From Escherichia phage PH1062: a stretch of DNA of 49,857 bases. The translations under genes were made by a program, and so were the position numbers. How positions within the stretch are numbered: position 1 is the stretch's first letter; every line of letters begins with the position of its first letter. The stretch lies in the sequence record OQ680139.1. One strand, 5' to 3'. The notes beneath the pieces are model-generated. The model ran no database searches and was not told where the DNA came from. It saw only the letters and a list, made by a program, of their open reading frames with translations. Positions 1 to 49,857 of the stretch are shown here, piece by piece.

Positions 1-2910
1 TGCTTCAGTTTCGGTGGCTAGCGCCGTCTGAACTTCAGTTATGGAAGCTACAACCTCATCATCAATCTGTGCTTTAAGCTGCGTGAGAGCCTCTACGCGA
101 GCCTGAGTTTCGGTGGCTAGCGCCGTCTGAACTTCAGTTACGGAAGCTACAACCTCATCATCAATCTGTGCTTTAAGCTGCGTGAGAGCCTCTACGCGAG
201 CCTGAGTTTCATCGGCAATAAGATTCACTGCCTGAACGTATTCAGCCTTTCTCTTTCCGTTCTCCTTGGTCATTCGTCGAACGTCAGTATTGTTTGCAAG
301 TGCGTTTTCAAGAATTGACTCCGCCTGCGCCTGAATAGCTCTGTTTGAATCAATGGCGTTCTGCTGTAGGTACTTAAACCCTTCGGAATTCTCAATATCT
401 ACCTTAATTTCACCAATGATCGATTCCACGTCATCACTAGCCATTCCTCGAACAATGTCAGACCAGTCAGAGACGTTCCCAATCCTGTCTACCAATCTCG
501 CCCTGTACCAGTTCACATATCCTGCAGGTAGTGTCGAGTGCCAGTACTCGTACTGAGGGTATGGGATCATTGTTAACAGGCTTGCGTTCTCCTCGCCAGT
601 GTGACCTCCAGCGCCATTATCTGGTATCTGCTGCAACTCAGTGTAGGCAGTGTCTCCAGAACCTTCTGGGAAACCCCATTTAACCCGTATCCCAAACACC
701 TGGTCGTCAGATGCAGTTATGACTGTTGGTTTATCTGGCTTCCCAATCTTACCAGTCAATCCTACGCTGACAACTTCAGACCATGGCGACGTATTGCCAC
801 CGCTTGAAATGCTCCTTACACGAACGTGATAATTACCCGCATAAATCCCTTCAACCTCAACCTCTGAGTTAGCAGTGCGCGGTACATTCATCCAGTTACC
901 GTTATCCTTTCTCCACTGCACGTCGTACTTGCTCGCGTACTGAACTTTATCCCACCCTATCACCATTGTCTCAACGCTCATCCCCTGCACAATTCGAGAG
1001 TATGATGAAACAACAATGTTTTTTGGTGGCTGCATGTTGTCAGGATCTACAATACTGGTTGGTCGGTCATCAATATTTACTCCGTAGTCGATCTCGTCGT
1101 ATTTATTGGGATCATACTCAACCGCCGTAATGCTGTATGTGAACTCATCATCACCGTCACCCTTCGTGATTCCAGTTACGACGTATTGCTGCAAAGCCAC
1201 GTCAGTTCTGTCGATTGCGAAAACAGTGTTGGGCTTAACATCAAAACCAAAACCAACGTTAAGCTCAATGGTTTTCCCGTCCGCAGATACTTTTGAAATC
1301 GTCCGACGCACCGGATTTCCGTCAGCCTTGTTCACGATAATGAAATCACCAGCTCGCGCATCGACCTTAAAGTGTGTGAACACTTGCAGGCCTGACACTT
1401 CCATCACACGACCTGATAACGAAAGCGTCAGGTTACTTGACCAGAAGTTATCAGCGATTGCTACCACGTCGCCAATCATCGGAATCATACCCTCAAGGCC
1501 AGTAGCAAAACTCACCGTCGTGCTGCGAAGGTTTGTTTTGAGAACCCAACGGCCCCGTCGATTCGCTTCACTGCGTCGAGTGCATCCGATCGCCGTGATG
1601 CTTGTCGGGTTATGGCCGAAGCGCAATGAAGCGTTAAGGTCGAACACGCCCTCAATGTCCTGGCTGTACATGTTCTGCTCGTCGTCGAACGTGACGTTGC
1701 AGGTTGTGTACATGCTTTTTTCACTTGCGAACGTATAGGCAAATGAGCCATCAACGACGTTATCGTTAGTAAAAATATAAGACGCCTCTCTCGGTCGGTC
1801 GATGACAATTGAAAGGCTCTCTCCGTTCCAGAAGCTCATTCCTCGGAATATTGAGCAAATGTCTCGCACAAGATTGTACGCTTCAACCTGAGACTGAATC
1901 ACCACATCGCAAAGATAGCGAGGCTCCGTTCCTCCGTGACCGTCTGGCACTTTTTGGTCGCAGTATTGACCAGCGTCATATAGTGACCACTTATCAACCG
2001 CGATTCCCAATTCCCGTTGGTCGAGTCCGTAGCGCTGATTGGTGATCAAATCATAAAGCACCCACGCCGGATTATTTGACCATGCTTTTTTAAAACTCCC
2101 ATCCCATGTGCCGTTATACTCTCGAAGCTCTGGATTATAGTTGCTCGGAACGTTAATGAGCTTCCATTTCTTTTTCGTGCTAATGCTTGGGATTTGCGGG
2201 AATAGATCGCTGTTAAACTCGACGTAAACAAGACCAGTCAGAGGGTAACGGAATTTAGCATCAACCACTTCGGCATAAGACTGAATGTTTATCGTGTCAA
2301 CGACGCGCGCATCAGTTGAATCAGCCGTAACGCGGCGCACACGCAATAGAACCTGACTATTGAACGTTGGTAGGTCGATTCGCTTTGTTTTGTCATATCC
2401 GCTAATTGTCTTTCCGTCGATTACGTCTGATAAAACTTCCTGGTAGTTCCCGCCATCAACCGCCATATCTACGGCCCACTTCACGACCACGCCGACCATA
2501 TCTCCGTTTTCTTTCGTTGTAACGCCGCGAGGCATCAGGATCTTGACGCGGACGGCTGAAAGCTGCTTATTCGTCACCGAAATCACGTAAGGCGTCGTTG
2601 TTTTCAATTCACGACCTACAGTGAACTCAGCCGCCGTGTCGTTGAAGCCTTTGATGTAATCCTGAGTCTGCGTTCCAGGGCGAAACTCAGCCGTTACGCC
2701 TTCATAGTTAACCTCGCCGGATGGTGCAATTACAGGAACATCATTAAGATATAAGTCCTTTAATGAGAAATTCGCGTCAACCTCGCCATCACTAACAGCG
2801 AGCAAAACCTTAATCTTGTTGATTGAGATCAGGTTATCTTCCATCTCCTGTGGGGTATGCGGCTTGCTGCTGCCACCCTTTCGGCCAGTCACTACACTAT
2901 TTTTAATCAT
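1..2910 (-). CDS. Central tail fibre / host-specificity protein, lambda gpJ-like (5' ~970 codons; ORF runs off the window start and resumes at 49177..49857)
   Basis: Minus-strand frame open from ATG at 2908-2910 to nt 1; absent from ORF track because no stop lies inside the window. My translation contains ...GTEPRYLCDVV..., matching the gpJ pattern GTEPRITCNAY from memory. Confidence 0.85.
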   Translation of the reverse strand, partial: MIKNSVVTGRKGGSSKPHTPQEMEDNLISINKIKVLLAVSDGEVDANFSLKDLYLNDVPVIAPSGEVNYEGVTAEFRPGTQTQDYIKGFNDTAAEFTVGRELKTTTPYVISVTNKQLSAVRVKILMPRGVTTKENGDMVGVVVKWAVDMAVDGGNYQEVLSDVIDGKTISGYDKTKRIDLPTFNSQVLLRVRRVTADSTDARVVDTINIQSYAEVVDAKFRYPLTGLVYVEFNSDLFPQIPSISTKKKWKLINVPSNYNPELREYNGTWDGSFKKAWSNNPAWVLYDLITNQRYGLDQRELGIAVDKWSLYDAGQYCDQKVPDGHGGTEPRYLCDVVIQSQVEAYNLVRDICSIFRGMSFWNGESLSIVIDRPREASYIFTNDNVVDGSFAYTFASEKSMYTTCNVTFDDEQNMYSQDIEGVFDLNASLRFGHNPTSITAIGCTRRSEANRRGRWVLKTNLRSTTVSFATGLEGMIPMIGDVVAIADNFWSSNLTLSLSGRVMEVSGLQVFTHFKVDARAGDFIIVNKADGNPVRRTISKVSADGKTIELNVGFGFDVKPNTVFAIDRTDVALQQYVVTGITKGDGDDEFTYSITAVEYDPNKYDEIDYGVNIDDRPTSIVDPDNMQPPKNIVVSSYSRIVQGMSVETMVIGWDKVQYASKYDVQWRKDNGNWMNVPRTANSEVEVEGIYAGNYHVRVRSISSGGNTSPWSEVVSVGLTGKIGKPDKPTVITASDDQVFGIRVKWGFPEGSGDTAYTELQQIPDNGAGGHTGEENASLLTMIPYPQYEYWHSTLPAGYVNWYRARLVDRIGNVSDWSDIVRGMASDDVESIIGEIKVDIENSEGFKYLQQNAIDSNRAIQAQAESILENALANNTDVRRMTKENGKRKAEYVQAVNLIADETQARVEALTQLKAQIDDEVVASVTEVQTALATETQARVEALTQLKAQIDDEVVASITEVQTALATETEA
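7..204 (-). repeat. Two tandem in-frame 99 bp repeats (33 aa each) inside the J-like gene
   Basis: Units at ~7-105 and ~106-204 differ by one nt (ttatgg vs ttacgg); encode TQARVEALTQLKAQIDDEVVAS(V/I)TEVQTALATE twice. Confidence 0.9.
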
Positions 2911-2957
2911 GATGTTTAGCCTTTCGTGCGATTTATCGAAGTTTCATTATACAGGCA

Positions 2958-2981
2958 CAAAAAAACCCGCGCAAGGCGGGT
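2958..2981 (-). terminator. Intrinsic terminator between tail assembly gene I-like and J-like
   Basis: Hairpin ACCCGC-gcaag-GCGGGT followed by a T-run on the minus strand. Confidence 0.55.
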
Positions 2982-2986
2982 TTGAC

Positions 2987-3580
2987 TTATGCCATATCTT
3001 CCGCAACGCTGTAGGCTGAGAATGTTGCTCCTCCTACCGTTCGATACCCGTATGGCACGGGGATCGGGTTTCCTGCTGCTGTCGTGTTTACTGCGCCGCC
3101 GAAGGCGTATGATGGTTTGTTCTTGCTGCTTTGAACCTCCATCTTTGAGCCGCCTTGCTGTGGTGAAATCATCTGCATTACCCCACCTAGCACCATTGCG
3201 CCGCCCATCATAAATGCTGACGTTGCGAACGTACCCATTAGCGCCAGTGATGCACCGCCTGTGTAGAATGCCGCAACCATCATTACAGCGCCAACAACAA
3301 TCTGGAACATCCCGCCGTTTTTTGATCCAGTAGGGATCGGAATAATGCGGACCTCTTTAGCACAAACGAATGCCGACTCGTCATGCTGGCCTACATTCTT
3401 TCCGTCAACGAATACTGCGAAGTGCATACGTGAGCCGATCTCACTCTGCATGAACTCCTTAAACCCTTCCACCTGGGATGATAACGCCCGAATTGCTTCG
3501 GGGTATGAGTCAACGTCGAACTTATGGAAAACACCGAATCGACGGCCCAGCGAGCCGGATAGCTTGATTGTTTTTAACAT
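2987..3580 (-). CDS. Tail assembly protein, lambda gpI-like
   Basis: 197 aa; SKNGGMFQIVVGA and Gly/Ala-rich hydrophobic tail resemble gpI; sits between K-like and J-like genes. Confidence 0.6.
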   Translation of the reverse strand: MLKTIKLSGSLGRRFGVFHKFDVDSYPEAIRALSSQVEGFKEFMQSEIGSRMHFAVFVDGKNVGQHDESAFVCAKEVRIIPIPTGSKNGGMFQIVVGAVMMVAAFYTGGASLALMGTFATSAFMMGGAMVLGGVMQMISPQQGGSKMEVQSSKNKPSYAFGGAVNTTAAGNPIPVPYGYRTVGGATFSAYSVAEDMA

Positions 3581-4299
3581 TTGTCTAAGTCCTTATGTCT
3601 GCAAACCATTACTGTATGTTCCTGGAACCAGCCTGAGTAAATATCCGTCTTTGACAGCTTACCGAAGGCATGGTGAAGAAGTTGATTGTTTCCAAGGTAA
3701 ATTCCCGCATGATTCCATACTTCGGCCTGTAGTTTCATGATTACCATGTCACCAGGTTCAGGATCTTTTCCTGTTTCAACGAATCCCTCTTTGATGTAGT
3801 TATCCTGGTATAGATTCTCGCCATACTCAGGCTTCCACCATTCGTAAGGCTTTCGGAAGTCATTCAGGATCACGCCTTGCTCTTTGTGCCACGCCATAAC
3901 CAGCCCCCAACAATCGAATGAGCCAAGCGACCAGGGCCGACCAATCAGCGGCATGGCTTCTGGATGAACGATTCTCATGTCACCTTCTGGCAGACTTACA
4001 ATCACCCATGGCAATTCCATCTCATTCAATACGCATAGGTCATGTGCGCTTGGTAAAGTGGTCGCCCCGTCGCCAGTGTGACTATGGACGATGGCGATCG
4101 TGGTTAGGTCGGCGTCATCCTCAATGCAGGCGTACTGTACAGAATGAAGCTGAAAACCTTTTTCCGGCTCTGAGTGAACGTTGTCAATAGGCCAGTATTT
4201 TTGCACTCGGCCTTTCTGAGTAACCACCCCGCAACATTCATTGGGGTAAACTGATTTTGCATGTTCGAAGATTGCCATCTTAATTTTGCCGTTAATCAT
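3574..4299 (-). CDS. Tail assembly protein, lambda gpK-like (JAMM/MPN plus NlpC/P60-like)
   Basis: 241 aa; HSHTGDGATTLPSAHD fits the JAMM metal motif; gene order L-K-I-J. Confidence 0.6.
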   Translation of the reverse strand: MINGKIKMAIFEHAKSVYPNECCGVVTQKGRVQKYWPIDNVHSEPEKGFQLHSVQYACIEDDADLTTIAIVHSHTGDGATTLPSAHDLCVLNEMELPWVIVSLPEGDMRIVHPEAMPLIGRPWSLGSFDCWGLVMAWHKEQGVILNDFRKPYEWWKPEYGENLYQDNYIKEGFVETGKDPEPGDMVIMKLQAEVWNHAGIYLGNNQLLHHAFGKLSKTDIYSGWFQEHTVMVCRHKDLDKC

Positions 4300-5042
4300 T
4301 GGTTTTTCCTGTCAAGTGATGCGACCGCGCAGCCGCCGAAATCTAATTCATTTTTGTCGCCAAATCGTAATTTGCAGGCAGTTACCGTTCCTGCGCATAC
4401 GTCCTGTGATGGATCAGTTACTGGATTATTGTCTTTGTCAAACATCCGGCTTCCATTATAACCGCAACCGCGTCCGCTCCGATACCATCCACGCTGCGCC
4501 CAAAAGCAAACACTCTGAGTCACTCGCGGCGGGATCATGATTCCGTCCATATCATATGGTGAAGTCAGGTCGAATCGCGCAAGGTTCTGATCCACAAAGT
4601 TCGGTCGTTCAACGTAGTAAACGTATTTTCGGAAGTCACCAGCCGCAACGTTACCTGTGCTGCCTAGCATTTCGCGTGAGGTTATCCAGATAGTCACCTT
4701 GGCCTGCATCATGCCGTTGTAGGATCGGATAAGGGCCGATACTCTGCTGTCAAGGTTGGATAAGGTTAACTGTGGTTTTCCTGCCTTTCCGTTACCGTTT
4801 AGGTCAATGCCTGATATGCCGAAAGGACGAGCGCCATATTCATTTCCCTGAAAGGTGATTGTTTTTGGCTGAAGGCTACCGCCTGGCTGTGTGGCTGCGA
4901 GAATCTCCTCCGGCGTAAACTGGATGTTTTCGTTGTGCATCCTATATACTTGCGCTCCAAACTTTGTGCCATCTATGTCAATCAGCGTTATAATCTCGCC
5001 AGGAAAAAGCCCCTGCAAGACGTTCTCAAACTTAGGTGTCAT
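4296..5042 (-). CDS. Minor tail protein, lambda gpL-like
   Basis: 248 aa; Cys-rich C-terminus (C..C..C.C) as in gpL; position between M-like and K-like. Confidence 0.6.
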   Translation of the reverse strand: MTPKFENVLQGLFPGEIITLIDIDGTKFGAQVYRMHNENIQFTPEEILAATQPGGSLQPKTITFQGNEYGARPFGISGIDLNGNGKAGKPQLTLSNLDSRVSALIRSYNGMMQAKVTIWITSREMLGSTGNVAAGDFRKYVYYVERPNFVDQNLARFDLTSPYDMDGIMIPPRVTQSVCFWAQRGWYRSGRGCGYNGSRMFDKDNNPVTDPSQDVCAGTVTACKLRFGDKNELDFGGCAVASLDRKNQ

Positions 5043-5085
5043 GGGATTACCTCCAATAAAAAAGCCCCCGTTAGGAGGCTTTATT

Positions 5086-5433
5086 CTACACCGCTGTGAA
5101 GGCTTCTACAATGGTGCATTTTACGACAAGAAGGCCTCGACCGATTGGCTGAGTATTCAGCGTGTCAGGCTTCAATAGGAAGACGCCGATCTTGTCCTCC
5201 GGTGGGGTAAAGGCAAAGGCTTTCAGTCTGTGCGATCGCAAAAATTCGCGCACTTCTTTCCAGTCCTTGCCAACGTAACTGATTGAGTACTCTCGTCGCT
5301 CAGTGTTGTAGCCAGACGATGCAACCTGGCGGAATCCATTACCAAACTGCACCTGCCTGTCATTGTTGGTGACGGTCATCACGCCGCCACCATCCTGAAC
5401 CTGTACGCACCACTTGAAAACGTCTAGGGCCAT
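5086..5433 (-). CDS. Minor tail protein, lambda gpM-like
   Basis: 115 aa; immediately downstream of tape measure gene. Confidence 0.5.
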   Translation of the reverse strand: MALDVFKWCVQVQDGGGVMTVTNNDRQVQFGNGFRQVASSGYNTERREYSISYVGKDWKEVREFLRSHRLKAFAFTPPEDKIGVFLLKPDTLNTQPIGRGLLVVKCTIVEAFTAV

Positions 5434-5436
5434 TTA

Positions 5437-8343
5437 TTACGCTCCTGCTTTTCCGTTGATGTAATTGTAAACTTCGCCACCCTGGGAACATGATTCCTGA
5501 ATCATTTGCTTGAAAATCATTTTCACGCCCTGCTCCATGCCCTTCGGATCGCTACCGTTATTGATGCTAACAGGGATGCTACCAATTGTCACGCCGCCAG
5601 CCATGATTGCACTACCGCCGCCACCGCTTGTTGTTCCACCAACCACGCCGCCATTAGCATAACCGCGCATCATTCGATAAAGGTTATCGACGCCAATTCG
5701 CTTGGTAGCTTCCTTGGTCATGACAAACTCACCTTTATGAACCGTGCCTGCTGGCTCATACTTGCCGCCATCTCCGGTGTAACCGCCAGTGGCGAACCAC
5801 CCTGAGTTAGCGAAAGAGAATCCCTTGCCGCTGCCTATTCCCATTCCTGATAGTGAGTTAAAGATTACCATCTGCGTGATCATCTTAATGATCTGGCTGA
5901 TAATGCTTTTTGCAAAGTCTGCAAAGTTGGCCTGCCCCGTCATCAAGAACTCAGTCATCATGTCTGTCAAACCGTTCAGGGCGTTACTTGCGATATTTTC
6001 TACGTTTCCGTACATATCCATAGCACTCTCGCCGTAGTCCGCAAATGCTTTCTGCGCCCCAGCAAGCCAGTCTCCGCGCTTCTCATCCTCGTTGGCGTAA
6101 TACTCGTTCTGCTTGTCAATCATTTTCTTGAGCGCTTCATCATCCTGACCGCCGCCCTTAGCCATGTACTCCGCTCGGATCTTCTCAAGCTGAATCTGGC
6201 GCTCTGCCTCAAGTGTACCCATGGCGCGCGTGGCGTTAAGGCTTTTGCTCGCTGCGTCAATCTGCATGATGAACTTCATTGAGTCGTCATTCAGTTTGTT
6301 GATCTGCTCCTGCTTAACAATCTGATCACCAAGCTCTGCCTTTTCCTTCGCCAACGAGAGCACCTTTTGCTGACTGGCAAGCAATGCTTTTTCCTCGTTG
6401 GTCAGCTTACGCTTACTCTGTGCATCCTGGAGGATTGAAATCTGAGCCTCAGTAGCCCACAAAGCACGGCGCTGGCTTGAGATCTTGTCGTTAATCGACT
6501 TGTGATCTTCCAAAACTTTAAGCTGAGCTTTGAGAACGTAAAGTTCTTTATCAAGCTGCTCGGTAGCGCCCTTGGTTACTGCGCCGTTGCTCTTAGTTTT
6601 CTTCCGGTTCTTTTCCTCAATTTCTTTAGCTTCCTTCGCTACGGCTTCCTTTGTTTCCTTGGCGTATTGCTTCTCAAGATCACGTCGGCCCTTAAGCGCA
6701 TTGATGTAACCCATCTCGCCCTTTTCGACTCTCGCGTTAATAACATCCAGATCTTTTGCAAGGCTGTCGTAGGTGTCCTTGGAGTTCTTAACGATAGTCT
6801 GCTGTTCGTTGAGAATATCCTTACCGAAATCACTCATACCTGGCAGGCTTTGCGTGGCCTTGATTGCAGAGGCGATAAAGTTAGAAATGTATTCGTCACC
6901 CTTGGCGAGAATCATTTTAACCTGAATCACCGTGCCGCTAACCACATCAATGATGAGGTTTAGAGCACCAAGCGTATGATCTCCAACCCACCCCCAGGCG
7001 TCTGATGACCATTTCTTAATGTCATTCCACATCTTTTCAAGCGGCGTTGCAGTACCTGCAATCTTGCTCATGCGTTCTTCCATGGTGTCGGCAAACAGCT
7101 TGGTCGCCTCCGTCACAGCTTCGGTTTCGCCCTTGGCTTTAACAATCCCGTTAATGTAGGTCAATTGACCTTTCTCAAGGAAGTTGTATTGCTCGTTCAG
7201 CTTCGCCAGTCCTTTTACCGGATCATCTGCAATCTTGCCGAAGTCACTGATAATATCGCTCGTCGCTCGACCCGTTGCGGCTGACCATTCAGCGGTAGCG
7301 CGGGTAATATTCCTGATTTGGTCCTGAGTGTACTTACCACTTTTCGCAAGCTCAGTAGCAATTTCTCGCACAGATCCGATAGTCGCGTTGCTGGTATCCG
7401 CAATTTTGTTTGCAATCTGGTCAAGGTCCGCCGCGCTCGCCGCTGCAAATCCGCCAGTCTCAATCAAGGCGTTTTTCATATCTGTGATGGAGCGGTAGGA
7501 GTCGTAACCAGCTTTAGCAAGGCCAGCAAGTGCGATACCCATAGCGCCCATACCAACCGTTACCGGATTAAGGTAAGAAAGCAAAACTTTAAACGTATTC
7601 CCAACACCGCCGAACGAATCCTTGATCTGCCCGCCCTGCTGGATTGCAACCAGCCATACAGGCATACCGGAAGCAAGGGAGGTAACAACGTCAGTGATCT
7701 GCATTGGCAAGATGCGCAGCGCGTTCTTGTACTCGCCAGCGGAAAGGCCAGCCGCATTTGTCGCTACAGTCTGCTTGTTCATCGCTGCAATTAAAGGTGC
7801 GGCCTGAGTCGATACGCCAAGCTGTGCCGCCTTCAATTCGAGAAGCTCAGTCTTGGTCATTGTCGCAGCGTTAGCTTGTTCTTGCAGTGATTTAAGGAAC
7901 CTGTCAGCGTCCTTTGTTGCCGCCTCTTTGGCTTTTGAGTTAGCCATAGCCGCACGGCCTTCTTCGGTCAGCGCCATCTTGGATCGGTTAAGCGCATTGA
8001 TCTGAGTTTCAATCATGCTTGACAGATTGAAGAACTCGGCGTCTGGAACGAGGCCTTTACTCCAGAGGTTATCCAGGTCAACGCTCGCCTTCTGCAACTG
8101 GCGCATTTTTCCGATTGTAGGATCAATGGCTTTCTCTACGTCGGCAAATTCTTTCTTCTGGCGCTTAACCTCGTTGTTGAACTCTTTCATCTTCTGCTTT
8201 GCTACTTGCTCAGCATCAATGAAATTGTCAAAGCTCTTTCCGGCTGTGTTGTTCGCCCTGGATAAGTCATCCAGAGATTTAACCGCCGCATCAACCTGGG
8301 ATACGTCAACCCCAAGCGATAGCCCTGCAAATTTATCTGTCAT
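5437..8343 (-). CDS. Tail tape measure protein
   Basis: 968 aa, long coiled-coil-rich sequence with Gly-rich C-terminal segments; follows the G/G-T chaperone pair. Confidence 0.85.
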
Positions 8344-8355
8344 AAAACCCCCATA

Positions 8356-8379
8356 CGAAAAAAGCGCCCGTAGGCGCTA
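8356..8379 (-). terminator. Hairpin plus T-run between G-T and tape measure gene (attenuator-like)
   Basis: AGCGCC-cgta-GGCGCT followed by TTTTTT on the minus strand, directly after the G-T stop codon. Confidence 0.45.
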
Positions 8380-9008
8380 TTATTTTTTGTGCATCTGCTT
8401 AAGCGCTTCCGCTTCCATCACACGCACATCATTTAAGGCCATTTCTTCACAATCTATTTTATAGATTCGAAATAGCATAGGCAAGACATTATAATCAAGC
8501 CCGTAGGCTCCGGCTCCGGCAGATCTCCATTGCGTTTGCATCGCGGTGAATACTTCCCATGACTGGTATGTTTCCTCGTCGAACTGCAATATCTCCGGCT
8601 CTTCGTTGTCGTAGTCTTCACGGGTTAATCCGTATGCCTCAAGCTCTGAGTCGGTGGGCGCTCGCCTGAATAATAGCTCGACCGCCCGTTTTAGTTTTTT
8701 ACTCGGTAGCCAGCCAGCGCTTGAGTGTAGGTTGAGATCAGGCCACCAACAACGGCAGGGTAACTATCAACAAGCTTATTGATGTTTTCATCATTGAACT
8801 CGTCCTCAAGTTCCCACCCGCTAGCCAGGGATTTTACAAACTGAGCGCCAGTCTGTTTTTCTGCATTTTTCAGCGTGGCGTTAAGTTCGGATGACGTTAG
8901 CGCCTTGACAGTGAATGAAAACGAAGCTTCAACGCCGTTCGGCAATACGAATTTAACCGGAAGCGGGAAGTCTGGCAGGCGTTCAGATAGGGTTACTTTA
9001 AAGCTCAT
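8380..9008 (-). CDS. Tail assembly chaperone G-T fusion made by programmed -1 frameshift
   Basis: -1 frame after the slippery site stays open to 8380 and carries the T part (ORF track 8380..8589). Confidence 0.6.
8691..9008 (-). CDS. Tail assembly chaperone (G-like)
   Basis: 105 aa ORF ending ...YRVKN; slippery heptamer AAAAAAC lies on its last codons. Confidence 0.65.
   Translation of the reverse strand: MSFKVTLSERLPDFPLPVKFVLPNGVEASFSFTVKALTSSELNATLKNAEKQTGAQFVKSLASGWELEDEFNDENINKLVDSYPAVVGGLISTYTQALAGYRVKN
8694..8700 (-). other. Slippery heptamer A AAA AAC (programmed -1 ribosomal frameshift site)
   Basis: Minus-strand GTA AAA AAC TAA at the 3' end of the G-like ORF. Confidence 0.65.
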
Positions 9009-9053
9009 TGTTTTTTCCTCTTTGTTTGAATTGGTGATATTAAATCACAAATA

Positions 9054-9075
9054 GAAAAAGGGGGCAATAGCCCCC
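9054..9075 (-). terminator. Intrinsic terminator after major tail protein gene
   Basis: GGGGGC-tatt-GCCCCC plus T-run on the minus strand. Confidence 0.6.
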
Positions 9076-9080
9076 TTGCA

Positions 9081-9752
9081 TTACTCAGATTCTTTCATGT
9101 GCGTGTATTTGCCATCAAGCGAGATGGTCAGGATGGTCGTTTCATCTTCGTTCATCACCGTGTTAGGGATGTCATCGAAAGATGGCGTGCCAGAGAAGGT
9201 GCGGATCGGATAGCTTGCCTTCGGTACAAACATTCGCATAGCGCGCGTCTTGCCGTCTTCGTCGTAACCAATCAGAAGCTGCGTGATTGGGTTGGCGTAG
9301 TCGAAGTCGAACGTATACGCGATGGACGTCGCAGATTTAAAGGTCGGGATCTGCTTTTCACGGTAATCTGAAAAACACTGCTTGGTATAGAACTGCTGCT
9401 CGCCACCAGATTTTGCGATGTCGCTCACGCATGGAATCTCAATCCAGCTTTCGATCTTAACGAAAGTGGAAGCGCCGCCAGCGGGGAACTTGTTAAGGTC
9501 AGCCGTGGAAGTGTTCTTGTCGCCTTCAAGCGTGATTGATGTGTCGCTAACCACTTCTTTTACGCGCATTACGCGGTTTTTGAATGCAGCCCATACGCTT
9601 TCCAGCACCAGGACGTAATCGCCTTTCACAATGCCAGTGGTCGATGTAACAGTTGCTACCGGATCATCCGCGTTGCTTACTTTGCTTGCGTCAATTTCAG
9701 TAGCGGATCGGGTCTGCTCAATAAAGATTTGGGAACCGTTAGGAAGTGCCAT
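9081..9752 (-). CDS. Major tail protein
   Basis: 223 aa, located directly upstream of the chaperone pair and tape measure gene. Confidence 0.6.
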   Translation of the reverse strand: MALPNGSQIFIEQTRSATEIDASKVSNADDPVATVTSTTGIVKGDYVLVLESVWAAFKNRVMRVKEVVSDTSITLEGDKNTSTADLNKFPAGGASTFVKIESWIEIPCVSDIAKSGGEQQFYTKQCFSDYREKQIPTFKSATSIAYTFDFDYANPITQLLIGYDEDGKTRAMRMFVPKASYPIRTFSGTPSFDDIPNTVMNEDETTILTISLDGKYTHMKESE

Positions 9753-9765
9753 AGTTAATGCTCCT

Positions 9766-10185
9766 TTATTCGTCGTATTGTACTGTGAAGCGGATTGGAA
9801 TTAACCAGCCTCTTTGGGATTTCTGCACGGGCTTTTGGCTCGCGCCTTCAAAAATAAAACCTACAGAAAGGATTTTACCATCTTCGAAGAAATTAGCAAT
9901 TTCTTTTGCTAGCTTGCGCGCGTCATCCATGCCAGTATCAGGCGAAAAAACAATGCCAATTTGGACAAGGCCACGAATCCTGATACACTTCCGGCTCAAA
10001 GATTTGTACGTCTTCTCTGCCGGAATGTAATCAAACTTCAACCACGTAGAGCCATCGTCAGGCTCAGTGAACGCTACGTTCTCATACATGATAGGGAATC
10101 GACTTCCGAACTCACCATGTAGCGCCTTACGCGCCGCGACCGCTAGGTCATAATCGTCATAAACCATTTTTATTCCTTGATTCAA
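9766..10185 (-). CDS. Tail terminator / tail completion protein (putative)
   Basis: 139 aa; position between neck genes and major tail gene. Confidence 0.4.
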   Translation of the reverse strand: MNQGIKMVYDDYDLAVAARKALHGEFGSRFPIMYENVAFTEPDDGSTWLKFDYIPAEKTYKSLSRKCIRIRGLVQIGIVFSPDTGMDDARKLAKEIANFFEDGKILSVGFIFEGASQKPVQKSQRGWLIPIRFTVQYDE

Positions 10186-10600
10186 TAATTGCTTCTGCCA
10201 TGTAAGATCTCAACCGGATAGCCACTAGGCCAAGCACGCCAGCGGGAGCTTGCTGTGAATGTCCGTATTCCAGAGCATTGGCATAGATCAGCATGTTGGA
10301 AAAGTAGATTGTAGTCACCGCGCCGCCACGACCTAAAGGCAATACGTTAGCTGTTCGTATACCTGCGGCAATGGTAGCGTTACCGGATTTGTCATACTCA
10401 TTCAGCGCGTACATTGGAATGTGGTTATAGGTTATCTGCCAGTTAGCTCTGAAGCGACCAGTATCAACTGGTGATCTCTTAACTAAATCAGCGTGAACAG
10501 CCTTGACGAACTCACGAATAACATCATCAAGGCCAGATTTAACCTGCTTAATCCACTTATCTATATCGCCCTGGAACTTCCTGACGATATAGTTAGCCAT
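10157..10600 (-). CDS. Neck protein (putative)
   Basis: 147 aa; position in head-tail joining cluster. Confidence 0.35.
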   Translation of the reverse strand: MANYIVRKFQGDIDKWIKQVKSGLDDVIREFVKAVHADLVKRSPVDTGRFRANWQITYNHIPMYALNEYDKSGNATIAAGIRTANVLPLGRGGAVTTIYFSNMLIYANALEYGHSQQAPAGVLGLVAIRLRSYMAEAIIESRNKNGL

Positions 10601-10982
10601 GCGCCGCTACCTTACGCAAGATCGGACGGTATGCGATAACGTGAGATTGAGTCGGGTTAACTGGTCGATTATCAACGACGCGCCAGTGCTGGCCATCAAG
10701 GATGATAATCATCCCATTCTCAATCGGTGTAACGTTAGAAAAGAACGCACGCTTGTCGCCCAGCTTGATAGATTCGCCATCAATCATGTGATAGCTGATC
10801 GCTCGTACAGCGCCGAAAACTTTTCCGCGAACCTCCGGTACTTTCACCTCTTCACCGTCAACCATTTGGACTCCGCCGCCAGTGATGATAATGTCGAATC
10901 CGACCTCATCGTTTCCAGAGAAGGCATTAATCCCCTGATCGGTAAGCCTTTGGACTTCGTTATAATCAATCATCGCACACAC
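10593..10982 (-). CDS. Head-tail joining protein (putative)
   Basis: 129 aa; position and overlapping-stop gene arrangement. Confidence 0.35.
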   Translation of the reverse strand: MCAMIDYNEVQRLTDQGINAFSGNDEVGFDIIITGGGVQMVDGEEVKVPEVRGKVFGAVRAISYHMIDGESIKLGDKRAFFSNVTPIENGMIIILDGQHWRVVDNRPVNPTQSHVIAYRPILRKVAAHG

Positions 10983-11383
10983 CCCCGCGCCCTAATACCA
11001 GAGATAAGGCCGAAGCCGCCGCCTTTCTTCTTGTTGAGAACGTCGTACATTTTGCCCCATGGGGTTTGTGTAATCTGACGCCCATCAGTGTTCTGAGTTA
11101 CAGATCCGTAGCCAGTCGAAAATTCACCGCTCAGGGAGAACGACGTTACTCGCCGTGAGTAGTTCTCCAGACTTTCATTCTCTCCCTTCATTGCACCATC
11201 CAAAAACATCAAGTGCATGGTGTACAGGGCCAGCGCTTTGTAATAATCAGCGCCGAATTTGTTCTTGCACACGAATGACTCAGCCAGCATCATCCAGGCT
11301 AGGAAGGTGACGCTATCAACCTTTCGTAATGCTGGGGCCAACTGGCACATAAATTCGAACGCCTTAATCTGATCTTCATTCAT
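10970..11383 (-). CDS. Head-tail adaptor protein (putative)
   Basis: 137 aa; position downstream of capsid gene. Confidence 0.35.
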   Translation of the reverse strand: MNEDQIKAFEFMCQLAPALRKVDSVTFLAWMMLAESFVCKNKFGADYYKALALYTMHLMFLDGAMKGENESLENYSRRVTSFSLSGEFSTGYGSVTQNTDGRQITQTPWGKMYDVLNKKKGGGFGLISGIRARGCVR

Positions 11384-11400
11384 AGTAGCTTCCTCATGTT

Positions 11401-11426
11401 AAAAAAAAGGGACGCATCAGCGCCCC
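11401..11426 (-). terminator. Intrinsic terminator
   Basis: GGGGCGC-tgat-GCGTCCC followed by T8 on the minus strand. Confidence 0.55.
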
Positions 11427-11432
11427 TATAGG

Positions 11433-11705
11433 TTATTTGTATTCCTTGCCAGTTTCAAGATCTTCAATATCTTTTACTTCTTTTTCCGGCTTAACCTTCG
11501 CTGACTTTTTGATTTCGGCGATGTACTCACGCGTGCGCTTCGGATCATCTTCGAACTCAATGTCTTTACGTAAGAACAGGTATTTCAACGCCTGGGATTT
11601 GATTTGTTCCTCTGTTACTTCCAGAGTGTCATCAGGTTTTAGATCTTGCTTTTCGATACGAATCAGACAAGCGCCGATGTTCTTAATTACGTTTTTCTTA
11701 GCCAT
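11433..11705 (-). CDS. Hypothetical protein
   Basis: 90 aa Lys/Glu-rich ORF with its own sigma70-like promoter and terminator. Confidence 0.5.
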   Translation of the reverse strand: MAKKNVIKNIGACLIRIEKQDLKPDDTLEVTEEQIKSQALKYLFLRKDIEFEDDPKRTREYIAEIKKSAKVKPEKEVKDIEDLETGKEYK

Positions 11706-11752
11706 GTTTATTTCCTTTTGATTAGTTTAACGAGTGTATTGCCTAGGTGTTC

Positions 11753-11781
11753 AATGTAATTGTTTTGATGTTGCATGTCAA
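11753..11781 (-). promoter_or_regulatory. Sigma70-like promoter TTGACA-17-TACATT
   Basis: Consensus -35 with 17 bp spacer, immediately after the capsid-gene terminator. Confidence 0.5.
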
Positions 11782-11782
11782 T

Positions 11783-11811
11783 AAAAAAAGCCCCTGACGT
11801 TAATCAGGAGC
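11783..11811 (-). terminator. Intrinsic terminator after major capsid gene
   Basis: GCTCCTGA-ttaacg-TCAGGGGC plus T7 on the minus strand. Confidence 0.65.
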
Positions 11812-11817
11812 TTTATC

Positions 11818-12771
11818 TTACTTACCTACGCCAACCAGCATGATGATAGTCAGCGGTCGATAAACGATCAGACCAGTAGTTTTAGAAGTGCACGGGACTT
11901 TAAAGTGCAAATCCTTAGCCTGCATCGGGAGCATATTGAAAGATTCCGGGATCTCGATGCTCATGTTCATTGGGTCTTTCTCATACGCCAGAACAGCTTT
12001 AGTGCCTGCACCGTCGATATCTTCCAGTTCGGAGATGGAAGAGATGGTGATGCCACCGTTCTGAGACTTGAACCAGTCCAGATAGCTCATCGTGGTTTCC
12101 GGCATACGCTTAGCGAGCAATTTACGCTGGGACGGCGGGATAACGATGTCGGTGATTTTATGCTGACCATTGGTCAGGGTTTCCATCTTCTCGATCAGGT
12201 CGGTCAGTTCTTCGCTTGCTTTCTCTGCATCAGCCCATGCGCCAGTAGCGGAGGTTACGCGGGTGATGTTCGGATGGTCGAAAACAGAGATGATTTTGTG
12301 AGGCTTTGAGCCTTTGAAAACCAACTGGTTAACCAGAGTTTCGTGACCTTCGCGCGCCAGAGTGGCTTTACGATCCGACAGGCTTGAACCAAGTGCCGCA
12401 CCAGTTTTAATCTCGTCGATAGAGATCAGCCACGCGTTACCGAGGCGGTGAACTCGACCAGATTCCAGACTGTGAGTAGCGTCAACAGTTGGCAGGTCGT
12501 CGGTGTAGTCAGCGATAATCTTCGCCATGGTCACGCCGTCAAACTTGAGATATTCGAACAGGTTAGCGGTCGGGCTAATCTCAGTAGTGACAGGGAACAG
12601 AGCCAGCGCGGAGGTTTCAGGGTAAGCCGCTTCATACTGGCGCTTAAGCAACTGAGTCATCTGTTTGACAGTCCAGATGCCAAGCTGGTCGGCTTTGTTG
12701 CCGCTTACGCCAAGCTGGCGCATACCATTAGTGATCATATTCTGTTCGAAAGCGTCGAGTTTCATAGTCAT
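11818..12771 (-). CDS. Major capsid protein
   Basis: 317 aa; size and position after protease/scaffold and decoration genes. Confidence 0.7.
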   Translation of the reverse strand: MTMKLDAFEQNMITNGMRQLGVSGNKADQLGIWTVKQMTQLLKRQYEAAYPETSALALFPVTTEISPTANLFEYLKFDGVTMAKIIADYTDDLPTVDATHSLESGRVHRLGNAWLISIDEIKTGAALGSSLSDRKATLAREGHETLVNQLVFKGSKPHKIISVFDHPNITRVTSATGAWADAEKASEELTDLIEKMETLTNGQHKITDIVIPPSQRKLLAKRMPETTMSYLDWFKSQNGGITISSISELEDIDGAGTKAVLAYEKDPMNMSIEIPESFNMLPMQAKDLHFKVPCTSKTTGLIVYRPLTIIMLVGVGK

Positions 12772-12823
12772 AATTTGTTTTCCTTTGTTTGTTAGAAAGC
12801 CGTGATTAAGTTCACGGCTCTAT

Positions 12824-12842
12824 AATAGCACTTTTTGTTAAG
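12824..12842 (+). promoter_or_regulatory. Copy of the 19 bp family element in reverse orientation relative to the capsid gene
   Basis: AATAGCACTTTTTGTTAAG on the plus strand, ~55-70 nt upstream of the minus-strand capsid start. Confidence 0.45.
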
Positions 12843-12865
12843 CGCGCAATAGATTTTTATGCATT

Positions 12866-12885
12866 AAAAAAGGGGCCGAAGCCCC
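12866..12885 (-). terminator. Intrinsic terminator after decoration protein gene
   Basis: GGGGC-ttcg-GCCCC plus T6 on the minus strand. Confidence 0.6.
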
Positions 12886-12894
12886 GTAATTTAA

Positions 12895-13506
12895 TTAAGC
12901 CGCCGCGCCAGGGTCGCCCTTGTCACCTTTTGGACCTTGCGGACCAGTATCACCTTTATCGCCTTTCGGACCTTGAGGGCCAGTGTCACCTTTTGGACCT
13001 TGCGGACCAACAACGGGAGCACCAGCAGATTGAAGCAACTGAATCTGAACGAGATCATATGTAGCATCATCAGATGATAACTTCTGACCAGTAAATTTAT
13101 AACCAGTTGCAATATCGCCATCTCGAGCAACTACGCCATCTGAGTTAAACAATACCTGCTTGCCGTAAGAGTAATCGTCATCAAGTAAACCAGCCTTAAC
13201 GACAGGAACCCATACGCGACCATGTGTAAGAACGTTTACAGCAATTCCGTCTTCATATTCACCACTTGCAGAGTATGCGTGGCTCATAACTGAAACGCCA
13301 ATCAATGGTAGAGAACTGTCAGTAGCAACCTTGACTACTTTGTGCCCGTCAACGGCTTGTACTTCACTCACTGCGAGAAGTCGCCCGACAGGGATTGAAC
13401 CATCAGCCGCGCAAGCCCCGTCAACATTGTAAAGGGAGGTGTCTGCGATTTGACCAGCATACGCTTTAGCGCGATGTACTGTGTAAGAAGCTTTGATTAG
13501 TGCCAT
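12895..13506 (-). CDS. Putative capsid decoration protein with C-terminal collagen-like Gly-X-Y repeats
   Basis: 203 aa ending VGPQGPKGDTGPQGPKGDKGDTGPQGPKGDKGDPGAAA; lies between scaffold and capsid genes. Confidence 0.55.
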   Translation of the reverse strand: MALIKASYTVHRAKAYAGQIADTSLYNVDGACAADGSIPVGRLLAVSEVQAVDGHKVVKVATDSSLPLIGVSVMSHAYSASGEYEDGIAVNVLTHGRVWVPVVKAGLLDDDYSYGKQVLFNSDGVVARDGDIATGYKFTGQKLSSDDATYDLVQIQLLQSAGAPVVGPQGPKGDTGPQGPKGDKGDTGPQGPKGDKGDPGAAA

Positions 13507-13559
13507 GATATTTTTCCTTTTTCACTTAGAGATTAAGCGGCCTTTCGACCGCCATTTTA

Positions 13560-14690
13560 TTACTTACGGAAGCGAGCCTGCGGATCAGGAATCGCGTCAT
13601 CATCTTTGCCGCCTTGAGCGCCATCAGCTTTGTCGCCGTGCACTTTAATGCGTTGAGCAGCCATCTTATCAGAATCGCGTGCGATTTCATAAGACTGATT
13701 GATGTATGCGTCGGATTTTTCTTTCGCGTCAATGCCGAGAACTTCGTCAATGACTGCCAGCTTGATAGCTTTCTCGTCCAGGCCGTCGCACTTGATACCC
13801 ATTCCGGAAGCTAATGCGATAACAGCGCCCAGCGCGTCAGCTTTTTCCTTTGCTTCCGCCAGAGCCGCTTCGATCTGAGCCGGAATGCCGTCAACCTTTG
13901 CTTTCAGCGCATCACGCTCAGCTTGCAGGCCATCGACTTTAGCACCAGCTTGCTCTGCTGCGGTTTGCAGTTTGCCGATGTGGTCAGCTACGTCTTTGGA
14001 CACTTCCACTTCTGCGGAATCAATTTTGATTTTTACGGTCATGTTACTTTCCTCATTGGTTAATTGAACATGCTCATCATATTTAATTTCTTCTGAGCCG
14101 TCAAGGTTTAATCTGGCAATACCTGCACGCCCGTGCTTTACCTTGGCAACGTGGTTTGGGATGATGTTCGTTTGCAGCACGTCGAACTCTTCCCATTCGT
14201 CAGTCATGACGGTTCCGTTAGGGAATTGCGCCTCCATACCTTCGGTGTCATCTTTGAATACATACTCACCAGTATTGACGTTGCCCCACCCTTCGCGGTG
14301 AATGTCATTAGTCTTGTAACCAACAGACAATTCTGCGGCGTCGCCACGCTTGGCGGATTCAATGGATTCTTTATCGTGGATTACAATCGGACACTTCAAT
14401 CCGATTCCATCACGACGACCAGCACCGGATAGTGAGCCAACAACAATCTTTCGTGCGTTGCTTGTGCTTACTTCCTGGTGGCCCTCTACGATAGGCATAC
14501 CGCGAAACAGTTCCATCGCCTCGGCCTTGAACACTTCGTTGGCTGGTCGGAACTCACGCTGCATTGTTCCATCGGCACGCATATATTCCTGAATACCGAT
14601 TCGCGCGATGATTGGCTCGTCGTGCATGAATCCGTTCGAGTCAAAGCGCGCTTTCAGTTGCACGCTGTCATATCGTTGCTTGGTGGTCAT
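13560..14690 (-). CDS. Prohead protease / scaffolding protein (fused)
   Basis: 376 aa; Ala/Lys/Glu-rich coiled-coil C-terminal half; position between head morphogenesis and capsid genes. Confidence 0.5.
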   Translation of the reverse strand: MTTKQRYDSVQLKARFDSNGFMHDEPIIARIGIQEYMRADGTMQREFRPANEVFKAEAMELFRGMPIVEGHQEVSTSNARKIVVGSLSGAGRRDGIGLKCPIVIHDKESIESAKRGDAAELSVGYKTNDIHREGWGNVNTGEYVFKDDTEGMEAQFPNGTVMTDEWEEFDVLQTNIIPNHVAKVKHGRAGIARLNLDGSEEIKYDEHVQLTNEESNMTVKIKIDSAEVEVSKDVADHIGKLQTAAEQAGAKVDGLQAERDALKAKVDGIPAQIEAALAEAKEKADALGAVIALASGMGIKCDGLDEKAIKLAVIDEVLGIDAKEKSDAYINQSYEIARDSDKMAAQRIKVHGDKADGAQGGKDDDAIPDPQARFRK

Positions 14691-14699
14691 ATATTACCC

Positions 14700-15479
14700 T
14701 TATGTGATTAATTGTGATTGTTTGCTGGTTGACATATCTGGAATTGCCCAGCATCGGCAACCGTAAGGCTCACCAGGGAACGGGTGATCGCTTGAGATCT
14801 CAATGCGTTTACCTTCCCATTTCACGTGCTGCAATCGCTCGCGCTCATCCAGTTTACCATGCCAGAAATAGTGAGTTACTCCCGCATCATCCAGGCGCTG
14901 GCGCATCAGTACGCTGTTCCAGGTGGACACAATTCCACGCGAGCGATTCACGGTCCAGCCAGTATACACCTTGTATCGCTGCTTTAAAACTTCATCAATC
15001 TGCTGACTGGTTTTATTGCGCACGTTTTCGACGCGAATGTTTTGCGACCAGTCAGAGATGATGTCTCTCGCTAACTTTAAAATACTCGCCTCAGCCGAAC
15101 CGCGCCATTGCGATGACTTCTCGCGATACCATGACTCATTGGCATTCGCCCCCAGCACCCCAAGCAAGATTACAGACTGGTTCTTTCCGCCACCTGCTTT
15201 CTTTGCCACGTTGAGAAATTGCTTTGAGTTGAATTTATAAATAGTCAGCGCCAGCGACGGAAGTGTAGCAACAATCGCCGCGATAAGTCCGGATGCATAT
15301 TCCTCTAGCTCACTTTCTGCATCATTTATTTCTTCGTCCGAAGCGTCGAATCTCATACCGCCAGTAAGCGATCTGGCTTTCTTTGCCACCTCGCCAGCGA
15401 ATGTTGACAATGAGCGGCTAAGTTGCCGCTCGCTTGCTTCGGGATAACTCCATTGATTTACAATGCCGTTAACCTTCAT
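14700..15479 (-). CDS. Head morphogenesis protein (SPP1 gp7 / Mu F-like)
   Basis: 259 aa directly downstream of portal gene. Confidence 0.55.
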   Translation of the reverse strand: MKVNGIVNQWSYPEASERQLSRSLSTFAGEVAKKARSLTGGMRFDASDEEINDAESELEEYASGLIAAIVATLPSLALTIYKFNSKQFLNVAKKAGGGKNQSVILLGVLGANANESWYREKSSQWRGSAEASILKLARDIISDWSQNIRVENVRNKTSQQIDEVLKQRYKVYTGWTVNRSRGIVSTWNSVLMRQRLDDAGVTHYFWHGKLDERERLQHVKWEGKRIEISSDHPFPGEPYGCRCWAIPDMSTSKQSQLIT

Positions 15480-15481
15480 GA

Positions 15482-16756
15482 TTATTCCTCGTTGTTCACC
15501 TGCGGGTTAGTCGGTTCGATTTCAAGCTCCGGCGCTGGGCCTTGAATCTTGATAAAGTCTGCGATTGCCTCAAGTGTATCACGCGCCTCGTCACGGTCAA
15601 TGACCTGATCCGCCAATAGCTTTGAGATTGACTCAACGTTATTCTTCAACGTCTCGGATTGTTCTTTCTCGCTTGGCATTGATAGTGGCTCGAATCGAAC
15701 TGACCATTCCTCTTCCTGCACAATCATAGGAATTAACCACTCCAGAAGCGGCCTGTAATACTCGTTACGCTTGCGGTCAATCATCTTGTAGAAAGTCTCA
15801 AGCGCTGTGTTCTGGCTCGCTGACACGCCGCCTACGTTCTTATTCTTGAGGATAATCTCATGAATCTGTGAGTAGTTAACGATGCGGTCCATCTTCTTAT
15901 CAAGGAAAGCATCAACGCCGCCAATGTCAGAGTTAAGAACGTCGTATTCTTCGTCAGTGGCATCAATGCCAATAGTCCTTCCTACGCCGCTGTTATCATC
16001 AACCTGCGCAAGTCGAAGCCGTGCTGCGTAACGACCTTCGTCATCGTCGCACAAATCCGCCAACCCTTTAGCTTTCCATACGCCCTGCTGCTTACGGCGC
16101 AATAGCTGTGTGGCAAGTTCTTCGCAGTAGTTGTAGTCCAAAATGGCATCAATCAATCCCTTGCTCAACACCGATGCGCCCCATTCGTTATTTTGCGCAC
16201 GAATTGAGTTAGGCAATCGCTCGCCAGAGTTAACATAGACTCTCGTGTAGTGAACATCGTATTCCGGTACGCCTCCGCCAGGGTTGATGGTATAAATCTT
16301 CGGCATGCCATAGCGAGGGTTGCGCGCGTTCTTCTCTCGGTCCTTGATGCGAATCTGCTCTTTTTCGTATACGCGGATTGATTCAAGCTGAGCACCTTCC
16401 TTGATTGGTGATGTCAGGAGTCGGTTGTCACGGACGACGGCGACGATGGCGGAACCACCATAAAGCCGCTCCCATGAGAACGCCTCGACAATCTGCTTGT
16501 TCAGCTTCATGCCATCCCACAAAGATTTGAACGCCTTCTCATCCTTCACCCCGTCCAGGCCGAATCCAGGGAAAACCATTTCCTCTGGAATAACATCGAC
16601 AATTTTCTTAGCCATAGGATCATCAATGTAAAACTGCGTCACATACATCTGATCGTATAGCGATGCAAGCGCGCCTCCTGCCGTACCTTCACCCTTAAAC
16701 GTCTTGTTGTAAGAGTCGGTCTTAACGCTTTTTTTACTCATCTGTTTTTCTCCCAA
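15482..16756 (-). CDS. Portal protein
   Basis: 424 aa; position after terminase large subunit. Confidence 0.8.
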   Translation of the reverse strand: MGEKQMSKKSVKTDSYNKTFKGEGTAGGALASLYDQMYVTQFYIDDPMAKKIVDVIPEEMVFPGFGLDGVKDEKAFKSLWDGMKLNKQIVEAFSWERLYGGSAIVAVVRDNRLLTSPIKEGAQLESIRVYEKEQIRIKDREKNARNPRYGMPKIYTINPGGGVPEYDVHYTRVYVNSGERLPNSIRAQNNEWGASVLSKGLIDAILDYNYCEELATQLLRRKQQGVWKAKGLADLCDDDEGRYAARLRLAQVDDNSGVGRTIGIDATDEEYDVLNSDIGGVDAFLDKKMDRIVNYSQIHEIILKNKNVGGVSASQNTALETFYKMIDRKRNEYYRPLLEWLIPMIVQEEEWSVRFEPLSMPSEKEQSETLKNNVESISKLLADQVIDRDEARDTLEAIADFIKIQGPAPELEIEPTNPQVNNEE

Positions 16757-16784
16757 TAAAAAAGGCTAGGTTGTTAGCCTAGCC
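16757..16784 (-). terminator. Hairpin plus T-run between HNH gene and portal gene
   Basis: GGCTAGG-ctaacaa-CCTAGCC followed by T6 on the minus strand. Confidence 0.5.
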
Positions 16785-16797
16785 ATTATACATGAGT

Positions 16798-17346
16798 TTA
16801 GCAATTCTCGCTATCCTTGCCGTGGTTTGTGTGATACCCAAGCTCATGCTCCGCGCTCTTCCTTGCGCAAACCGCATCAAACCAGTCATTATACCTGCCA
16901 AGATTTTTGTTCTTTCCGTCATCACCCATTATGCAAGCCATCCACATTTCATCGCGAGAATACCATGTAACACCTACGCAACCGCTTTTATTCCTTTTTG
17001 ATATTGAAAGGTTTCTGTTGTTTCCTCTATAGCTTTTAAGTTCAAGGTTTTCTATCCTATCATCATCTCTTACGTGGTTTATATGATCAATAACAAACCC
17101 TTTTGGAACGCTGGCTGCATTATTGTGAATACACCACACAATATGTGATCGTGGTATTTTCTTTTCAATACCTCCAATTGTAATCCACACATACCAGTAT
17201 CCGTTTGATTTATCTAGGTATCCAGCAGTATTGCCAACCATCCTATTAAACGCGTGATATGCACTCCTTTTACTAAAATCACTTTCTGGCCTTCCATTCC
17301 AGAAAACCTCTCCGCTTTTGTATGTAAAAATATCGCTGAATCTCAC
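16798..17346 (-). CDS. HNH homing endonuclease with AP2-type DNA-binding domain
   Basis: IDHINHVRDDDRIENLEL then NKSGCVGVTWYSRDEMWMACI; paralogous to 20784..21302 and 40529..41077. Confidence 0.75.
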   Translation of the reverse strand: MRFSDIFTYKSGEVFWNGRPESDFSKRSAYHAFNRMVGNTAGYLDKSNGYWYVWITIGGIEKKIPRSHIVWCIHNNAASVPKGFVIDHINHVRDDDRIENLELKSYRGNNRNLSISKRNKSGCVGVTWYSRDEMWMACIMGDDGKNKNLGRYNDWFDAVCARKSAEHELGYHTNHGKDSENC

Positions 17347-17396
17347 CTTAACACCTCATTAACTTTATTTATCTACACTAAATTATACAAAGCACG

Positions 17397-19007
17397 CTAA
17401 GGCGTGTTTTGACTTTTAGTGCTTTTCCTGAGTCCTGCGAGTTTTTTCATTCGTGCTACCGGATCATCAAGCAAGTTCATTTCGAAGTTTCCAGCATCAA
17501 CCACGTTATCCACTATATCATCGTGAGGATGGCTATCATCAAAGGTGAAGCCTACCAGTTCCGCTTCCATTTCAGTAAGCATTGGGTGAGATTCAGGAAA
17601 AACGATTCGCCCTGCTTTCATGATTGGTGCTGCGTCCATTGCACGCGTAACCTTGTCGGTATCTCGCTGCACTGGCGTGATGTCAATCGGGAGCTTCTTG
17701 TTAATTGACTGGATCAGGCCCGTACCGCTCGCTTTGTCTTCAATGTAAACCTTGCGTAATGACGTCTTGTTCTCCTTCGCCCACTTAAAGCAGTTGCCAT
17801 AAAAGTTAAGGGCCATCGTCTCAAGGTCCGGCGCTTCCCACTTACCGCGAATGCCGTCGATGAAATATACGCGATCCTTATACTTGCCCCACAAAACAAA
17901 GACGCTGTAGTCGTGAATTTCCTCGGCCTTCTGCGCAGTATCCGCAGTGGTAAAAAGGTATTCGAAGCGATCCGGTTTTGGCATATTGGCTTTCTCGCCG
18001 TCGCCGTAATACTGGAACCAGTCCGACTTAAACGCATTGCCACCAAGCGCAATGGGCTTCTGCTGATACTGAGACTCGAAGGTGTACAGGTCAGCTTCGC
18101 GCAACGCCAGTAGGCTTTCTGCGCTCTCCTTCGCGGGCCAGAAAGAGAAGTGCTCAACCCCGTCAATCATTACCGATGGGGACGATAGCACGTCTCTGTC
18201 AAATTCCTCTTTCAACCAGTCAGGAAGCGTGTCTCTGTATTCCTCAGTTACCAGCGCCGGAATGATTACCTGCTCAAACTTCATGCCACCCATACCTCCA
18301 TTCATCAGGAACCAAGTCGCATCGTTTACGTGTAGCCGCTGCTGGACAACAACGCATGGTGTCTTGTCATTCATTCTTCGCGATCGAACGGTGTTCTTTA
18401 ACAGCGTATGACCAGCCTTTCTCTTTACTGCTGAGTATAGGTCTTTCGGCTTCTCAGGGTCATCAAGCGTCAGCATACCAGTGAAGCCATCATCCATATA
18501 TCCACCACGCTTACCAGTTACCTGACCACCTATGGCTCGCGATGTTAACGTCAGCCACGCCTTGTCATTACTGTTTAGCGCTGTAATGTCTCCTCCTGAA
18601 GCCTTTGCTAGTTTGCAAGGCCATAACTCCTGGAACTCGTCAGATCCTATAATTTCACGAGTCCTGATCCCGTTGTCCTTAACAAGGCTATCTGAGAATG
18701 AAAGGTTCAGATTCCTTATCTTCTCACTCCTGAACATGCAATACACTGGCATGTGTATAGAAAAGATCTCAGTTTTGCCAGATCCGGGTGTGATATTGAA
18801 TATGATGTTTTGTATATCACCATTGATTATTTGCTCAACCTTCCAGCAAAGGTAGTTGAAATGCCAGTTCGACCTAAACTTTTGAGCCTGTATCAAAGCA
18901 AACCATATCTTCATGAAGTTATTAAATGAGTCCTCGCTCATTACCTTTATCACCGCCTTCTCTTTCTCCGTTAGGTTTTCCCATATCAAAATGTCTTTAC
19001 TAGCCAT
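17397..19007 (-). CDS. Terminase large subunit
   Basis: 536 aa; P-loop-like ITPGSGKTE, acidic C-terminal nuclease region; follows small subunit. Confidence 0.85.
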   Translation of the reverse strand: MASKDILIWENLTEKEKAVIKVMSEDSFNNFMKIWFALIQAQKFRSNWHFNYLCWKVEQIINGDIQNIIFNITPGSGKTEIFSIHMPVYCMFRSEKIRNLNLSFSDSLVKDNGIRTREIIGSDEFQELWPCKLAKASGGDITALNSNDKAWLTLTSRAIGGQVTGKRGGYMDDGFTGMLTLDDPEKPKDLYSAVKRKAGHTLLKNTVRSRRMNDKTPCVVVQQRLHVNDATWFLMNGGMGGMKFEQVIIPALVTEEYRDTLPDWLKEEFDRDVLSSPSVMIDGVEHFSFWPAKESAESLLALREADLYTFESQYQQKPIALGGNAFKSDWFQYYGDGEKANMPKPDRFEYLFTTADTAQKAEEIHDYSVFVLWGKYKDRVYFIDGIRGKWEAPDLETMALNFYGNCFKWAKENKTSLRKVYIEDKASGTGLIQSINKKLPIDITPVQRDTDKVTRAMDAAPIMKAGRIVFPESHPMLTEMEAELVGFTFDDSHPHDDIVDNVVDAGNFEMNLLDDPVARMKKLAGLRKSTKSQNTP

Positions 19008-19046
19008 GATTCCCCCGCTCCCCGTGAATGGATTCTGTTTATCAAT

Positions 19047-19565
19047 TTAAATCTTATCAAGAACGCTTCTTACGGCATCCTCAACAGTCTGGGTGTCATT
19101 GACTACATTGTTGACGTTAACCTCAGCGGCCTTGTCAATGCCAATTTCTTTACCTACGAATCCAGCGTTAATGATATTTGATGCAGCAAGCTGATATTTT
19201 TGCTCACGGATGACTGAGTCAACGAACTCCATCACTTCAGCGAATCCAGGTGATGCGCGCCAGCTCTGAATTGATCTTGCCGTAACTCCGCAGTACAGGC
19301 AGAAGCCATTCAAAGTGAAGATGCGAGGCTTATGCACTAGGTTTTCAGTGACAACGCCCTGGAAGCTCGCCGTTTCGATTGCCTTAATTGCCTGGTCCTC
19401 GGCCCATGAGAAATATTTAACCGCAAGGTTGAATACAGTCTCTGGTGTCATTGGGTGGCGGTGGCTCAGGTTGGCGATATCGCCATACTTTTTATTGTAC
19501 AGCTCTTTGAAGTTGCCAATGCGCACCTTCTCTTGAGCGGTGCTGGTGAAGTTTTCATCTTTCAT
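19047..19565 (-). CDS. Terminase small subunit
   Basis: 172 aa immediately upstream of the large subunit. Confidence 0.6.
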   Translation of the reverse strand: MKDENFTSTAQEKVRIGNFKELYNKKYGDIANLSHRHPMTPETVFNLAVKYFSWAEDQAIKAIETASFQGVVTENLVHKPRIFTLNGFCLYCGVTARSIQSWRASPGFAEVMEFVDSVIREQKYQLAASNIINAGFVGKEIGIDKAAEVNVNNVVNDTQTVEDAVRSVLDKI

Positions 19566-19616
19566 GGTTTCATCCTCTTGTTGAATAGGAAGGAATTATA
19601 CCAGATTGCATGGCGT

Positions 19617-19638
19617 AAAAAAGCCCCAATTAAGGGGC
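19617..19638 (-). terminator. Intrinsic terminator before the packaging module
   Basis: GCCCC-ttaatt-GGGGC plus T6 on the minus strand. Confidence 0.55.
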
Positions 19639-19692
19639 TCCTGTTTAAGATACATGTTGTTAAAGTGCAAGGCACTTGCCAACCCATTGGTA

Positions 19693-19875
19693 TTAATATT
19701 CGTAATGACCTTCATTCCACATGGCCATCTCGTCAAAAACAGCCTTCTTGTAAGACTCGAAGCTACCATCCTTAACTTCATCATGAATGTGCTCGCATCT
19801 ATATGCTGCTATGTAAGCATCCTGGTTGATAATTCCGTAAAACTCAAATGCTTTGATTAGATTTTCAATACCCAT
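19693..19875 (-). CDS. Hypothetical protein
   Basis: 60 aa ORF. Confidence 0.4.
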   Translation of the reverse strand: MGIENLIKAFEFYGIINQDAYIAAYRCEHIHDEVKDGSFESYKKAVFDEMAMWNEGHYEY

Positions 19876-20027
19876 CTTAATACCCCTTTTGCTTTTTCTT
19901 CTTTCGTTAATTGATGTAATGATTATGCCTACATCTAATCAATTCATCAAATCAATTTATTAATCGAATCGATTGAGTATATTTATCTTTGATATGAAAA
20001 AAGCACCCCGAAGGATGCTTAAATGAA

Positions 20028-20261
20028 TCAATCAACGTATTTGATGGCCCCAGGCTTCCGCCCCGATCGAATATCGTTAATCTCGTTAAACACTGAGATG
20101 AACTTACCGGATACTCGCCACTGCTTTTTCTTCTCATCGTATCGCGCTTGTGCGAATTGTCCGCGCCTGATTAGCTTAGCTACCCAGGCGCAGGAAAGCG
20201 AAATGTTCAGGACGGAAGCGAGAATAAAACCATAAAAAAAACCATAAATAAACATCAGCAT
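20028..20261 (-). CDS. Hypothetical membrane protein
   Basis: 77 aa; hydrophobic N-terminal segment MLMFIYGFFYGFILASVL. Confidence 0.45.
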   Translation of the reverse strand: MLMFIYGFFYGFILASVLNISLSCAWVAKLIRRGQFAQARYDEKKKQWRVSGKFISVFNEINDIRSGRKPGAIKYVD

Positions 20262-20452
20262 GAAATACCCCTTACATAATTAACTAAAAATTTATGAGTC
20301 GTTGTATCGACTCCGCTCATTTCCTTCACCTTTGAAACAGCTTCTTCGGAGTTACTGGCCTCAACCTTTGCTTCAAAGTTTTGCTTACAAGATGCGCATG
20401 TGCGCCCCATTAGCAAAATAGTTAGCTTGACCTCAAACATATCAAACCTCAT
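20255..20452 (-). CDS. Hypothetical protein
   Basis: 65 aa ORF. Confidence 0.35.
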   Translation of the reverse strand: MRFDMFEVKLTILLMGRTCASCKQNFEAKVEASNSEEAVSKVKEMSGVDTTTHKFLVNYVRGISC

Positions 20453-20583
20453 TGTTAGGTCCGGTTACGGAGTCCGGCGGGCTTTCACAATGCCCCGATT
20501 TTTTGCGGCTTACGAACCGCTCGTTGCCACTTGGTGGCCTCGTCTGTTTACGAGATTAAAGATACCAGTCAGTGAGATGGTTG

Positions 20584-20778
20584 TCAATCAACTTTTTTAA
20601 AAGTTCCATACGTCGGGCAAACAGGGTAGTCGATCGCGACCTTGTTCCCCTCGTCACTGTAGACGTAAACGTATCCCTGGGAATCAACTTTTTCCACTGT
20701 GTACTCGCAGCCAGTAAAGAACTCATAACCGCGCGCGCCGATACACTTGATCACGTCACCCTTCTTGATCTTACTCAT
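20584..20778 (-). CDS. Hypothetical protein
   Basis: 64 aa ORF. Confidence 0.4.
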   Translation of the reverse strand: MSKIKKGDVIKCIGARGYEFFTGCEYTVEKVDSQGYVYVYSDEGNKVAIDYPVCPTYGTFKKVD

Positions 20779-20783
20779 AGATT

Positions 20784-21302
20784 TTACACCTTTAATTTTC
20801 TTCCATGGTTTACATGGTAACCAAATTCAATTTCAGCACTAAGCCTAGCAGCCACCGCATCATCGAAGTTATTGAAATACCCAAGACTGATTGCCTTTCT
20901 ATCCTTTGAAATTACCGCCTTCCACTTCTTATCCCTGCTCTGCCATGACACTCCAGTTACACCGCTTTTGTTTCTAACGCTCCTTGATTGATTCATGCCG
21001 TTTTCGATATGCGTAACAAGCCTTAAATTTTCCATCCTGTTATCTGACCTACTGTGGTTTATATGATCAATCTGCATCCCTTCTGGTATTCTCCCCATTA
21101 CAGACTCCCATATAATCCTATGAGCCAAGTAAAGCCTATTTTCAAACCTAACCTTTATATAACCATCTCTTTTGCACTTGCATCCAGCTACCGATCCGAC
21201 AACTACCTTTCTGCTTAATTTAAATGCCCATATTAGGTCGCCGCTTGACTCATCATATGAAAGGTAATCATTTATATCAATCATAAATACATTCTCCATC
21301 AT
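20784..21302 (-). CDS. HNH homing endonuclease with AP2-type DNA-binding domain
   Basis: IDHINHSRSDNRMENLRLVTHIENG then NKSGVTGVSWQSRDKKWKAVI. Confidence 0.75.
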   Translation of the reverse strand: MMENVFMIDINDYLSYDESSGDLIWAFKLSRKVVVGSVAGCKCKRDGYIKVRFENRLYLAHRIIWESVMGRIPEGMQIDHINHSRSDNRMENLRLVTHIENGMNQSRSVRNKSGVTGVSWQSRDKKWKAVISKDRKAISLGYFNNFDDAVAARLSAEIEFGYHVNHGRKLKV

Positions 21303-21516
21303 CCCGCCTTCCGCATCTACCCTCTATGTATCCAGCAATCCAAATAAAACGAGAGCGCGATATAATGGTCGCTACGGCATCATGGTGCTTGGTAATAATT
21401 GAGGCAACCATCTTATCATCTTTGCGATCTTTCTTGCTCAGGTTGGCATACGCTGCGTTTAATTTCTTGGCCTTGGCCTTTACTGCGTTCATCTGCGGAT
21501 CGGTTAATCCAAACAT
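21277..21516 (-). CDS. Hypothetical protein
   Basis: 79 aa ORF; overlaps the HNH gene start. Confidence 0.35.
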   Translation of the reverse strand: MFGLTDPQMNAVKAKAKKLNAAYANLSKKDRKDDKMVASIITKHHDAVATIISRSRFIWIAGYIEGRCGRRDDGECIYD

Positions 21517-21652
21517 TTCTCTTTCACCTCTTTGTATTGTTTAACCGCACCGCCGAGAACATTACGCGCTGCCTCGGCTGATTCCTTCGTATCGTGAACG
21601 GTGCGATGAATCTCTTTTCCGAACTTGCCTACTCCGTATGTGTGAATGTAAA

Positions 21653-21865
21653 TCATTCTTCAATCACCTTATATTCATTTTCGCTAATGCTGATTTCGTT
21701 GCCAACATGCACAAACTCTGTTTCACGGATAGCCTGGATTGAAAGGTCGCCGTCCTTGTATTTACCTGACACTTCAACCACGTCTCCGACTTTGAAGCCA
21801 CAATCTTCCAGAGTAAGAGCGTCGTCATCAGTGATATAGTTAACGTCGATAATTTCAATTTTCAT
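21653..21865 (-). CDS. Hypothetical protein
   Basis: 70 aa; AGGAAGCAGAAATG RBS-start right after family promoter A. Confidence 0.55.
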   Translation of the reverse strand: MKIEIIDVNYITDDDALTLEDCGFKVGDVVEVSGKYKDGDLSIQAIRETEFVHVGNEISISENEYKVIEE

Positions 21866-21895
21866 TTCTGCTTCCTCGTTCGTTTCGATGGGGTA

Positions 21896-21940
21896 ACTAT
21901 ACCGCTACCCCGATTCTGAGTTTTAACAAAAAGTGCTATC
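21896..21940 (-). promoter_or_regulatory. Family promoter A: 20 bp element, 19 bp spacer, TATAGT
   Basis: Sense strand AATAGCACTTTTTGTTAAAA; -10 sits in the loop of inverted repeat GGGGTA/TACCCC; followed by CCCATCGAAACGAA. Confidence 0.55.
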
Positions 21941-22117
21941 GCCGGTGATTTCGTGCATTCTTTTTCAACACCAACCATATTTTAAAACTGAAGATTTCAG
22001 GTTTGGTGAATCGTCGCTTCCCGTACTGTCGGCAAAGGCGGCGAACTCGTCGCTTATCCATCCGAAGGTCAGTAATTATCTTTTCTGATTTGATTAGCTT
22101 CATGACTAGTCCCCTTC

Positions 22118-22264
22118 GTTTTCGTCAAACTGTTGATTGTTGATCTGTTTAATTACTTCCCTCATAACTTCTGGCCGATCTAACTGGCCGTATCGAATTT
22201 TCTTTATAGAAATCGCCTCTTTAAGCTCTGCTGCTTGCTTGTCTGACAGGTTGATAGTAATCAT
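22118..22264 (-). CDS. Small hypothetical protein (48 aa; below ORF-track cutoff)
   Basis: My translation MITINLSDKQAAELKEAISIKK...; GAGAGGAAAGCAGAATG RBS-start ~30 nt after promoter B -10. Confidence 0.4.
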
Positions 22265-22293
22265 TCTGCTTTCCTCTCGCTTGGTGTGAACTA

Positions 22294-22339
22294 ACTATAA
22301 CAAAACCCGCCGGAGCGGGTTTAGCAATTCGTGCTATTT
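22294..22339 (-). promoter_or_regulatory. Family promoter B: element, hairpin spacer, TATAGT
   Basis: AAATAGCACGAATTGCTAAA; spacer holds CCCGC-tccg-GCGGG plus TTTT; element overlaps the TAA stop of 22338..22955. Confidence 0.55.
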
Positions 22340-22955
22340 ACCAAGGAATATCATCGGCCCATTCGTCGATTGCTGGTCGGATACCGCAGGCGCGAACCAC
22401 TGCCATGACGCCGCCGTCAATATCACCATTCACCAGATGCACGTCATGCTCGTTATATTTCTTGTAATCAGGAAAATGCGATTCCTTGATGCGTATGTAA
22501 TCACGGCTATCTCCCGCGAAGTTCTTGCCATCCATGAATAGGCGGACCAGGGTAACATCGTGACCATCTTCAACGAGTCGAATCACTTCATCGGGGAATC
22601 CGCCATCAGTGCAAACAAAACAGAATCCTTCATCACACAGACGGATATGTTCGCTCATCAGCTTACCGAACTGCTGGTTGCCAAAAAGCGGCTTTACCAC
22701 TGTTTCGCTAATCCAGATCATGAACTCACGGCAGGTCTTTCCACCAAGAAAGCTCTGGGGCTGCTCTTTCTGATCGCGGTCGTCGTATGCAGTGATGAAC
22801 TTTGAGAAGGCCCTGGCCCCAAGGATGGATGCGGCAATCTCAAACATCGGACGCTTGAAGCTGGTAGGGATGCAGTTGTAATCCGCTGCGAGCGCGTTGC
22901 CGATCGTGTCTTTACCAACCGAGGCTGGACCGTTGAGAATGATAATTTTTGACAT
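22338..22955 (-). CDS. P-loop kinase, dNMP kinase / polynucleotide kinase-like
   Basis: 205 aa; N-terminal ILNGPASVGKDT Walker A with the GKDT signature. Confidence 0.5.
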   Translation of the reverse strand: MSKIIILNGPASVGKDTIGNALAADYNCIPTSFKRPMFEIAASILGARAFSKFITAYDDRDQKEQPQSFLGGKTCREFMIWISETVVKPLFGNQQFGKLMSEHIRLCDEGFCFVCTDGGFPDEVIRLVEDGHDVTLVRLFMDGKNFAGDSRDYIRIKESHFPDYKKYNEHDVHLVNGDIDGGVMAVVRACGIRPAIDEWADDIPW

Positions 22956-23075
22956 TTGTGTTAATCCTCGTTATTGTGCCGCCATGCGTATTAAGCATGA
23001 GCTTTGCGTATTTTTAGTCTACATAGTGCAGGATAATATCAACGCCCCTGCTGCTGAATTTATGTTCGTATATCG

Positions 23076-23615
23076 TCACTTATGATGCACGCCATGCGAT
23101 CCGACGCCAGCATGTAGTTTATCGCCATAGTCACACACCTGGTATGTGGTGATGCCTAGGCTTCGAAAGTGAGCGATTACGTTAGGACTGTCATCAAATG
23201 CTGCCGTAATTTGATGCAAGCCAATATACCGCAAGAACTCCTCTTTGATGATGGTATCCTTTCGGTTATCACTTGCCTGGCGCATGACCATAACGTTATA
23301 TTTTGCTCCAGCATCATGAAGCCACTGAGTAGAAATCTCACACACCTCGTCTGAACGCCCTGTTAGAATAATGATGAACGCGCCGGAGTCAAACAGGCTA
23401 TTCATTACCTGAATAGTTGACTCGATAGGCTGATCATATTCTGAAAGTCGATTGAACTCAGACCATGACTCAGTAAGGTGCAAATCCTTTGTAGGCAACT
23501 TATGCAAACGATGCGATCCGTCAGATAAAGTTCCGTCGTAATCAAACAGGTAGACTGGCTTATTGATTGCGTCTGTGTTCAAGTGGTGCTTAATCATGGC
23601 GTACATCTGATTCAT
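23076..23615 (-). CDS. HAD-superfamily phosphatase (polynucleotide 3'-phosphatase / nucleotidase-like)
   Basis: 179 aa; LFDYDGTLSDG matches HAD motif I. Confidence 0.55.
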   Translation of the reverse strand: MNQMYAMIKHHLNTDAINKPVYLFDYDGTLSDGSHRLHKLPTKDLHLTESWSEFNRLSEYDQPIESTIQVMNSLFDSGAFIIILTGRSDEVCEISTQWLHDAGAKYNVMVMRQASDNRKDTIIKEEFLRYIGLHQITAAFDDSPNVIAHFRSLGITTYQVCDYGDKLHAGVGSHGVHHK

Positions 23616-23648
23616 TGGTTAACTTCCTTTCGTGTGGTTGATGTGTGG

Positions 23649-23693
23649 ATTATACCAGTCAGGATGAATCCCCTTTTAACAAAACGTGCTATT
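23649..23693 (-). promoter_or_regulatory. Family promoter C: element, 19 bp, TGgTATAAT
   Basis: AATAGCACGTTTTGTTAAAA; extended -10; element contains the TAG stop of 23689..24432. Confidence 0.55.
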
Positions 23694-24432
23694 TAATATA
23701 GAACTGAGCCACTACTCCGTCATAAATATTTAGGGCTGCGTATGCGTCAACTAACTCGCCATTAGCATTTATTACATTACCAACTTTCAATGCTCTCCAG
23801 CGGTAATCACCTTTTAGTCCAGAGAGGAAGGCATCTTGCGTGATGTGAATGACGCTCGGTTTATGACCTGTTTCACACTCGTCTACTTCATAATCATATT
23901 CTCCACCCTTGATGAAGCCATTCCCGCCAACGTAATAGCAAACCGCCACCTTGCGATCATTCTCTGACTCGCATTCGCCTACTGACATGGTAAGCGCCTT
24001 GCCTTCACCGAAATTGCTACCGAAAGTGAACTTGGCATCTTTCGTCAGGTAATCAAACTTTGCGCCATCATCCACGATGGTCTTGCCTGGGCCAGCCGCA
24101 AGCTCATTCACGAATGCATCGACAGTGCTGTGACACGGATCGCCATTGTACTTAGGCAAATCATTGAGCAATTGCTCACATGCTTCGTGCACCAGCTTAC
24201 CTACAGTTTCTTTGATTGCCTGCTCAACATGGTCAGCGATAATCGACGGTGCAGAAATTTGATGTTTTTGAGTCGATTCTAAGGCCTTTAAGCGTGCCTG
24301 TAAGGACTCGATTTCTTTTTTATGCATTGCGTAGGATACCCATGCTCCATCGTCGCAGGATTGCATTCCGACGCCGTGAATATTGACGCTGGTTGGCACT
24401 GACACAGGGATATAACGGTTGATGCTGTTCAT
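23689..24432 (-). CDS. Hypothetical protein
   Basis: 247 aa; no motif recognised. Confidence 0.6.
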   Translation of the reverse strand: MNSINRYIPVSVPTSVNIHGVGMQSCDDGAWVSYAMHKKEIESLQARLKALESTQKHQISAPSIIADHVEQAIKETVGKLVHEACEQLLNDLPKYNGDPCHSTVDAFVNELAAGPGKTIVDDGAKFDYLTKDAKFTFGSNFGEGKALTMSVGECESENDRKVAVCYYVGGNGFIKGGEYDYEVDECETGHKPSVIHITQDAFLSGLKGDYRWRALKVGNVINANGELVDAYAALNIYDGVVAQFYIK

Positions 24433-24473
24433 ATGTGATTCCTCAGTTGGTTTGTGTTCACTTGACAGGAGAC

Positions 24474-24518
24474 ACTATAGCTAATGTCTCCGAGCAAGTT
24501 TTAACAAAAAGTGCTATT
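24474..24518 (-). promoter_or_regulatory. Family promoter D: element, 19 bp, TATAGT
   Basis: AATAGCACTTTTTGTTAAAA; -10 in loop of GGAGACA/TGTCTCC; element encodes the last codons NSTFC and stop of 24501..24731. Confidence 0.55.
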
Positions 24519-24731
24519 CGATGAATCCGGCGCGAATTGCAGTTTCAAGTGTGCATACTGCTTAGCCGTCAGTGATGAGTGATAGGTAAAGATGCCAGCC
24601 TGGATACCCTTTACCAACTGATCCTGCGTAATGCCTGAGATATTAATAATCCCGTGTCCGCCACCAGTACGCAGGACCACATCGCCGACCGCACAAAATT
24701 CAATGCCTTTGCTGTTAGTGTAGACTTGCAT
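24501..24731 (-). CDS. Hypothetical protein
   Basis: 76 aa; good RBS AAGGGG. Confidence 0.5.
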   Translation of the reverse strand: MQVYTNSKGIEFCAVGDVVLRTGGGHGIINISGITQDQLVKGIQAGIFTYHSSLTAKQYAHLKLQFAPDSSNSTFC

Positions 24732-24918
24732 TTTTTAACCCCTTAACCTGACATGCTGTTCCTGTTCGGATGGCTGTTACTAAAAGAGTGAACACTGTAG
24801 CCTGGCTTATAGCCTTAAGCCATCGACCATGTTTTGGGTAGTAGACGTATCCAGTTCCACACGATACGGCGTACCATAAGCTACCTCGTCTGAAAACTAT
24901 TGGCTTCAACGGAATCAT
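24715..24918 (-). CDS. Hypothetical protein
   Basis: 67 aa ORF overlapping both neighbours at start/stop. Confidence 0.3.
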   Translation of the reverse strand: MIPLKPIVFRRGSLWYAVSCGTGYVYYPKHGRWLKAISQATVFTLLVTAIRTGTACQVKGLKNASLH

Positions 24919-25304
24919 AAGTAACCCTTCCCTACAGTTTCTCCAACTTCACGTGATGCCTTTAACTTGTTCCAGAAATCGAACGGGCCGACTGGCTCCC
25001 ATGCTTTCGGTTTGCCTGGCTCATTCCACCAACCGAGAACTGCCGCACTGCCGTAGCATGAATCCATCTGGCGACCGTCGCTGAAATAGCTTTTGAATAC
25101 GCGATTCAGTTCATCACCGCCAACCTTGATTGAGTTAGCTTGAGACTCAATTCCATATTTCTTCTCTAACTCCGTAGGCTCATCAATGAACCCCTCCACA
25201 ACGATCGGGTAAGAACCAGGATCGCGTGGGTTAGTCTCTTTCGGATGGAGCTTGAAGTATTCAAGCTCGGCATAGATGCTAGGGTTAAGTAAACGTACTT
25301 TCAT
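24915..25304 (-). CDS. Hypothetical protein
   Basis: 129 aa; ~43 nt after promoter E -10. Confidence 0.6.
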   Translation of the reverse strand: MKVRLLNPSIYAELEYFKLHPKETNPRDPGSYPIVVEGFIDEPTELEKKYGIESQANSIKVGGDELNRVFKSYFSDGRQMDSCYGSAAVLGWWNEPGKPKAWEPVGPFDFWNKLKASREVGETVGKGYL

Positions 25305-25347
25305 TTGTTAATCCTCTGTGATTGGTTATCTCTGCTTCAATAAGTCC

Positions 25348-25393
25348 ACTATATCAAATGGACTTGCGGAAGGTTTAGCAATTCGTGCTATTT
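25348..25393 (-). promoter_or_regulatory. Family promoter E: element, 20 bp, TATAGT
   Basis: AAATAGCACGAATTGCTAAA; -10 in loop of AAGTCCA/TGGACTT. Confidence 0.55.
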
Positions 25394-25482
25394 AACCACT
25401 ATCAGAAAGATAATCACCAGGAACAGAAGCACCCAGGATAACCCGACAAAAAGCAATTGCAGCACGTCAACTAATTTGAACT

Positions 25483-25701
25483 TCATAGCACTTCAACCTC
25501 ATCCTCTACAAAGGGCCAGTCGCCTGGTGCCATTCCTTTCTTGCTGAGCGCCGGAAGGAAGTCAGCGCCAACCATGTACATCGGACCCTCATCATCTTCT
25601 TCATATTTCCAGGCCATCGCCACTACTGGCAGCTTGCTTTTATCAACGCCCTGATACGGAGACTTGATAATGCGAATCTTAATCATTTCTTCATTGTTCA
25701 T
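25483..25701 (-). CDS. Hypothetical protein (start moved to internal Met with RBS)
   Basis: ORF track 25483..25800 overlaps the upstream paralog; Met at MNNEEMIKIRI has a GGAG RBS. Confidence 0.4.
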   Translation of the reverse strand: MNNEEMIKIRIIKSPYQGVDKSKLPVVAMAWKYEEDDEGPMYMVGADFLPALSKKGMAPGDWPFVEDEVEVL

Positions 25702-25897
25702 TGTGGCGCTCCATGTAGTCAGCCATTTTGATAAGGTGCTCACCCATTGCTCGGACAGTAGCCGGATCTTGCATTGGGAATGCTCCAGAGTCGTCGTCAA
25801 TAACGATTTCGACAGTGACGTTATCGCTATTGGTCATCGTGTCAATCCAGCAATCGTCATCGTCCATATCCTGGAAGCGCTTGCGATCGGTAATCAT
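25691..25897 (-). CDS. Small acidic protein, paralog family member 5 (most divergent)
   Basis: 68 aa; C-terminal PATVRAMGEHLIKMADYMERH aligns with the family motif. Confidence 0.5.
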   Translation of the reverse strand: MITDRKRFQDMDDDDCWIDTMTNSDNVTVEIVIDDDSGAFPMQDPATVRAMGEHLIKMADYMERHNEQ

Positions 25898-26118
25898 AAA
25901 ACCCCCTTCTCAGCGCGGTGGGCCGCTTCCATCAGGTGACACGCCAGTTGGCGCGCCTGGTCTGGCGTGTACAGCATGTAAGTGCTTGGGTATGATTCTT
26001 CGTGAGGATTGAAGTCAAGGCGCACCTTGAAAGTCACACGATCATTGCTGTGAATCTTCACAGCCTCAATTTCGGCCTGCTCGTTGTAGTCGTCTGCAAT
26101 GCGCACTTTAGTGCTCAT
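25894..26118 (-). CDS. Small acidic protein, paralog family member 4
   Basis: 74 aa; VRLDFNPHEESYPSTYMLYTPDQARQLACHLMEAAHRAE. Confidence 0.6.
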   Translation of the reverse strand: MSTKVRIADDYNEQAEIEAVKIHSNDRVTFKVRLDFNPHEESYPSTYMLYTPDQARQLACHLMEAAHRAEKGVL

Positions 26119-26157
26119 AAATTACCCCTTAGTTGATTGTTTCACTTCAATGAGTGC

Positions 26158-26202
26158 ACTATAGCAAATGCACTCACGGCAGTTTTAACAAAAAGTGCTA
26201 TT
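26158..26202 (-). promoter_or_regulatory. Family promoter F: element, 19 bp, TATAGT
   Basis: AATAGCACTTTTTGTTAAAA; -10 in loop of TGAGTGCA/TGCACTCA; element contains the TAG stop of 26198..26398. Confidence 0.55.
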
Positions 26203-26398
26203 CTATCACCTTCACTACCTTCTCTTTGCGATACGGTGCGCCGGACTTATGCAGCCAGTAGCGGGCCTGGGTAAGAGTACCCATTTTCTCAACCGTTACC
26301 CACCAGAACCAGGCGACTCGCTTCTGCACGGCGAACCATATGACCGGATCGCTGAAAGCTGTCTCGGTCCTGATCATCACTATGCGATACTTCTTCAT
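26198..26398 (-). CDS. Hypothetical protein
   Basis: 66 aa Trp-rich ORF, start/stop-coupled to neighbours. Confidence 0.4.
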   Translation of the reverse strand: MKKYRIVMIRTETAFSDPVIWFAVQKRVAWFWWVTVEKMGTLTQARYWLHKSGAPYRKEKVVKVIE

Positions 26399-26601
26399 GC
26401 CTGGTCTCTCCCTAGCTGGTTGTTGGCCTTGTTGGCTGCTGACACCAGTGCCGCCGCCATTGCCAGTGCCTGATCTGGAGTTAGAAATACCATCTCATCG
26501 CTAGCCAGGATTTCAACTTGGTCACTCTCCGCGCCTACCTCAAAGTAATCAGCGTAAAGGCATTTTACAAACACTGGAAAATTGATGTTTTTGTTGCTCA
26601 T
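26395..26601 (-). CDS. Small acidic protein, paralog family member 3
   Basis: 68 aa; VEILASDEMVFLTPDQALAMAAALVSAANKA. Confidence 0.55.
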   Translation of the reverse strand: MSNKNINFPVFVKCLYADYFEVGAESDQVEILASDEMVFLTPDQALAMAAALVSAANKANNQLGRDQA

Positions 26602-26708
26602 ATATCACCTCTAAATGGGCCTGTAACGGCCCGTTATTTTACTTACCCAATCGCCCATGCGACTTGAGATTATGTCGGTAGAGCTGCATTACGTGCTCAT
26701 TATGGTGA

Positions 26709-26930
26709 CTACTCATCTGATTCTGCCTCCACTTCCTCAGCCGCCAGGATTAGCGCCGCCGCCAGCTCGCGAGCCTGCTCAGCTGTGTAGGCCATTGCAG
26801 TTCCACCACCATAACGAGAATCTGGTGAAAGGTCCAGGTGAACACGCTTACGCATCTTGCCGAATGGAATCTTAATCACGGATACTTCAGTTTCCTTATC
26901 CCAAGATGAATTGACTCGAATATCTTTCAT
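26709..26930 (-). CDS. Small acidic protein, paralog family member 2
   Basis: 73 aa; VHLDLSPDSRYGGGTAMAYTAEQARELAAALILAAEEVE. Confidence 0.6.
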   Translation of the reverse strand: MKDIRVNSSWDKETEVSVIKIPFGKMRKRVHLDLSPDSRYGGGTAMAYTAEQARELAAALILAAEEVEAESDE

Positions 26931-27139
26931 TGCTTTTCCGCCTCGTCCGCTGCCAGGATTAATGCTGCCGCTAATTTTCTAGCCGCGTCAGGTGAGTATT
27001 GCATCAGTGTCTGGCAATCTCCGTATTCGTCAGGATTGAAGTCTAGGTTAACAACATGCCCGCGAACGGTTCCCATCGTGACGCTGACCTCTGCTTGGTC
27101 AAAGTGAACATCGTCAATACGTACAGCTTCCATAATCAT
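26927..27139 (-). CDS. Small acidic protein, paralog family member 1 (start moved to internal Met)
   Basis: VNLDFNPDEYGDCQTLMQYSPDAARKLAAALILAADEAE; track start 27187 lies inside promoter G, so Met at MIMEAV with AAGAGG RBS is more likely. Confidence 0.55.
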   Translation of the reverse strand: MIMEAVRIDDVHFDQAEVSVTMGTVRGHVVNLDFNPDEYGDCQTLMQYSPDAARKLAAALILAADEAEKQ

Positions 27140-27163
27140 TTCCTCTTTGTTGTCGATATGGTA

Positions 27164-27208
27164 ATCATAGCTGACTACCCCACCCATTGTTTAACAATTC
27201 GTGCTATT
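27164..27208 (-). promoter_or_regulatory. Family promoter G: element, 20 bp, TATGAT
   Basis: AATAGCACGAATTGTTAAA variant. Confidence 0.5.
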
Positions 27209-27398
27209 TGATTCGTCTCATATGCTGCGTTCGGTGTTTTTCCAGATAATCACACCGAGCTTTGGCTATAGAAAAATCACTATACGAACTATCAGTTGAT
27301 GAATGAGTTATGCCAGAAATCATAACTTGAAAAACTCCCTTTAATTGCATCACCCAAAAATCACCATTTTCATATGCTATGTTTGATTTTTTTAACAT
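27204..27398 (-). CDS. Hypothetical protein (start moved to internal Met)
   Basis: Track start (GTG 27458) lies inside promoter H; Met at MLKKSNIAYENGDFW is downstream of the -10. Confidence 0.4.
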   Translation of the reverse strand: MLKKSNIAYENGDFWVMQLKGVFQVMISGITHSSTDSSYSDFSIAKARCDYLEKHRTQHMRRIK

Positions 27399-27435
27399 TT
27401 TATCCACCAATCCAATTCTTGTTTTCGATGTTGTA

Positions 27436-27481
27436 ATTATACCGATTCCTTGCGGCACTGGTTTAGCAATTCGTGCTATTG
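27436..27481 (-). promoter_or_regulatory. Family promoter H: element, 20 bp, TATAAT
   Basis: AATAGCACGAATTGCTAAA; element encodes NSTNC and stop of 27463..27690. Confidence 0.55.
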
Positions 27482-27690
27482 CGAACGATTTCGAATTTAG
27501 CCATTATGACGCCAAGGCTTTTTATCATAAGAGCTTCACCTATCGTCTTCACTATGTACTCATTGCCATCAACCTTGATGTAGTATGAGCCATTAAAGCG
27601 AGTGATTGGCTTAGCCTTGTATATCCCACCATTCACGACTGAAAGGTTGTGGTGATTGGCTTGCCTTACATACACACATTTTATAAGCAT
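27463..27690 (-). CDS. Hypothetical protein
   Basis: 75 aa ending ...NSTNC. Confidence 0.5.
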   Translation of the reverse strand: MLIKCVYVRQANHHNLSVVNGGIYKAKPITRFNGSYYIKVDGNEYIVKTIGEALMIKSLGVIMAKFEIVRNSTNC

Positions 27691-28256
27691 TAATGCTCAC
27701 CATTCAGGAGAGATTTCGCTTTCCGGTAGAACTGGATGGCCTTCTCCACCTCATCGGCATCATAGCCATGAATCATGTCTGAGCTTGCCTGCAATTTGCT
27801 ATGAGATTTGCGCTCAACCGATCTCCATGAGTCGCACCACTTGTGAATGTCTCTCCCATACATGCCCACCAGGTATGGGTGTGCATATATCTTGTCACCA
27901 ATAAGGCAAATGATTCCAGCGTCCTGTAGTGATGGTAGGATGTTGTCAATCAGGTTATTCATTACTCCATTACGCTCGACGAACGGCTGGACCTTTCTGA
28001 TCGCCTCATATGTTGAGCGAACTCCCACAACGCCTTTTCCATTTATCGCTTGCTTCCAGATATTTTCAACCACGACGCATTGTTCACGATTTAGGTTTGC
28101 GCGACGCATAACTTCTACTTCGCACCAGTACTTTTGTGACTGTCGGTATCCGTTAGCATTGATTGCAATTCGTAGTGGTGGAAGCCCATCTTCCGTAGCA
28201 ATCTTCATAATCTGCTCATCTGTCAGCTTCTCTTCGTTAAAATCAAACATCCCCAT
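27690..28256 (-). CDS. Short paralog of the 30528..32111 NTPase (shares its N- and C-terminal domains, lacks the P-loop core)
   Basis: N-terminus MGMFDFNEEKLTDEQIMKIATEDGLPPLRIAINANGYRQSQ and segment INGKGVVGVRSTYEAIRKVQPF...LIGDKIYAHPYLVG match both ends of the 527 aa protein. Confidence 0.6.
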   Translation of the reverse strand: MGMFDFNEEKLTDEQIMKIATEDGLPPLRIAINANGYRQSQKYWCEVEVMRRANLNREQCVVVENIWKQAINGKGVVGVRSTYEAIRKVQPFVERNGVMNNLIDNILPSLQDAGIICLIGDKIYAHPYLVGMYGRDIHKWCDSWRSVERKSHSKLQASSDMIHGYDADEVEKAIQFYRKAKSLLNGEH

Positions 28257-28777
28257 TATTTCGTCTCCCTAATCATTTCCTGGTACATTTTGATTGCCTT
28301 GATGGCTCCTGTAATCTCATCGCCTTCAAACTCAGTCACGGATGGCATCAGCTTGAGTATTTTGACCTTAAAGTCGCTCACGGCCTTCTCTGCAATCTGG
28401 CCGTTTGCCTTCACTCGCTTTCCTGTCTGGATTGCGCCATCAACCAAAGACAGATAAGCACAACGAACCTCTACGTCATCACCGAAATCACCATCCTTAA
28501 TTGAAAGTTTTGCACGAACGTTTGCCGCCTGTATCTCTGGCATCCTGGCTACCGTATTGGCGACATATGACGCCTTCAGCTTTGACATGCTGTATCTGCC
28601 ACCTACATCCAGATCCTCACGACTTATGCCTCCCATATCACTAGATGTGAGGCCGTAAACCTGGCGAGCTATTAGATGGATTGGGACGTGGTAGCTGCGG
28701 TTCTCGGACTTGAGCGCTTGCTCCGCCATGTAGCGGACGACATCGCCCAGGCTTACGTGTTGATTATGATTTGACAT
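28256..28777 (-). CDS. Hypothetical protein, first gene of the leftward operon
   Basis: 173 aa; first ORF downstream of the sigma70-like promoter at 28820-28848. Confidence 0.6.
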   Translation of the reverse strand: MSNHNQHVSLGDVVRYMAEQALKSENRSYHVPIHLIARQVYGLTSSDMGGISREDLDVGGRYSMSKLKASYVANTVARMPEIQAANVRAKLSIKDGDFGDDVEVRCAYLSLVDGAIQTGKRVKANGQIAEKAVSDFKVKILKLMPSVTEFEGDEITGAIKAIKMYQEMIRETK

Positions 28778-28819
28778 AGATATTACTCCTGATTGGTGGT
28801 CTTCGTTAAGATGGGTGCA

Positions 28820-28848
28820 ATACTACCAGTGTGGTTACATGTTATCAA
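28820..28848 (-). promoter_or_regulatory. Sigma70-like early promoter TTGATA-17-TAGTAT (leftward)
   Basis: Hexamers at 17 bp spacing ~45 nt upstream of 28777; spacer carries GTGGTTACATGT, also found at 47464-47475. Confidence 0.5.
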
Positions 28849-29068
28849 GTGTTATTGATGCAAGTGTTCGACTTAGTTACGTTTTGCGACCTCTCGCCCC
28901 AGATATAGCTCAATGTAAAGTCTGCGTATAGTTTGTAGATAAGTATTTTTAGCAAATGGGCCCCTACATGACCTTTTATTCCTACAATGTCGTCATATTC
29001 CTACAGGTGTAGGAAAATATCATAGAAAACTATCGCAATATCACATATCCACTATCTACATTATCTAC

Positions 29069-29145
29069 ATATATATATATTAATAATAATAATATAGATA
29101 AATGGTTATTATATAAGGATATTTTAATGTAACCATGGCGTAATT
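29069..29145. repeat. AT-rich conserved block, copy 1
   Basis: (AT)n, AATAATAATAA, GATATTTTAATGTAAC and GCGTAA in the same order as at 47687-47757. Confidence 0.7.
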
Positions 29146-29410
29146 CAGCGTGATATGCGTACATGATTCCTACGGAGTGCTGGTGTGTCTACATGGCATA
29201 ACATGCATAACGCGTATGCGCTAGAAACGTGTGGCGGGAAAGTCCTACCAGGAGATCAAGGGATCAGATCTCACCCCATCATTCCCCCCATCAATGAATC
29301 ATTGCTCAATTCGCAACAATCGAAAACATCATTGCAAACGATGCAATATTGCTATATGTGCAATAGTGAAGTGAATTATTGCAATAGCTGCAACAATCCA
29401 TAAATCGAAC

Positions 29411-29456
29411 GAATAGCACTTTTTGCTAAAGACATAAATCATCATTCTGGTAATAT
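29411..29456 (+). promoter_or_regulatory. Family promoter I (rightward): element, 20 bp, TAATAT
   Basis: GAATAGCACTTTTTGCTAAA on the plus strand; first rightward-oriented copy after the AT-rich region. Confidence 0.5.
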
Positions 29457-29642
29457 GTATCTCAAGGAAGCAGTGAAGCGAACGCCAAGTAGCTACTTCC
29501 CAGAAGTCGAATCGTCCAGATGAAAAATGCTGGCGAGTGTTGAGAAAGGGCACGTTGAGTCACTTCCGAACAGGTAAACTCCTAGACACCTTCTCCGGCA
29601 GCAAAGTCTGACCGGGTTCTTCGAAAAAGCAGTGAAGGTATT

Positions 29643-29688
29643 GAATAGCACGAAATGTTAAAACAGAAGTGAAGAAAGCAGGTATAGT
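29643..29688 (+). promoter_or_regulatory. Family promoter I2 (rightward): element, 20 bp, TATAGT
   Basis: GAATAGCACGAAATGTTAAAA; 126 nt upstream of 29815. Confidence 0.5.
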
Positions 29689-29814
29689 CAGTACATAGAG
29701 AACGGGGTGGGAAGTAAAGAGCCGAACGGCCTCCTGATGGAACAGGATAACCACTAAAGCAGAGATGACATCAAAGCGAACCTCTAGCAAAGCACAGTAA
29801 ACCATTGACGAGAG

Positions 29815-30039
29815 ATGAAAATGAACCAGGATCTTAATAAAATTGCTTTCAACAATACCATCGCTGACATTGCTGCCAAGGTAGATCTATCCCGCAATCC
29901 CGTTAAGCAGATCGCTTCTGAGTGTGAGTTCTTCGCATCGCAGATTGAAGGTGACGAATACAAGAGAGTGTTTGCAGCCCTAAGTAAATGCAAAACACGC
30001 AAAGCAATGAGTATAATCATCAATAGCACGAATTGCTAA
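29815..30039 (+). CDS. Hypothetical protein
   Basis: 74 aa ending ...NSTNC, the last five codons being the family element. Confidence 0.5.
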   Translation: MKMNQDLNKIAFNNTIADIAAKVDLSRNPVKQIASECEFFASQIEGDEYKRVFAALSKCKTRKAMSIIINSTNC

Positions 30040-30066
30040 AGCCCTTCGGGGCTTTTCCTGTATATT
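30022..30066 (+). promoter_or_regulatory. Family promoter J (rightward): element, terminator-like hairpin spacer, TATATT
   Basis: AATAGCACGAATTGCTAAA; spacer GCCC-ttcg-GGGC plus TTTT; followed by CATCCCATCGAAACGAA; 36 nt to ATG 30103. Confidence 0.55.
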
Positions 30067-30102
30067 CATCCCATCGAAACGAAACACAAAAAGGCAAACA
30101 AA

Positions 30103-30456
30103 ATGACTACTACTATTACTAGAAACTGGATTAGCAACGAAAATGTACTCTATAAAGCTCGCGTTAAAAATGGCGTAGAGCAAATCAAGAAAGATGGAAA
30201 ATGGATTAACCTTGAAGAGCGCGGCAAGTACATCAAGACAAAGACCATTTACTGCACAAAGGTTAATCATCGCTCATCCATTCGTAAGTACTTCACTGAA
30301 GGGAAGCGATATCAAGTGGATCTCCATGCTGGACTTGGGCAGCGCGCTGGATACATTTACGATAAGGAGGGCAGCGCATGGCAGCTATATCGTGACGAAG
30401 ATGTTGGGTTTGTATCACTGTGTGGAACTTATCGCTGGGAAGCTCAGTACAAATAA
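30103..30456 (+). CDS. Hypothetical protein
   Basis: 117 aa. Confidence 0.6.
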   Translation: MTTTITRNWISNENVLYKARVKNGVEQIKKDGKWINLEERGKYIKTKTIYCTKVNHRSSIRKYFTEGKRYQVDLHAGLGQRAGYIYDKEGSAWQLYRDEDVGFVSLCGTYRWEAQYK

Positions 30457-30527
30457 GTAGCATTTTTTGGCAAGCGGTCTTACCATAGGTGCGTTAACAT
30501 TGGCGCACCAACTAAGGAGTTATTTTA

Positions 30528-32111
30528 ATGTTTGATTTCAACGAAGATAAATTGTCAATCGATCAGGTCATGGCTGTAGCCGCTGCCGATAACCTGCCAC
30601 CTCTACGCGTAGCAATCAACGCGAACGGGTACAGGCAAAGCCAGTCATTCTGGAAAGCCCCAACAGAGATTGACTCAGGCGGTGACAAATATCCGGTAAT
30701 TTCACTTGGTAACGATTATGATGTCGTTGGTAAACTGTCAAGCAATGCCGCTCGTTCTGTTCAGTTCCCCGAGTCGTCCGCTTACATGCATTTCCTCGGA
30801 TGCATATCAGCCGCCATGCTGGGCCGATTTACGGTTGAGTATCACGGAACACAACAGCCTACCGCGCTGTACGTCGTAACCAGTCAGCCGCCATCGACGG
30901 GTAAATCAGCCATTAACTCACTTTCGCTGGCCCCGATGATCGCAGAGACTGAGCGACTCAACGAGATCAGAAAGCGTGACCGCAAGAAGATTATGGCTAA
31001 GCTCTCCGCTCTATCCAAGGAGATGAAGCAGGAGAAATCACCATCTGATATGGCGGCTCTGTTTGAGGAGAAAGAGGAGCTTGAAGAAAAACTTGAACGA
31101 CTCTGTGACATCGTTTTCCCCGTATCCGACACCACGCCGGAAGGTCTTGCGCGAATCAACAACCGCCAGGGAAACTTTGCAGTGATCTCGGATGAAGCAA
31201 CGAGCGTGAACTCACTGTTAGGCATGACCTATGGTGACGGCTCAAAGAAAACGAACAGCGAGCTTGTGCTTAAGGCGTGGGATGCTGGTAACGTATCTAT
31301 CGCCCGTGCGAACGCAGACAATAACATGAGCTTCATTGCGATGGGCTGCATATCTGTAATTGCACAGGATGAAACAATCAACGCGATCATGAATGCTGGT
31401 GCGCGTGGTATCGGTGTGTCAGAACGTTTCTTGCTTGTGCGTGAGAAGTCATTCCTTGGCGAGCGTGTATTCGTTGACGAAAAAGGAGAATCAACATACG
31501 AGCCTATTGATGGCGGACTCAAGGCGGACTACTTCCGTCTGGTCCATGAGATCATGAGCGAACACGAAGTCAACCTGACAGTAAGCACGTCGGCGATGAA
31601 ATATCTCAACCGTGCGCGTCAGGATATGGAACCTCACCTTGCGGACGGCGGGAAGTATTCACACACAATGCTTCGCGGCGCGCTGGGTAAGTTCGATAAG
31701 CAGGCTATCAGGATCGCGGCTGTTCTTCACACTGTGCGTAACTGGTTTAATCCCAATGGCGGGAGTCCGCAGAAGTCCAGAGAGATTGAGCTTGACACAA
31801 TGCAGGAAGCGGTAATTATGTTCCAGGAACTGAGTAAGACTTATCTGTCATCTGCAAACGCTGCTGGTCATGCTGGCGACCATGCGGAGATGAATAAGCT
31901 GATCGATATTCTGATCAAGCAAGGTAAGAACGGGAAAGGCGTTGTAGGTGTACGATCCCTATATGAAGCGGCTCGCAAGGTTAAACCCTTTGAAGGGCAA
32001 AGTGGTGTAATGACTCGCATCAAAGATCACCTGATCCCTATGCTTGATGAGAAGAACTACACGTGCCTGATTGGTGATAAAATTTACATTAATCCGCGAC
32101 TGCTGGGGTAA
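30528..32111 (+). CDS. P-loop NTPase of unknown function (putative replication-associated ATPase)
   Basis: 527 aa; Walker A QPPSTGKSA, Walker B-like FAVISDEA; termini shared with 27690..28256. Confidence 0.55.
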   Translation: MFDFNEDKLSIDQVMAVAAADNLPPLRVAINANGYRQSQSFWKAPTEIDSGGDKYPVISLGNDYDVVGKLSSNAARSVQFPESSAYMHFLGCISAAMLGRFTVEYHGTQQPTALYVVTSQPPSTGKSAINSLSLAPMIAETERLNEIRKRDRKKIMAKLSALSKEMKQEKSPSDMAALFEEKEELEEKLERLCDIVFPVSDTTPEGLARINNRQGNFAVISDEATSVNSLLGMTYGDGSKKTNSELVLKAWDAGNVSIARANADNNMSFIAMGCISVIAQDETINAIMNAGARGIGVSERFLLVREKSFLGERVFVDEKGESTYEPIDGGLKADYFRLVHEIMSEHEVNLTVSTSAMKYLNRARQDMEPHLADGGKYSHTMLRGALGKFDKQAIRIAAVLHTVRNWFNPNGGSPQKSREIELDTMQEAVIMFQELSKTYLSSANAAGHAGDHAEMNKLIDILIKQGKNGKGVVGVRSLYEAARKVKPFEGQSGVMTRIKDHLIPMLDEKNYTCLIGDKIYINPRLLG

Positions 32112-32114
32112 ATT

Positions 32115-32489
32115 ATGTTCCTGCTCGACGTGTACAGGTTTTGTGAAGGCTATGAAAAGTTCAACCGTCAGCACCTGGCGGTGTTCATATACAAGCACAG
32201 GGAGTGCGAGCGTCTTGCGAAGGCCGCAGGCGTGACTCCTCGCTATTTCGCATCATCATCATCAAAGGAGTTTATTGCAAGATGTATGGCAGAAGGATAC
32301 CTTGACGGCGTGAACAACTGGTACTGGTCAAAAGGTGCGCAAAAAAGGCCATTTGAATTTCATTTCAGGTGCTATGGCGGTGAGAGCGATCGCTATACAT
32401 GGGAGATGATGAACATAGAGAAGATGAGCGATAATGAGTTATTCGGAAAGCCAGGTAGTAATCGACGCGATAATCAGATGCAGTTCTGA
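32115..32489 (+). CDS. Hypothetical protein
   Basis: 124 aa. Confidence 0.5.
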   Translation: MFLLDVYRFCEGYEKFNRQHLAVFIYKHRECERLAKAAGVTPRYFASSSSKEFIARCMAEGYLDGVNNWYWSKGAQKRPFEFHFRCYGGESDRYTWEMMNIEKMSDNELFGKPGSNRRDNQMQF

Positions 32490-32628
32490 GAATGGTATCA
32501 GTGAGGATGGGCTTAACCAAGCCCTTCTCTCAATGCTTAACTCATCCATGCGCGCCGGGCGACGTGATGAGCATACGTTGTGCAATAATGAAGGTGAATT
32601 GTTGCTGCTGGTGCAAAGATTTGGGTAA
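32434..32628 (+). CDS. Hypothetical protein (overlaps previous ORF; one of the two may be shorter)
   Basis: 64 aa ORF ending before the bidirectional terminator. Confidence 0.3.
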   Translation: MSYSESQVVIDAIIRCSSENGISEDGLNQALLSMLNSSMRAGRRDEHTLCNNEGELLLLVQRFG

Positions 32629-32661
32629 AAAAAGGGAGCCTTTCGGCTCCTTTTATTTTTT
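32627..32661. terminator. Bidirectional intrinsic terminator between the rightward operon and the lysis genes
   Basis: GGGAGCC-tttc-GGCTCC flanked by an A-run and TTTTATTTTTT. Confidence 0.7.
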
Positions 32662-33039
32662 GCGTCGTTCGAGCAAGATTGAAAAAGCAATCATCGCAAT
32701 TCCGATGAACAGGAATACCAGTCCGGCAATCAGATTACCTTTCTCATCGTTCCTGATCTCAATCTTATCAGCGATGATGGTGTCAGCCTTGATGCTTGAG
32801 GTGCTGACAGACTTCCCGTTTGACGTATCAACCTTTCCTACCTTTGAATCTTTGATAGTGGTGTCGTTGTCGTTTGACTTATCCACCTTTCCGGTAACGC
32901 CTACCGTTTGCTTCACGTTCTCAGCCCCAGCCTGCGCACTGATTTCTGGCTTGCTGCCAATTAATCCGGTCAGCGCAGATGTTGCTGAGCACCCAGATAA
33001 AGCCATGCACATTACTAACGCTGCAATCCACTTAAACAT
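32653..33039 (-). CDS. Unimolecular spanin (u-spanin), phage T1 gp11 type
   Basis: 128 aa; N-terminal lipoprotein signal with lipobox LSGC, Thr/Ser/Lys-rich periplasmic region, C-terminal transmembrane helix. Confidence 0.7.
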   Translation of the reverse strand: MFKWIAALVMCMALSGCSATSALTGLIGSKPEISAQAGAENVKQTVGVTGKVDKSNDNDTTIKDSKVGKVDTSNGKSVSTSSIKADTIIADKIEIRNDEKGNLIAGLVFLFIGIAMIAFSILLERRKK

Positions 33040-33500
33040 AACTTAATCTCCTCATTCCTGCGATTCACTAACCCCTTAACGACAACCTTCTTGCCATTAA
33101 CGGTAGCCTTTGTCCACATCCCGAGAGCCTTGCAACCCTGCTCAATCTTACCCTGGTTAATTAACTTAACGGCAGTAGATTTCCTCATCGCTGAGCCGCC
33201 AACATTGTAGCTAAAGCTGATTAAAGCCGCCCTTGTTTGCGGTGAGATTGGGTAGGTGACTGCATTCTGAACATACTTAGCATGAATCTGAATGTGCTTC
33301 TCCAGCAAGTTCCGGCACTCCCTGTTACTGTAGCTCTTGCCCCATATCACATCGGAGCCAGTAACTCCAGCGCAGACCGTAGGCACTCCAGCAATGTCCA
33401 TGTATGGCTTGTTCTCCACGCCTTCTACAAGATCAATGAGCGGTGCTGCAATGTATATTGCTGCAGCCGTCGCCGCACTAATTACAAGCTTCTGCTTCAT
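33015..33500 (-). CDS. SAR endolysin (GH24 lysozyme, phage 21 R21-like)
   Basis: 161 aa; weakly hydrophobic Ala/Gly-rich N-terminus then E-x8-D-x5-T catalytic spacing (LVEGVENKPYMDIAGVPTVCAGVTG). Confidence 0.8.
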   Translation of the reverse strand: MKQKLVISAATAAAIYIAAPLIDLVEGVENKPYMDIAGVPTVCAGVTGSDVIWGKSYSNRECRNLLEKHIQIHAKYVQNAVTYPISPQTRAALISFSYNVGGSAMRKSTAVKLINQGKIEQGCKALGMWTKATVNGKKVVVKGLVNRRNEEIKLCLSGLQR

Positions 33501-33725
33501 TTATTTACTCCTTATCTTGATTGCTGTTTTTAAGTCTCCTGATTCAAGAGCGCGCCTAATGGCCTGGCTATCCTTAAACTTCCAGTAAGCCCCCCAAGCT
33601 CCAAAAATTATCAGAGCGATAAGGCTGATTATTGCTATGGTCATTTGACCAGTCGCTGCGCCAGTCACCGCAGCTCCGCCAGTTGATGCTGTAGCAGCGT
33701 TAATTACTTCCCTCATGTGATCCAC
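33501..33725 (-). CDS. Holin (pinholin-like, two TMDs)
   Basis: 74 aa; Gly/Ala-rich TMD1, hydrophobic TMD2, basic C-terminus; directly upstream of the SAR endolysin. Confidence 0.65.
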   Translation of the reverse strand: MDHMREVINAATASTGGAAVTGAATGQMTIAIISLIALIIFGAWGAYWKFKDSQAIRRALESGDLKTAIKIRSK

Positions 33726-33795
33726 CTTTTATTTATTTGTCAATGTTTCAGTTAGTAAAAACATGATACATTAGCGCCGCTCGTAAAAGAAGCAT

Positions 33796-33821
33796 AAAAA
33801 AAGGGAGCCTAAAGGCTCCCC
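33796..33821 (-). terminator. Intrinsic terminator
   Basis: GGGGAGCC-ttta-GGCTCCC plus T7 on the minus strand. Confidence 0.6.
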
Positions 33822-33847
33822 GTTCGTAACGTTATGTTTTTAATGCG

Positions 33848-34021
33848 CTAGTCAGCAATAATAAATTCAAGCAGCGCACCATCAATCAGCGCAAAAATCC
33901 ACGTCATATCGTCGCCGTAAATCTTGTAGTTACCGTCACCTTGATACTCGGCGCTGTACGGATTGTTGACAGTGAAAGGCAGGGTTTTAGATGTGTTCTT
34001 AACGCAAAATAATTTAACCAT
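33848..34021 (-). CDS. Small hypothetical protein (~57 aa; below ORF-track cutoff)
   Basis: My translation MVKLFCVKNTSKTLPF...; AAGAGG RBS just downstream of promoter K. Confidence 0.35.
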   Translation of the reverse strand: MVKLFCVKNTSKTLPFTVNNPYSAEYQGDGNYKIYGDDMTWIFALIDGALLEFIIAD

Positions 34022-34048
34022 GATTGAATCCTCTTTGAGTGAGATATG

Positions 34049-34094
34049 AATATAGCGCCTTCCGGCGCTATAGTGTTAGGCAATTCGTGCTATC
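34049..34094 (-). promoter_or_regulatory. Family promoter K: element variant, 21 bp hairpin spacer, TATATT
   Basis: GATAGCACGAATTGCCTAA; spacer is inverted repeat TATAGCGCC-ggaa-GGCGCTATA; element overlaps the TGA stop of 34093..35235. Confidence 0.45.
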
Positions 34095-35235
34095 AGATGT
34101 CGCTCATTTCAGGACGGTAAATAAATCGACCTACTTCGCCGAACTCCTTGGAGTAGACGATTACCGCCGCCTGGCGATACGAGCGCCAACCGCCGCGCGC
34201 CGTATAGGCATCTTTCGCGCCCAACTGACCATGAACCTCATCAATGCCAAGTGTACCCTCAGTGATCGTCTGGTGATGCCAGTGCCCCGAGTGAGTGTAA
34301 ATATATTTGCTCGTACCGAACTCTTCGCGGAAGTCAGTAGCCATTGCCGCCAGTCGAGTATCTGCTTTCTTCATGGTGTGACCATGAGTGTATCCCAGCA
34401 ATGTTTTGCCCCACTTGGTACGGTGAAGAATCATAGGTGAAACATCAACCGTTACGCGCGCCTCATCTTCAAAGTATGCTGCCATTGCCGCACGAAGCCA
34501 AATCATACCCGCCTGGTCATGGTTTCCCTCAATGATCTGGATTTCGACTTCTTCGTGCTTATCCAGCATCTGCGCCACCGCGCGGCGTACGGAACGGATT
34601 GCAACGTGAACTAGCTTGGCGTATCGACTATCCTGATCCAGTACGTGACCGCTTGCAGGCGTTACTGCGTCCAGGCCATCAGAGTGAAGGAAGTCACCGC
34701 CGATTAACAGGACTGCTTTCTTAGCCTTCGGAGATACGCCGACAGAATAATCAAAGAAGTTTTTCAGTACTTTCTCTGAGATGTCGGTGCTGTAGTTCTC
34801 GCCGCATTCGTGTTTATGGGCCATCGCGCCAATGTGCAGGTCGAATACAGGATAGAGCGCCAGGAGATTCTCATCATAGTTAGTCTCACCAATGATAGGT
34901 TGAGCCGTCGCACGTGGGAGTTCGTCACAGAATGCTTCAATTGCAGCATCCATCATTGCGGCTAATTTCTCCTTGTCCCGATCGGTCTTAACCCAGCGCA
35001 CGACCTCGGAACCGTCAGCGCGAATCATGGTTGACGTGCCTTTAACCTGAAAGCCATCTGGCACGTGTACGCTTACGTGTTTATTCCCGTGGAACTCACC
35101 GCGCTTTGCCAGGCGGCTTGAGCGCTGCTCAACAGTTCGAATGTTCATCCCGTATTCCTGGGCAATCTGGCGGAGTGTTTTACCAGCTTCGCGCTCAGCA
35201 ATGAATTGTTCGTCAGTGATTTTTTGAATAGCCAT
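34093..35235 (-). CDS. Calcineurin-like metallophosphoesterase with N-terminal HTH-like domain
   Basis: 380 aa; FDLHIG, GGDFLHSDG, GNHD, GHTH and HWHH motifs. Confidence 0.6.
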   Translation of the reverse strand: MAIQKITDEQFIAEREAGKTLRQIAQEYGMNIRTVEQRSSRLAKRGEFHGNKHVSVHVPDGFQVKGTSTMIRADGSEVVRWVKTDRDKEKLAAMMDAAIEAFCDELPRATAQPIIGETNYDENLLALYPVFDLHIGAMAHKHECGENYSTDISEKVLKNFFDYSVGVSPKAKKAVLLIGGDFLHSDGLDAVTPASGHVLDQDSRYAKLVHVAIRSVRRAVAQMLDKHEEVEIQIIEGNHDQAGMIWLRAAMAAYFEDEARVTVDVSPMILHRTKWGKTLLGYTHGHTMKKADTRLAAMATDFREEFGTSKYIYTHSGHWHHQTITEGTLGIDEVHGQLGAKDAYTARGGWRSYRQAAVIVYSKEFGEVGRFIYRPEMSDI

Positions 35236-35318
35236 TTTTGTAAATCCTTATCGTGTTAGTAAGTAGATGATAATAAAACCAATTAGCGGCGGTAATAATA
35301 CAGGAATTAAGCAGCGCA

Positions 35319-35609
35319 TCAAATCTTTTTCAACCATGTTGTTAAAGTATATGGCTCAACCGCTTCACCTGCCGTCTCTGATTCGCTGGGGACCATCATA
35401 CCAGTTGACGGGCTAAAATACATCAGGCGATAACCGCCACCGCGCGAACATGGCACATCTTCGAAATCCGAAGGCAACCAGTCAGAGAAAGGGATAATTG
35501 CGAACGTCTCATCATTATTGCTACACGTGGGATAAATTCCAGCGTCAAAATCAAGCCCTGGTAAATTCACTTGTATCTCCTCGCGGCGTCTTTTGTCGCC
35601 TGAATGCAA
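35319..35609 (-). CDS. Hypothetical protein (true start may be GTG near 35573)
   Basis: 96 aa ORF; ATG start overlaps upstream gene by ~40 nt. Confidence 0.35.
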   Translation of the reverse strand: MHSGDKRRREEIQVNLPGLDFDAGIYPTCSNNDETFAIIPFSDWLPSDFEDVPCSRGGGYRLMYFSPSTGMMVPSESETAGEAVEPYTLTTWLKKI

Positions 35610-35812
35610 GCCTTGTAGTCAATCTTAACAGGAGTTGCGGGAACTCTGATTAGCTTACGAGGCCTTTCATGTATATACGTCATCTTTCCGTTGAATATGA
35701 CGCATATATCTTTAATATCGAAATACTTGGCTATAAGCGCAATATCATCACTTATTCCCGCCTCCTTGCAGTGATTCCAAACAGCCTGACGGCCTACCTC
35801 AACAGTTACCAT
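35567..35812 (-). CDS. Hypothetical protein (start moved to internal Met)
   Basis: Track ORF 35567..35950 overlaps 35799..36032; Met at MVTVEVGRQ gives a coupled start. Confidence 0.4.
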   Translation of the reverse strand: MVTVEVGRQAVWNHCKEAGISDDIALIAKYFDIKDICVIFNGKMTYIHERPRKLIRVPATPVKIDYKACIQATKDAARRYK

Positions 35813-36032
35813 AAATGTCAAAGCTCCCCGACATGGCCTGATAATCTGCGACAGGCAAATGACCATAAGCGCCCTTGAGATAAGTAACAGCAATAACCTC
35901 ATCCAGAACGCCATCCTTGCCAAGTGCCAGCGCTTCAATCGCACACTCATTAGCCAGGCGAAGCAGGTGCGGCAATAAAATATTTTTACGGTATGCCTGC
36001 TGGTTGTAAGTGCTAAAAGGTTGCTTCTTCAT
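35799..36032 (-). CDS. Hypothetical protein
   Basis: 77 aa; ~30 nt after promoter L -10. Confidence 0.5.
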   Translation of the reverse strand: MKKQPFSTYNQQAYRKNILLPHLLRLANECAIEALALGKDGVLDEVIAVTYLKGAYGHLPVADYQAMSGSFDIYGNC

Positions 36033-36062
36033 GATGATTCCTCGTCTCGTTGGTATGAAAGA

Positions 36063-36107
36063 AGTATACCCGCGCGGCGGCGGGTATGTTTAGCAATTCG
36101 TGCTATT
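36063..36107 (-). promoter_or_regulatory. Family promoter L: element, 20 bp hairpin spacer, TATACT
   Basis: AATAGCACGAATTGCTAAA; spacer ACCCGC-cgccgc-GCGGGT; element overlaps TAA stop of 36106..36342. Confidence 0.5.
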
Positions 36108-36342
36108 ACGCGAAATCCTCGGGGCAATCGCGCTTATAGTCTTCCAGATCTTTACGTATTGCACGGCTCCAGCTATTAAGTGGCTTATCTCTAATCTCTT
36201 CAAATGACATATCCAGATCTGAGAACTCCCAAGCGTCACCATTAAACCCCGATTTAGTTAGCTCCTTGCAGACGATCGCGCGGAATAAAAGATACTGACC
36301 ATTGTGGTTTAGATTAATTTTCATACCGCTCATTTTAAACAC
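36106..36342 (-). CDS. Hypothetical protein
   Basis: 78 aa. Confidence 0.5.
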   Translation of the reverse strand: MFKMSGMKINLNHNGQYLLFRAIVCKELTKSGFNGDAWEFSDLDMSFEEIRDKPLNSWSRAIRKDLEDYKRDCPEDFA

Positions 36343-37063
36343 TCCGTTTACGTGGTTTCTTACGGCTTACGCCAGGGCAAATATCAGCGACGCTAACATA
36401 TGTAGTCTTCTGCGTCTCGCCTTCTTTCAGTTTTCGCATGACAAAAATCACGCTACCTTTATTGTTGCCATCGACAGGCTTTCCTGTCAGTCCAGAGATG
36501 AAGGCCAGGCGCCCAGTCCGGCAATATTCCTGACCGTCAATCTCCGTGATGTCAGCCTCGATCCAGATGATTTCAGCCGCGTTACGTCTTGCTTCGGCAA
36601 ACCACGCCGTTGAGTTATCACCAGGAAGCAACATATCAATCTGATTGTTGTGTTCCATTTGCTCAATCGCTTTCTTCACGAAAGTATCTGGATGTGAGTA
36701 CGGAGGATTCAGCCAGATGTGCTTATTGCTACCCCACCAGATTTTGAGGCAGTTCACTTGTTCGCTGTAGAACTTTTCGCAAACAGCATTGTTAGCGCTG
36801 GCGGCGGCGTCAATGTCATACTTCCCATAACGCGACTCCATCCATGAGATCACTTCGCGGTCGGTGGCCCAAAGGTCACGAACTGCGTCAGGCGTCTTGC
36901 TTCCGGCGTATCGGTTTCCAGTTACCCGATAGAAGGTGTCCGGCTTAACCGACTGATAATGACCGTTACCAGGAACAAGCGCATTGGTAACAAAGTTTTC
37001 ACGCTCGATCTGTTCAAAGCTAACGAATGTGTCATGGGTATCTTTGTCATTTGAGTCGATCAT
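36335..37063 (-). CDS. dam: DNA N6-adenine methyltransferase (phage Dam-type)
   Basis: 242 aa; DIDAAAS (AdoMet-binding-like) and NPPY catalytic motif. Confidence 0.75.
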   Translation of the reverse strand: MIDSNDKDTHDTFVSFEQIERENFVTNALVPGNGHYQSVKPDTFYRVTGNRYAGSKTPDAVRDLWATDREVISWMESRYGKYDIDAAASANNAVCEKFYSEQVNCLKIWWGSNKHIWLNPPYSHPDTFVKKAIEQMEHNNQIDMLLPGDNSTAWFAEARRNAAEIIWIEADITEIDGQEYCRTGRLAFISGLTGKPVDGNNKGSVIFVMRKLKEGETQKTTYVSVADICPGVSRKKPRKRSV

Positions 37064-37064
37064 C

Positions 37065-37337
37065 TTATTTAACCTCGGTAACTTTGCAGTTATTCACAGC
37101 GACGAACCCGCCGACGCTAACTTTTACCTGACTTTCAGTCACGTTATAAACTGCCTTGCCTAAGAAAGTTTGCAGTTCATAGTGATCGCCTTCACGCTCA
37201 ATAACAACGCCCTTATCTGAAACAATCTGTGACTTGGTTACTGTGAAGGATTCCTTGCCGCAATCGTAAAACTTGGTATCTTCTGCGCAACCTGCCATTG
37301 CCACAACTGCCAGTAAAGCGATGATTGACTTTTTCAT
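37065..37337 (-). CDS. Putative lipoprotein
   Basis: 90 aa; signal peptide MKKSIIALLAVVAMAGC with lipobox. Confidence 0.55.
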   Translation of the reverse strand: MKKSIIALLAVVAMAGCAEDTKFYDCGKESFTVTKSQIVSDKGVVIEREGDHYELQTFLGKAVYNVTESQVKVSVGGFVAVNNCKVTEVK

Positions 37338-37376
37338 TTTGATTTCCTTGGTTGGTTACTTCGTTTCGATGAAGTG

Positions 37377-37421
37377 ATAATACATCACCTCACCGATTCG
37401 TCTTTAGCAATTCGTGCTATT
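37377..37421 (-). promoter_or_regulatory. Family promoter M: element, 20 bp, TATTAT
   Basis: AATAGCACGAATTGCTAAA encodes NSTNC and stop of 37404..37832; followed by CTTCATCGAAACGAAGT. Confidence 0.55.
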
Positions 37422-37832
37422 CAGCATATCAGCAACTGCTTTCTTGTATTCCTCCTGGCCGTATGCCACCGCAGCGAACCCGCCACGCTCTCGGACACGC
37501 CGGAGGAAAGCCTTCTGCTCCTTGCTGACTGGTGATGCCTTTCCTTTCCCGCTCTTATTGACGCGCTTCAATTCTATGGCCCCGAAAGGATATTTGCCGA
37601 ACGGACCGAGAAGGAATACAAAGTCACTAACCCCCTTCAATAATCCGCTCTGAGCGTCCTTTAACGCTGTGTGGATATGCTTCTTGTTCTCATTAACGGC
37701 GTGCCAGAACAGCAAATCACCATGCCTAACCTTCGTCCAGGTCACACAATCGACCTGGTGTTTGTTCTCGGTCCATGTATCCGATTTGTCTGGATTGTAA
37801 TATTCCAGGTAGTCGACTTTATCTGTGATCAT
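37404..37832 (-). CDS. VRR-NUC domain nuclease (putative)
   Basis: 142 aa; D-x(n)-E-x-K-like core VSDFVFLLGPFGKYPFGAIELK. Confidence 0.5.
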   Translation of the reverse strand: MITDKVDYLEYYNPDKSDTWTENKHQVDCVTWTKVRHGDLLFWHAVNENKKHIHTALKDAQSGLLKGVSDFVFLLGPFGKYPFGAIELKRVNKSGKGKASPVSKEQKAFLRRVRERGGFAAVAYGQEEYKKAVADMLNSTNC

Positions 37833-39931
37833 AAGTTACCGTCCAATCCAAAATCCTTACGTGAGATAATATCCTCACCCTTTGCATTCTTGCGGTGAGT
37901 TACCCGCACCGGATGTGCTATGTGGTGAGCATTGTTTAAAATCATTTTCGCACTTCTGTAAGCCGCCATTAATTTTGCGATCTTACTGTCATGCACGTGA
38001 GGCAATACCCCTTTTTGTTTCCATATCGTGTGACATACCTGTGCCGTTGATTGAGGGAAAAACTTCTCATACGCGATGAAGTTAACTCCCACTGAGTCTG
38101 TCAGGTCGTACCGATAAAGAATACCAGTCTGATTACGTGTCAGCGTTACTTCAAAGCTGTTAACTGTGCACCAGTCGTTTTTGGTGTAAGCCTTACCAGT
38201 CAGGTTATCATTGGGATCTTTCAGGCTCACGTCACAGCAACGGCATATTCTCGCCACTACGTCATTCTCAGCGCCACACCCCTTAACGATAACCTCGCCA
38301 GTGCGATCATCAATTTGGTCTTCGCAGATACGAGACTTCCAGAAATACTCACAACGATTGCCATTTTCGTCTCTGTGAATGCAGCGGCGGGCGTAAAAAC
38401 TGTTCTCGGTTCCGCACAGTTCACATTTTTTCGGTTCTTTCTTACCATCAAAGCGGCGCTGGTACTGAGCCTCTTCAAGAATAGGATCGAAGTAAAGCTG
38501 ACCAAGCTCATCCATAGTGCCAGCGAAATCCCATACCAGGTGATCTTCCTTCACCATTCCCATCGCTTTTTGCCACGGCTTAAGCAATCGCATACCTCTA
38601 CCAAGCAACTGTATTAGAAGGGTGAGCGAGCCGATCTTGCGAAGGATTACCGAAAAATCCCAAAACGGAACGTTAACGCCAGTGGTTAGCGCCACCACCT
38701 GGAATATGTATTTAATCTCGCCACGGTTCGCCGCCTCAAGTATCTCTTGTCGTTTTTTGGTGTTCGTCTTCTCCGTGATGATCTCATAGGTAGCGTCAGG
38801 TGGCAGATAGCTCGCTGCCTCCTTGCAGTGTCGCTGACCTGCGCATGTAATCAGTACGCCATTTCGCTTTTTCGCTTCCTCTACGACCATCCCCATGATT
38901 CGCTTGGTCATGCTGGCGTTGTCATGGATTTTCTTCTCCATCGCCTTCATTTCTTTCTGACTGAAGTCAGCTGTTCCATCCTGACTGGACGCCTTGAACT
39001 CATCCAGATCATATCCAGCGTCACCGACACTTCCGAAAATGGTTGGGACAACAGAGCCGAACTCAATCAGGTAGCTGGTGTCGATGTTAGTAACCTGCTC
39101 GCGCCAGAATCCAGGTAGCTTAGGGTTATCAACAACGATCGGGGCCGTTCCTCTGAACTCGGAACCAGTCATGCCGAAGATGCGTAATTCCTTCCCGTTC
39201 TTCTCTTTACAGCGGCGCATCAATTCAGTGATAATGATCGTGTACTGGCTTCGCTTGGTTCCAAGAACAGGCTCGCCAGTCTTCCGGTTTATCAGCAATT
39301 GCTTATCCATCACCTGAACGCCAACCTCTACGCCATCAAGGTATCCATTGGCATAGCCTTCGCTGTTTTTCGGGTATTCAACGAATACACGCTCATCCTT
39401 TTCAGTGAGCATCATTTCAATCGTCTCTTCGTTGTCGATGGCGGCGGCGAGGTCTTCCCAATCCACCTGGTGACATTCATCAATACCCAGAACCATAGGT
39501 GTAAAATCACCAAGCGCCTTAAACAGACCGTTTGCAACCGATCCTTCCGAACCGACAACGATTGGGAAGTAAGCTGATTTTGTGTTCAAGCCAGCACAGT
39601 AAACTGAGTTAGGAACGCCAAAGTTTGAGATCTCCTCACTATCCTGAGCAACAATATCTCCCTGGCGCGCAAGAATCATCATCGACAAGCCCATCTCTTT
39701 GACGCGAGATGCGATCATGGCAAAGCCGATTGTTTTACCTGCCGACACTGACGCCTTAACGATGAATGGATGCTTATAACGAGCAATACGCTTTCCGATC
39801 TCATCATACATCACGCACTGATACTCGTAAGGAACCATATCACCGAACGTGAATTTATCCTGAATCTCTTTAATCTTTTGCGGGCCAAGTTCTTCTATCT
39901 GTTTTTTAATGGATTTAATGCGCATAGCCAT
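37829..39931 (-). CDS. SF2 DNA helicase (DExH) with C-terminal Cys-rich zinc-finger region
   Basis: 700 aa; Walker A VSAGKTIGF, DECH box GIDECHQ, C-terminal Cys clusters. Confidence 0.75.
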   Translation of the reverse strand: MAMRIKSIKKQIEELGPQKIKEIQDKFTFGDMVPYEYQCVMYDEIGKRIARYKHPFIVKASVSAGKTIGFAMIASRVKEMGLSMMILARQGDIVAQDSEEISNFGVPNSVYCAGLNTKSAYFPIVVGSEGSVANGLFKALGDFTPMVLGIDECHQVDWEDLAAAIDNEETIEMMLTEKDERVFVEYPKNSEGYANGYLDGVEVGVQVMDKQLLINRKTGEPVLGTKRSQYTIIITELMRRCKEKNGKELRIFGMTGSEFRGTAPIVVDNPKLPGFWREQVTNIDTSYLIEFGSVVPTIFGSVGDAGYDLDEFKASSQDGTADFSQKEMKAMEKKIHDNASMTKRIMGMVVEEAKKRNGVLITCAGQRHCKEAASYLPPDATYEIITEKTNTKKRQEILEAANRGEIKYIFQVVALTTGVNVPFWDFSVILRKIGSLTLLIQLLGRGMRLLKPWQKAMGMVKEDHLVWDFAGTMDELGQLYFDPILEEAQYQRRFDGKKEPKKCELCGTENSFYARRCIHRDENGNRCEYFWKSRICEDQIDDRTGEVIVKGCGAENDVVARICRCCDVSLKDPNDNLTGKAYTKNDWCTVNSFEVTLTRNQTGILYRYDLTDSVGVNFIAYEKFFPQSTAQVCHTIWKQKGVLPHVHDSKIAKLMAAYRSAKMILNNAHHIAHPVRVTHRKNAKGEDIISRKDFGLDGNL

Positions 39932-39968
39932 AGTATTAAATGCCTTTCATGTTCGTTCGATTGACGTT

Positions 39969-40012
39969 ATAATAACAACCATCGAAACCAATGTTTAACA
40001 AAAAGTGCTATT
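39969..40012 (-). promoter_or_regulatory. Family promoter N: element, 18 bp, TATTAT, upstream of helicase operon
   Basis: AATAGCACTTTTTGTTAAAC; lies in the divergent region between helicase and 40024..40497. Confidence 0.5.
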
Positions 40013-40023
40013 GAGGTGATAAA

Positions 40024-40497
40024 ATGAATGCAACTGATAAGCGTACTCTTAACGGTAACAACGGAACTATCCGCACGGAAGATAAGAAGCAGCGTAAGCG
40101 ACCGTCAGGTTACTATGTTCTCAAGGATGAAGTAAAGGCCGGATTAAGAGCGCGACTTGATATTGTATTTGAGTTCTACGGCAGCAAGGCGAATATGGCG
40201 AAGCAATTAAAAGTTACTCGCCAGGCGGTCGAAGAATGGTTTAAGCGTGGCATGATGTCGGCACGCGGCGCTCAACTGGCGCACAACAGATATAAGCGAA
40301 CTGGCGAAGGGTTCCGCGCTACATTCTGCCGACCGGATTTGCAATTCGACGGCAACGGTAAACCGCTGACACTGCGTTGCAAAAAGCGTCACATGCTGCG
40401 CGTCGTCACCGAGGCTGAACTAGCCACTAAGCCTGAATGTCGCTCATGGCGAAAAATTAAAGCAGCAAACGAAGCAGCACGAAAAGCTAAAGAATGA
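40024..40497 (+). CDS. Cro/YdaS-like helix-turn-helix DNA-binding protein (putative regulator)
   Basis: 157 aa; YGSKANMAKQLKVTRQAVEEWFKRGMMSARGAQLAH resembles Cro/YdaS HTH; basic termini. Confidence 0.5.
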   Translation: MNATDKRTLNGNNGTIRTEDKKQRKRPSGYYVLKDEVKAGLRARLDIVFEFYGSKANMAKQLKVTRQAVEEWFKRGMMSARGAQLAHNRYKRTGEGFRATFCRPDLQFDGNGKPLTLRCKKRHMLRVVTEAELATKPECRSWRKIKAANEAARKAKE

Positions 40498-40528
40498 CAA
40501 TCAAGGGGCGCTAGCCCCTTCATCTGAT

Positions 40529-41077
40529 CTATCTATCTCCGTCACACCCAAACTCACCATGATAATAATTACTGGCTTTTAAGTACGCTTCACGCGCCGA
40601 CTCCTTTGTGGTATGCCTTCCTAGCCATATTTTTTTATTATTAACCCATATCCACGCCGTGTACTTCCCTGTTTGCTTGCAGAATCCAACGCCTTTTACT
40701 CCTGATGTATTGTGAGATGGTTTTTTCATATTTCTATTGTTCTCAGATGATGACGCTTCCCTTAGGTTTTCTATCCTATTATCAGTCCTGATCCCGTTTT
40801 TATGATCTATATACTTAGAAGGCCATTCACCTTTACAAAGCGCCCATGAAACCCTATGGCATTTAACGTCGAATCCGAAAAATCTGAAAACCTTATAACC
40901 AGATTTATGGACCGTTCCGGCCTCATCTCCAGCCTTAACCCTATTAGATGTGCTTTTTACCCAAATTATAACTCCGTTGTCGTATTTAAGGTAATTCCTA
41001 AGCATATCAATACTAATCAATGACTCTTTTGCCTTCATTAAATCAAAGTCTTTGCTCATTTCATTTTCCTCATTCAT
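40529..41077 (-). CDS. HNH homing endonuclease with AP2-type domain (start may be Met at ~41059)
   Basis: YIDHKNGIRTDNRIENLREASSSEN then SGVKGVGFCKQTGKYTAWI; minus-strand gene inside a plus-strand block. Confidence 0.75.
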   Translation of the reverse strand: MNEENEMSKDFDLMKAKESLISIDMLRNYLKYDNGVIIWVKSTSNRVKAGDEAGTVHKSGYKVFRFFGFDVKCHRVSWALCKGEWPSKYIDHKNGIRTDNRIENLREASSSENNRNMKKPSHNTSGVKGVGFCKQTGKYTAWIWVNNKKIWLGRHTTKESAREAYLKASNYYHGEFGCDGDR

Positions 41078-41091
41078 GTGTTATGCTTTTA

Positions 41092-41121
41092 ATCATACCA
41101 ACCGTAACATGAGATAGTCAA
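41092..41121 (-). promoter_or_regulatory. Sigma70-like promoter TTGACT-18-TATGAT for the HNH gene
   Basis: Hexamers on the minus strand; -35 overlaps the primase start codon region. Confidence 0.45.
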
Positions 41122-42047
41122 TGATGGATATGTATCAAAAAGAGGAAGTTATACCTTACATGAAGGGTCTTTGGAGGGAAGCTCTGCAATCAATATGTGG
41201 CCTTGATAACTCATACTTCACGAAGCGACATGGGCCATGCCCGCATTGCTTTGGAAAGGACCGTTTTCGCTGGACTGACAATATTAACACCCCAGGCGAC
41301 GGCGGCGCGATCTGTAACTCATGCGGAAACGACTCAGGGATCGGTTGGTTGATGAAGTTAACTGGTATGCCATATAGCGAATGCATAAACATCCTGGGGA
41401 GATTTCTTGGAAAGGTTCCGCAGGAATACATTGTCAAGGCGAACAAGAAAGCGCGCAGGACTCCGGTAGCTGGCATCAATGTCATGATGGCAGATCATGA
41501 AGCGGTAATGAAAGTTATGGGGCGCACGGAGAAGCGTGTAAATACGCCACTAAGCATGTTTGAGTCACTGCCTACTGAATCATTCGATGTCGGCGTAAAA
41601 CTTCGTGAGGATGGCGGTGAGAGCGTATTTCACACCATACCGTGTCAACTTGTGCATGAGGATGGTCTTGATGACGAGTTTTGCAATATTTTGATTATTG
41701 ATGAAGAAGGAAGGGAGTCATTTTACGCGAAGAAATACACGAGTTGCTCAGTTGCCGTGACTGGTAAAACTGAAAAGGCGATATACTTATGCCTGAACTG
41801 GATTGATGCTCAGCATATTGCATTTCACACAAAGCAAGAAGTGTGGGCCTGTTTCACCCCTGAAAACCTCGAGATGGTTGCGTACAGATACAAAGGGGAT
41901 CGGGAGGTAATGGTGGCATGCGAACCGTCTGACAAAGAAACTTTGTATATGGCGGATGACCGACAATTAAAAATAATCATCCCGAACCCGGGAGGATACC
42001 GTTCAGGAATGCAAGCCAAGCTGTTCTCAGCAAGCGATCTGCTCTAA
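41121..42047 (+). CDS. DNA primase (zinc-ribbon plus catalytic domain)
   Basis: 308 aa; N-terminal GPCPHCFGKDRFRWTD...AICNSCG zinc-binding motif. Confidence 0.6.
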   Translation: MMDMYQKEEVIPYMKGLWREALQSICGLDNSYFTKRHGPCPHCFGKDRFRWTDNINTPGDGGAICNSCGNDSGIGWLMKLTGMPYSECINILGRFLGKVPQEYIVKANKKARRTPVAGINVMMADHEAVMKVMGRTEKRVNTPLSMFESLPTESFDVGVKLREDGGESVFHTIPCQLVHEDGLDDEFCNILIIDEEGRESFYAKKYTSCSVAVTGKTEKAIYLCLNWIDAQHIAFHTKQEVWACFTPENLEMVAYRYKGDREVMVACEPSDKETLYMADDRQLKIIIPNPGGYRSGMQAKLFSASDLL

Positions 42048-42068
42048 CCGTCTTCGGGCGGTTTTTTG
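42048..42068 (+). terminator. Intrinsic terminator after primase gene
   Basis: CCGTC-ttcg-GGCGG followed by TTTTTTGTT. Confidence 0.65.
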
Positions 42069-42076
42069 TTGCCCAG

Positions 42077-42105
42077 TTGCAAGACTCATAACACAATGAT
42101 AAAAT
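42077..42105 (+). promoter_or_regulatory. Sigma70-like promoter TTGCAA-17-TAAAAT for side tail fibre gene
   Basis: Predicted start site falls at the first nt of the inverted family element 42111-42130. Confidence 0.45.
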
Positions 42106-42110
42106 CTATG

Positions 42111-42130
42111 TTTAGCAATTCGTGCTATTT
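42111..42130 (-). promoter_or_regulatory. Family element in reverse orientation at the tail fibre promoter (operator-like position)
   Basis: TTTAGCAATTCGTGCTATTT on the plus strand between two plus-strand genes; ends 19 nt before ATG 42149. Confidence 0.45.
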
Positions 42131-42148
42131 ACTTAAGGAGTTTATATT

Positions 42149-44758
42149 ATGGCTTTATACAGACGCGGTACAGCATCAATGGATGCAGACGGAACGGTTC
42201 ACGGAACCGATACAAAATGGAACGATCAGCTTGCTCTGATTCGCGTAGGTGCAACTATCGTATTCCTGGAGCAACCAATTAAGCTGGCGGTAATCAGCGA
42301 TATTGTGAGCGACACAGAGCTAAAGGCTATCTCTACGGATGGTCAGACTGCCGCTGACGGAAAGTATGTAATCTTGCTTAACGATTCATTGACCGTTAAC
42401 GGGCTTGCGCAAAACGTTGCTGAGACGCTTCGGTACTACCAGAGCAAAGAGACCGAGATTGCTGGGGCAATGGATATCATTGCGAGTCTGGATATGGATA
42501 ACCTTAACCGTATCATTGAGGAAATTAAGGCGAACAAATCAGCCGCAGAATCTGCGCAGAATCAAGCGGAGCTTGCTCGCGACGCATCCGCTGCAAACCG
42601 TGATGCCGCAAGTCAATTTGCAACATCGGCAGAGCAAAGCAAGAATGCAGCAAAGACCAGTGAGACGAACGCCAACAACGCAAAGACCGACGCAGAGACA
42701 GCTAAATCACAGGCAGTAACTGCTAAAGACCAGGCTAAAGTATTTCGTGACGAGGCAGAGCAACTCGCAAATGGTGCCGATGCATCAAATAAGGTTGATA
42801 AAGTTGGGTCCGCTATCAACACCCCAACCAGCGTTGCTGACATGCTAAAAAGATTGCGAGACACGATAAAGGGTGGATTCTGGCGAGTTGATGATATAAG
42901 TCAGTTTCCATCCGGGCAAATGGCCCCGTTCAGATACGGTTCAGGGATTTGCGGCGGCGCTGGTGACACATTTTTTGCGTTTAACGTTGACTGGCAGTCC
43001 TCTAGCGTAAAGGTTTTCTCGGGAAACAATGACGCTATCAACGGAGAGTCTGGATATATTAGCTCTATTGAGCTGGCTAAACTTGGTACAAATGGGGACT
43101 TGGCGATCGCGGACGGCGGGACGGGAGCATCTAACGACCAGGGGGCGCGCGCCAACCTTCAGGCGATGCACGAGCGTCAAGCACCGTTGTTAAGCGAAGA
43201 CCTTAACGTATTAAAAGGGGATAAGGCTGGATTTTATTACACTAACATAAGTGCGAACGCGACCACGGATAAAAACTACCCAGTAGGCAAGGCTGGATGC
43301 CTTCTGGTCCAGAAAACTGGAGCTAACGACCCAAAAAGCTGCGTACAGACCTACACCGAATATAACAGCGGGCGAAGATTCATGCGGTGGATCTCGAATG
43401 GCGCGACAGACACCTGGTCGAACTGGTACGAACTGTATAACTCTGGGTCGTCGCCGACTTTTAATGGTAAAGTGACGGTGCCGCAGGTTGCGGTTGGCAC
43501 GGCTACTCTGCGGCCGGTAACTCCCGGAGAAGGAAGCGGAGACGGGGTTGTTTGGGAATCCAGCAACGCCACGGAGGCGAGTTTTGGCATTGCGAATGTT
43601 GGCGGCGGGTCTGCGGTGTTCCACAACTATTCAAAACCAGCAAACGGGTCTGGCGTGGCTACCGGAGTGCTTATTGGTGGGTACGGGTCGCGCCCGTGGA
43701 CTGGTACTACATATACGGACCACTCAAACGTGTCGCAGCACTTCCTCATGGACGGGACCGCTTCGGATACTAACCACGGCGGCTGGTTTAGGTTGCTAAC
43801 AACCCCATTGAATAAGACCAATGCAGATCGTAGGCAAACATTCGCGACCAGCAACAACGGCGACCTTTATATAGGTTTCGATGTACCTATGGGGCTTTAT
43901 AAGATAACGCAGGAAAGTTACAACGGATTGGAAATATTAAACGGTCGCGGTCTTAAACAAGTAAATAACACAGCTAATGAAATAGCCTTAATCACCCCAC
44001 GAAACGGGGCAACAGCTAATATAAATTTCAGAGGTGTAGCTTTTAATGGCTCAATGACCGGAGTTAAAGGTGCCACTCAGCAGGGAGACAACTTGTGGCT
44101 GTCTTTTGCAGGGCATGACGGTGTAAGATTCACGGGTGCCGCTGCCGGTATGCGGATTCAGGCGTCGACTGGATGGTCAGCCACAAACACGCAATGCGGA
44201 ATAACGTTTGCGACAACGAAAGCAGGGTCCACGCAGAGGGTGGATCGGTGGAGCATTACGAGCGACGGGTCGCTGTCCCCAGCTGCGGACAACGCATACC
44301 CGATCGGCAGTGCAGTCTCCCGTGTTAGTGCGGTCTACGCAGCAAACGGGGCCATACAGACCTCGGACGCAAGACTCAAGACCGAGGTTAGGGGTTTAAC
44401 AGAGGAGGAGATGGGCGCCGCTAAAGCAATCGCCCGCGAGTTTGGCTTTTTCCGGTGGCTTGAGAGAGTAGCCGAAGAGGGCGACGATGCGAGGCTCCAT
44501 GCAGGTATTACCGTGCAGAAAGTGATGGAAATCATGCGGTCTTACGGTCTGGACCCCTTGAAGTATGGATTCGTGTGTTACGACGAATGGGAGGAGACTT
44601 CAGAGGTTATCAGTGACCCCGATGATAATTCGAAGTCGACGATCAATATAACCCCCGCAGGCAATAGATATAGCTTGCGATATTCGGAACTAAACGTGTT
44701 TATCGCCAGAGGACTTGAGCAAAGAATCTCAGAACTGGAGGCTAAGTTAGCTGGTTGA
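42149..44758 (+). CDS. Side tail fibre with C-terminal intramolecular chaperone (peptidase S74) domain
   Basis: 869 aa; Ala-rich coiled-coil repeats; autoproteolysis-type motif SDARLK followed by HAGITVQKV...YSLRYSELNVFIARGLEQRISELEAKL. Confidence 0.75.
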   Translation: MALYRRGTASMDADGTVHGTDTKWNDQLALIRVGATIVFLEQPIKLAVISDIVSDTELKAISTDGQTAADGKYVILLNDSLTVNGLAQNVAETLRYYQSKETEIAGAMDIIASLDMDNLNRIIEEIKANKSAAESAQNQAELARDASAANRDAASQFATSAEQSKNAAKTSETNANNAKTDAETAKSQAVTAKDQAKVFRDEAEQLANGADASNKVDKVGSAINTPTSVADMLKRLRDTIKGGFWRVDDISQFPSGQMAPFRYGSGICGGAGDTFFAFNVDWQSSSVKVFSGNNDAINGESGYISSIELAKLGTNGDLAIADGGTGASNDQGARANLQAMHERQAPLLSEDLNVLKGDKAGFYYTNISANATTDKNYPVGKAGCLLVQKTGANDPKSCVQTYTEYNSGRRFMRWISNGATDTWSNWYELYNSGSSPTFNGKVTVPQVAVGTATLRPVTPGEGSGDGVVWESSNATEASFGIANVGGGSAVFHNYSKPANGSGVATGVLIGGYGSRPWTGTTYTDHSNVSQHFLMDGTASDTNHGGWFRLLTTPLNKTNADRRQTFATSNNGDLYIGFDVPMGLYKITQESYNGLEILNGRGLKQVNNTANEIALITPRNGATANINFRGVAFNGSMTGVKGATQQGDNLWLSFAGHDGVRFTGAAAGMRIQASTGWSATNTQCGITFATTKAGSTQRVDRWSITSDGSLSPAADNAYPIGSAVSRVSAVYAANGAIQTSDARLKTEVRGLTEEEMGAAKAIAREFGFFRWLERVAEEGDDARLHAGITVQKVMEIMRSYGLDPLKYGFVCYDEWEETSEVISDPDDNSKSTINITPAGNRYSLRYSELNVFIARGLEQRISELEAKLAG

Positions 44759-45084
44759 GAATGCAAGGCCTGGTCTTTCTAAGGTTGGCGGGTACACTTA
44801 CACCCTGAAAAAAGACGGAATGCCTTACGCTGGTATTATCGCTCAGGAGTTTATGGATGTAGTGCCGTGAGCTGTTAGCTCATATGAGGATTACGCTGAG
44901 CTTCAAGGTCCGACACTTGACGGGAAGGAACTTATTGGTAAGCAACGATTCTTCCAGGTTGACTACGCGGCTATCGCAGCTTACGAGGTGCAGGTGTGTA
45001 AAGAGCAGGAGGAAGAGATTGTTTCCTTAAGGAATGACGTTGATGAATTGAAATTGATTGTAAAATCGTTGCTTGATAGCAAGT
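44751..45084 (+). pseudogene. Degraded second intramolecular-chaperone module downstream of the tail fibre gene
   Basis: +1 frame after the fibre stop reads ...GGYTYTLKKDGMPYAGIIAQEFMDVVP, in-frame TGA, then ...QRFFQVDYAAIAAYEVQVCKEQEEEIVSLRNDVDELKLIVKSLLDSK; no start codon. Confidence 0.55.
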
Positions 45085-45115
45085 AAAAGAAAGCCCCGCA
45101 ATGCGGGGCTTTTTG
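45085..45115. terminator. Bidirectional intrinsic terminator between tail fibre region and ssb
   Basis: AGCCCCGCA-a-TGCGGGGCT flanked by A/T runs on both strands. Confidence 0.7.
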
Positions 45116-45589
45116 TCAGAATGGAATATCATCGTCGAACTGATTTTGCTGCTGTGGTGACTGATTTGGTTGCTGATTCTGGCGTTGTTGCTTCTGTTTC
45201 TGAGGATGCTGTTGCTGCTGTCGTTGCTGGCCTTGATTCTGCTGCTGCGCAGACTCACGCTGGCTGAATTGAAGTTGAGGCCGGATCATTTCAGCAGTAA
45301 CGTAAACAGTCCCGTCATTACCTTGGCGAGAAGATAAGTGAAGTGTATCGGCAGAAATTGAAACAACATTCCCTTCCTGGAACGCCTCATCATACCACTG
45401 CATGACATTTTCTTTTGCGAAGAATGTAGCGCGGTAGTTACTGTAAACCGTCTCATCCTCGCCCTGCTGATTGCGAATCTTCATGCGTTCTGACAGTTCA
45501 ACGGCGTACATTTTCCAACGACCGTTGTTGTTGCTGCCTTCTTTGGTGTATGGCGCTTTGCGGATCTGACCAGTGATTACGTGTGGCAT
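45116..45589 (-). CDS. ssb: Single-stranded DNA-binding protein
   Basis: 157 aa; Gln-rich linker and acidic C-terminal tip DDDIPF. Confidence 0.85.
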   Translation of the reverse strand: MPHVITGQIRKAPYTKEGSNNNGRWKMYAVELSERMKIRNQQGEDETVYSNYRATFFAKENVMQWYDEAFQEGNVVSISADTLHLSSRQGNDGTVYVTAEMIRPQLQFSQRESAQQQNQGQQRQQQQHPQKQKQQRQNQQPNQSPQQQNQFDDDIPF

Positions 45590-45627
45590 TGTATTTTCCT
45601 TTTTGGATGGGGCAGAAGCCCCGTTAA

Positions 45628-46284
45628 TTAGAATTGTTCGATGGATTCAGATTGTACAGGTTCGGGCGGTGCATTTGCAACCTTGTCTTCAACCTTTTGA
45701 GTATCGGCCTTTTTCGCTGGCTGGAAACCGCGAGCGTTACCGATACTCAGTTCAGCCTTGCGCTTCTGCAAGTGGTCTTCTGCAATCTTCCATTCCGCCG
45801 CGCCAAGTGAACCTTTCGCGCTCTTATAGATAACCTGGAGGTCTTCCAGTTTTTCACAGTTGGCGATAAGTTTTTTGTAGTCCGCTGCCGTTCGCTTCGC
45901 AATTTCTGCATCGTCATCGCTCTGAGTGATTCCAAGCGCTGCGCACAATGCGTAACGGCGACCGTATGATGTTGTTGAGCCGTAAGCCTGGGCGCTAATC
46001 TTCTCGATCGGCATGTTGTACTGGAACGCAAGCCACTCACCGGAGCTGTGAAGGATGAGTGTTTCAATATGCATTACCTTTTCTGTTGACGTGTCCAGAT
46101 TTGACTGGATAACCATAAGGTCATGCTCTTTTAGTGCTGGCTCTACGGCCTCCAGAACGTCCGTCAGGTTTGAGTAATGGTTTTTCAGGTGAGTGTTGAA
46201 GCCTGATTTTTTTGCGATTGCAAACTGCTTTTTAGCTGCAATTAGAGCGGCTGAAACATTCGAAAACTTCTCTGATGTACGCAT
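45628..46284 (-). CDS. erf: Erf-family single-strand annealing protein
   Basis: 218 aa; N-terminal pattern typical of Erf as I recall it; adjacent to ssb and exonuclease. Confidence 0.6.
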   Translation of the reverse strand: MRTSEKFSNVSAALIAAKKQFAIAKKSGFNTHLKNHYSNLTDVLEAVEPALKEHDLMVIQSNLDTSTEKVMHIETLILHSSGEWLAFQYNMPIEKISAQAYGSTTSYGRRYALCAALGITQSDDDAEIAKRTAADYKKLIANCEKLEDLQVIYKSAKGSLGAAEWKIAEDHLQKRKAELSIGNARGFQPAKKADTQKVEDKVANAPPEPVQSESIEQF

Positions 46285-46321
46285 TATATATACCTTTGTT
46301 TACTTCGTTTGATTTACGGTG

Positions 46322-46365
46322 ATTATAGCAAATCACCGCATTCTTGTTTAGCAAAAAGTGCTACG
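46322..46365 (-). promoter_or_regulatory. Family promoter P: element, 19 bp, TATAAT
   Basis: CGTAGCACTTTTTGCTAAA variant; overlaps TAG stop of the exonuclease gene; followed by ATCAAACGAAGTAAAC. Confidence 0.5.
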
Positions 46366-47416
46366 CTTCCAGGATGTGCTTGAACTGCTTTTTAATCCAA
46401 TCAGGAGTCTCAAGCTCAATCTCTGGTTCGCCGTTGCTGTATGAAGGCCATACGTCATTCGCTTCGCACATTGAGAAAGTATGAATAACGCTCATGTACT
46501 GCGCACGACCAATCTTAAGCTGATCGCTACTCATGCGGTAAGCCATAGGAAAGTAAGGCTCTTTCTTCTCCTGGGCCAGCAAGCGCACAACCACAGGTCG
46601 CGTTTCCTCAAAGCATTTAACGAACAGGTCACGCTGCAATGCCATCTTGAGGTAATATCCAAGGTTGAACGCCAGGCGCGGGAACTCGGTCGGGTTGGCG
46701 CTCATTGTCGTTTTGTAATCAGTGATGACGACGATTTCAGGGTGAATCTCAGGATCGTAACCCATGCGCCGGATGGCTTCTGGATCATTAATGATGTCAA
46801 CATGGTCAAGTCGCACCTTGACTTTAACGCCACAGATTACGCCGAACAAAGAATACTCACGGAATGCCGTTTCGCTGTTCATGCAAGCGTTATGCTCAGG
46901 AATCATTTCAAGAACCTGGCGCATACTGACGCAAGCGTCGTAGTCTTCCGCCTTAACCAGTTCCACGCCATCTGCCCACGCCTGACATTGTGCGATCATA
47001 TCAATCAGCCACATGACGTTGAGGTCTTCGCCGCAATCAACCATCATCTTGATCAGTTCTGGATATTGCTTGCCGCTTGTACCAGTCAGGCCAAATGATT
47101 TTAATTTCGTTGCCAATGCCGCCTGGCTAGTGATTACGTTTTCAATCTCGCTATCTTTCGGTGCGCGGCGATACTTGCGTTCAAACAGTGCCTTACTCTC
47201 GAAATTGGTATGCGACTGCGTACCGAAGACAAGTGCCTTAGTCGTCGAGTTCATTTCAAACTTCCACGCCGCAGGGCAAGTACTGTGGATCTTGCTGAGT
47301 GACGATCCTGATACGTACTTGGCGGTCCATTCGTCTTTGCTGTGATAGAAATCGTTGCTCATTTCTTCTGACGTGAAATATTGAAAAAGTGGCTTAGTCA
47401 TCTCTTTAATCCTCAT
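46361..47416 (-). CDS. PD-(D/E)xK family exonuclease (RecE / lambda-Exo-like partner of Erf)
   Basis: 351 aa; IVVITDYKTT fits the D-x(n)-(D/E)-x-K core. Confidence 0.5.
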   Translation of the reverse strand: MRIKEMTKPLFQYFTSEEMSNDFYHSKDEWTAKYVSGSSLSKIHSTCPAAWKFEMNSTTKALVFGTQSHTNFESKALFERKYRRAPKDSEIENVITSQAALATKLKSFGLTGTSGKQYPELIKMMVDCGEDLNVMWLIDMIAQCQAWADGVELVKAEDYDACVSMRQVLEMIPEHNACMNSETAFREYSLFGVICGVKVKVRLDHVDIINDPEAIRRMGYDPEIHPEIVVITDYKTTMSANPTEFPRLAFNLGYYLKMALQRDLFVKCFEETRPVVVRLLAQEKKEPYFPMAYRMSSDQLKIGRAQYMSVIHTFSMCEANDVWPSYSNGEPEIELETPDWIKKQFKHILEA

Positions 47417-47434
47417 TTGTTGTTGATGTGGGTA

Positions 47435-47462
47435 ACTATACGCGCTTGGTTGCCTTAGTCAA
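47435..47462 (-). promoter_or_regulatory. Sigma70-like early promoter TTGACT-16-TATAGT (leftward)
   Basis: Hexamers just upstream of 47416; GTGGTTACATGT abuts the -35. Confidence 0.5.
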
Positions 47463-47686
47463 GTGGTTACATGTAGATATTTGTAATCACGTGTATGCAA
47501 TGGCGTTAGTTACATAAAATGGCTATCCAGCCCAGCTATGGCTTGATGTAAACATCGTGTATATCGTGTATACCACTTTTCGCGGATGGTGCATTAGTGT
47601 ATGCGTGATTAGATACTGTATAAATATACATATTAGAAATTTATAAGCGGAATACTCTATAGAAGTAGTTACACGATATACACAGT

Positions 47687-47757
47687 AATATATATATAAT
47701 AATAATAAGAGTAAAAGGTTGATATATATAGATATTTTAATGTAACTAATGCGTAAA
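47687..47757. repeat. AT-rich conserved block, copy 2
   Basis: Same sub-motifs and order as copy 1 at 29069-29145. Confidence 0.7.
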
Positions 47758-47855
47758 TCTGCGTAACAGCGCGTATATCATTTTCAGCGGAAGAGATTGT
47801 ATACATCGAGTTACATCGGTTACGTGTATATCGTTGCATTTGCATACTTGACACC

Positions 47856-47900
47856 AAAAAGCACGAATTGCTAAAACTCAATTAATGGTTGGTGTATAGT
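47856..47900 (+). promoter_or_regulatory. Family promoter Q (rightward): element, 18 bp, TATAGT
   Basis: AAAAGCACGAATTGCTAAAA; followed by CACTCAATCGAAACGAA. Confidence 0.5.
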
Positions 47901-47939
47901 CACTCAATCGAAACGAAATTCACTTGCTAAGGACTCAAA

Positions 47940-48182
47940 ATGACTAACTTCATCAAATCGGCAATCATAGCAGCAGCAGTAATCATGACCGTAGGTTGTT
48001 CTTCTGGTCCACGACCTGATGGATGGTGTGCCACTCAGGCAAATGGTGTTTGCGTAGCCAAGTGGAGGGGCGGCGTAGTTGTTCCAGCAGGTGAGGTTGA
48101 TGTTCGCTATGCTGGTATTGAATCAAAAGCAGGTGGCGGATACGGCGGTTCAGTTTCAGATCACGGATCTAAGGAGTGGTAA
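47940..48182 (+). CDS. Small lipoprotein, Cor-like superinfection-exclusion candidate
   Basis: 80 aa; signal peptide with lipobox (…IMTVGC); size and position beside tail fibre genes as for Cor in T1/phi80-type phages. Confidence 0.45.
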
Positions 48183-48183
48183 T

Positions 48184-49146
48184 ATGGGGCAGGGTATATT
48201 GATCGATCTTAACGATGGAAGGCCAGCTATGGAGATAACTGCAGGATTGAGAGCACCTGCTGTGACTGGTTCAATAAATACTAACGGGCTTTCTACTCCG
48301 GCTAATTCATGGGATTTTGGATTATCCATGTCACCTGGCTCAACGGCTTTCTGCCTACCAACAAAGGCGGTTCACGTTGATGCTTATGATGTAATACCAG
48401 AAGTGTATTATATGAACGGATTTCAAAAGGTTAATGATGGTGTAGGAAGGATAACGCTAAGTAACTTCAACGGTGCCAATGGTCGAATAATTGACTTTGG
48501 AGGTAACTGCTTTGAAATACTACCAGCTTCATCCTCATCAAGCCCCGGTATACTAGTTGAAAACTCGACTGACTTCCTGGCCATATCAAGTAATTCAAGG
48601 CTAATGTCTGCAGCGTGGGTTGGAGGGATGCAAGTAAATGGAGCAGCATCTCTTCCTGTTAGTGGTATTCCTTTCGGTAAGTGGGATAACCCAAACGTGT
48701 CGCTTGAGAGTGATGGGAGTACGATATGGTGCAGGGATGCAAATTACGGCGGAATTGATGACGTTGGCGCAAGCACTTACGTACAGCTGGTTATATTCAA
48801 AAATGAGCCGCCGCCAGCAGGCCCGGGTATTACAATGTCAAACGGATCTGGCCAGATTGTTTTCTCTAGTGTTCGCAGGCCTTTCGTTCTTGGTGGGTTC
48901 ATTCAGATTAACAATGGATACCAGTCAATCAATGGTGGATTCTTCCCGCTTCTTAGGTGCGGTGCTACGGCTAGAGTTACTGGAGGCTATAACAACCTAC
49001 GTTATAAGGGCGTTTGCATGTCTGGAGGTTCTGTCAGGGCAGTTCCCGGCTCTGTAATAGGTAACTACTCGACTCAGACTGGCGCGCAATTCCCATTCGA
49101 CACAAACATATCAATGGCACTTCCATTTATTCCTAACTTCTACTAA
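48184..49146 (+). CDS. Hypothetical protein, candidate receptor-binding tail protein (start moved to Met after lipoprotein stop)
   Basis: 320 aa Gly/Ser/Asn-rich; AAGGAG RBS; ORF-track start 48079 overlaps the lipoprotein gene. Confidence 0.45.
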   Translation: MGQGILIDLNDGRPAMEITAGLRAPAVTGSINTNGLSTPANSWDFGLSMSPGSTAFCLPTKAVHVDAYDVIPEVYYMNGFQKVNDGVGRITLSNFNGANGRIIDFGGNCFEILPASSSSSPGILVENSTDFLAISSNSRLMSAAWVGGMQVNGAASLPVSGIPFGKWDNPNVSLESDGSTIWCRDANYGGIDDVGASTYVQLVIFKNEPPPAGPGITMSNGSGQIVFSSVRRPFVLGGFIQINNGYQSINGGFFPLLRCGATARVTGGYNNLRYKGVCMSGGSVRAVPGSVIGNYSTQTGAQFPFDTNISMALPFIPNFY

Positions 49147-49170
49147 AAGAAAAAGCCCCGAAAGGGGCTT
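49147..49170. terminator. Bidirectional terminator between 48184..49146 and the J-like gene
   Basis: GCCCC-gaaa-GGGGC flanked by A-run and T-rich tract. Confidence 0.65.
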
Positions 49171-49176
49171 AATCGT

Positions 49177-49857
49177 TTACCACACTCCAACTACAACTCT
49201 ACCTCCTCCAGGTAGGTTTACCGTGATTCCATTCCCGTTAATCTGGACCGTATCATTCACGCCATTAAAAGCAAAATTACCTTCAGCAGCCCTAACCTCA
49301 CCTCGAACAACTACGTTATTGAACTCACAAGCCCCGTCCTTGCCTATGCCCCATCCTTGAGATCCAGCAACATAGTTATTTGATTGAATTCTGTTACCAA
49401 TCTTGGCATTAGTGATTGAGCCATCCTTGATCACAGCGCTCTGGATGAACACTTGGTTATTCTCAACCACGAAAGGCAATGCCCACTGACCGGAACCAGA
49501 ACCAATCCCGTTACTGATCGCGAATCTGTTAGCGTCAAATATGAACTGACTCTTAACACCAGCACCGCTTCCAACAAGTTCCATGCTCATCCCTGCGCTA
49601 TATTCAACCCCATTATATTTTAGACCTAACTTAACACCGTACTGAGCGCCAGCGGATTCCGCATCAACCCAGGAGTCAAGTTTTTCATTCAGTGCTGCCT
49701 GCGTATCGCCAAGTTGAGCGCTCAAAGCTGTGTCGGCAGTAGTCCTTGCTTCAGTTTCGGTGGCTAGCGCCGTCTGAACTTCAGTTATGGAAGCTACAAC
49801 CTCATCATCAATCTGTGCTTTAAGCTGCGTGAGAGCCTCTACGCGAGCCTGAGTTTC
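49177..49857 (-). CDS. Central tail fibre J-like protein, 3' end (same gene as 1..2910 across the circular junction)
   Basis: ORF track 49177..49725 is an internal-Met fragment; the frame stays open upstream to the window end, and the window end equals the window start. Confidence 0.8.
   Translation of the reverse strand, partial: ETQARVEALTQLKAQIDDEVVASITEVQTALATETEARTTADTALSAQLGDTQAALNEKLDSWVDAESAGAQYGVKLGLKYNGVEYSAGMSMELVGSGAGVKSQFIFDANRFAISNGIGSGSGQWALPFVVENNQVFIQSAVIKDGSITNAKIGNRIQSNNYVAGSQGWGIGKDGACEFNNVVVRGEVRAAEGNFAFNGVNDTVQINGNGITVNLPGGGRVVVGVW
49747..49857. repeat. 111 nt terminal overlap identical to nt 1-111 (circular contig closure)
   Basis: Exact identity including the ttatgg variant of the first repeat copy. 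Confidence 0.85.

Follow-up and report, generated by a model that had tools for sequence, protein, structure and literature searches.

Does the two-gene operon beside the central fibre gene of this phage encode a receptor-binding protein (RBP) together with a lipoprotein that closes the receptor to later phages and, if so, which outer-membrane protein do the two products address? The first-pass annotation of the window (the whole 49,857-nt stretch of DNA analyzed here) had proposed a pair of this kind and had implied that the phage depends on FhuA. The pairing of an exclusion lipoprotein with an RBP was supported by the homology of the two products to Rtp45 (PDB 9RPS, chain D) and to the RBP of phage Oekolampad (PDB 9RPT, chain C), respectively. 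The implied dependence on FhuA was not, as these homologues are partners of LptD/LptE and no similarity to T5 Llp and pb5 or to T1 gp31 was observed. Judged from sequence comparison, we consider it highly probable (about 0.9) that the operon is an LptD-type host-recognition module, composed of an RBP and an exclusion lipoprotein, of a T1-like coliphage (Drexlerviridae, Nouzillyvirus-like).

The features of the locus are listed in Table 1. As the first-pass annotation had it, a gene for an 80-aa lipoprotein is directly coupled to one for a 320-aa protein. Both ORFs are present, and their junction reads TAA-T-ATG, with the stop and start codons one base apart and no overlap; in relatives, the two genes overlap by one base. 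The junction GAGTGG-stop-ATG was unchanged in all subtypes compared. From the 1-nt spacing, together with the location of the second Shine-Dalgarno sequence inside the conserved K-E-W codons, we infer that the two genes are co-transcribed from one phage-family promoter and translationally coupled. Both ORFs matched protein families over their full lengths and hence are not chance ORFs, and the homologues of the 320-aa protein all begin at an equivalent M-x-Q-G-I in the alignment. The convergence of the operon with the J-like gene was likewise verified, the minus-strand stop codon of J being located 30 nt from that of the RBP gene. Six relatives (SU57, Rtp, OzMSK, Rogue1, pSf-2, and RuthEpting) share this gene order, and in each the operon likewise converges with J.

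Table 1. Coordinates of the operon, its upstream elements, and the neighboring J-like gene in the window.
Feature	Position	Strand	Basis or remark
20-bp family element AAAAGCACGAATTGCTAAAA, dyad (T/A)AGCA-N5-TGCTA	47857-47876	+	Repeated motif; putative promoter element
-10-like hexamer TATAGT	47895-47900	+	18 nt downstream of the family element; read from sequence
Leader CAATCGAAACGAA	47905-47917	+	After TATAGT; recurs downstream of several family copies
Shine-Dalgarno AAGGA of the lipoprotein gene	47929-47933	+	6 nt 5' of the ATG; read from sequence
Lipoprotein gene, 80 aa	47940-48182	+	ORF and PF24052 family match
Shine-Dalgarno AAGGAG of the RBP gene	48171-48176	+	Within the conserved C-terminal Lys-Glu-Trp codons of the lipoprotein
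RBP gene, 320 aa, DUF6453 family, OzMSK/Rogue1 subtype	48184-49146	+	ORF and PF20051 match; ATG at 48184, stop at 49144-49146
Hairpin AAGCCCC-GAAA-GGGGCTT	49153-49170		In the 30-nt gap between the convergent stop codons
J-like central fibre gene, about 1196 aa	49177-49857, continuing past the window end to ATG 2910	-	PF09327 (Phage_Tail_Tip), 2e-42
J C-terminal tail FAFNG..TVQINGNGITVNLPGGGRVVVGVW, last ~45 residues	49180-49314	-	Co-varies with the DUF6453 RBP family

Three further ORFs overlapping or flanking the two genes were considered and set aside. A TTG-started ORF of 355 aa (48079-49146) in the mechanical ORF list was rejected because it overlaps the lipoprotein gene and because the homologues start at the equivalent of the ATG at 48184. 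An out-of-frame ORF internal to the RBP gene (48638-49057) and a low-complexity 70-aa ORF with a TTG start on the minus strand (47669-47881), unannotated in the corresponding stretch of P817, were treated as spurious. Upstream of the lipoprotein gene, the window contains a gap of 523 nt without a convincing ORF, whereas a DNA methylase gene is inserted at this place in OzMSK. No match was found in an Rfam scan of positions 47300-49300 at E values up to 1, and NCBIfam gave no meaningful match for either the lipoprotein or the 320-aa protein. In P817, the nearest relative, the lipoprotein gene is unannotated.

Next, we describe the region upstream of the operon. The earlier statement that the operon stands under a family promoter was sustained as an observation, since the element 5' of the lipoprotein gene belongs to a set of 14 copies. 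A mismatch search with the motif AATAGCACGAATTGCTAAAC detected these 14 copies in the window at no more than three mismatches, against 0.04 expected by chance. In 11 of them, a TATNNT hexamer follows 18-20 nt past the element, and a CATCGAAACGAA-like leader often comes next after the hexamer. The family element is thereby placed at about -51 to -32, with the dyad TAGCA-N5-TGCTA centered near -42. No -35 hexamer was found at the proper spacing upstream of TATAGT, which explains why a generic sigma-70 scan missed this hexamer; the scan returned nothing useful upstream of the operon, and its match count was not above that of shuffled sequences. Such an arrangement would be more typical of a promoter that needs an activator than of a plain sigma-70 promoter. 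It is doubtful whether TTGACA at 47848-47853, 17 nt from TAAAAC, forms a second, overlapping promoter, as this -10 sequence is weak. The family element is also conserved in P817 and OzMSK, again 5' of the lipoprotein gene. The motif string was looked for in the full text of the literature as well, and no paper turned up.

The 320-aa protein matched the DUF6453 family (PF20051) over its full length, with an E value of 2.3e-136 and a score of 454 bits (cut-off, 25). When 50,697 phage records were searched in translation, 411 of them were found to carry a homologue. The closest ones compared were those of P817 (97.5% identity), OzMSK (OzMSK_038, 93.4%), Rogue1 (87.5%), and pSf-2 (70%), while Rtp44 was 39-40% identical and the proteins of FritzHoffmann and VogelGryff about 40%. 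The likeness to OzMSK_038 and Rogue1_0039 (93% and 88%) extends over all 320 residues and includes the locus layout and the partner lipoprotein, which carries the same insertion; the window RBP differs from OzMSK_038 by 21 substitutions scattered along the protein. With an ORF of 963 bp, the gene occupies the bona fide RBP locus beside J, where ORFs of about 930-960 bp are expected. The protein had been called Gly/Ser-rich, which is true to a mild degree only (13.4% Gly and 10.3% Ser). In public records and PHROGs, the RBP is labeled "membrane protein / moron" or "hypothetical".

Among solved structures, the RBP aligned with chain C of PDB 9RPT, the Oekolampad (Bas18) RBP, at an E value of 6e-67, with residues 1-320 matched to residues 1-321. 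The two proteins (the Oekolampad RBP also being chain C of 9RPW and 9RQI) are homologous over their full lengths and share the N-terminus and the NSTDF-AIS, IPFxxW, GGIDDV, and C-terminal IPNxY motifs, although they are just about 44-47% identical. Gln298 of the window RBP aligns with Gln299 of the Oekolampad RBP, which hydrogen-bonds Ser350 of LptD, and the Oekolampad RBP was solved deep inside an open state of LptDE (PMC12685063). According to the same study, published AlphaFold models of RBP-LptDE-type complexes are wrong in detail. Biochemical or structural work exists for two RBPs, Rtp44 and RBP_Oeko, to which the window protein is just 39-44% identical. The homology points to an LptD-binding terminal RBP as the most likely identity of the 320-aa protein.

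The 80-aa product has the features of an exported lipoprotein. A signal peptide (residues 1-19), a lipobox with Cys20 encoded at 47997-47999, and a Ser at position +2, that is, a non-Asp residue as required for outer-membrane sorting, are all present, and lipidation is predicted. The residue at position -3 of the lipobox varies among relatives (T, A, I, or M), all within the allowed set. The protein matched PF24052 (Phage_lipoprotein) at 6.2e-39 with 132 bits against a cut-off of 27, covering residues 1-80 of 80, and no other Pfam match was above noise. Its sole match among solved chains was PDB 9RPS chain D (1e-34), which is Rtp45 of phage Rtp in complex with LptDE.

Compared with Rtp45 of the Rtp genome record (UniProt Q333D9), the precursor is 76% and the mature part 84% identical. 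Residues 20-57 are identical at 35 of 38 positions, the differences being N35S, R43K, and G44N. The two proteins share the length class, the signal peptide, the lipobox, Cys30 and Cys38 (the disulfide pair of Rtp45), the central hairpin region, and the C-terminus SKEW, to which Rtp45 itself adds one more residue, Asn; both genes are located directly upstream of a DUF6453 RBP gene in an operon convergent with J. Residues 30-35 and the putative hairpin of residues 39-57 (an alignment-based placement), corresponding to the LptD-contact segments of the Rtp45 structure, are conserved but for these three differences. In contrast, the window lipoprotein differs from Rtp45 in having, within a divergent C-terminal third, several substitutions and a Gly-rich five-residue insertion at the place where Rtp45 reads KGSSG, in having Thr in place of Met at position -3 of the lipobox, and in being partnered with an RBP just 40% identical to Rtp44. 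The insertion is common to the lipoproteins of the window, P817, SU57, OzMSK, and Rogue1. More distantly, the lipoprotein of RuthEpting, a Dhillonvirus-type phage, was 39% identical to that of the window; the exclusion lipoprotein of Oekolampad, a Dhillonvirus, is reported to be 35% identical to Rtp45 (PMC12685063). In the cryo-EM structure of Dunbar et al., Rtp45 is bound on the periplasmic side of LptD, flanked by LptE and LptM; a hairpin of Rtp45 rises inside the barrel lumen and pushes extracellular loop 4 of LptD aside by up to 20 Å, preventing RBP binding (PMC12685063). These relationships make an LptD-blocking superinfection-exclusion protein of the Rtp45 type the most likely identity of the lipoprotein. 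For both products, the fold is settled by the full-length homology to a solved structure.

The neighboring J-like fibre is 77% identical to Rtp43. Its ORF continues without interruption from the window end into the window start, showing that the 49,857 bp of the window form a phage genome closed into a circle. The hairpin between the two stop codons is followed by a T-run on the minus strand; on the plus strand there is the hairpin alone, with an A-run before it. We read this hairpin from its sequence as the terminator for J. A terminator at the same place is annotated in relatives, on both strands in SU57 and on the plus strand in Rogue1.

The C-terminal tail of J was compared among Drexlerviridae, Dhillonvirus, Queuovirinae, and Salmonella and Klebsiella phages, plus T1. 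The tail FAFNG..TVQINGNGITVNLPGGGRVVVGVW was present in all of the DUF6453-carrying phages compared (12/12, window included) and was replaced in T1, which is of the FhuA type; T1 J and pSf-2 J are nearly identical until about 60 residues from the end. On the side of the RBP, conservation in the alignment is highest in residues 1-20. It is probable that the J tail is the docking site for these N-terminal ~20 residues. A 2026 preprint has proposed that the C-terminal tip of GpJ mediates compatibility with the RBP encoded at the locus (bioRxiv 10.64898/2026.04.02.716166), and our comparisons of the J tail and the RBP N-terminus are consistent with, and already anticipated by, that work.

We also examined whether the subtypes of the two proteins track each other among eight phages, and they do not. 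Between the window and Rtp, the mature lipoprotein is 84% but the RBP 40% identical; between the window and pSf-2, the values are 41% and 70%, and between pSf-2 and RuthEpting, 69% and 44%. This independent reassortment is a pattern from a small sample, short of a test. The comparison suggests that recombination occurs at the junction of the lipoprotein and RBP genes. The mismatch of subtypes would fit a pair whose members work on opposite faces of one receptor and need not co-evolve.

As for the receptor, Maffei et al. reported that the locus downstream of gpJ sets the terminal receptor specificity of small siphophages and that seven BASEL phages with this RBP module lose infectivity on lptD mutants (PMC8594841). 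Black et al. found that OzMSK, isolated on FhuA-disrupted, T1-resistant strains, fails on two lptD loop mutants and that an engineered deletion of LptD loop 11 leads to OzMSK resistance (PMC13035648). The association of DUF6453-type RBPs with LptD was confirmed by the 2026 preprint (bioRxiv 10.64898/2026.04.02.716166). A rival reading is that both proteins target FhuA, as pb5 and Llp of T5 or the Cor cassette of T1 do, with the lipoprotein blocking FhuA and the 320-aa protein binding it. Against this reading stands the isolation of OzMSK, whose RBP is 93% identical to that of the window, on hosts with FhuA disrupted. The general logic is the same in both cases, namely a small outer-membrane lipoprotein and an RBP beside the fibre gene, and BLASTP did return a short match of the lipoprotein to T1 Cor. 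This match (12/17 residues), however, is confined to residues 9-25, which are the hydrophobic core of the signal peptide and the lipobox. BLASTP of the RBP against T1 gp31 gave an E value of 0.52, that is, no similarity. The only hits of the PDB searches were Rtp45 and the Oekolampad RBP; T5 pb5 was not returned with the RBP, and T5 Llp was not returned with the lipoprotein even at E values up to 10, although FhuA-Llp (8A60) and FhuA-pb5 (8A8C) are cited as solved structures. The FhuA locus of T1 is also arranged differently: two of its genes run in the direction of J, and cor lies on the other strand. We regard a FhuA-directed pair as very improbable. What the window pair has in common with T5 pb5/Llp and the Cor systems of T1, phi80, and N15 is its logic: the RBP recognizes a protein of the outer membrane, and a small lipoprotein, anchored in that membrane and facing the periplasm, disables this receptor. 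The pair differs from those systems in gene layout, in the lack of sequence kinship beyond the signal peptide, and in the receptor, which is a TonB-dependent transporter in those systems and the LPS translocon for the window pair; moreover, Llp works through long-range allostery, whereas Rtp45 displaces the LptD loop EL4 sterically (PMC12685063). By its sequence relationships, the pair is pb5/Llp-like in logic, lies outside those families, and has a different receptor.

Two other readings keep part of the assignment and alter the rest. The RBP may have drifted to another outer-membrane receptor, or J may supply a second one, so that LptD would not be the sole or the true terminal receptor. The RBP subtypes do differ at about 60% of their sequence, some of the positions at which the window RBP departs from its closest relatives are on the surface, and at least one relative with an Rtp44-type RBP, Bas01, requires NupG, through a J domain, in addition to LptD (bioRxiv 10.64898/2026.04.02.716166). 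Yet DUF6453 members from at least four subtypes, 40-47% identical, have all been mapped to LptD by experiment (those of Bas01/02, Oekolampad, FritzHoffmann, VogelGryff, and OzMSK), the nearest experimentally tested relative is 93% identical, and the linked lipoprotein is of the LptD-binding Rtp45 type. A changed or additional receptor is thus unlikely, in our estimation, for this phage. The lipoprotein, for its part, could be a component of the virion or of its assembly, such as an RBP chaperone or a tail-tip accessory protein, rather than an exclusion factor. Translational coupling of its gene to the RBP gene would agree with such a role, as would the label "structural" in the SU57 database record. 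A lipidated outer-membrane protein is, however, topologically apart from tail assembly in the cytoplasm, and Rtp45 was co-purified with LptDE and visualized on its periplasmic face (PMC12685063). Furthermore, no lipobox ORF was found beside the RBP gene at the loci of Queuovirinae, Salmonella, and Klebsiella phages, so that the lipoprotein is dispensable for RBP assembly. An assembly role has, in our view, hardly any likelihood.

On the reading that we prefer, an LptD-type module of an RBP and an exclusion lipoprotein, the two proteins would act as follows. The DUF6453 protein would be the terminal RBP and would sit, without a covalent link, at the far tip of the J-like central fibre; its N-terminal ~20 residues and the C-terminal J tail that matches them would probably make the attachment. 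The loops at the RBP tip would enter the extracellular side and the lumen of LptD/LptE, leading to irreversible adsorption; this step is predicted from the homology to the Oekolampad RBP-LptDE complex and to the LptD-dependent OzMSK. After export, the 80-aa product would be lipidated on Cys20 and, with Ser at position +2, sorted to the inner leaflet of the outer membrane. There, by homology to Rtp45, it would bind the periplasmic side of LptD between LptE and LptM, and its beta-hairpin would extend up the barrel lumen and displace extracellular loop 4. LptD would thereby be barred from the open conformation that the RBP needs. As a result, superinfecting LptD-dependent phages would be excluded, and progeny would not be lost on cell debris.

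A more specific version of this scheme, which we offer tentatively and hold to be rather unlikely, is that RBPs of the OzMSK/Rogue1 type engage LptD differently from the Oekolampad/Rtp pair, that the insertion-bearing lipoprotein does likewise, and that exclusion is receptor-wide. The different engagement of the RBP would be through other loops or another conformational state of LptD, and the altered contacts of the lipoprotein would be with LptD, LptE, or LptM. The idea of receptor-wide rather than phage-specific exclusion is drawn from the apparently free reassortment of lipoprotein and RBP subtypes around an invariant junction. If it is true, the spectrum of cross-exclusion among LptD phages would be predictable from the lipoprotein type alone.

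The LptD type of RBP/exclusion-lipoprotein pair is already known in genetics and structure, and near-identical genes are present in public phage genomes. Our analysis makes two small additions, namely the apparently independent reassortment of exclusion and RBP subtypes and the finding that the C-terminal tail of J changes together with the family of the RBP. The practical value of the window is in correct annotation and receptor prediction, and current understanding is unchanged. From sequence alone, it is predicted that the phage uses LptD, infects fhuA (T1-resistant) strains, and is excluded by lipoproteins of the Rtp45 type. Because LptD is both conserved and essential, LptD-binding phages and small LptD-locking proteins are relevant to phage therapy, to "phage steering", and to leads for LptD inhibitors.

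The loci of the lipoprotein and the DUF6453 receptor-binding protein (RBP) were compared among related phages. The closest relative was Escherichia phage P817 (Drexlerviridae, Nouzillyvirus; MZ826699), with 89% nucleotide identity over this region. At about 6343-6585, P817 encodes an 80-aa counterpart of the lipoprotein, which also carries the insertion and is 89% identical as the precursor and 93% in the mature part. This gene is left unannotated in the record. The RBP is labelled as “membrane protein” or “moron, auxiliary metabolic gene” in RefSeq and PHROG, and these labels are misleading. The GAGTGG-stop-ATG junction between the two genes was unchanged in the window (48141-48250) and in the homologous junctions of L002, L003 (P817), L004, L006, and L008. 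The Shine-Dalgarno sequence of the RBP gene is embedded in the conserved codons for K-E-W at the end of the lipoprotein gene, and the lipoprotein C-terminus is thus under double constraint.

The subtypes of the exclusion lipoprotein and the RBP reassorted independently in the identity matrix. No small ORF with a lipobox was found within 1.5 kb of the DUF6453 loci in FritzHoffmann (L009), VogelGryff (L012), Salmonella 29485 (L007), and Klebsiella RCIP0010 (L010), indicating that the pairing of the exclusion lipoprotein with the RBP is optional. The RBP and fibre genes run in the same direction in the Salmonella and Klebsiella phages, rather than being convergent as in the window. Upstream of the lipoprotein gene, a 523-nt AT-rich gap (47417-47939), adjoining an exonuclease VIII-like gene on its other side, contained no convincing gene. 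Relatives have various inserts at the corresponding site: Rtp has rtp46, OzMSK has a DNA methylase, and Rogue1, G8, and ESCO41 have a Rha/anti-repressor-like gene. The site looks like an insertion hot spot. The J-like ORF (about 1196 aa) continued uninterrupted across the window end and start (49177-49857 and 1-2910, minus strand), indicating that the window represents an entire phage genome, circularly permuted and with its ends lying within J.

A 20-bp element, AATAGCACGAATTGCTAAAC, occurred in 14 copies in the window, as compared with 0.04 expected. The element contains a dyad, TAGCA-N5-TGCTA, located near -42, and a -35 hexamer is absent. A TATNNT sequence lies 18-20 nt 3' of the element in 11 of the 14 copies, frequently followed by a CATCGAAACGAA-like leader, and the spacer of several copies holds a GC hairpin with a T-run. 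As judged from the position of the dyad and the missing -35 hexamer, the family resembles an activator-dependent phage promoter class. A full-text search did not find the motif string in any paper of the collection covered. Two copies are oddly placed. One is antisense to both the flanking primase and lateral tail fibre genes, and P817 has a copy at the equivalent position; the other touches the J start codon, leaving no space for a promoter. The end of the lateral tail fibre (…SDARLKTEV…) looks, by eye, like a putative self-cleaving intramolecular chaperone domain.

Coordinates of the features described (window positions unless another record is named)
Feature	Position	Strand	Remark
Primase gene	41121-42047	+	
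Lateral tail fibre gene	42149-44758	+	869 aa
Element copy	42110-42129	-	between primase and lateral tail fibre genes
Element copy	2914-2933	-	immediately adjoins J start codon at 2910
Other element copies (starts)	16796, 22319, 23674, 25373, 27189, 27461, 29644, 30022, 34075, 36088, 37402, 47857		20 bp each, as the two above
Distant DUF6453 homologue, SkaterBoy_Bas90 (L011, PQ850626)	2402-3433		

Kuravirus-like podophages, including SkaterBoy_Bas90, SU10, KarlSchell_Bas89, and other ~77-kb Gordonclarkvirinae podophages, encode remote homologues of the DUF6453 protein, with 24-28% identity at an E-value of about 1e-7. The genes are flanked by tail-fibre genes on one side and by transglycosylase and ejection-protein genes on the other. 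The literature examined named no protein receptor for the Kuravirus-like podophages, and the homologues may hint either at the use of LptD by these phages or at a common tail-tip fold.
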